Shown here one piece after another: positions 1 to 64,000 of a stretch of DNA of 64,000 nucleotides (positions are counted from its first letter, which is position 1; each line of letters opens with the position of its first letter). Source of the DNA: Piromyces finnis finn (Eukaryota > Fungi > Neocallimastigomycota); the NCBI GenBank assembly GCA_002104945.1, contig MCFH01000053.1:248001-312000 (forward strand), in the 5' to 3' direction. The translations under genes and the position numbers were made by a program. The notes below the pieces were generated by a model that saw nothing but the letters and a program-made list of their open reading frames with translations, ran no database searches and had not been told where the DNA came from.

Positions 1-356
1 ATAATTAAATTTTAGAATTTGTGTTTATAAATTGAAATAATTTAAATAGATTTATATACAATATATATATTTAATTTAAATGTATAAAAAATATAAATAA
101 TACATATAAAAAATGAAATTTTTAAAATATTAATAAACTTATTTTTATAATTGATATTATAATATTATAAATTTAAATATATAAATTACAATTTAATTGT
201 TTTTAAAAATACAAATTCATAACAAAATAAAACTACGAAAACATAAAAAATGAAATATAATCAATTTAAAATAATCAATACATATATCAATAAATTCAAA
301 AAAAAAAAAAAATAATAATAATAATAATGAAAATAATGATAACAAAAATAATTTAG

Positions 357-1802
357 ATGACCGATCACTCTAAGTACGCTTCTCCATTAACTGCCAGATA
401 CGCCTCTAAGGAAATGGCTTACAACTTCTCTGACGACAGAAAGTTCAGTATCTGGAGACAACTTTGGATTAACCTTGCTGTTGCTGAAAAGCAATTAGGT
501 ATTACTGATATTACTGATGAAGCTATTGAACAAATGAAGGCCAACATTCACAATATTGATTATGAAGTTGCTGCTGCTGAAGAAAAGCGTAGACGTCATG
601 ATGTTATGGCTCATGTTCACACTTTTGGTGTTGTTGCTCCAGCTGCTGCCGGTATTATTCACTTAGGTGCTACTTCTTGCTATGTTACTGATAACTCTGA
701 ATTAATCAACATGCGTGATGCTTTAGATATTGTCATTCCAAAGTTAGCTAGTTGTATTAAGAGTTTATCTGACTTTGCTGTTAAGTACAAGGATCTTCCA
801 ACCCTTGGTTTCACTCACTTCCAACCAGCTCAATTAACTACTGTTGGTAAGCGTGCTTGTTTATGGCTTCAAGAACTTATTTTCGATTTAAGAAACTTCT
901 CTCGTGCTAGAAATGATATTCGTTTCAGAGGTGTCAAGGGTACTACCGGTACTCAAGCCTCTTTCATGACTTTATTCAACAGAGACCATGACAAGATTGA
1001 ACAACTTGATGCTCTTGTTACTAAGTTATCTGGTTTTGAAAAGTCTTACGCTGTTACTGGTCAAACTTACTCCAGAAAGGTTGACTTAGATGTCCTTAGT
1101 GTCTTAGCCTCCTTCGGTGCTACTGCTCACAAGATTGCCACTGATATTCGTTTATTAGCTCACTTAAAGGAAATTGAAGAACCATTCGAAAAGGATCAAA
1201 TTGGTTCTTCTGCTATGGCTTACAAGAGAAACCCAATGCGTTGTGAACGTGTTTGCAGTTTATCTCGTCACCTTATGGCTCTTTTATCTGATGCTCACCA
1301 AACTGCTTCTGTTCAATGGTTAGAACGTACTCTTGATGATAGTGCTAACCGTCGTATTTCTATTCCAGAAGCTTTCCTTACTACTGATGTTGTCCTTACT
1401 CTCTTACAAAACATCTTCCAAGGTTTAGTTGTTTATCCAAAATCTATTGAACGCCGTATCAAGCAAGAACTTCCATTCATGGCTACTGAAAACTTCATTA
1501 TGGCCCGTGTTAAGGCTGGTGGTGACCGTCAAGTTTGTCACGAAGAAATTCGTGTTATGAGTCAAGAAGCCGCTAGAATGGTCAAGGCTGAAGGTAAGGA
1601 AAACGATTTAATTGAACGTATTAAGAAGAACGAATACTTCCAACCAATTATCGACCAATTAGATTCCTTATTAGACCCATCTACTTTCATTGGTCGTGCT
1701 CCACAACAAGTTGAAAACTTCATGAAGAACGAAGTTCAACCAATCTTAGAAGAATACGCTGAAGCTTTAAGCAACGCTCACCAAGAAGAAGTTAACGTTT
1801 AA
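357..1802 (+). CDS. ADE13: Adenylosuccinate lyase (eukaryotic ADSL/Ade13 type), intronless, 481 aa
   Basis: N-terminal [40 protein letters not shown], and the fumarase/ASL superfamily signature [11 protein letters not shown]. Strong codon bias typical of a highly expressed gene. Confidence 0.97.
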
Positions 1803-2120
1803 GCAAAAAAGTAATTTATAATTTATTCCAAAAAAAAAGTAGTGTAACCAAAAAAAAGAAAAAAAGTTAAAAATTAATAATGAATAGATAATATTAATTT
1901 TAAGTTTTAGAAAAAAATCATGGATATAGAAATTTTTAATAAAAATTTTAGTAAGAGTTTTAATATACTATCCATTAATAATAACATATATGTAAATAAA
2001 ATAAAAAAAAAATAAAAAAAATTTAAATTATTAAAAAAAAATTTATAGAAATTTTAAAAATGGCAAAAGCTTTTTTTTTTTTGTAAATGAAAACATGGAT
2101 AATTTGAAATTTATGGATCA

Positions 2121-2185
2121 TGTGAAAATAAAATACATTCCAAAATAATATTTTATGTATTTTTTATGTATTTGTATTTTATAAA
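2121..2185 (+). repeat. Copia 5' LTR, left piece (first 65 bp)
   Basis: Same sequence as 13621-13685 (tgtgaaaataaaatacattcc...ttgtattttataaa). Confidence 0.97.
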
Positions 2186-2432
2186 CCCTCTTGGGAACGT
2201 GCCTTCATTTATTTAATAAATGTAGTTTCTCAAGGGGGTCTACTCATGCTCATGGTACTGAGAGAGTAGAAAGAATTAAATCCAAGTATTGCGCAATGGA
2301 TGCTTGGTGCCCTCTTAGGAATGTGCCTTCATTTATTTAATAAATGTAATTTCTCAAGGGGGTCTACTCATGCTCATGGTACTGAGAGAGTAGAAAGAAT
2401 TAAATCCAAGCATTGCGCAATGGATGCTTGGT
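2186..2432 (+). repeat. Two tandem 124-bp units forming multiple hairpins at the LINE 5' end
   Basis: Unit 1 starts at 2186 and unit 2 at 2310. Four internal substitutions between units. The sub-motif gctcatggtactgag occurs a third time at 2463-2477. Confidence 0.95.
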
Positions 2433-3075
2433 TAGTCTTCAAGGGAAAATTATTAGGACTAAGCTCATGGTACTGAGCGATTAAAAAACATTTTATTCAT
2501 CAAATTTAAGTATTTGATGAATAAGTGAATGTTTGATTTTTCAGGTAAGTTTGTATAGTATTTAATTAGAAGAGTAATACATTTTGTTGCTGTATTTTTT
2601 CTTTTATTCATGTATTCATGTAGTACTACTCTTCTCTTGTAAGAATCCAATGTAGTCAACTTTAGCATTTGCATTGTACTTTTATATTCATGTAGCTATT
2701 GTTGTATTGTTTCTTGTAAGAGACTGATTCACTCTACATCATGTAAAAATACTATTCACAAGCTTTCTGGTGTCGACATTCTTGATTCAAATTTTTTACC
2801 AATTTAAATATTTAATGAAAAGTAAAGTCAAACAAGTTTAGTGTCAAAAAGCGAATCGAATTTACTAACAACAAACCAAAACTAGAATTTTTAAAGAAAA
2901 TTTACAACTAGAATTCAAAAAAAGAAACTTTAAACAAAGCATCGTAACAATTTTTGTACTATCCAGTACTTTTAAGAAGAGAGAGAGAGACAGATTTTTT
3001 TCCATATACGTTATATTTGTAATTTTTATTAGTATTTATTTTATATTCAATATTTTTTAATTAGAATTTATTATC

Positions 3076-6000
3076 ATGTCAGTCCTTTATATTAAAGATA
3101 AGAATTATATCAGACGTGGTACCCGGTCTTATGGTATCCCCTTAGATGATATTCGCTCCTTCTTTATCCGTGGTATTCGATCATGGTCAGTAAATATGCT
3201 ATGGGAAAAACTCGAGGTTATTCTAGAAGATAAATTTAATTCAGTTATTAGTGTTAAATATTTTCAGACTTTCAATGATCACTTTTTCTTAGTCAAGGTT
3301 CATGGTTCATCAAAAGATTGTATTAAAATCTTACACATGTTAAAGAAGAAACTTTCAGTTACCTCAATTTCCTTTTCAGCTCGTAGTAGAAGGAATCACA
3401 AATACACTTTTTCCACTCTCAAACGTAAAATTTTAGTTTCTAATAAACATCAACATTCTATTCAACAATCATTTCAACAATCAGTTCAACAATCAGTTCA
3501 ACAATCTCATCAACAATCCGATCTTCAACAAGATCTTCAACAGGATCTTCAACAAGTTTCCCATCATGAAAATATTCCAGATCTACAGCAAACACAATTT
3601 CAATCTCAACATTCAACAATTAATTCTAATAGTTCTATCAACTCTGATAACAGTTCAATAGTTGATAGTTCTTCAGTTTCACAGCCATCTAGTAATAGTT
3701 CTACTTATTCCTCTGATGCATCATCCATTAATAACGATGACTTTAATAATAATAATAATAGCAACGATTCTTCCTCATCCAACAAGCCTGATAACTTTTC
3801 TTTTTGTCTTAGTTGGAACACCAATGGGTGGAATCATGAAAAGAGAGATAGTATTAGCTATTTCACAGCTATTTTCAAACCATTATTCTTATGTTTCCAA
3901 GAAACTGGTAATGGTTCTGGATCGAATACAGATTATCCTTGTCGTGTTACTTTGCGAAACTATAGACACTTTTTCAAGAAAGCTGACGAATCAGTTCCGG
4001 GAATGAGAGGTTTATATTTAGGTTTTCACAATTCGTGTCAAGCCTCACTTGAAAACTTCTCTGGAAAGTATATTATTTCTATTTATACTTTTAGTCTCTG
4101 GAATAGATTCAAATGCTCGATTGGAAATGTTTATATGCCTCATAGTCATCACAACATCTATGTTGATCATGCAAAGTTAGAAGTTCGCTTGTGGTTACAA
4201 ACTCATTCATCCCATCCATCGATTCTTGTTGGTGATTTTAATATGTCTAAAGTAAAATTATCCAACTGGTTATCAACTAATGGATTAGGAGATTGGGAAA
4301 TTCTTCCGCTTAGAGGGTCTACTATCTCTTGGACTCGAGGTGATCAATCTTCCGACATTGACCATGCTCTTATCAATTCGAAGATGAAAGATCTTATTCA
4401 CTCAGGATCATTTATAAATAATTTTTATCCTGTATCAGACCATAAGCCACTTCTTATTAATGGTAAAATTATTCCTATGGAAGATTTTTCTAATGACTTT
4501 AATGTTCCTAAGAAAATTCTGAAATGGAATAGATTAAAATGTATTGAGGAAAAGGAATCTATTCTCAGTCATAATAAATTCCAAATACTTTCAGCAAAAT
4601 TCAACGATCCTAATGTTTCTACAGATGAACTTTCCAAAGAGTTTACTTCAACTGCTTTTTCAATTGCAGACGAGCTCAGTATTACCTCAGCAAATAATGT
4701 TATAAAGTCTTCATTTCATATTTCACAACAAATTTTTAATCTTCAAAAAATCAAAATGAAGTTGTATAAGAGATTTAAAAAAGAAAGAATTTATGATATA
4801 GATGAATTTATTAAAAGAATTAAAATCTACCGTAAACTCATTGATTACATCCACAAAAGATGTAATGAATTTAGGAAGCAAGAATATCTTCATTGGATTA
4901 AAACAGGATGTGAGTATATGAAGAGTCATAATCCTAAGAAGGCCTGGAAATGGATCAAGAAAACTGCAAAAATTGGAAAAGATTCTTTCTTTATTGCTCA
5001 ACCAATTAAAAACAAAAATGGAGAATTAGTTGTTGCTACGGAAGAACAACTAGATGTGTGGCATGATCATTTCGAAAAGCTTGCATCAGATCCAAGTGGT
5101 GTAAGTCTTGATTTGGAGCATTGGTATGAAGAACCAACGAATAAACGTTTTTCACTCCCTATGCTTGATGAATGGGATATCAACCAAGATATTAGTATTG
5201 ATGAAGTCAAGTCAGCTATCCTCTCTACTCCGAATTATAAAGCATCAGGTCCGGATGGTATTCCAATTGAATTTTACAAAGCATTAATTCCATCAAGTAA
5301 TGATTCTAATAATGCTACAGATAATAATTCTTCCGGTAATACCACTTCAGATAATGATGCTTATGGTTTAAATTTTATTCTTAAATTATTCAACCGTATT
5401 TGGGATGGAGACTTCCCCAACTCATGGAATGAATCCAGTATTGTTTCTATTCCTAAGAAGGGAGATTTGACAGATTGTGATAACTATCGAGGTATATCAC
5501 TTATCAATAATGGTATTAAGTTGATTTCCAAAATTGTCACCACTAGAATCTCAGAATATGGTTTAAAGAATAATTTCATTAGACCTGAACAATTTGGTTT
5601 TCGAAAAAAGGAAGAAAGTATTAGTCTTTTCATTTCAATCCAAGAAATATGCCGTAGACGTCAATTAGATAATAAAGAGACATATTTGGCCTTTTTAGAT
5701 CTCAGGAAAGCATACGATTCAGTCCCAATCGGTAATATTCTCCATAAATTAGATTGTTTAGGAATCCGAGGTAAGAGTTTACAATTTATCAAAAATTTAT
5801 ATTTAACATCTAAGGCTAATGTCAAATTAGATGGACAATTCTCGAAATCTTTTGATGTGAAGAAAGGAGTCCGTCAAGGATGCCCTCTTTCTCCTATTCT
5901 CTTTAATCTCTTTATTAATGATATATTTAAAGAGTGTGAAGATCTCGGAGTCAGTTTAGGTGACACTCGATGCTGTGGTGGACTTTTTGCAGATGATATA

Positions 6001-7617
6001 GTTATTTGTGCTCCAACAAGAGGATGCTTAAAAAAGATGCTTAGAAGAGTTAATGAATGGGCCTTGTATAATGAAATGGAATTTGGTATCCAGAAGTGTT
6101 CAACGATGGTGATTCGTCCTGAATCAATAGAAAATCAGAACAAGAGAGATCCAACATTTTACTTAGCAGGACAACCCATTCCAACTACTGATTGTTATAC
6201 TTATCTTGGTGTTCCATTTGATAAGAATCTGTCCCTTAAACCAGTTATTAAAGCTCTTAATAACAAGGTTTTGAAAGGGCTTTTTTCAGTCAGTAAATTC
6301 TTAAGAAATCCTAATATTCCTATTCCCTTCAAAAAGCTAGTACTTAACTCACAAGTGATTAGCAGAGTTTCATACTTTGCACCATTACTTGGATCCAACA
6401 AAGCCAGGTCTAGTATTGCACAGAAGCATGTTAACAAAGGAATACGATGGGTTGCCGGAGTTCATAAAGCTGTATCGTTTATATCTTTATACTCTATTTC
6501 AAAAGATTTGAATATTCCTCCATTGTCAGCCAAATGTGCATTAGCTCAGGTTAGATGTTTTAACAAATGGAAAAACTCAAATTGTATTATCTCATACCTT
6601 GTCAATTACATTCCTAAATTTAGAAAATACACGTGGTGCAAATCCAGTAGGACACTTGATAAAAAACTAAAGAAACATGGAGATGTTAAAGCAGTTAAAA
6701 ACTTTTATTGGAAAGATCTCAAAGGGAATTCAATCAAAGCGCAATATTATGATGATAATAAGTTTATTGAAACTAAAGATTTTATTAAATTATGTTATGA
6801 GTACCCAGAGTTTGCCTATGGCTTCTACTGGCTATTGAAAGCAAGAAGCGGATACAAGTTGGATGCTAGAGTTGCCAAAGCTGCCAAATTTGTTGATCCA
6901 GTTTGTCCTAACTACTGTCCATGTTGCAAGTGTGGAGATCAAAGTATTAAACATTGGTTATTAGATTGTCCAACATTTAGAGATATCCGTATTAAACATT
7001 ATGATTCCATAGTCCAGCTATTAAATTTTTTCAGTCAACGTAATTCCAATAGTCCTATCAATAATAATGAAATTGATAATATCAGTAGAGATAGTAATAA
7101 CATTAATAGTAATAGTAACAATAGTAGTAATAGCAATAGTAATAATAACAATAGTAATAGTAACAATAGTAATAATAACAATAGTAGTAATAGAAATAAT
7201 AATATTAGTAATGATAGCAATAGTGAAGATAATAATTCTAATTTAGATAGTAATTTAGTTAATGATAGTAATAGTTCTAATAATCCGGTGAATATTAATG
7301 TGTATGATTATTCTAGTGTGTGCAGTAAAATATTTAAATTCCTTCTTGGGGGAAGAAGTTTTAACAATATCAATTACAATTCAAGGGAATGGAAAGAACT
7401 TTGTAAGCGTCAGATTCAATCTGGTACTAATGAAGGAACACCATTCTTGACGGTAACCGCGGAACTTCTAACCAAAATCATGCCTTTTGCTATTGGCCAG
7501 CAATGGTCAATGTTCAAAAGGTTTGAAGCAACATCCAAGAGCGTCAATGCTGAAGAAACAGTAAGACAGGCCAGGAGGGCCAGCGCAACCAATGGAGATC
7601 ATAATTTTGTCCCATGA
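3076..7617 (+). CDS. LINE polyprotein: RRM-like N-terminus, APE endonuclease, reverse transcriptase, C-terminal CCHC-type zinc finger (1513 aa)
   Basis: APE motifs SWNTNG, LCFQET, GNVYMP, ILVGDFN, SDIDH, SDHKP. RT motifs SGPDGIP, YRGISL, QFGFR, FLDLRKAYDSV, GVRQGCPLSPILF, LFADD, YLGV. Zinc finger CPCCKCGDQSIKHWLLDC. No RNase H seen. Confidence 0.96.
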   Translation: MSVLYIKDKNYIRRGTRSYGIPLDDIRSFFIRGIRSWSVNMLWEKLEVILEDKFNSVISVKYFQTFNDHFFLVKVHGSSKDCIKILHMLKKKLSVTSISFSARSRRNHKYTFSTLKRKILVSNKHQHSIQQSFQQSVQQSVQQSHQQSDLQQDLQQDLQQVSHHENIPDLQQTQFQSQHSTINSNSSINSDNSSIVDSSSVSQPSSNSSTYSSDASSINNDDFNNNNNSNDSSSSNKPDNFSFCLSWNTNGWNHEKRDSISYFTAIFKPLFLCFQETGNGSGSNTDYPCRVTLRNYRHFFKKADESVPGMRGLYLGFHNSCQASLENFSGKYIISIYTFSLWNRFKCSIGNVYMPHSHHNIYVDHAKLEVRLWLQTHSSHPSILVGDFNMSKVKLSNWLSTNGLGDWEILPLRGSTISWTRGDQSSDIDHALINSKMKDLIHSGSFINNFYPVSDHKPLLINGKIIPMEDFSNDFNVPKKILKWNRLKCIEEKESILSHNKFQILSAKFNDPNVSTDELSKEFTSTAFSIADELSITSANNVIKSSFHISQQIFNLQKIKMKLYKRFKKERIYDIDEFIKRIKIYRKLIDYIHKRCNEFRKQEYLHWIKTGCEYMKSHNPKKAWKWIKKTAKIGKDSFFIAQPIKNKNGELVVATEEQLDVWHDHFEKLASDPSGVSLDLEHWYEEPTNKRFSLPMLDEWDINQDISIDEVKSAILSTPNYKASGPDGIPIEFYKALIPSSNDSNNATDNNSSGNTTSDNDAYGLNFILKLFNRIWDGDFPNSWNESSIVSIPKKGDLTDCDNYRGISLINNGIKLISKIVTTRISEYGLKNNFIRPEQFGFRKKEESISLFISIQEICRRRQLDNKETYLAFLDLRKAYDSVPIGNILHKLDCLGIRGKSLQFIKNLYLTSKANVKLDGQFSKSFDVKKGVRQGCPLSPILFNLFINDIFKECEDLGVSLGDTRCCGGLFADDIVICAPTRGCLKKMLRRVNEWALYNEMEFGIQKCSTMVIRPESIENQNKRDPTFYLAGQPIPTTDCYTYLGVPFDKNLSLKPVIKALNNKVLKGLFSVSKFLRNPNIPIPFKKLVLNSQVISRVSYFAPLLGSNKARSSIAQKHVNKGIRWVAGVHKAVSFISLYSISKDLNIPPLSAKCALAQVRCFNKWKNSNCIISYLVNYIPKFRKYTWCKSSRTLDKKLKKHGDVKAVKNFYWKDLKGNSIKAQYYDDNKFIETKDFIKLCYEYPEFAYGFYWLLKARSGYKLDARVAKAAKFVDPVCPNYCPCCKCGDQSIKHWLLDCPTFRDIRIKHYDSIVQLLNFFSQRNSNSPINNNEIDNISRDSNNINSNSNNSSNSNSNNNNSNSNNSNNNNSSNRNNNISNDSNSEDNNSNLDSNLVNDSNSSNNPVNINVYDYSSVCSKIFKFLLGGRSFNNINYNSREWKELCKRQIQSGTNEGTPFLTVTAELLTKIMPFAIGQQWSMFKRFEATSKSVNAEETVRQARRASATNGDHNFVP

Positions 7618-7827
7618 TAAAATTTTGATCTTTGGCTCGGTGTCCCATTGGAAGTCAAATACAATTATTATACTTTAGTATGATAGTGGCTTTCTTACTT
7701 TAATTAAAATTACTAGAATACATTATACCCAATTTTTATTCATTTGTGTTTATTTAAACATATTTTTTTTATTTTTATTTTATTTTAATTTTTATATTTC
7801 ATGTATTATAATTTTAATTAAATTAAT

Positions 7828-7852
7828 AATAAAGTTTAAAATATTTGATGCC

Positions 7853-7912
<60 letters not shown>
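7828..7912 (+). terminator. LINE polyadenylation signal and retro-copied poly(A) tail
   Basis: AATAAA at 7828-7833 lies about 22 nt before a 57-nt uninterrupted A run that abuts the right TSD copy. Confidence 0.9.
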
Positions 7913-7915
<3 letters not shown>

Positions 7916-8096
7916 TATTTTATAAAATTATAAATTAATATTGTACTACATTTTTATTCTTTGGTTATTTTTTAATAAAAAGATTTTAAGAAAGTTACAA
8001 TATTTATATTATAAAATAAATATAAATAAATAAAAGATTATAAAAACCCAAATAGTTTTATAAATAAATTTAAGTGTAAACTAAATTTATCTGACA
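7913..8096 (+). repeat. Copia 5' LTR, right piece (includes the duplicated 14-bp LINE target)
   Basis: Matches 13672-13855 and ends in tctgaca. Confidence 0.97.
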
Positions 8097-8110
8097 GATT
8101 AAGAGTCTCA
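8097..8110 (+). promoter_or_regulatory. Primer-binding site complementary to the anticodon arm of tRNA-Lys(CUU)
   Basis: GATTAAGAGTCTCA directly follows the LTR. Its reverse complement TGAGACTCTTAATC matches positions 27-40 of eukaryotic tRNA-Lys(CTT) as I recall it from the vertebrate gene. The host tRNA gene is not in this window. Confidence 0.8.
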
Positions 8111-8144
8111 ATTGCTCTTATATTTAAGTAAGTTTTTTTTTAAT

Positions 8145-11100
8145 ATGTCAAAAAGAAAATCTAACGGAGATACTGGATCAATTCCTATATTCGATCCTAC
8201 CGTTATGCTAGGAAAGGTCACTTATGAATTGAACAATAAAAATTTCATAACGTGGCAAATGTTTATGAGGAATATTTTAAATTATTATGGTCTTGAAGAT
8301 TGGGTTGATGAAAACAAAACCCCAAAGATCAAAAGTGACGAAGGAATGGATATCGACGGAGAAGAATATCTAAAGGCACCTTTTGAAATCAATACCTACT
8401 ATGATAAGAACGTAACCGAAGATGACTTAAAAACAGATAGGAATATCCAATTTTTAATTAGGTATACTTTAGGCCCAAACTGCCAACAAGATATCCAAGA
8501 TAGGTCTTTAACAAGCTACGAAATGTGGAAACTATTAGAAGACATTTATTTAGGGGATAAAATAGAAAGAAAGAATAGGCTTATTAAGGAAACAAACTCC
8601 TTAAAATACGACCCGAAAGAAAGTTTCTCAAGATTTGTAAATAAGTTAAATTCCAACTTTAATAAGTTAGAACAACTAAATGTGAAAATAGATGATGAAG
8701 AAAAAATTGGTTTACTGTATCAAGCCTTACCAGAAAAATATAGGAAAGTCACAGTCCTTAAGCATGAAGACTGGGAAGAATGCAAAAAGGACACAGCAAG
8801 AATGATAGATAAGATGAACAAATTTGATCCGAAAGAGAAATCTGAAACCTTCGGAATTAGACATATCTTTAGTGTTGAAGGTAGTTACAAAGGTGATAAA
8901 AGAAAGGAAAGTACTAAATACTACCGCAACAAACAAAGTAATAATCATAATAAAAATACAAATAAAGGAAAAGAAAAGTCCAATGAAGAAAGAAATTGGA
9001 ATAACAAAAATAAACAAAACATTACATGTTATTTTTGTCATCAAAAAGGACATACTGTAAAACAATGTCGTATTCAAAAAGAACTTTCAGAAGAAGTTAC
9101 AAGAAGGCTAAGAAAAGAGAAAAATAAAGGCAAGGAAGCATTTTTAGCAACAGGTGAAATAGTAAATAAACAAACCACTGAAGACTTTGAACCAGAAGTT
9201 GGATATCAAGATTTGTTTACAGTTGATTACAATACATTATTTGACAATAACAATGATGAATGTAATAATAAATCATGCAATTACGTATCTTGTGAAAATG
9301 TACCTACAAGTTTTACTACATGGACTTTAGATTCTGGTGCTTCTAATCATATTACCAAAGATATAGGAATTCTCAAAAATGTTTTTGAACATGTAGAACC
9401 AATCAATTATGCAAATGGAGCGACTACAAAGTCAACACATATGGGTGAAGTAAATGGATCTATTAATGAAGAACCAATAAAATTAGAAGATGTAATGTAC
9501 ATCCCAGATGTAAAACGAAATTTAATTTCTGTTGCCAAGTTAGTTAAAAGTGGCTACCAAATAATCTTTGATGAGAAGAACAATAATGTATTTGCATATA
9601 TAAAAGATAAGAAAACAGATAATGTATACGAAGTTAAAGCAAATGAATATGATGTATTCAATTTGTACATCAAAGAAGGTAATGTAGTTAATAATTACTC
9701 AATGTGCGATAATGTACGAAACAATGGTGAATACTGGCATAGAAGAATAGGGCATCTGAATTTCAACAATAATGATGAAAAGAACAATATTCACAATTGT
9801 ACAATATGCATGAGAAGCAAAATGAAAGAAATCCCTCATAAAAGGTCAGATAGTAGAGCATCAAGTGTTTTGGAACTAGTACACATCGATTTGGTAGGTC
9901 CAATCACACCATCAATTCATGACAACGTATACTTTTTAAGTATCTTAGATGATTACAGTCGATATGGATGGGTAATATTTGTCAAGAATAAAAGTGATGT
10001 TTTCAAAGAATTTGGAAATTGGCTGAATAAAACTACTAATGAATTATCATCCAAAGTAAAATATCTTAGAAGCGATAATGGAACTGAATTCACTTCTAAT
10101 AACTTCAAGGAGTTATGTAACGAATATGGAATAACTCAACAATTCACCGTCCCTGGAAATCCGGAGCAGAATGGAAGAGCAGAAAGATTCAATGGAAAGT
10201 TAATAAAAACTGCTACTGCAATGTTAATGGACGCAAGGTTATGTCGTCGCTTTTGGGAAGATGCTGTGAAAACAGCGAACTATGTTCATAATCGAGTTCC
10301 GCACAGTGGAATTAATGGTGAAATACCATTTGAATTAATGTACAACAGAAAAGTTGATTATAAAAATTTAAGAGTATTTGGATGTAAAGTGTATTATTTA
10401 GATGACAGTAACATTCCAAAATTTCAAGACAAAACTAAGGAGGGAATCTTTATCGGATATGATGAATCTTCAGTAGGATACAGAATATTCGACATAAAAT
10501 CAAGGAAAATTAAAGTGAAAAGAGTCGTAGGTTTTTTAGAAGAAGAACCTGGTGACTACAATTATAATTTAGAAAAAGAAAATAATAATGAAACATATAG
10601 TCAAGATACAGAAACTTTTCAAGTAAGGAACTTTAATTATATGTATGATAAAGAAAATGAAAACAATAACAATAAAGACAAAAAAGAAAAGGACATTTCA
10701 AATGAAAATGATAAATTAATGAATGAAAACCTAGAAACACTCAATGATAAAACTAGTAATAAAGAAGACTTAAAAGAAGTAAATTATGAAGAAAAATTTA
10801 GAAATATAGAAGAAAAGCTGGATAAGCTCACGTCACTATTAAATAAAGAAAAAAATAATAGTTCTGAAAGTTTTATGCAAGTCTGCGAGGACACTAATGA
10901 TAGTAATATGAATATAGAAGACTCAGAAGAAGAAGACTTAAATCTCTTAGACTATATTAAACTAAAAGAAAAGAAAAAAGAACGTTTGAACAAAAATAAT
11001 TACCAGAAAATTGAAGAAATGGAAGAAAATAAAGAAATTAAAATAAGTACTTCAATGGAATCTGTAAGTGAAACCAATAAAGAAAAAGAAAACAATAATG

Positions 11101-13598
11101 ACATTTCAGGAAGTAACGACGGCAATATAAATAACTTTACCTTGGAAGAAAATAATTTAAAATATAATAATTTAAAATATAATAGTGCTGACGAAACTGA
11201 AATTTGTGAAATTAAAGAAGTGAATATAAAGAGAAATGACGACAAGAAAAATAAAAATATAAACAGTAAAGACAATTCAAATATATCAAAGGATAATAAA
11301 AGGAATAATAAATACCTGAATGCAAAAGGAAATGTTTATTTTATAGAAGAAAATTCAGACATTGTAAATAAAAATGAATTAATTGAAGAAGTATTAAAAA
11401 CACCATCAGAAATGGAGATAAATGATTTAACTGGAGAAATTGACAATAATGATTTTTTAAATATCCTGAGTCCTGACATTGATTTAGGAACAAGAAAGAA
11501 AATTGATTTTGAAAATATTGAGAGTGTCAAAAATAATATAAATAAAAATAATAGAAAAGAAATAGAAAATAATTATTCAAATGTAAAAGTAAATTATAAG
11601 AATGAAGAATATTATAAGAAAAATTACATACCTATTAATGAGAATGAAATAAGAAGAAATTTGAATAAAGAAAATATCAATATTCCTGAAGAAAAGTCCA
11701 AATTTAAAAATATTTCTGATGAAAAAGAAAGTAATTTAAATAATCAAAATAAAAAGGAATATAATTTGAGAAATTTAAAAAATAAAAATGAAATTAAAGA
11801 TCCAATCAATAAAGATAAATCTAAGAAAAAATTTTTTGATAAGAAAAAGTTATTATCAAAACAAAATTTTTTGAATAAGAGAAATCTAAATAGAAAATTA
11901 AAATCCAATAAAAATTTTAAATTAAATGAAAATCATCCACCAAAGGAAGAAAAATTCCCAAGAAAGCGGAAACTTGTTCCAAGTGAAGATGTCATAGAAG
12001 AAAAATTTAGTAAGCCACATGAACATGAACCAGAAAAGAAGAAAATTAAGGAAGTGGCGCTAACTATAGCACAAATCAAGGAGCCAAATTCCTATAATGA
12101 TATATTTAAAAGAAAAGATAAGGATAAGTGGATAAAAGCAATAGAAGCCGAATTGCTAAATATGAAAGAAAGAAAAGTGTTCAAAAGAATAGATGAAGTT
12201 CCAGAAGACGCCAATATTATTGATTCAAGATGGGTATTTAAGATAAAAAGGAATAGCACTGGTGAGATAGAAAAATACAAAGCTAGACTTGTAGCCAGAG
12301 GTTTTACACAAGAATATGGAGAAGACTACAATGAGACCTTTTCTCCTACTCTAAAACAAGACTCATTAAGAATCCTAATAGGAATAGCTGCAATTAATAA
12401 CTATAAAATCCATCAATTAGATGTTAAGGCCGCATATTTGTATGCAGATTTAAAGGAAGATATATATATGAAAGCACCTGAAGGAGATAAAATGTATAAA
12501 AAAGGATTATGGAAATTAAATAAAGCATTATATGGCTTAAAACAAGCAGCAAGAGAATGGAATAACAACATCAGCAATACTCTCATTGAACTAGGATTTC
12601 AGAAATTAGTTAGCGAACCATGCATATTTATAAAGACCAAAAACAATAAATTAGTATGTTTAGTTGGAATATATGTTGATGACATCCTAATAACTGGTAA
12701 AAAGGAAGAAATAGATAAAACTATTAAATTAATTAAAGAGAAATATGTTATCACGGATGTTGGTGATGCAAATTTCATCATAGGAATCAAAGTAGAAACG
12801 TTAAAAGATGGGTATTTGTTACATCAAGAAAGGTATTTAAAGGATATATTACACAAATTTGGTTTAGAAAACTGCAGAGGATCAAAGACAACTACACCAA
12901 TCAAGAATGATGAACAACTCAATCAGCCTTTTGACCCTACTACTTATAGAGCTGCAATAGGAAGTCTTTTATATTTAGCCATAGGTACTCGTCCAGATAT
13001 CTTATTTTCAGTAACCAAAGCATCTAGGTTCTCACAAAATCCTACTATCCAAAATTGGAAGAATGTATTACAAATATTCAAATATCTGAAAGAAAATCCT
13101 CATTATGGAATCCGTTTTGAAAGAAACTTAAATTTGAAGATTTTTGTAGATTCAGACTATGGGGGAGATGAAGAAACAAGAAAATCTACCACTGGATTTG
13201 TATTTTTATTGGGAAATGGACCAACAAGCTGGTACTCAAAACTGCAAAAATGTGTATCAACTTCAACCGCCGAAGCAGAATATTATGGACTTTGTGAATG
13301 CTCAAAGCAAGCTCTGTGGTATAGAAATATTTTTAGTGAATTAAAAATAAAGGAAGAATGCTTAAAAATCAATATTGATAATCAAGCAACTATTTACAAC
13401 GCAAATAATGAAACGATTAATCCAAAGTCAAAACATATTGATATTAAGTACCATAAAGTAAGAGAATTAATTAAAGAAAATAAAATCAGTCTAGAATATA
13501 TAAAATCAGAAGAAAATTTAGCAGATGGTTTTACTAAATACTTGAATAAAAATAAAATGAAAATATTTAGAGATAGTTTATTATATAAATACAAATAA
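8145..13598 (+). CDS. Copia Gag-Pol polyprotein, uninterrupted, 1817 aa from the first ATG
   Basis: Zinc knuckle CYFCHQKGHTVKQC. Protease WTLDSGASNH. Integrase HRRIGH...CTIC, HIDLVGP, RSDNGTEF, QNGRAER. RT KARLVARGF and YVDD. RNase H FVDSDYG, TAEAEY, KSKHIDIKYH, ENLADGFTK. The ORF track starts at a TTG (8112); the first in-frame ATG is at 8145. Confidence 0.97.
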   Translation: MSKRKSNGDTGSIPIFDPTVMLGKVTYELNNKNFITWQMFMRNILNYYGLEDWVDENKTPKIKSDEGMDIDGEEYLKAPFEINTYYDKNVTEDDLKTDRNIQFLIRYTLGPNCQQDIQDRSLTSYEMWKLLEDIYLGDKIERKNRLIKETNSLKYDPKESFSRFVNKLNSNFNKLEQLNVKIDDEEKIGLLYQALPEKYRKVTVLKHEDWEECKKDTARMIDKMNKFDPKEKSETFGIRHIFSVEGSYKGDKRKESTKYYRNKQSNNHNKNTNKGKEKSNEERNWNNKNKQNITCYFCHQKGHTVKQCRIQKELSEEVTRRLRKEKNKGKEAFLATGEIVNKQTTEDFEPEVGYQDLFTVDYNTLFDNNNDECNNKSCNYVSCENVPTSFTTWTLDSGASNHITKDIGILKNVFEHVEPINYANGATTKSTHMGEVNGSINEEPIKLEDVMYIPDVKRNLISVAKLVKSGYQIIFDEKNNNVFAYIKDKKTDNVYEVKANEYDVFNLYIKEGNVVNNYSMCDNVRNNGEYWHRRIGHLNFNNNDEKNNIHNCTICMRSKMKEIPHKRSDSRASSVLELVHIDLVGPITPSIHDNVYFLSILDDYSRYGWVIFVKNKSDVFKEFGNWLNKTTNELSSKVKYLRSDNGTEFTSNNFKELCNEYGITQQFTVPGNPEQNGRAERFNGKLIKTATAMLMDARLCRRFWEDAVKTANYVHNRVPHSGINGEIPFELMYNRKVDYKNLRVFGCKVYYLDDSNIPKFQDKTKEGIFIGYDESSVGYRIFDIKSRKIKVKRVVGFLEEEPGDYNYNLEKENNNETYSQDTETFQVRNFNYMYDKENENNNNKDKKEKDISNENDKLMNENLETLNDKTSNKEDLKEVNYEEKFRNIEEKLDKLTSLLNKEKNNSSESFMQVCEDTNDSNMNIEDSEEEDLNLLDYIKLKEKKKERLNKNNYQKIEEMEENKEIKISTSMESVSETNKEKENNNDISGSNDGNINNFTLEENNLKYNNLKYNSADETEICEIKEVNIKRNDDKKNKNINSKDNSNISKDNKRNNKYLNAKGNVYFIEENSDIVNKNELIEEVLKTPSEMEINDLTGEIDNNDFLNILSPDIDLGTRKKIDFENIESVKNNINKNNRKEIENNYSNVKVNYKNEEYYKKNYIPINENEIRRNLNKENINIPEEKSKFKNISDEKESNLNNQNKKEYNLRNLKNKNEIKDPINKDKSKKKFFDKKKLLSKQNFLNKRNLNRKLKSNKNFKLNENHPPKEEKFPRKRKLVPSEDVIEEKFSKPHEHEPEKKKIKEVALTIAQIKEPNSYNDIFKRKDKDKWIKAIEAELLNMKERKVFKRIDEVPEDANIIDSRWVFKIKRNSTGEIEKYKARLVARGFTQEYGEDYNETFSPTLKQDSLRILIGIAAINNYKIHQLDVKAAYLYADLKEDIYMKAPEGDKMYKKGLWKLNKALYGLKQAAREWNNNISNTLIELGFQKLVSEPCIFIKTKNNKLVCLVGIYVDDILITGKKEEIDKTIKLIKEKYVITDVGDANFIIGIKVETLKDGYLLHQERYLKDILHKFGLENCRGSKTTTPIKNDEQLNQPFDPTTYRAAIGSLLYLAIGTRPDILFSVTKASRFSQNPTIQNWKNVLQIFKYLKENPHYGIRFERNLNLKIFVDSDYGGDEETRKSTTGFVFLLGNGPTSWYSKLQKCVSTSTAEAEYYGLCECSKQALWYRNIFSELKIKEECLKINIDNQATIYNANNETINPKSKHIDIKYHKVRELIKENKISLEYIKSEENLADGFTKYLNKNKMKIFRDSLLYKYK

Positions 13599-13620
13599 TG
13601 AATTTATAACTTTGGGGGAG

Positions 13621-13855
13621 TGTGAAAATAAAATACATTCCAAAATAATATTTTATGTATTTTTTATGTATTTGTATTTTATAAAATTATAAATTAATAT
13701 TGTACTACATTTTTATTCTTTGGTTATTTTTTAATAAAAAGATTTTAAGAAAGTTACAATATTTATATTATAAAATAAATATAAATAAATAAAAGATTAT
13801 AAAAACCCAAATAGTTTTATAAATAAATTTAAGTGTAAACTAAATTTATCTGACA
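13621..13855 (+). repeat. Copia 3' LTR (235 bp)
   Basis: TG...CA termini, preceded by the polypurine tract and followed by TSD GATCA. Confidence 0.97.
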
Positions 13856-14818
13856 GATCACCATGTTAAATAATAATTAAATTAAAATTATTTGTTTTTT
13901 CTATTTTAGTTTGACATTTTAATATGAAAAAAAAAAAAGGGAAAGAAAGATTAGAAAATGATTGTGGATCATTTGTTTATTAAATTGGAGTTTATTTTAA
14001 AGGCTTAATTAACAATAATAAATTTTATTTTTATTTTATGTCTATTGTAATTATTAAAAAGTAAAAAAAAAAAAAGATGGCACCCATTCATACCATGATG
14101 ATCAATAGCATTAATTTTTTTTGTTTAGTATAATTGTTAATATTCAATTATACTAAAGTAACCACACTATCAACACTATTCATTATTAAATCACAACATT
14201 TTATTATTCAACATTCTATTAAAAAAAAAAATGGAAATATGAATGAAAAGGGAGAAATAAATAATATATATATATTTTTTTTTTAATTAATATTTTTAAA
14301 AGATTTCATCTACGTTTATCGAATTCAATTCACCATTATCATCATTGTCATGGTCACTTTTTATAAATATAACGTTAATACCAAAAATAAATTAGATATT
14401 CTATTATTATTATTCTCTAGGTATTTTATTTAATATGAATAGGACTATATTATATATCTATAATACTATTATTAATACTATTTAATGTATACAATATTGA
14501 TGATAATGTAAATCAATTTTTTTTTTGTATTATATCTTAATGATTAGAGTATCAAATAAAAAAAAAAAAATTTCCTTATATTACGATGTAATTGATCAAT
14601 TTTATATATTGTTAATATACAATTATAATTAATTTCAATATATTATATTCCTATTTAAATTATACATTACTGATTTACATTTTTATCATATTTTTTAACT
14701 GAACTTGGTTATTATAAAAAAATTATATATAAAATTAAATTTTTTTTTTTTTTAATATTTTAATATAGATATAGTTTTTACAATTATTTTTCATATATAA
14801 ATATAAAAAAATATAAAA

Positions 14819-16696
14819 ATGGCTCCAAGTAATTTCAATTTAAAAGATGTTGTTAGACCAAATATTTGGGCTTTAGACCCATACAGATGTGCCCGTGATG
14901 ACTATTGGGAAGGTATTTTAATTGATGCTAATGAAAATGGTTTTGGTACTTGTATTAACCTTGATGATAGTGAAATTTCTTTACCAAAACCAAAACCAAA
15001 TGACAAAGATATGAATTCTGATACCCATATTGAAAGATACCCAGATCCACGTCAACTTGATTTCAAAACTTTATTTGCTAAATTCCGTGGTCTTTCTTCA
15101 CCAAATGGTATGTTTGTTGGTGTTGGTAGTGATGAAAGTATCGATATTATTATGAGAGTTTTTGGTGTTCCAGGAAAGGATAAGATTTTAGTCACACCAC
15201 CAACCTATGGTATGTACTCTGTTTGTGCTGCCACTAACGATCTTGGTGTTGTCAAGGTTCCATTATTACTTCCAAATTTCCAACTTGATGTTCCAAAGGT
15301 ATTGTATTTTTTTTTTTTTATTTTTTGAAAGAAAAAACATGAAAACATGAATAGAGTTTATTATAAACATTAAATTTATTAGAACTATTATTTTTTTTTT
15401 CTTTTAAAAAAATTATAAATTAAAATATATGAAATTTTAAATTTAAAATTTATAAATTTCAAATCACATTTTTGGATTATTTTTATATTTATCTATTTAT
15501 TAAATTTATTATTTATTAATATAATATTTCATATGTATTCCTTTTTTTCTAATATAATAATATCAATTCATTTTTCTTTTTTTTTTAAAAAAAAAGGTTA
15601 AGGAAGCCCTTAAGAACGATCCATCTATTAAGCTTGTTCTTCTTTGCTCACCAGGTAATCCAACTGGTTCTTGCATTACTAAGAATGATATTCGTGAAAT
15701 TCTAGAATTTGAAGATTTCAAGGGTATCGTTGTTGTTGATGAAGCCTACATTGATTTCGTTGAAGAAAATGAAAGCAAGGGTAGTGTTGCTACTTGGGTT
15801 AATAAGTATCCAAACTTAATTGTTACTCAAACCTTATCAAAGAGTTTCGGTTTAGCTGGTATTAGGTAAATTTAATATTCATATTAAATATACATATTTT
15901 TTTTTATTCATAATAGCTTTTTTTTACAAGTAAATGAAAAAAAAAATAATTTTTAAAAAAAGTTAAATTACAATTTCTACGAACAATATATTATAACTTC
16001 TTTTTCATTTAAATAATGAATACAAAATAATAGAAAGCATATAAGATTGCAAAATATATATATATAATAATAAAATCAACTTATATTTCATTATTTAAAT
16101 AGATAAAAATAACATAAAAGAAAGAAAATATTTTTTTTTTCTTTAAAATATCCCTATTATTAAAAATTTTATAAAAAAAGAATAATTTTTATTGATATTA
16201 ATCGATTATACTGTTTATTATAATTACGGAAATTAATAGATGTGGTATTGCTATCACTTCTGATGAAATTGCTGCTATTATTAACAAGACTAAGGCTCCA
16301 TACAATGTTTCTACTCCAGCTTCTTTAATTGCCAGAAAAGCTCTTTCAGATGAAAGTATTGCTAAGATGAAGGAAAACATTGGAAAGATTATTGAAGAAC
16401 GTACTAAATTAATTAATACCTTCAAATCTCTTGATGGTGTTGGTGAAATTCTTGGTACTAATGATGGTAACTTTATCCTTGTTCAAGTTGTTAATAAGAA
16501 TGGTGTACCAAGTAGCAACCGTGCTAACAAGATTTACAAGGGTATGGCCAATAATGAAAAGGTTGTCGTCCGTTACCGTGGTAATGAATATGGCTGTCAA
16601 GGTGGTTTAAGAATTACCATTGGTAATGTTGAAGATAATGTTGTATTAGTTGAAAAATTCAAAAAGTTATTAAACGAAACTATTGATGAAGAATAA
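14819..16696 (+). CDS. HIS5: Histidinol-phosphate aminotransferase, 3 exons (14819-15298, 15597-15865, 16240-16696; 401 aa)
   Basis: Motifs LDANEN, RYPDP, GVGSDESID, PPTYGMYSVCA, CSPGNPTG, VVDEAYIDF and the PLP-lysine motif TLSKSFGLAGIR. Both GT-AG introns keep the reading frame. Confidence 0.95.
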
Positions 16697-16908
16697 ATTT
16701 ATTCGTAGATAAAAATATTTATACATTAATAAAATATTCACTAAGAATAATTTATATCCATTGTAGTCATATATAATTATCATAAAACGTACTCAAAATC
16801 TATATAATTATTTTTTTATCATTTTCAAAAGCAAATAATAAAAAAAAATAATAAATATATCTTATATATATATATTTTACATATAAATTGAAGAGGTCTT
16901 TTTTTTTA

Positions 16909-16940
<32 letters not shown>

Positions 16941-19363
16941 GATATATTTTGTATATGTATTCTAAAATATTAAAATAAAATAAAAAATATATATTTTTTT
17001 TAAAATTATTTTTTCTAATCTATTATAAATGCAAGGATTGATAATTGTTTTTTTATTTAATATATTTGTTTTTATATAAATTATTTTTAATTTTTAATGC
17101 AAGAATATATATTAATAATTATTTATAGTTTTTCAATTTTTATTATATATCTCTTTTTTTTTTTATACATATAAAAAATGGGACAATGGATGTGGTAGAA
17201 ATATGAGAATTCTTCGGTAAATTTATAAAAGTATATTTGATAGAATAGTATGATACATCTTTAGTTCTATTTTCTATTTTTTATTTTAAATAAGAATAGA
17301 GTATTAAAATATTATTAAGATATCGAAAAATAAAAAAGTTTTTCTTATTCACTTTTTATGAATATTTTTACTATACACAACTAACTATACACAAAATTAA
17401 ATTATTATATAATTGTTATTTTAGCGACTATAAAATTCTAAAATATTAACATTAATTAGGAAACACAAAAAAAATTGTTTATTTATTACATCCTATTTAA
17501 TATAAACTTTACATGATAATTAAACAAATTCGACACATTTTAATTTTAAAAAACAAAACATTTTTTTCTTTTTAATGCAAAAAAGGCCAAGATTTACATA
17601 TAAAACAAATATAATGGTTATATATATAATATATTATTATTTATTTTAAATCATTTTATTTTTTAATTTAAATATTTAAATAAATGATGATACATGTTAC
17701 ACAAGATTTTTTATTAAATCAAAAATTATATATATTATTATATTGTAGATTGTAGTAAATGGTGACCAATAAAAATAACCGAAACTCTACTATTTGTTTA
17801 TAATACGTTACACAAATGTTTAAAACACTAAATTTTTATTCGTTTTAAAAAAAATTTTCCATGAATAAAAAAAATAAATGCTTTTTATAGAAAAAGGAAT
17901 TTAGGTATAAAGTGGTTTTTTTTTTTATTTTATATATTATTTAATATGTATAAAAAAGTTTATATTATAGCAATGAAAAGAAGTTATATTCAAAAAGTAA
18001 AAACTGGTTAACAAATAACATTGCCATTAAGTATGTCAGTTATTTTAAAAAAAAAAACACTAGAAATTTTTTTTAATTATTTTCTTGAGAAATAAATATA
18101 AATTGTCTAGGCCTATAATCTTTTTTTTATTTATTATAAAAAAACTTTCCCCCTATAAAAAAAACTATAAAATATAAAATTTATTAGTTTACAATTTCTA
18201 TTAAAAAAAATTATGAATTTCATTAAAATTATAGGTATTTTATAGCACAATATAGAAATGAATAGTTTTATTTGTTTAATTTTCATTAATATTGAAATAG
18301 TAGAAACATTATTTTCTTTTTCTCTTCATAATCTTTTACTTTTCTACTATAGATTAAATAATTTATTCTAGCATATATGATTTATCATATTAATTTATTA
18401 CCTCCTTTTAAAAAAGAAAATAATATTGCTAAATTAATGAAAATTTGTTTGTTTGGTGTAAAAAAAAATAATTGAATAAGGATATATTTATTTAATAGAT
18501 GAATAATTCAATTTTTATACCAATAATGATTAAAAGTACTGATTATTCATTTTCTATCATCTCAATTAACTTAATACACTCTACAAAATTTAAATTATAA
18601 ATAATGGTTTATACCACTTTTCCCTTTTACTCTATTCTTTTATATAAATGTTTTAAATAATAATTTTATTTATTAATAAAAAAAAGGTTTAAAGTTATTT
18701 ATCTGTATAAAGAAAAAAAAAATTAAATTTTTTAATATATTTATATTAATAAAATTATATATTGATAAATATAAATGTCATACATGCAATTTATTTAAAT
18801 ATCAATATTTTATAATAAATAAAATTCATCTTATTTAATAAAAGAAATTAAATTTAATTAATTATTTAGGTTATACAAGGTGAATAATTCAGTAAAAAAA
18901 AAAAAGACATTTTGATGATTATAACAATGATACATAATAAAATAATATTACTTTTTTTTTTATATCAATATGTATTTCTATTAAAATAAATGAGTTCTTC
19001 TCGATATTATTTTATTAAAAAAAAGTTAAAAGTATCATTTTATACTTTTTTTAAACATATGATAACTATCATCATATTAATGTCTATGAACTTTTTAAAG
19101 GAAAAAGACTATTTTCTATTTACTAAATTAAAAAGTGTTGTCATGAATTATATTAAATTTCTAATTAAAGAATAACCAAAAAACAATATTTAAGAAATAT
19201 TAAAAAAAAAAAAGTTTTTATTTTCATGGTACTTTTGCTATATAAAAAATGGTATTTTAGTTATTTTTATTTTCTAAATTATTTTCAACAGTTTCTATAA
19301 ATATTTTATATATATTATTATTGTTTATATGGATTATTTATAGTTTATTTATTTAATATTTAA

Positions 19364-19473
<110 letters not shown>

Positions 19474-19826
19474 CTCATCCCATTAAAAAGAAAAAAGACC
19501 TTTATTAAAAAAAAAAAACTTTTGTTATTTTACTATACAATTTATTCATTTTTTTCTTTTCAATTAAAAAATTAAATTTTTTTTTTAAAAAAGAAATTAT
19601 TAATTAATTTATGATATTTGTTTTACATCCATAAAAGGAATGTAACACGGTTTAAGTTTAATTTCTTTTTGTCACCCTTGACATTTTGTTACATCGTTTA
19701 ATATATAGAAATGTGTTTCCTTTATAATTCTTTTTTTTTTAGAAAATTATATATAAACATCATTTATCTTCACTTTTTTTTTTTTATTATACAAAATTTT
19801 ATATATAAATAAATTTTATATACAAA

Positions 19827-22145
19827 ATGTTGTTTAAATTAACAACAATAATTAATCTTGGTAAATATCATTTTATAAAAATAAATTAGTAAATAATTAT
19901 AAATAGAGAGAGTGTAGTATCAATAAATAAATAAATAAAACATTAAACATTCAAAAAGTTACAAAAAAAATAATATAATCAATTTATAAATTAATATGTA
20001 GTAGACATTAATATCTTCAACAATGAATAATAAATCAATGTACATTTTAAAATACTAATATAACTATTATATATATATATATTACTCTATTTATAAATAA
20101 ATAGCTGCCGTTGTTTCAGCTGTAAACACCTTTATTGGTGATTACAAACGTGCTGAACTTTTCGAAAAAACTGATGACTTTGTTCCAACTTTCAGAATTA
20201 ATTTACCAAAGGATGAATATGAAGCTTTCATAATTGATGCTAACTCTTATGAAGGTCCAGGTGGTCCACCAACCTCTGAAGATGGCGGTGCTCCACCACC
20301 ACCTCCACCACCACCAAATGGCGGTGTAATAGATTTTAATGATCCAGATGCTTTTAGAACTGAAGAACAACCAGCTTTTAACACAAAGAATGCTTCTCTT
20401 TCTGTTGAATTCAAAGAGTACGGATAATAATTTAGCAATTTTTTATTTTATTATATTAGTTAATAATATTAATAAAGATTTGATGTATATACCTAATGCT
20501 AATTAATTTTTTTCTACACAATTAAAATATTCTTTTATTCCTATTTTTTCATTTTAAAATTCAACAATTGAATTATTCATTATATAGTGAAGTTAAATCA
20601 TTTAAAAAAGTATCATTCTCTATTGGTGGAAGTACCTCTCGCCACTTTGCTAAACAAGGTTTCAATTTAAAAATTCGTGGAAAGGAAGATTTATATGGAC
20701 GTACTAATATTAGACTTCGTCCAGATTTCCGTGAACCAACTTTCTTACGTTCAAAATTAGCTTGTGATATCCAAAATCGTATTGGTGTTCCATCTATTTC
20801 TGCTAACTTTGCTAGATTATACATTAATGATAACTTTATGGGTTTATACGTTTTATTAGATGCCTTCAAACTTTCTTGGATTGAAGCCGTTTATGGTGAA
20901 AAGGATTCTACATCTTTAATCCAATGTAAATACATGGATAACAATTTAACCTACAAATATTCCATAAATGGTTGTATCAATGAAAATGACGAAGTTACTG
21001 ATAAGACTGAATGGGCTGATTTCTTAACTGCTTTAGATGATGCTCAAACTCCAGAAGAAATCGAAAAGGTTTTAGATGTTGACATTTTCTTAAAGAATGT
21101 TGCTTATGAATTTTTAGCTGGTTCTTGGGATCACTACCTTAGTTACGGACACAACTTCTATCTCTATAAGCCACAAAACAGCAATGTATGGAAATTATTA
21201 GAATACGACTTTGATTCTGAATTCGGTTGTGATACTTCTCAAGGTATTGGTGGTCCAGGTGCAGTCATTACTAACTTTAACTTTGCTGAGTACCCATTAG
21301 AAAAATGGCACAAGAGTCGTCACTTACTTGATGTCTTAGTTTACCAAAACTCTACTAGATTTGAAAACATTCTTAAGCAACAAGTTAAAGAAGTTTTCAA
21401 CCCAGCTGTTATTTTCCCACATATTGATAAATTAAAGGAATTCATTAAGCCATATGTTATTGAAGATTTCACTCCAGATGAAAATGGCAAATACCCAGGT
21501 AGAATTAATGAAAAGGGTCTTCTTCCATACAACATTACCCATTGGGATGCTAATAGTGAATTTACCACCATTAAAACTCTCAATTTCAATGCTGCTTACG
21601 GTCTTAAGATGTGGTTCCTTGAAAGATACAGATCTGCCTGTAAATTATACAACATTGATTGTGATGAAACCTATTTAGACGAGAACTTTGAAACTCCAAT
21701 CGACAAGTCTATTGAAGTTCCATTATACACTTCCTCTCGTCATCCACCACCAGCTGATGCTGAAGGTAGTACTACTGAAGTCCCACCAACTAAAACTGAA
21801 ACTCCAGTTACTACTGAAACTCCAGTTGCCACTGAAACTCCAGTTACCGAAAATAAATATGAATGTTGGGTTGCTCAATTCGGTTATCCATGCTGTGCTA
21901 AAAACAACAAGATTGTTTATGATGTTGATGCTGATGGTGAATGGGGTTACAACTTTAAAACTAAGGAATGGTGTGGTATTACTCCATACACTGAAAAGCA
22001 ATATGATGAAAAATGCTGGTCTGAAGACTTTGGTTACCCATGTTGTAAGGGTTGCATTGTTTATGAAGAAGATGAACATGGTCAATGGGGTTATGACTTT
22101 ACTGAAGCTACCTGGTGTGGTATTCAATCCTTCTGTAAAAACTAA
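19827..22145 (+). CDS. CotH-family kinase with signal peptide and C-terminal double fungal dockerin (paralog 1); exons 19827-19860, 20105-20417, 20588-22145
   Basis: Signal peptide MLFKLTTIINLAAVVSA. CotH motifs KQGFNLK, FMGLYVLLD, GSWDHY..GHNFYLY, YDFD. Two Cys-rich CW..GYPCC...WG...WCGI dockerins. Splice phases are consistent. Confidence 0.9.
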
Positions 22146-22730
22146 ATTTAAAATTTAGTTTTACTTTATTATAATAAAAAAAATATTTTAATAGAGTATT
22201 GTTTTTTAATTTAGATAATAAAATTAAATTGAAAGATTTTTTATTAAATAATAATAGAAAATTTTTTAATGTGTAAATTTAATATTTTGCTATCTAAAAA
22301 GAGAAACATTATAAAAACCTGAGAAGACAAAGTTATTATAATTTAATTAATATAGAATTATTTACCTTTTTCAATATAAAAAAAAAAAGATAAATAATGC
22401 AAATTTAAAAATAAACCCATCTTCTTATATTTATTAATATAAAAATTATAAAATAATTTTATAATAAAAAAAGAATAAAATTTAAGTTATATACATTTAA
22501 AAAAATGTTAGTAAATTATTTATTTATTACGATAGAATAAGTACAAAAATTAAAAAACGGTAGATAAGAATTATATTAAAAAATAATAATAATAACAAAT
22601 ATAGAAAGAAAATTATTACAAAAATAGAAAGAAAATAATTAAAAATTAACACAAAATTTATAAATTAAAAAAAAAAAAAAAAAAGAAACACAAAGTAAAA
22701 TTAAAAAAAAAATAAAGAAAAAAAAAAAAA

Positions 22731-22763
22731 GAAATAATAATTTAAATGAAATAAATATAAAGA

Positions 22764-22797
<34 letters not shown>

Positions 22798-23010
22798 GAA
22801 ATAATAATTTAAATGAAATAAATATAAAGAAATAATAATAATAATAATAAAAGAAACAATAATTTAAATGAAATAAATATAAAGAAATAATAATAATAAT
22901 AATAAAAGAAATAATAATTTAAATGAAATAAATATAAAGAAATAATAATAATAATAATAAAAGAAATAATAATTTAAATGAAATAAATATAAAGAAATAA
23001 TAATAATAAA
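22731..23010. repeat. Compound minisatellite, 5 copies of a unit with a variable (AAT)n tract
   Basis: gaaataataatttaaatgaaataaatataaagaaat(aat)n repeated five times. Confidence 0.85.
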
Positions 23011-24272
23011 AAAGATAATTAATTAAAAACAAAAAAAAAAAAAAAGAATAAAAAATTGTTTTAAAACTCAAAAGAATTATTAGTTTTTATATAAAAAAAA
23101 ACAGTAATTATGTTATTTTATATTACAATTTCCTAAACGTTTAACAACCGAGTTAACCTTTTAGATGGTTTTTAATATATTAAATAAATTATCTATGGTG
23201 TAAAACAAAGGATGGCTATTTCCTTTCTATGTTGTTTAATATTTCTACTTTTATTAATGTTTTAAATAAATGTAAGAAATATTAAAATTAGTAGGTATTT
23301 AATTTCAAAAAAAATACTCTAGTATTGAAATTCCCTTTTAACAAACATCTTTTTTTTTAAAAAAAAAAAATTTCTAAATTTCTTTAAACATTTACAGTAC
23401 AAAAAGTAGTATTTTTTTTTTTTTTCTGTCATATCCATGGAAATAAATTTTAATGAATCATCATATCATCCTACCTAATATTTCTTTTTTTTTTTTTTTA
23501 ATTTAAAAATAAGAAATGTATATTTCACACACACACACATCAAATAGATAAGGTAAAATTAATCAGTTAATATCTTTATACAATTTTAATATATATATAT
23601 ATTAAAATTGTATAAATTATTATTTTATATTTTATGTATGATTTATCGAATTTTTTTTTTTTATTATTTTATTTCAAGTGTCAAACTTTTTTATAAAAAT
23701 ACAATAGTTTTTTTATTGTAATGGTAAAAATTTTTAAAATTTTAATTTTAATGGTATTAGTATAAAAAAAATAATATTAATAATTTAAAAATTTTATTAT
23801 ATAAATATATAGAGTAAATATCGTACAAAAAAAATTTTTTTTTTTCAAGGTTTTAAAGAATAAAAAATAAAAAAATAAAAAATTATTCCATTTAAAATTT
23901 TTAAAGGATATAATTCTACATATTTATTTATTATATATATATTATATTAATTTATTTAGTCAGATAAATAAATAGGATATAAAATGAAAAAAGTTAAAAA
24001 AAAAAAAAAAAGAAATATATATATAGATAAATAAATAGGATATAAAATGAAAAAAGTTAAAAAAAAAAAAAGAAATATATATATAGATAAATAAATAAAT
24101 TAAAACAGGATATTTTTTTTTTTTTTACGAAATAATTAAAAATAAAATATAATAAAATTTTGGGATAATACTTTTAATTAGATATTTATGTTTTTTGTTT
24201 TTTGAAATAATATAAACAATATATTTTTTTTAAGGATAAAATAGTTGTATATTGAGTTTTTTTTTTTTTTTT

Positions 24273-26918
24273 TTAATCCATTTCCATATCAATATCTTCA
24301 TCATCCGTCGAATGTTCTTGTTCAGGATTTTGATAAAAATAATCCTCTTCATTATGCTCTTCATCAACTTCCGCTTTATCATGACTAGGTATCATTCCAT
24401 TTTTTGGTGAACTATTAATAATAACAGTTCGACTTTCTGGTAATACTGCTGTTGATGGTGGGATTCCAGTTGGTGAAAATTTTGCTGATGCATTTGATGT
24501 AGACTTTGATGATACTTTTAATTCAAATAGATTTTTCTGTTTAAAAGTTGTGACTTGTTTAGGATCAGAATCTCCAGATTTAGGAGTTGAGGTGACTAAA
24601 GATGGAGAAAGGTTAGTTTCTTTGGATTTTTGACTTTCTTTAGAAATTAAAGGTTGTTGTTGTTGCTGCTGCTGCTGCTGATAGGAAGAAACAGTGGATT
24701 TATTGGAGGATTGGGATGGTTTTGGTGTAACTTCTAAATAATCTTCATCATCTTGTTTATTTAACACTGGAGAGGAAAGAAGATCAACGGAAGAAGAAAA
24801 AGAATTACGTCTTATACTATTAACTTCACTTACAAATGGTGATGAAAATTTCATTTCCGTTAAATTATTACTGAATGAGGATATATTGGAAATATTATTA
24901 GAATCTAAATTATTATTTAATTCGGAGGTGGACGTTGTCTTACTCTTAAATATAAGATTGGGTGATTGTTGTAATAAATCACTGGGTATATCATTGGTGG
25001 TGTTTGGTGTAATCCCTACAATAGGGGGTGAAGTTGGAGAATGCTTAGTTTGAATTAAGAATGGATTGAAAACTTCTTTCTTGAAAGAATTGAGCTTTAG
25101 TCTCTTAGGTTCATTATATAATCCTTCATCGGTCATTTTATTATTCTGTTCCGAAGGATCATAAGAAGAGGGAGCATTTGCTGTATCAAAATGAATATTT
25201 TTTGATTTTCCTTTATTATTACTTTCTTCTTCTGTGGATTTCTTTTTATTTTTTTCATAGGTAGTAGCAAAACAACTTAATAAATCTTGCTGAAGTACAG
25301 ATTTTGTTTTAACTTTATGACTACTGCTACCAACATTAGTATCTCCAGTGTTAGAGCTTTGATCATCTTTAGTACGATCACTATTGGTATTTAGATCATT
25401 TTTAGAAGAGTCAATTGTAAGCGACTTGATCTTATTATTATCCACATTATCTGCTTCACCTCGACTATGTCGCCTATTTTTTATAAGAGATCGAATAATA
25501 CTGGAAACACTTGTACTAGTCGAAGCAATGCCTGAGGAAGCTGGCTTTTCTAAAGAAGGATTATTTGAGGAACTTTTCGATTCAATATTATCCTCGGGTA
25601 AGGAGGTACGACGACGATTAATAATATCACTAATGATATGATGATTAGATGGTGAGGTAAGAATAATATCAGATAAACTATCATCTTTACTAAGAGAATA
25701 CGGTTTGATTTCAGATCTTAAAGGTGAACTCAATTTTATTGTTGATGTTGAATTATTAGGATCATTGATATCAGGAGATGAATATGGAAAATCTTCTCTA
25801 CCTCCATTACCCATCTTTAAAAAGAAATAATAATCCTTAAGGTAATTTTGGTTAAAAATGTATGTGCTTTTTTCTTTGTCTTTCGTTAGCATTCCCATGG
25901 TTGTAGAAGAATACTTATCTTTTGACGTTGCAAAACTTTCTAGAAATTGTTGCGGTATTGGTGTTTTTAATGAGCTTTCTTCTTTACTACTATTTGATGA
26001 TGCTGACGAAAACACTAAATTTGTTATTTTTTGTTTACTAGGAGTCATAGTATCCAGTATATTCTTCTGATATAAAGGTGACTCATCATCAACACTATGA
26101 TCCTCATTAAAACTAGTATCTTTACCAATAAATGATGTTGATGCACCAAATCGGCCATTTAATTTACCAGTGGTTATTCCATTCAATGAATCGGTATTAT
26201 TAAACCTTGTTATTAAATTATTTCCTTTCATTTTAGCTGCTTTCATGGGAGGTGATAAACGATTCTTTGTTTCCATTGAATATTCATTTATAGTATCTTT
26301 AGAAGAGTCTTTTGGTAATTGTTTTGATTTAAGGGAAGAATATGTAGGTGTTGGTGTTGTATCTGACAGAATAGATGAATTATTGGCATTTTGTAATGGG
26401 GTATATATGCTATAATCACTATAGTTGATAAATGGATTAGTACTTGATTTTTCTAATTTATTATTCATTGGATTTATTGTTGGAGTAATATCAGGATCAG
26501 GGAATTTATAATCTTTTGACATAAAATAATTAATATTAACAGGTGATTTATCAAATATTGTATCTTTGCTTTCTTTTATTAGAGAACTACCATTATTATC
26601 ATCTTTAATGTTACTATCTTCATTATTGCTATCATATGAACAAATTTCCATACTAACATCTTTCGTATCATCTTCATTATTTTGATAATTGCTATTAATA
26701 TTAAACTCAATATTTGAAATTTCATCTTCATCTTCACAATTGTCTAATAGATAGGAAAATCCGAGTTCATTCAGTAATTCATATTCAGGTAGTGCACATC
26801 TTTCATCAACATCGTCATTTAATTTCATTTCCATTTTGATATCATCTATAATAATATATTAAAGTATTTATTAATATTATGAAAATATTTTCTTTTATTT
26901 TTTTTTCTTCTAAAATAA

Positions 26919-26966
<48 letters not shown>

Positions 26967-28811
26967 ACTATCATTAATGATAGTATAAAAATTTATATTT
27001 TCACTATATATATACCACTTAAAAATTTAAATCCAACGCCTTTGCTCATACTAATATTTGGTAATTCCTCAAGAGCTCTTTTTAACATTTCTGCACAAAA
27101 GCTATCTTCTGGATTTAATACCAATGCCTTTTATTATAAAAATATTTAATAATAGAAATATATATATTTTTTATTATTAATTATTAAAAATAAAGTATTT
27201 TTAATTTCTAATTATTACTGAATAAATACTAACACTGTGATAATTATAAATAGCTTCATCAAGATTTCCTTCAATTTGATGGATAAATGCCATAGCACTA
27301 TAAGCTTGAGAATTTGATGGATTTATTGAGAATACTTTTTCAAATTGTTCTTTTGCTTTATTATAATTTCTAATTGTTATTGAATTATTTTAAATAAATT
27401 CAAATGAATTAAAAAAAAAATAAATTTTTAGTAAATTTGAATGTAACTTCATCTTATTAATGATAAACGTCAACGTTGAAGTCAATATACATACCTAATC
27501 TTTCTATAAGCATGGCCTAAATTACAAAGAGTTACCTCCCATGAATTTAATCTCGATTGAATGGAATTAACATATTCTAATGCTTTTTCAAAATATGTAA
27601 TCGCTTTATTATATCTATCATAATATAATTTAATTTTGGAATAATTATTTTAATAATTAGTAATTCCATTAATTCAACTTTTCTCATTTTATCGATTTAC
27701 GAGTTTTAACATACTCTTTTTTATTATAATAAAGAACACCTAGTTCATTTAAAAGGGTAGGATCAGAATCACATATACTATAAGCAACAGTTAAAAATCC
27801 TTCAGCCAATTGAATATTATTTATTTGTAAATGTTGCATTCCTATAAACATTGCTGGAAGATGAATTCTTTAATTAAAATATTTTAAAAAATTATTCAAT
27901 CAATAGTATATATAGAGATATTAATTATTAAATATAATAAAAATAAAAAAATTAATTTAAATATAATAATAAAATAAATAAAGTTCTAGAAAGATAGATA
28001 GATTAATAAATTGATAATAATTTATACTATACCCTTGAAATAATTTAGCAGCTGTAGAATATGCAAGAATTGCTTGATCATGTTCAGATTCAGCAGCAAA
28101 TGAATGAGCAAATCCTATCCACGCTGATCCAAATGAAGAACATATAGTAGAGGATTTGCTATTTTATTTGGTTTTATTTAATTTAATTATATTTTGTATA
28201 GTTTAAATTTGTTAATTATTTATAATTTATGATTAATATTAAATATAATACATATATAATAAAATAAATACCTGAAATATCTTCTTGCTTCTGAACTTTG
28301 ACCAATTAATAAATAATAACAACCAACTGAATACCATGATATTTCATGTTCCGGATAATACTCAATTAACTGATGAGATAAATAAAATAAATCATTCTTC
28401 TTTTGAAGTTCAAATAAACAAACTATATGAAGTAATATACTATCCATATTAAATTTATCATTTTCTAAAATTCTATTTCATTTAATAAAAATGGAAAAAA
28501 TTAACAATTGATGATTTAATTATAGTATTTATATTACTATTTAAAATAATAGTATACCTTGTAGTTAATTCTAAACATTCTTTAAATTTACTTTGGGTAT
28601 AATATTTATTTGCTTGACTTAAAATAATGTCAGAATTACTACCAAGATAAAAGTCTTTATCAAGTCTTTCTAATGCTAAGTTTATATCATCAAGATATTT
28701 ATACTTTAAAAATAAAATAAAATAAAAAAAAGCATATTAAATGTAAATAATTTGAATTTTGATTAAATACATTTATAATATTTTTTTTCTTTATAAAATA
28801 ATATAAAATAG

Positions 28812-28867
<56 letters not shown>

Positions 28868-30321
28868 TTCACAAATATTATTATTTAAAATGTTAACCTT
28901 TTTGATTTTGGATATATATAATAATTTTATCAATTCTCCTTCAATTGTATCATTAAATTTTAATGACTGTATAAGATTCCATTCTTCATTTATATTATTA
29001 ATACAGAATAGTAATAAATAAAAAAAGTTGTTAAATAATCATTATTTCAATAAATAATACTTTTATATCATTATTACCTTCATCATTAGTTAACATATAA
29101 TTTGATATTAATAAATTATACGCCTTTATTAATAGCAATAATAATAATAATAATGTTAAGTTTTACTTTTAAAATTTATATATGTATTAGTATTTTTATA
29201 ATTATGATAAAGCTTACTTCATAACAATTAATATCGATTTGTAAAGCTTTTTTTAGAGAATCTTTAGCTTTATCATACTGTTTTTGTTTCGAATATATTA
29301 ATCCTTTTAAATAGTATAGCGTTGCTTCCAACTTATATTAAAAGATAATTAATTTTAAAACATCAAAATATTATTTTTTATTTTAAATTGATTTGTCTTT
29401 AATATTACATATTCTTTTTATTTATAAAATACTTACTTTTATTCCTTTTTCAATTTTTACTGATTTTTTCTCTTTAACATCTGAATCATCTAACTCTAAA
29501 ATATCTAATGCTTCTTGCCACTTTTCAAGTTGTATCTTTTAAATACATAGGTAACATATGTAATTTTATTAAATGAAAATTAAGAATAGATTTACTTTTA
29601 ATTGGTTATATTCTCTTAGATTTATCTCTAATTGTTTTTATTTAAAAAAAAAAATGATTTATACTTCGCATTGAACAGCTAATATACGACATCTTAAACT
29701 TTTTAAAACTAATTTATCTTTTAATAATAAGTGTTCAACCCTTGGGTATTGTTTCAATAAAAAGTATATTTGTGCTAACCAGTATATATCACTTGGATCA
29801 TCTTTTTTATTAAAAGAATTATTATGGATTTTTAAATAAAATTATAACTTTAATATAAAAAGTTTTTTTTTTTTTTTTTTTTTCATATTATTTTTAATTT
29901 CTATATTTTTATTTAATTTTTATTTTTATGTTCATTATCAAAGTAAATTTAGATATTAACCTGTAAGACTGTGAATTTTTTCTCCCCAAAATGCTGCAGT
30001 TGAAAATAAATGTTGTTCAATTGCATCATGCCTAAAAATTCTTAATTTGTCTATTAATGATTTTTTATTTTTTTGGGTATGAATATTTATATTGTTATGA
30101 ATTTTAACATTAGAATCAGTTTGAGAATTCTTGGAATTAGTACGATATTTATTTGTTTTTCTAATTGTTGGAAGAGTTTTTATTTCAGTTGAATCTCTTT
30201 CTACTGATTTTTTATTCAAATTTGAATTCTTTAAAACCGATTTTATAGATTTTCTCTTTTTTTTGTCTTCCTGTGATAATGAGGAGGCATCACTATTTTT
30301 TTGAGTTGCTGCCATATTCAT
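24273..30321 (-). CDS. CDC16: Anaphase-promoting complex subunit 6 (Cdc16/Cut9), multi-exon TPR protein; the 853-aa ORF 24273-26834 is its probable last exon
   Basis: N-terminal [85 protein letters not shown] phase-1 intron (27015-26846) joins the TPR body in frame to the long Ser/Thr-rich exon. Confidence 0.85.
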
Positions 30322-33300
30322 ATGCGTAACTAATAAATAACTTATTCTATATCAATCAATATTTCTCATTATTAAATTACAAATTTTGAAATTCAAAATT
30401 TTTAAAAATTTTACTTCACAATTCCTAATTATATAATTTAAAATAAATAGATATTTTAAATAAAATTAATTTAAATAATGAATAAATTAAAAATGGATAA
30501 TTTATAATTAATATTTAATTTTATTTTATAAATTTTAATAATATATTCATTATGCTTTTTAAATTTTTCTTTAATAAATTTAATATAATTTATAATTTAG
30601 TATAAAATTTAAAAAAAAAAAAAAAAAGAAAATTTCAAAAGCTTTTTTTTTTCCACTTTAACAGATATTAAATAAAAAGTGAAAGAGTTTTTTTAGTATG
30701 TATAGTTTGATAGTTTGACAACAATTTATTTAAATCCTATATAACTTTCTATATATGGATAAATTTTAATTTTAATTTCTTTTTTTGTATATATATATAC
30801 ATATGAAATTCAACAATTCTTATGTATAGAAATAAACGAATAACTTTTTATACTTGTGCCAATTTATATAATTTACTAAAATAAAAAAAAATAGAAATAT
30901 TAATAATACATTATTAACTTTTTTATCTGAACATCTGAACTATTCCTATTTTATATGTATAATTTATCATTTAGTGATTTTAAAAACTAAGTTTTTTTTT
31001 TTTTTTTGTTTCAGTTTTAATATGAAAAAAGATGAAGTTTAAACATTAAAAAGGCATGTATTTTCTATATTATCAATTATTCTTTTATAATTAAATAAAA
31101 TAATATTCAAAAAAAAAAAAAAAAATATTAACTTTAAATTTGTAATTATGTTTTTTTTTTTTTTTTTTTGACCTTTATAACTTTATATAAATAAATATTA
31201 AGAAATAAAAATTTTAATTTATTTATAATAATATTAAATACTTTTATTATAAAAATTATATGTTTTAATATAATTAAAATTATTATTAAAATATTTTTTA
31301 TATAATTGAAAACTCTTTTGTTAAAATGAATATACAATATGTGAGAAAAAAGTGATTATAATTTATTATTTTTGATTAATATTAATTAATATATGCATAT
31401 TTGTGTATATAAATTAATTGATATATAAATTTGTTTATAAAATATAATATCATACATTATACAGTTATTTTTTTAATATTATTTTCACCTATATATTTTA
31501 TTAAAATATTTATATATAATTTATTCATATCGAAACCTTTTTTTTTGTTTAGTTTGTGTAAGTAGTAATATAGAGATATAGATATATATTATATTTTCTT
31601 TGCTAATATGATATTTCTAAACATTGTAAAAGAACTTTTTAATTATTTCTGAAATGAACACAAAATTCTTGTAATTGTCATACAATTCATCTTTAGTAGT
31701 ACAAAATTCATTCTAGTAATTTATTGTAAATTAGTCCAAGACTTTGAACTTACTTTTTATAATCTTTCTTTAGCTTAAAATAAATACATCTTGTATATTT
31801 GATATGTTTTAAATGATAGTTATTTAAAAAATATGAATTATAATAATTTATTTAAACAAATTATAATACAAGTATATGTTTATAACATTAATTACAATTA
31901 TTTTCGTAAAATCAAACCTAATTTTATTTTTTAAGTTTTAATTATCAAAAAATATATATATAGCAAGTATATAAATATTATAGACATATTTAATTAATCA
32001 TAAATTATAAAAGAAAATTTTCTATAAAATAGGTTAGATTATATAAATAAGAGTTTATTAAAATTATATTTACTTTATTAAATATTTGCCCAAAAAAAAA
32101 AAAGAAAGAGAAAAATAATGTTAAAAAAAAATCATATAAAAATTTGAATGATGATTAATTGTAATAAGCTAATAAAATATAAATCTATATTTATAAAAGA
32201 ATTTAAAACATAAAACATATTAAATGAAATAATATTTGATATCATACTATTAACTTTAAAAAAAATTTAAAAATTATCAATTATTAAAAAAAAAGAATTA
32301 TAATAGATGAAATTATAAGGATGAAGATTAATAAAAATAATATATAATATGAATTATATTAATATGTAGCTGTTTGAATTTAATATTCATCAAAAATATA
32401 AATGGTTTTATTCTTTGTACAATACTATAATGAATTATAATTATATTTAAACATTTACAGGATTCCATCATAATATAATTTATAGGATCATATAATGAAC
32501 ATAGAGATAAAAAAAAAAACTATTTTAAACATATATCAAGGAAAGGTTCATATTTTCTCTATATTTCATAAAAGATAGCTTCAATAGATTATTTATAAAA
32601 TATAAACCTTATCTATATTTTAAAAATATTAAATGTCTTTAAAAAAATATATTTTAATATTACTATTAAGTAATTATGATTACAATAGTTAATAATAATA
32701 ATGATTTATTAAATGTCAAAAATAATTTTAAAGATGAGAAAATCTCCAAATTTTAATTACTATTTTTTGTTACTTTTATATACAATTAAGATTTATTAAT
32801 TTCTTGTGTATTTAATATGTCATATTTTCTGAAAATTTAATTTTATGTAAAGTAAAACTTTAATGAAGCAATAATATTATTATTTTGATATCTGCTACAC
32901 CAATATTTAATATTATTCAAAAAAAATTTTTTTTATTAATTTTTTTTTTTTTTTATTTTCTATAATTAAAAATTAGTATAAAGTAATGTTTCTATATTGT
33001 TTTTTAATATTAAAATGTTTATTATATAATAAAATTACATATATTAATTGCCAATTACAATAAATAATTATTTGTTAAATAAATTAATGAGTCTAAATGA
33101 CTTACATTAAATAATATATAAAATAATATTAATTTTAATCTCCATTTACATATTTAATATATTTCATCATAAAACATTCTTAATAAATATTAAATCAAAC
33201 AATAATTTAATATCCAAAAAAAGTAGTTTTTTTATTGACGTAATTGTGTAACACTGTTTATTATATATTTGGAAATAAATATTACATTTTTTATATAATA

Positions 33301-33794
33301 AAACATCAACTCATTAATAAATATCATTTTTTAATTTAAAATTTGACCGTTTTTTCTAATATTAAATTAATACATATATATTGACCAATGACATTTTAAG
33401 TTTCATTTAAAATATTATTGTAAAAATACAATATAAATTAAAATCATATTAAAATATAAATAATAATTTATTTTATTGATTAAAAAGTTAAAATAAAATT
33501 AACATTATCTTTCTTTTTAATTTCGTAATTATTTTTTTTTTAATCAATTTACTCTTATTTTAAAAATCTGATATATATATTAAGCTATTCTCTTTTTTTT
33601 TTAACATCAAGTTAAATTTTTTGTATATATTAATTATTTTTATAAAATATTGTAATTTGTATTATAATTAGTTTAATTATAAAATTATTTAATATACCTT
33701 TGTAAAATAAAATAATATTAATTAATAGTAAAGCAATATTCAATTTGTAAAATAAAATAATATTGAATTAATAGTAAAGCAATATTCATTTAAG

Positions 33795-36261
33795 ATGTTG
33801 AAAAAAATTTTAGTATCGCTATTAGCAGGTAATAATTAATAAAGAAAATTTCTAGAATAAAATTAAAGATGTTTTTATATATGTGCATTGCAATTTATTC
33901 AAAATATTTTTAATGAAAACATATTAAAGCTAAAAAGAAATAAAAAGGATACTGACAATAAAATTTAAATTTTTTTTTAATACTTATATGTAAAGTTTAC
34001 TGCGTATCAGCTAAAAGTGATTTCATTGGTAATAAAAAAGACAGAGTAAAACTTTTTGAATTAACTGATAATGAAGTAGCTGTATTTAGAATAAACTTAC
34101 CATCAGAAGAATTTGCTCAATTAAAAGAAGATGCTCAATTTACTTTTGGTGGCTTCGGAGGATTTAATGCCACTGAAGGTGGTCCAGGCTTTGGAGGCTT
34201 CGGTGGATTCGGTGGTTTCAATAATACTGAAGGTGGTCCAGGAGGCTTTGGAGGCTTCGGTGGATTCGGTGGTTTCAATAACACTGAAGGTGGCCCAGGA
34301 GACTTCGGTGGCTTCGGTGGTTTCGGTGGTTTCAATAATACTGAAGGTGCTCCAGGAGGCTTCGGTGGATTCGGTGGTGATTTTGGTGATTTTAGTTTTG
34401 GCGATTTTAGTTTTGGCAACTTCAGTTTTGGAGGTGATATGTTTGGAAGTGATGATGCTTTTAAAACTAAAAATGCTACTTTATCTGTTGAATTAAATGG
34501 GTAAGTTTATTATGAATTAAAGAAATTATATATATAATATAAAATATAAATAAAAAAAATATTAATTAATAATGATTATTAAAATAAATGTCTAAAAAAT
34601 ATCATATTTAAAATAGTAAAAATAAAGAATTTGATAAAGTAACAGTATCCTTAGGTGGAAGTTCATCTCGTTCATTTGGTAAACAAGGTTATAATTTAAA
34701 AATTCGTGGTAAAAAAGATTTATACGGTGTTACTCAATTCAGACTTCGTCCAGATGCTCGTGAAGCTACTTATTTAAGATCAAAATTAGTTTGTGATATG
34801 CACAATCGTTTAGGTCTTCCTTCAATTTCTGCAAATTATGCTACCTTATATATTAATGATGAATATATGGGTTTCTACATCTTAATGGATTCTATTAAAT
34901 TACCATGGATTGAAGCAGAATTTGATGATAAGGATTCTACTTCATTATATCAATGTAAAAATATGAATAATAATTTAACAGTTAAAACATCTTCTAATGG
35001 TTGTGTTAATGAAAATGAAGAAGTTACTGATAATTCTGAATGGATTGAATTATTAACACGTCTTGATGCAGCTGAATCAGCTGAAGATATTGAAGATATT
35101 TTTGATGTTGATCAATTTTTAACCGAAATTGCTTATGAATATTTAGCTGGTTCATGGGATCATTATCTTAACTTTGGACATAATTTCTATATGTATAAGC
35201 CAAAGAATGATAAATGGAAGTTCCTTTTATACGATTTTGATGGAGAAATTGGACAAGATGTCTCATTAGCTAGTGGATTTGGAAAACAAAATGTTAACAC
35301 TGATTATCCATCATACTCATTTGCAGAATGGACAAAACAACGTCATCTTATTGATATTTTAATTTTAAAGGATTCTACTCGTTTTGATAATATTCTTAGA
35401 AACTTTGTTACAGAAGTTTTCAATCCAGCTACTCTTTTCCCACGTATTGATGAATTAAAAGAATTCATTAGACCATATGTTGAATTAGATAAGATTCCAG
35501 ATGAAAATGGCAAATATCCAGGAAGACTTAATGAAGGAGCCAGTGATTATTCATTAGCTCAATGGGAAGCTAATTCTGAATTTACATCTATTAACACTAC
35601 CCAAGGAAGTAAAGCTTATGGTTTAAAATACTGGATTCTTGCTAAATATAGATATGTTTGTAAAGCCTATGAAATGGAATGTGATGCAAAATATTTGGAT
35701 GAAAACTTTGAATACAGTATTGATAAAGAAGTTGAATATGTTGATAGAGGATTCGGAGGATTTGGAGGATTTGGAGGACAAGGTCAAGGTCAAGGTCAAG
35801 GACAAGGACAAGGACAAGGTTTCCCAGGTGGTGGTCAATTCCCAGGTGGTCAAGGTCAAGGACCAGTTGCTCCACCAACCACTACTCCATCTACTACTAC
35901 TCAACCAATTACTCCACCAACTACTACTCCATCTACTACTCAACCAACTGAAGAACCAGAACAACCACAAACATATAAATGTTGGGCTGAATTCATTGGA
36001 TATCAATGTTGTTCAGCTGAAAACACCGATGTCTATTTACACGACAGCAATGGTGATTGGGGTTATGATTTCGATACAAATGAATGGTGTGGTATTACTC
36101 CATATACTGAAAAAACTAATGATGAATGCTGGTCAGAAGAACTTGGTTATCCATGTTGTAAAGATTGTACAGTTTATGAAACTGATGAAAGTGGAGAATG
36201 GGGTTATGATTTTAAAAACATGCAATGGTGTGGTATTCAATCCTACTGCCCACTCAATTAA
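33795..36261 (+). CDS. CotH kinase-double dockerin, paralog 2; exons 33795-33828, 33996-34500, 34617-36261
   Basis: Signal peptide MLKKILVSLLAVYCVSA. Same intron positions and phases as paralog 1. GSWDHYLNFGHNFYMY and YDFD. GGF-repeat insert in exon 2. Two dockerins. Confidence 0.92.
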
Positions 36262-36865
36262 ATAGTCAAATAAGTGATTTATATTTTATAATTATAAAGG
36301 TTTTAATTAGTATATACCTACAATGATAAAATATAATGATTATTTTTTTTATTGTATTGATTTATCTTTATTTAACTTCATTTAAATTTAATTTATTGAT
36401 ATTTTAAATTGTTATATAAAAAAAACTATTAGTAATTATATTGAAATTAAAAAACAAAAAAATATAAAAATAAAATACATATTTATATTTAAAAATTTAT
36501 AATGAAGAAATTAAGTTTCCAAAAAGGTGTCATTTTTATTATTTATAGCCATATAAAATAAGTTTCCATAAAGTATTATTTTATATGAAAGGAGAGAAAA
36601 AAATTTATGATACCGTTTTATTTTTAATTTTGTTTTTTTATAACATATATTATGATTTTAATTAAAGGAATAATAAAATTTAAAAATATTTGATTAAAAA
36701 AAAAAAAATATGACACAAAAAAATAGAGAATATTTCATTTCATATCAAAAAAGACTCATATTAATAATATAAATATGAGTATAAATATGAATATAAATTT
36801 AAATAGATAATGTTTTTTTTTTAACAAAGATTAATTATTTATAAATTTATTTTTATTTATTTATA

Positions 36866-37144
<279 letters not shown>

Positions 37145-37870
37145 TTTGGTATTACATCCCTTTAATGAAAAAAGTTCCAAAAAAGTAAAAGCTCAAAATT
37201 TCAATGCATTATTTACCAGTAATAAAGATTATTTATTACCACCACAAAATAAAATTTATTGAATTCTATAGAATGAAATATTTTCATTTTTATTTTATTA
37301 TAAATTTTATTTCTTATCTTAAAAGTTTACTGTTTCATTCTTCCATTCTCTCTTTTCATATAGTAGAATAAAGCTCAACAATATATAAAAATTGAGAAAT
37401 TTTAAAAAGACATTCATAGTAAAAAAAAGTTTTTTTTTCTTATTTATCACAACTGTCAATATAAAATTAAAACTTTATCACCAATAATATGCTTGATTTA
37501 TATTAATTTTGTTTTATAATGTAATCATAAATTAAAAATTCTTTAATAATAATTAGAATTTTGTAGGTTCCAAGACTTTAATGAAATATTTAAAAAAAAA
37601 CTTATTATTATAATAAATTAATATAACATAAATAATTTTTAAGTTAATATATAAATAACTTTTTTTTTTTTTATATTTAATATATATATAAAAGGCCTTT
37701 TTTTTTTTTTATGTTTAAAATTTTTTTTCACTAAAATAATTTGTAAATAGTTTTAAAATAAAATAAAATATAAAAAAATATAAATTATTTATATATAATT
37801 ACTATCCTTTATATTAAAATAAAATTTTAAAAAAATAAAATCAAAATTATTTTAAATTGAAAAAAAAATA

Positions 37871-40363
37871 ATGTTTAAAAAAATTTTAGTATCATTATTA
37901 GCAGGTAATTAGAAATTATAGTTTTATATTTTATTATTATTAAAATAGATATAGAATAATAATTTATATGAAAATAATACTTTTTTTTTGGATATTCAGT
38001 ATACAGTGTATCTGCTAAAAGTGATTTTATTGGTTCAAAAAAAGAAAGAGCAAAACTTTTTAAATTAACAGATAATGAGGTTGCTGTATTTAGAATAACC
38101 TTACCAGAAGAAGAATTTACACAATTAAAAAGTGAAGCTCAAATGAGTATGCCAGGTCCACCTGGTGGTGGTGCCGGTGGTCCTCCTGGTGGTCGTCCTG
38201 GTGGTGGTGGTGGTTTTAATATGCCAGACTTAGGAGGTAATATGCCAGACTTTGGAGGTAATATGCCAGACTTTGGAGGTAATATGCCAGATTTTGGAGG
38301 TGATGGAAAACCTCCAGGTGGAGGTGGTATGTTTGGAGGTGAAGGAAAACCTCCAGGTGGAGGTGGTATGTTTGGAGATGAGGATTCCTTTAAAACAAAA
38401 AATGCTACTTTATCTGTTGAATTAAATGGGTATGTTTAAAAATATTATCATTTTTTAATATTCATAATGGATTCATTGATTATTTAATATTTTATTATCA
38501 TTTTTTAATATTCATAATGGATTCATTGATTATTTAATATTTTATTATCATTTTTTAATATTCATAATGGATTCATTGATTATTTAATATTTGATTAATG
38601 CAATAATACTAAATTAAAATAATATGTATTTCAAAATAAAAATAAACTTCATATGCTATAGTAAAACAAAGGACTTTGATAGTTTAACATTATCTTTAGG
38701 AGGTAGTTCATCTCGTATGTTTGGTAAACAAGGTTATAATTTAAAAATTCGTGGTAAAAAAGATTTATATGGTCGTACTCAATTCAGACTTCGTCCAGAT
38801 GCTCGTGAAGCTACTTATTTAAGATCAAAATTAGTTTGTGATATGCACAATCGTTTAGGTCTTCCTTCAATTTCTGCAAATTATGCTACCTTATATATTA
38901 ATGATGAATATATGGGTTTCTACATCTTAATGGATTCTATTAAATTACCATGGATTGAAGCAGAATTTGATGATAAGGATTCTACTTCATTATATCAATG
39001 TAAAAATATGAATAATAATTTAACAGTTAAAACATCTTCTAATGGTTGTGTTAATGAAAATGAAGAAGTTACTGATAATTCTGAATGGATTGAATTATTA
39101 ACACGTCTTGATGCAGCTGAATCAGCTGAAGATATTGAAGATATTTTTGATGTTGATCAATTTTTAACCGAAATTGCTTATGAATATTTAGCTGGTTCAT
39201 GGGATCATTATCTTAACTTTGGACATAATTTCTATATGTATAAGCCAAAGAATGATAAATGGAAGTTCCTTTTATACGATTTTGATGGAGAAATTGGACA
39301 AGATGTCTCATTAGCTAGTGGATTTGGAAAACAAAATGTTAACACTGATTATCCATCATACTCATTTGCAGAATGGACAAAACAACGTCATCTTATTGAT
39401 ATTTTAATTTTAAAGGATTCTACTCGTTTTGATAATATTCTTAGAAACTTTGTTACAGAAGTTTTCAATCCAGCTACTCTTTTCCCACGTATTGATGAAT
39501 TAAAAGAATTCATTAGACCATATGTTGAATTAGATAAGATTCCAGATGAAAATGGCAAATATCCAGGAAGACTTAATGAAGGAGCTAGTGATTATTCATT
39601 AGCTCAATGGGAAGCTAATTCTGAATTTACATCTATTAACACTACCCAAGGAAGTAAAGCTTATGGTTTAAAATACTGGATTCTTGCTAAATATAGATAT
39701 GTTTGTAAAGCCTATGAAATGGAATGTGATGCAAAATATTTGGATGAAAACTTTGAATACAGTATTGATAAAGAAGTTGAATATGTTGATAGAGGATTTG
39801 GAGGATTTGGAGGATTTGGAGGACAAGGTCAAGGACAAGGTCAAGGTCAAGGACAAGGACAAGGTTTCCCAGGTGGTGGTCAATTCCCAGGTGGTCAAGG
39901 TCAAGGACAAGGACAAGGTTTCCCAGGTGGTGGTCAATTCCCAGGTGGTCAAGGTCAAGGACCAGTTGCTCCACCAACCACTACTCCATCTACTACTACT
40001 CAACCAATTACTCCACCAACTACTACTCCATCTACTACTCAACCACCAACTGAAGAACCAGAACAACCACAAACATATAAATGTTGGGCTGAATTCATTG
40101 GATATCAATGTTGTTCAGCTGAAAACACCGATGTCTATTTACACGACAGCAATGGTGATTGGGGTTATGATTTCGATACAAATGAATGGTGTGGTATTAC
40201 TCCATATACTGAAAAAACTAATGATGAATGCTGGTCAGAAGAACTTGGTTATCCATGTTGTAAAGATTGTACAGTTTATGAAACTGATGAAAGTGGAGAA
40301 TGGGGTTATGATTTTAAAAACATGCAATGGTGTGGTATTCAATCCTATTGCCCACTTAATTAA
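37871..40363 (+). CDS. CotH kinase-double dockerin, paralog 3; exons 37871-37904, 38000-38429, 38662-40363
   Basis: Signal peptide MFKKILVSLLAVYSVSA. Exon 2 insert of GGNMPDF and GKPPGGGGMF repeats. Exon 3 nearly identical to that of paralog 2. Confidence 0.92.
38443..38592. repeat. Three 50-bp tandem repeats inside CotH-3 intron 2
   Basis: ttcataatggattcattgattatttaatattt recurs at 38461, 38511 and 38561. Confidence 0.9.
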
Positions 40364-42542
40364 TTTTTAAAAAAGGCAATTAATATGAATTGAATACATC
40401 CATCGAATTTGTATTATTCTATGGTGTGTAACTCATTATCAATATTATCATTCAATATAAATAATTAATAGCTAATAATATAAAATATGATTATTTTAAT
40501 AATAAATTATGAAACATTATTATTCAATAATTAATTTACTTTATTTTATAATATACTGAAAATATTGTATCAAACAATATGAAATAAATACTAATAAATA
40601 TTGCTATTTAAAAGTGTATTATTCATATTAACATAAATAATAAAAATAAAATAATTATATATATAACTTTATACTTTAAAATAAATTTATAAATTTTATT
40701 TTAATATTTTTTATATCTATCAATTAAAATTGCAAATGCATATTTTTACATTTATTACAAACAAAAAAATAAAATATGACATTAATAAAAATATAAAAGG
40801 AATTATTGTTTTTATATTGAAGTGAATAACAATAGAATTAATGAAAATATTTTTTTTAAAAAAAAAACCAACAAATATATAATAAAAATATAAAATAAAT
40901 TGTAATTTTATATCTTTTTTTTTTATTTAATTTTCTATTTAGAAAAATTTTATATCTTTTTTTATTATTATAATTAAAATTTCTATTTATAATAAAGAGC
41001 TTTTTTTCTTTTTAAAGATAAAAAAAAAAAAAAAAGAAAAATAGTATTAACTTTTTGTATTCAATACTCCACAAAGATTATTATGATTCATATTAAACAT
41101 ATTGATGATTCATGTATTCATCTTTCATCAAACTTTAAATTCTTTTTTATTATTCAATAAAGTTTGAAATTCATAATGAAACAAAATAAGATTTAATTAT
41201 TAAAAACAATATTAATATTAAAAATATATATATTTAACTATAATTAATAATATAATATCTTTTTTTTTGATAACTGATAATATATTGGTTTATATTTTAA
41301 TTTATTTCTTGGAATTTTTATATCTCCAATTTTAATTTATTAATATATAAATAATATTTATGTGAAATATAACCAAGAAATAAAAACAGATAAAAGGTTA
41401 CACTTTTTTTTTCTTTAATTTATTTGTAATATATAAATAGACATAAATAATAATTATTAGTTAGAACAATAATAAAAATATGATAGTAATGTGAAATATT
41501 ATATATAAACTTTAATTATTAATAATTACATAAAATAAATTAAAATAATCATGGATTAACGTGACTAAACCCAATTGAGGCGTATAAATTTTACCAAAAT
41601 AAAGTGAAAACATAAATTTATTTTATTAATTTTAAATAATAAAAACATCATAAATTAAAAAATCTAAATTTATATAAAAATAAAGTTTAATATTATTTTT
41701 TAATTAAAATCTTCGGTTTTACAATATTATAAATTATGATATAAAACAATATCTGTTATTTTATAAACTTTATTGTTTATTCTTTTACTAATTGATTTAA
41801 TTGATTTAGAATAGTTTGTTATTATTATTATTATTATTGTTGTGATTATTTCTTGGTTGTGGATTAAAATGGTTTAAATTCATTTTTGTATTGACATGTA
41901 ACAGTTGTTAACCTAGAGATTCAATATACATGAAATAAATAAATAAAATTATATAACTTTTGTTAATTATTATAGATATTATATAAATATATAAATATAT
42001 ATACTATATATATTATTACATTATTACATACATTATTATTATTATTATTTTTTTTTTTTTACTTTCGATTCTATTACAAAGTTCTTTTCAAAATAATTTT
42101 TTTTAAAAAGATATTAAATTTCTTATTGGTCAGTAATTTATTTTTTCTTGGAATTTTCACTATTTCCAATATTTAATGTTAAATTAAAAAAAATTAATCA
42201 ATCCATAAACTATTGAATATACTTTAAAAACTAAATTTTAATTATTAATTTTTTAAAAAAAAATGTTTATTTAAAACAATTAAATAATAAAAGAAAAATT
42301 TTATATAAAATATTTTATTTTTTCCTTACATTACTTTTAAAATTTAAAAAAAAAAAAAAAAATGTATATATTTAATTAATAGAAGTAATTAAATATATAT
42401 ATAGTAAATGATGATGTTAATAATTGTTGGATTTTATTAGAATTATATCATTATTTAATAATAAAAAATTAAAAATTAAAAATAACAAAATATTAGAATT
42501 AAATAATAAAATATCTATACATCATCATTTGGGAAAATAAAA

Positions 42543-44805
42543 ATGCTTAAAATAATTATTTTTATATTGTTATCTGGTAATTATTACTATTTTTTAAGAA
42601 ACGAAAATTTGTTAAAAAAATAATATTAATAAATAAATATGAATATTTTTATTAAAAAAAACTAGTTTACTATGCCTCAGCTATCAATACCTTCATTGGA
42701 AATAATAAGCGTGCTGAAATTTTTGAATTAACTGATAATGAAATTGCTGTTTTTAATATTTTTTTACCTAAAACTGAACTTGTCCAATTGAAAAGAGCAG
42801 CACAATATGGTAATATTCAAATAAATACTATAAATACTTCATTTAAAACTAAAAATGCAACATTAATTGTGGATATTAAAGGGTAAAAAAATAATATACT
42901 AAAATATAAATTTGTAAAATATGTATAATATTTAAAAAAAAAAAGTCACTTTATCATTTTTTTAATATTACTAAATAATAATAAATAATAATATATTATA
43001 ATTATTTTATTTTTAATATAATAATATAATTGATTAGAATTGAAAAAGTTTATGATAAAGTGACATTTTCACTTGGGGGTAGTTCATCTCGTTCATTTGG
43101 AAAACAAGGTTATAATTTAAAAATTCGTGGTAAAGAAGATTTATTTGGTCGTACTCATTTAAGACTTCGTCCAGATGCTCGTGAAGCTACTTATTTAAGA
43201 TCAAAATTAGTTTGTGATATACACAATCGTTTAGGTCTTCCTTCAATTTCTGCAAATTTTGCTACCTTATATATTAATGATGAATTTATGGGATTCTATG
43301 TTTTATTGGATGCTTTTAAATTATCATGGGTTGAACATGAATATAACGAGAAAGATACTACTACTTTATATCAATGTAAAGACTTAAATAATTATTTAAC
43401 AGTACAAACTTCTTCTAAAGGTTGTACCAATGAAAATGAAGAAGTTACCAATCATTCTGAATGGATTGATTTTTTAACTCGTTTAGATGCAGCTCAATCT
43501 GCTGAAGAAATTGAAGATTTCTTTGATATTGATCAGTTCTTAAAGGAAATCGCTTTTGAATATTTATCTGGTTCATGGGATCATTACCTTAACTATGCTC
43601 ATAATTTTTATATGTATAAACCAAAGAATGATAAATGGAAATTCCTTTTATACGATTTCGATGGTGAATTTGGTCAAGATATTGCTAACGGAACTCAAAA
43701 TCAACGTAATCCAAGTGATGATTATCCAAATTATACTTTCCGTCAATGGGCAAGAAAGCGTCATCTTATTGATATTTTAATTATAAATAATTCTACTCGT
43801 TTTGATAATATAGTTAGAAACTTTGTAACTGAAGCTTTTAACCCAACTGTTCTTTTCCCACATATTGATGAGTTAAAAGAATTTATTAGACCATACGTTG
43901 TCATGGATAAAACTCCAAATAAAAATGGTAAATATCCTGGTAGACTTAATGAAAGATCTGGTGATTATTCCTTTGCTCAATGGGATGCTAATTGTGAATT
44001 TACATCAATTAGATCTACACAAGGTGCCAAAGCTTATGGATTAAAATTCTGGATTCTTGCTAAATATAGATTTGTTTGTAGAACTTATAATATAGAATGT
44101 GATCCATACTATACGGATGAAAATTATAAATATTCTATTGATGAAAATGTAGAATTTAAAACTAAATACTATTATCCATTTTATGTGTCAAAAACACAAA
44201 CTCAGTCAACAACAACAGCAACAACAGAAAGTATAATTTCAACTACACCTCCTACTGAAGGGATCATACCATCATCAACTGTAGATTCTCAATTATTTGA
44301 AAATACAAATATAAGTTTTCAAACAACTACAACTACAACTATTGCTTCTCAATCGACCACAACAGAAACTATGACAATCACTCCATCATTCGAAATCACA
44401 GTTTCACAATCTACTACTCTATCTGAACCTACAGAAACTTCAACTTCAGAAATAGTAACAACAACTTCAGATTTAATAATTCCAACTTCAGAAGCATTAA
44501 AACCTAGATATAATTGTTGGCTAGAATATATTGGTAGTGAATTTTCATGCTGTGATTCTGGAAACACAGATGTTTATTTTTATGATGGAGATGGTGAATG
44601 GGGATTTAATTTTGAAACTCAAGAATGGTGTGGACTTTCCCCATATATTGATATAGTTGAAGATAAAGAATGCTGGTCATTAAAACAAGGTTATTCATGT
44701 TGTAGAGGTTGTAAAGTTCAAACTAAAGATGAATATGGAAAGTGGGGTATAGAAAATAATGAATGGTGTGGAATTCAATCCTATTGTTCCACGATCACTT
44801 TATAA
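42543..44805 (+). CDS. CotH kinase-double dockerin, paralog 4; exons 42543-42576, 42666-42882, 43038-44805
   Basis: Signal peptide MLKIIIFILLSVYYASA. No exon-2 insert. GSWDHYLNYAHNFYMY and YDFD. Long Thr/Ser linker and two dockerins. Confidence 0.92.
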
Positions 44806-45475
44806 GAATAACTGTATAAAAAAAAAAAGGCGTAAAACCTCAAAAATAAAAAAAAAATAAAATAAAATAATAATATTACTTATGATGTAATTATATATAT
44901 AGATTTCAATAATTAAAATTTATTTAAAGGAACCTTGTTAATATAAAAATAGGGTGAAATGAAATAAATAATACTTTATATTAATTATTGAAAAAAAAAA
45001 AAATTTTTTTTTTACATAATTTATCTCATTCAATTACCTATAATTTTTATACCTAATAAAAATATTATATATCCATGTTTATATATATCATTATAAATAT
45101 TATAATAACAATTAATAATTACTTTATCATCTTTTAACTATATCAAAAAAATTTATAAATTCCAAACAACATAATAAATAATTAATCAATTTTGTAATTA
45201 AATAAAAAAAATAAAAACAATTATAAATATTTATAGTTTCTTTTTTATATTTTTCTTTTTATTATTATTGTTATTATTACTATTTATTCAAATGGGAGGA
45301 TTATTAAGGATTAATGAATATATTAATATTAAGAGTGTTAATGATAAAAAATTATAAATTATATGAATTCATACAATAATCAAAATATTTTTTTTTTTTA
45401 AATTATTTTTTTAATTAAAAAAAAAAAAATAAGAAAGAAAATTATATACAATTCTTTTTTTTTTTTTTCTATGTT

Positions 45476-51556
<6,081 letters not shown>

Positions 51557-53792
51557 TTCTTTAAATTTCAATATAAAAAACTAATATTTTAAATTATGTG
51601 TGTTTTTTTATGTGTTTATATTAAAAGTTATTAAGTTGGTTTAAATTTGATGAAATGAAATGAGATATGATAATAAATATATATTTCTAAAATTAAATTA
51701 AAAAATAAATGAAATGAAATGTAATATATTGAGATTATGAAAATTCCCTGGTTTATTAAAAAAAATTACAAATTATTTCATTCTATATGTTTTTTTTTTA
51801 ATAGATAAAAAGGTTGATAAAAATATGATTAAATTTTGTAAAACTTATATTCCAGATATACTTTATTGAATTAATAGGATATAATATTAAAAGATTATGC
51901 TATTATTGGATAATGTTTATAATCACTAATTAATATTTTATGCGTAAAAAGAAAAAAAAATATTATGAGATTTATAATGAAATTACAATAAGGCAAGAAT
52001 TGTATTTACTGAAATTTCATTGTATAATTTAAGGATTTATAAATATTTAATGTAATATACTTTTTAAAGCGTTTTAATCCATTGTATCTATCCAATTTAT
52101 TCAGTATTTAGTTAAAGTAATTTATTTTTTATTCTTTTATTAATAATAAATTATTACTAATTAAAGATTTCTAAATCTGATTCAATTAAAAATTTGCAAA
52201 TTTTAAAATTGTGATTTATAGGTATTAATATTATTATTGGTAAAAGCAAAGTTTTCCAATCCATAAAATGAATTAAAAGGGTTAGGTTAGATATTGATAT
52301 ATAAATTTAGTAATTAATAACTAGCAAAATAGTTGAAAGGTAATGATATTGAAAATAATGTTTAATAACATTATTATAAAAAATTATAAAAACTTTTAAA
52401 ATTCCATAATGTTTATGTCATTATTGTTTTGTAGAAGCAATTTTAAAATATTAAAATATTATTTAATACTTTATAATACCTCAAGTTTTTTAATTTTCAA
52501 AAAGTTGCTTCTCCTTAGTATGAAAAAATAATAATTTCATAGCATATAACATTAATAAAATTTATTCGTTAAAGAAACTTCATTTGTAAAAAAAATATTA
52601 ATCATAATCAGCATAAATAATTTTAATCTCTTATTTTATAAGTTTTTTTTATGATATTATAGACGTTATGTTTTATTTTCAATAATAAAACGTAGAATAA
52701 AGTGATAAAAAAAAATATAAATTATTTTATTTTAATTTTTTAAAATAGTGCCAAAACTCATAGTTGAACTCATTAGTCCAATAGATATTTGTTAAAATTA
52801 TTGTTGGTTTATTAATGTAATTAGTAATTGAAAAAGTAAATCAACATATAATAAGAAATAAATAGATATATATATAAGGATACGAAAAATAAAATTAACC
52901 AACAAATATTATATAAACTAAGCAATTTTACCTCAATAGAATAAAGAAGTGCTTTTTGTAAAACTACAATACAATAAAAGATTATTTCATTACATTATGT
53001 ATTAAGATAATGTATTGTAACTTTAATTATTATAATTTAAATTACATAAAGAAATTTATTAAAACTTCCACTTTCACTCTTTATTAGTGAAGTAAATTAA
53101 AAAAAAAAAAGAAATTTTATTTATATTAAAGTTAATTCGATGGCTATAAAAATATATTGTAATTGAATATTCAATAAATTAAAAAAAAGGAGAAGCCTTA
53201 ATTTTAAAGTTTTTAAAATTTTTTAATCTAATTAATAATTTGAATTAGTAATTAATAAATACAGAAAAAAGGTATGAATGTTTTTTTTACTGATTGGAAA
53301 AAAAAAAAAAAAAAAAAAATAATAAATAAATAAATAAAGTTATCCTAATTACCAAAAAAAAAAAAAATAGTAATATTATATCAAAGAGATTTAAACTATT
53401 TAATATTTAATGAACTATATTTAAATTTTTTATTTATTAATTATAAAGATAAAAAAGATGTGTTAATTAAAATGCAACCTTTTTTGTTTCTTTATATAGT
53501 CAAATTTAAAAAGTTTTATCGTTTTATCTTTTTGACAAAAATAAAATATGTAAAAGAATTAAATTAATAAATTATAGTTATGACTCATAAGAAATAGAAA
53601 AATATAAAATAAATAAATAAAATGATTAAACTTTTCGGTTTTTTACTGTTATGTGAAAAAAAAAAATTAATAATTTACATTAGATTCATTCGTTTTTTTT
53701 TTTTTGTCTATTAAAAACTATTGATAATGCTGCTTAATATTTCAATAATACGATAATAATGATTTGCCCAATTTAATTTATTATTATTTTGT

Positions 53793-56419
53793 TTATCTAA
53801 CATATTCTGAGTTTGCGTTTTCTATAGGGATATCTTGAGATGAAGAGGAAATAGTTTCTTTTTCCTTGAAACATTTTATTTTTTTAGAATAACAATTATT
53901 CAATGATTCGAATATTCGTTTCTTTTTTAAATTAGTTTCTTTTTGTTCTTGAGAAGGATGCTCTAACTTTGTTTTTATTTCATTTTCATATTTAACTTTT
54001 TCTTCTTCACTAAATATGCCATTAACACCAACAGTGTCAATGATTTTTAAAAGATCTTTTAGACGACGTTGGTTCACACCTTCAAGAACTGTTAAAAGAT
54101 CATATACAATGGAAGAATGAACTTTACTATCGTGCTTATAATCTTTATGATGAGTTATGAAATCTCTAATCCAAACAGCATCAGTAACTAATTCTCCACT
54201 AGCTCTTTTTGAAATAAAGTTAATGTAAAAGTTTAATTTATTAAAAACATCCTTTTCAACTTCAGATTTAGAAAGGTATTCACAAACCAGACATAAAAGA
54301 CCTGGGAATGTACCCTTTTCATCTTCAAAACCATTAATGATTTGATCAATAGTCATTAGCTCATAAGTATCATCCTCTATTTCATTTTCTTGAAGTGGAA
54401 GAATGTTTCTTCTAAACCAAAACTTTTTAGTTCTAGCTGCATCTCTTACTTGAGCAACTTGCATATTTTCATCAATTTTTGAAATTGGAATATAGAAATT
54501 CAAATTTAATGCCTTAATAGTTCTAGTAAGAAGTAATAGGAAAATAGAGAAAGCAGCGTTAGCAAAATCTGTTAATTGAATTTCCATACTTCTAAATTCT
54601 ATACGCCATCCAATATCAGAATTTGGTGGTGGTGGTTTAAATCTTAAAGTTTGCCAATTTGTGGATTGAATATTTTCAAAATGATCTGTACTATTTTCAT
54701 CATCTTGGTAAAGTAATTCATTAAAAATAACTAATGGATCACGAATAAAAAGATGTGCTATATGCTTAGCTAATAAATCATCAACATCATGATTAATTAA
54801 GTTATTATAAATATCCTTATCATATACTAAATCAATATCATTGTATTTCTCTTTAAATGTATTCTTCTTAGAATTATCATGTCCTGTTTTAGCATAATCT
54901 GGTCCAATAGATAAATAACTATCAATAGAATCATATCTTGATTTATTAATTTTTTCAAATGGTTGTCCATTTTCCTTAATTTCTCCTGGAAGGGCTTCTC
55001 TTAATCCTCTTTCAATTGGATTACGATCATCAACACTTCCTGAAATAACATTCCATCTACAATCAGTATCAACAAGGTATCCTTTGTAGGCTGGGGCACC
55101 TGCTGAAAGTGCTAAAAGAATTGGTGTTATTGGTGCTAATGAATCGTAAATAAAACGAGCTTCTTGTATTTCTGAAGCTTGGAAAGTAACTTGAAGACAT
55201 GAACAACCCATACCAAAACACATACAATCCAAATATACATGATCTTCTTTTGCTGGAACTATAACTTCTGGTAAAGTATATTGATTATTATGATATTCAG
55301 ATTTTAAAGTTTCTTGGTTGATTGGCTCATTAAGAGAGTGACAGTAAATACTCTCACTATCACTACCGTCCGAACCGGAAGAAATTGAAGGAGAATAAAG
55401 GGTATTATCATTTTTATCAATTGGTTGACTTTTATTTTGATGTTTAGCAAAACGATCTACAAATAATGATATTGATTCCGGAATTGATTCTTTAAAAGGT
55501 TTTGGAGTTAAATGATCTTTATAAATAGGAAGATTTACAGCAACTTTACTACCACGGCGTTGTCGAATATTAGCTGTTAAAGTTGGGAAACGTGCATGAT
55601 CTGTAATTGCTTGATCGGGTATAAAAAGACTTTGACTACAAGATGGCTTTGAATTATCTAAAATTTCTTCTAATGATAATTGATCTTCATATTTCCTAAA
55701 ATCAATATTTTTAAAAAGGTCTGGAGATAATGAAATAAGTTTTGGATCTGGATTTGGATGATAATAATTTGGATAAAGAAAATCTGGTGCTCCTAATGTA
55801 GGGAAAGCAGTAATAGAAACAACTACTTCATTTTTCCCAAGTTTTTCACGAATTAATTTACGTCTTAACTTCATATTATCTTCTACTTTTAATAAATCTT
55901 TTAATTTAGAACCGTAAGGCAAACCTGGTGTTCCTTCAATCATATATTTTGCATATTCTGGTTTCCAAGACGCTTGATAATTTTGTCTATTTATTTAATC
56001 AATATTAATTTTATTTTAATATTTATTTAACTATTAGTGTATCAATTTTTAATATATACTTACTGTAATAATTCGTCTTCTTGAAGATTACTCAATATTT
56101 CTGCTGCATTTAAACTTAATCTTGCGACCTTATTATTTTTATCCATATTTACTATAGAATATTCAATCTATATTTGTTTAAAAAAAAAATCAATATATAC
56201 TCATACTCACTTTTTCATCTTTTATAAATATATTTATCTTTTTTTATTTATATATATACATACTTCATCTCCCCAAAGTAAATCTTCTGAATCTTTTTTT
56301 GTACCTGACACTTTTTCCCATACATTTAAAAATTGTGTTATTCCATGACCATGAATAAAATCAGACTTCTTTTTGGCATCATCCCAAGTCATTGGGGTAC
56401 CAAGACTTAATAAACCCAT
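53793..56419 (-). CDS. GSH1: Glutamate-cysteine ligase catalytic subunit; exons 56419-56264, 56167-56064, 55986-53793
   Basis: MGLLSLGTPMTW, LLWGDEIEY, WKPEYAKYMIEGTPG, YLDCMCFGMGCSCLQVTFQ, DCRWNVISGSVDDR, KSRYDSID, FENIQSTNWQTLRFKPPP, GWRIEFRSME. Introns keep the frame. Confidence 0.96.
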
Positions 56420-58397
56420 TTATTATAATAAAAAATAAAAATTTATATGATATTAACTAGAGAATGTTGAATATTTATTTGAATTACAATATTAAATTAT
56501 TTTTAGAACAATTTTTTTTTTTTTGAATGCTTTTTTAATATTTATCTTAAGATTTTTTTAAATAACAATTTTTTTTAAAAAGAATATTAAAAATAAAGAG
56601 AAATGAAAATTCAATATTTATTAAGTTTCTTATACTGTCAATAATTTAAATGTTCAATTTATCTTTTTTTTTTTTACTGTTTTAAACTTTTATCAAAAAT
56701 AATTTAACACATTTAAAAAAAAATTTTTTTTTTTTACTTTTTTTAAAATATTTATATCAAAATTCTTCAATATTAAAAAGTTTAAATAATATATAAATAT
56801 ATAATTGTTAATATATTTAAATATATATTATAATATAATTTATCCATCATCAAGATTAATTTATTAATATATATTATAGTACATTATATATATTGAGATT
56901 ATATATTATCTAGTAATTGAATTTAAATAAGAATTAAATAATAATATATTTTAAATATAAAATTTAAAAACTATTACCAAATATTAGTTTATATTTTATT
57001 TTTATTATATAAAGCGGAAATATGCCCCACCTTTTTTTTTTTAAAAATAAAAAATTTAATATTTAAAAGAATTCTATAATGACAATAAATTATATATTTA
57101 TTATTAATAATACAAAAAAAAAATTATTTTTTATTAAAAGAATAATTTACATTTTTTTACCAAAAGTAATAGTAGTAATAATACCAAAAGTGATGTAGTT
57201 ATAATAAGAAACAATAAACAACAATACTAACAAGAATAAATAATAAAATATAATAATATATTATTATATATATTAATATTTAACTAGAGTTCCCTTCTTA
57301 TTACCTTTTAAGAATTTCATATTTATTTACAAAAATTATTTATAAAGTAATTATAGATTGCCTTTTAATTAAAGTTTTATCTATAATACGATTAATGAAA
57401 AATAAACTAATTTCCATTAACACTACTTAATATAATTATGTATACAAATGTATATTTAAATTATTTATATTTAAAATTTGTAATGTATACATCAAGTTTA
57501 AAATTAAAAAAAATTATTATAATTTTAGTTGAAATAAAATGTAAATGTATTAGATTTTAAAATATAATCTATTAATATTTAATTGTAGATTTTTCATTAA
57601 TAATTTTTTTTTTATGTGATATAAATTTCACTTTTTAAATTCCACTAATTTTGCCTTTTATTATTAATTAAAAATAAAATGTAACATTAAACAAAAAACA
57701 AAAAGACTAAATAAGAAAAAAAAATAATTTAAAATTTATATTATTAGTAAGAGAGTGCATATTTATATTGTAATATAGAAAGATATAGATAAATTAAAAT
57801 GCTAAAATTATTATTATTATCTTAGCCTATTTTCTATATTTATTTCTATAAAGTATTTATTAAAATACTAAATGTTTAAAATTATAAATCCTTAATTATG
57901 CTCAATATAAGTAATTACTATTTAATTGAATAGAGTTATATATAGTTATTATTACTTTACTAATGAAATGTGTAAAACAATGTAATAAATGTGAATTTAA
58001 TATTTCATTCTTCAAATAAGTTTGATAAATATATTTATCAAAAAATAACACTAAGAGGTATAAGATAAAAAGTTTATTAAACTTACATAAAAGATTTAGT
58101 TATATTATATTTAGTAATGAATATAATTCATAAGAAAATAATAAAAGCATCCCATTTATATCAATTTAATTCATATAAATAAATAAAAACATCTCAATTT
58201 TTAATTTTAAGAATTAAATAAAAGTTTTTTTTTTTTTTTTTTTTTTTTTTTTCGCTATAATTTAGTACTTGAATTATTTAATTATTTTATTATTTTATTA
58301 ATATAAAATGGGTAAAGCAAAAATAATGATATAATTTTTAATATTATTTCATACATGTTTTTATTAGAGTTTAGTCGTTTTATTTAATAAATAACTC

Positions 58398-64000
<5,603 letters not shown>

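Follow-up and report, generated by a model that had tools for sequence, protein, structure and literature searches.

The LINE insertion and its tandem 5′ head

The window, by which we mean the whole 64,000-nt stretch of Piromyces finnis DNA that was analysed, is very AT-rich and holds an adenylosuccinate lyase gene (357-1802), the polyprotein ORF of a Copia element (8112-13598) and, inside the 5′ LTR of that Copia element, a LINE. The limits of the LINE can be read directly from a 14-bp target-site duplication (TSD), TTGTATTTTATAAA, whose second copy directly follows the poly(A) tail. The sequence upstream of 2186 matches the Copia 3′ LTR as far as TTGTATTTTATAAA, and the 3′ LTR contains the uninterrupted target site (about 13630-13710). 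The TSD, together with this intact site, indicates that the LINE is a one-piece insertion spanning 2186-7912, with C2186 as its first base. An earlier note on this DNA had claimed that the element starts exactly at the first base of a repeated unit, and the borders bear this out. The claim is partly circular, since with exactly two copies it is the start of the element that sets the phase of the unit; stronger evidence comes from the re-copied heads described below, nearly all of which restart at 2186. The two Copia LTRs are about 92% alike over 229 nt (2088-2185 and 7913-8141 compared with 13630-13900), and beside this likeness the intact ORF and the pure 57-A tail of the LINE make its insertion look much younger than the Copia element.

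The LINE has a single ORF, in which a reverse transcriptase domain was matched directly, while the presence of an endonuclease is suggested by the relatives and by a conserved block in alignment A1. An exact look-up of the ORF found it not on record, and its best relatives, which come from gut and rumen metagenomes and from anaerobic-fungus assemblies, are at most 63% identical. At about aa 130-240, between the conserved N-terminal domain and the endonuclease, the ORF contains a long insert of low complexity, rich in Q and S, in which QQS/DLQQ motifs recur; the relatives in alignment A1 lack this insert.

The LINE opens with a tandem repeat. Tandem Repeats Finder reported 2186-2432 as a period of 124 with 2.0 copies and 96% matches, and the differences between the two units are confined to columns 8, 13, 40, 102 and 124. 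Further copies of the 124-nt unit were sought in the rest of the window by pattern searches and none was found. Behind the second unit, a covariance model built from the two window units (R1) matches 2435-2522 with an E-value of 0.011, identifying a degenerate, shortened third unit (Table 1). At position 2502, within the 13-bp stem of this third unit, most copies of the family have G in place of A, and the G gives a G-U pair.

Table 1. Coordinates in the window of the LINE, its tandem 5′ head and its borders
Feature	Position	Strand	Basis or remark
5′ target-site duplication, 14 bp, TTGTATTTTATAAA	2172..2185	+	read directly; inside 5′ LTR of Copia element
Head unit 1	2186..2309	+	Tandem Repeats Finder, RNAfold, unit comparison; RNA contigs 2190-2259 and 2257-2346
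Unit 1, H1	2186..2238		
Unit 1, kissing site GUGCC	2199..2203		
Unit 1, H2	2239..2270		UGGUAC loop 2253-2258
Unit 1, H3	2282..2307		loop GCGCAAUG
Head unit 2	2310..2433	+	same fold
Unit 2, H1	2310..2362		
Unit 2, kissing site	2323..2327		
Unit 2, H2	2363..2394		loop 2377-2382
Unit 2, H3	2406..2431		
Degenerate, shortened third unit	2434..2524	+	stem 2434-2460; hairpin 2463-2477 with UGGUAC loop; 13-bp stem 2493-2524
Rest of 890-nt leader	2525..3075	+	many UGUA motifs; block 2715-2734 common to related leaders
Single LINE ORF, 1513 aa	3076..7617	+	reverse transcriptase domain matched directly
3′ UTR and pure poly(A) tail	7618..7912	+	tail 7856-7912, 57 A
3′ target-site duplication copy, TTGTATTTTATAAA	7913..7926	+	directly after 57-A tail

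Reads across the 5′ end

In DNA reads of this fungus, the word depth is about 97 in the unique flank, about 45,000 in the LTR part and about 495,000 at 2176-2219, and it then stays between 260,000 and 640,000 as far as 3300, so that the level is held across the first 1.1 kb. The LINE family is thus very abundant. Its 5′ end is fixed: three DNA contigs with unlike flanks end at 2185, and the variable 5′ truncation points that the earlier note had set against its own idea of a defined end were not seen. What was found instead is a series of joints at which a partial head of varied length stands before a full head. At five of these go-back joints, which leave from 2253, 2274, 2313, 2388 and 2465, the sequence resumes at 2186 after a single additional base (T, T, T, C and T, respectively). 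A sixth joint leaves from 2377 and resumes at 2185 after 14 intervening letters; each of these odd joints has a low depth (150-630). The junction within the window follows the same pattern, since unit 1 consists of head bases 1-123 plus a G (G2309), which may have been added at the junction without a template.

Both the constant restart position and the added base are consistent with re-copying of the 5′ end by the reverse transcriptase, which we consider the probable origin of the repeat. Nested insertion is excluded for the window copy because one TSD bounds both units. Snap-back priming by a cDNA hairpin was also considered and rejected, as it predicts inverted duplications and not direct ones. 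As to where the joints leave the template, two independent ones (2253 and 2377) do so from unit position 68, the first base of the H2 loop, and others from unpaired linkers (2274, 2308); the acceptor sites of template switching may thus favour unpaired RNA.

The family is transcribed. In three RNA runs the leader body has depths of about 780-1,580, while the adjacent LTR part has a depth of 0 in these runs despite its DNA depth of about 45,000, indicating that the leader signal is RNA and that carry-over of DNA is not its source. The RNA contigs, which carry no direction, include one specific to unit 1 (2190-2259, depth 1,393) and two that span the boundary between unit 1 and unit 2 (2257-2346 and 2257-2343) with no or one mismatch. 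No splicing is seen in the main leader contigs, 2483-2870 and 2381-2923, and an intron in the 5′ UTR at GTAAGT 2546, which we had considered, was seen in none of the RNA contigs. Further downstream, at 2955-3033, 77 bases with GT..AG ends are missing from one DNA contig of this fungus; none of the RNA contigs has this gap, which may reflect either a deletion or copying of a spliced transcript.

Fold of the head and its conservation

Folding with RNAfold gave -43.4 kcal/mol for unit 1 (z -4.70) and -39.8 kcal/mol for unit 2 (z -3.98), both compared with dinucleotide shuffles. The two-unit repeat and the three hairpins per unit that had been described from the sequence were both recovered. H1 comprises unit positions 1-53, with a basal stem of 12-13 bp, an internal loop and an AU inner hairpin; H2 comprises positions 54-85 with the loop UGGUAC; and H3 comprises positions 97-122 with the loop GCGCAAUG. 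In addition, GUGCC in the H1 internal loop (14-18) can pair with GGUAC in the H2 loop (69-73) to give a pseudoknot. When the proposed structure was scored with this pseudoknot included, 45 of 45 pairs form in both units, so the claim that all four internal differences between the units keep pairing holds: columns 8-45 change from G-U to A-U, columns 13-40 from C-G to U-A on both sides, and columns 102-117 from U-G to C-G. Pairing-preserving changes taken from two sequences alone carry little statistical weight, and a shuffle control agrees with this. RNAfold also predicts the three further stems that had been noted after unit 2 (2434-2524), the stretch that R1 scores as the degenerate third unit.

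The earlier note had also proposed that the G-U pairs favour the sense strand, and the counts agree, with 54 such pairs on the sense strand and 17 on the antisense; the sense z-score is the more negative in 10 of the 11 heads and sub-regions compared. Over 2186-2530 the folding energy is -113.6 kcal/mol for the sense and -96.2 kcal/mol for the antisense strand, and part of this gap reflects base composition, because the z-scores of the whole 345-nt region are close (-6.46 and -6.13).

We compared the 5′ heads on the contigs of the relatives and recognised four head types, represented by one to four copies each. The window has type A. Type B heads start at L001:359 and L003:152, and type C heads at L010:1127, L029:724 and L032:181, with a 5′-cut head in L013 and a relative at L034:1139; type D heads start at L005:83, L033:56 and L016:785. 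One further contig with head-like hairpins (L006) was left out, as it begins within the head. In every head type the unrelated flanks stop just before a pyrimidine run, (T)CCCC or CCCTC, and a T directly precedes the C-run in seven of the eight heads of types B to D. H1, H2 and H3 are all formed in types A to C, while in type D a single long, internally branched H1 is accompanied by an H3-like hairpin. The G-run that closes H1 precedes a U in types A to C; in the type D heads of L005 and L033 the closing sequence is GGGG and precedes an A. Across seven folded heads (those of relatives and unit 2) the dinucleotide z-score ranges from -3.3 to -4.0. L001 and L003 have a nearly identical head on ORFs that are 61% and 45% identical, respectively, to the window ORF, with differing leaders behind it; with nearly one head on two ORF families, the head behaves as a portable 5′ module. 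Viral contigs scanned with two head patterns gave chance matches only.

Type D heads are tandemly duplicated as well, by a unit of about 130 nt in L033 (1-185) and by about 58 nt inside H1 in L005 (83-190), suggesting that re-copying of the head is recurrent across families. Two metagenome contigs, L030 (689-1732) and L031, have tandem 150-nt coding repeats for a Cys-rich, chitin-binding-like domain beside a 5′-truncated LINE fragment; these repeats contain TGGTAC and were rejected as heads, being coding Cys-rich repeats. Behind the head, the leader has 13 UGUA motifs over 2536-3075, compared with 3.7 +/- 1.9 expected, and the block TGTARGAGnnTGATTCACTC (2715-2734) is common to the leaders of L001, L005, L010, L011, L013, L029, L032, L033 and L034. 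This region could be a cluster of binding sites (PUF-like UGUA) or a conserved leader element.

The covariance-model check proposed in the earlier note was run with R1, the model built from the two window units only, in an unfiltered search of 41 kb on both strands. Its best two matches are the 5′ heads of L003 (153-245, E 0.0067) and L001 (360-452, E 0.036), both aligned end to end, and the heads of L010, L032 and L033 gave marginal matches. The type B rows pair in 87.8% of the cells of the window structure, compared with 29-58% in slid controls. In the basal stem of H1, two pairs differ between type B and the window on both sides, from U-A to C-G and from U-A to G-U. In H3, where the alignment was anchored on the identical 8-nt loop GCGCAAUG, six of the nine stem pairs are changed on both sides and 96% of the cells are paired; this level of double change was reached by 2 of 500 shuffles, and slid controls gave 0-1 such pairs. 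A plain MAFFT/RNAalifold alignment of the window head with the L001/L003 head was meaningless and was set aside in favour of the covariance model and the loop-anchored alignment.

The pseudoknot, too, recurs in the same place with different sequences in three head types, which supports the idea of pairing between the H1 and H2 loops. The site at about nt 13-19 and its partner in the H2 loop are GUGCC and GGUAC in type A, CCGUA and UACGG (UGCGG in L001) in type B, and GUACU and AGUAC in type C (L010, L029 and L032). The probability of finding such a match by chance is 0.05-0.14 per type, a modest statistic, and about 0.005 jointly when types B and C are taken as tests of an idea that preceded them. 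No such pseudoknot was found in the type D heads (L005, L033 and L016). Covariation within type C is weak: RNAalifold on the L010 group gave two double changes and preferred a small local 5′ hairpin. Related LINE families therefore keep the layout of the head with other sequences. Structure is retained across diverged sequences with compensatory changes, as is looked for in RNA of the R2 5′ type, and the module with structure-preserving changes that had been postulated is supported. With about four head types, and with cross-type pairing that rests partly on model-fitted alignments, these comparisons form a small data set, and they indicate a real fold that is under selection in the sense RNA.

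Interpretation of the head

We interpret the 124-nt unit, with moderate confidence, as the structured 5′-terminal RNA head of an abundant, transcribed L1-like LINE of this anaerobic gut fungus, and as a putative cis-acting 5′-end module. The RNA domain would begin at the first transcribed base, with the pyrimidine-rich 5′ end, (U)CCCUC, locked to the G-run in the 12-13-bp stem of H1. Nucleotides 14-18 in the H1 internal loop would pair with the apical loop of H2 as a kissing pseudoknot, and H3 would present its conserved GCGCAAUG loop. On reaching the 5′ end of the template, the reverse transcriptase would often add one base, switch inside a head RNA and re-copy to the 5′ end; the two units and the decayed third would then be products of such re-copying, and the dimer would now be inherited through RNA. 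As DNA, the head would most likely overlap an internal promoter that sets the start site, which is likely on general grounds. As RNA, the stable 5′ fold would protect the end and/or bind the protein encoded by the element, and in this way ensure full-length copying.

The repeated units at the 5′ end, behind which an older unit has decayed, might also be read as promoter monomers like those of the mouse L1 A, Tf and Gf types, which would act as DNA only, the RNA fold being a by-product of palindromic factor sites such as ATTGCGCAAT. Dispersed LINEs depend on an internal promoter, and the centre of H3 is a perfect bZIP-type palindrome. However, a DNA factor site has no need of complementary flanks, and the stems covary across differing sequences with G-U pairs that favour the sense strand. 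The double change at columns 13/40 preserves pairing while altering the motif, which points to a constraint on pairing and lends no support to a DNA promoter motif there; a DPE-like reading of GAACGTG at +8 to +16 was rejected because unit 2 alters this motif with a compensating change in the stem. Moreover, the 5′ end coincides with the first base of the unit and shows no variable truncation. We therefore regard action as DNA only as unlikely.

It is rather less likely that the kissing site and loop, together with GC-rich palindromic loops, pair between two LINE RNAs, forming a head-to-head dimer that brings a second template to the finishing reverse transcriptase and so gives rise to the re-copied heads. 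The loops do contain the self-complementary sequences GUAC and GCGC; a pattern search found three UGGUAC loops for two GUGCC sites in the window leader; and two of the re-copy joints depart from the base that opens the H2 loop, others from unpaired linkers. Against this, such dimers are not known for LINEs, the same complementarity is explained by pairing within one molecule, and seven joints are too few to judge.

The head had further been proposed as a candidate new ribozyme. In this case a new self-cleaving ribozyme class, or a signal for a cellular 5′-processing nuclease, would cut read-through transcripts at the first base of the head and set its pyrimidine 5′ end, with cleavage remaining partial at internal boundaries so that dimers survive. 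Several observations are in favour of this: in several families the 5′ end lies exactly at the base of a conserved pseudoknotted fold; RNA polymerase II seldom starts on a pyrimidine, so that a processing step is conceivable; some contigs of the RNA runs join the upstream flank to the head at 2187, 2181 and 2310; and the extra bases at the re-copy junctions are mostly T and not the G expected from a cap. However, the TSD-bounded insertion holds both units, so the template RNA was not cut at 2309/2310, and the RNA contigs that span this boundary have depths of 1,951 and 1,050, compared with 1,582 and 777 for the leader body. The dimer was present in the template RNA and is present in abundant transcripts; a complete unit, near-identical and with RNA upstream of it, is thus left uncut at its 5′ edge, which argues against an efficient 5′-cleaving ribozyme or an RNase P-like step and is compatible with slow or partial cleavage.

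Searches for known RNAs agree with the earlier note, which could not match the module to the HDV-like or twister ribozymes of other LINEs or to hammerhead, hairpin, pistol or twister-sister cores. In Rfam 15, no family matched 1800-3200 at E-values up to 10, nothing reached the gathering score over 1-16000, and eight related loci searched at E-values up to 1 gave nothing relevant and no ribozyme family; in particular, covariance models of the hammerhead, twister, twister-sister, pistol, hatchet and hairpin ribozymes matched neither 1800-3200 nor the related loci. ARAGORN found no tRNA-like gene or cloverleaf in 1900-3200 or in seven related loci. On inspection of the RNAfold fold, an HDV-like fold could not be threaded: the bases that follow the first seven are paired inside H1, P2 finds no 3′ partner after H2, and no 3-bp P3 lies beside the 3′ strand of P1. 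The new-ribozyme reading is thus not supported, efficient self-cleavage of the head is disfavoured, and a self-cleaving or nuclease-guiding RNA of a new kind is in our view improbable. Most doubtful of all is a role of the head in translation, as an IRES or ribosome shunt for the ORF behind the 890-nt leader: the 20 upstream AUGs over 2186-3075, all in short uORFs (at most 58 codons) before the start codon at 3076, on a leader whose main RNA contigs are unspliced, would be compatible with non-scanning translation and leave room for such a role, but the start codon is 640-890 nt downstream of the head, no finding connects the head with the recruitment of ribosomes, and one head occurs on leaders that differ downstream.

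The reading of the unit as a structured 5′-terminal RNA head can be placed beside other LINE 5′ ends. To our knowledge, the exact fixing of the 5′ end of dispersed LINEs is understood for few elements only. Examples of such fixing are the YY1 site of human L1, the Inr/DPE promoters of insect LINEs and the HDV-like ribozymes of R2, RTE and L1Tc. The promoter monomers of mouse L1 are tandem 5′ units of variable number, in which older units decay downstream and copies start at variable points within a monomer; we know of no RNA structure for them. The fungal head resembles these monomers in its tandem 5′ units (two and a degenerate third, with tandem heads also in L033 and L005) but differs from them in that the units and nearly all re-copies start at one base and in that the stems covary. 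We know of almost nothing on the transcription and translation signals of Neocallimastigomycota, and a literature search found no published description of LINE 5′ ends in anaerobic gut fungi.

In the L1Tc element of Trypanosoma cruzi, the first 77 nt act both as a promoter and as an RNA fold (PMC3383444), and L1TcRz, a double pseudoknot of the HDV-like kind, cleaves at +1 (PMC3383444, PMC3185411). Like Pr77/L1TcRz, the fungal head is a short module at the exact 5′ end that is common to different retroposon families and travels with the element, combining a role in defining the 5′ end with a folded RNA; unlike L1TcRz, it neither matches nor threads onto the HDV-like fold, and its internal boundary is uncut in RNA. 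HDV-like ribozymes are found in R2 and RTE, and twister variants in Schistosoma LINEs (PMC3774820, PMC8501958). The fungal element shares with these a structured RNA that starts from the first base of a non-LTR element, but it has no Rfam match or sign of cleavage, and its LINE is dispersed, very abundant and not tied to one host transcript. The R2 5′ region, whose RNA binds protein, offers a further likeness in that structure, pseudoknot included, is kept without sequence; there, a stable 5′ fold raises R2-templated insertion, probably by protection of the template, and is proposed to aid full-length insertion (PMC11331408). The fungal head nevertheless has a different fold and belongs to a different LINE clade, and binding or protection by it is only putative.

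The head of this fungal superfamily would thus represent a different, uncatalogued solution to the 5′-end problem, namely a fold of kissing hairpins at the very start of the element, mobile between LINE families as a module and repeatedly re-copied by the reverse transcriptase. At about 95-125 nt it is a compact, testable RNA with which the protection and recognition of the 5′ end in target-primed reverse transcription may be studied, and it would suit the study of template switching at RNA 5′ ends and of transcription and translation signals in Neocallimastigomycota.
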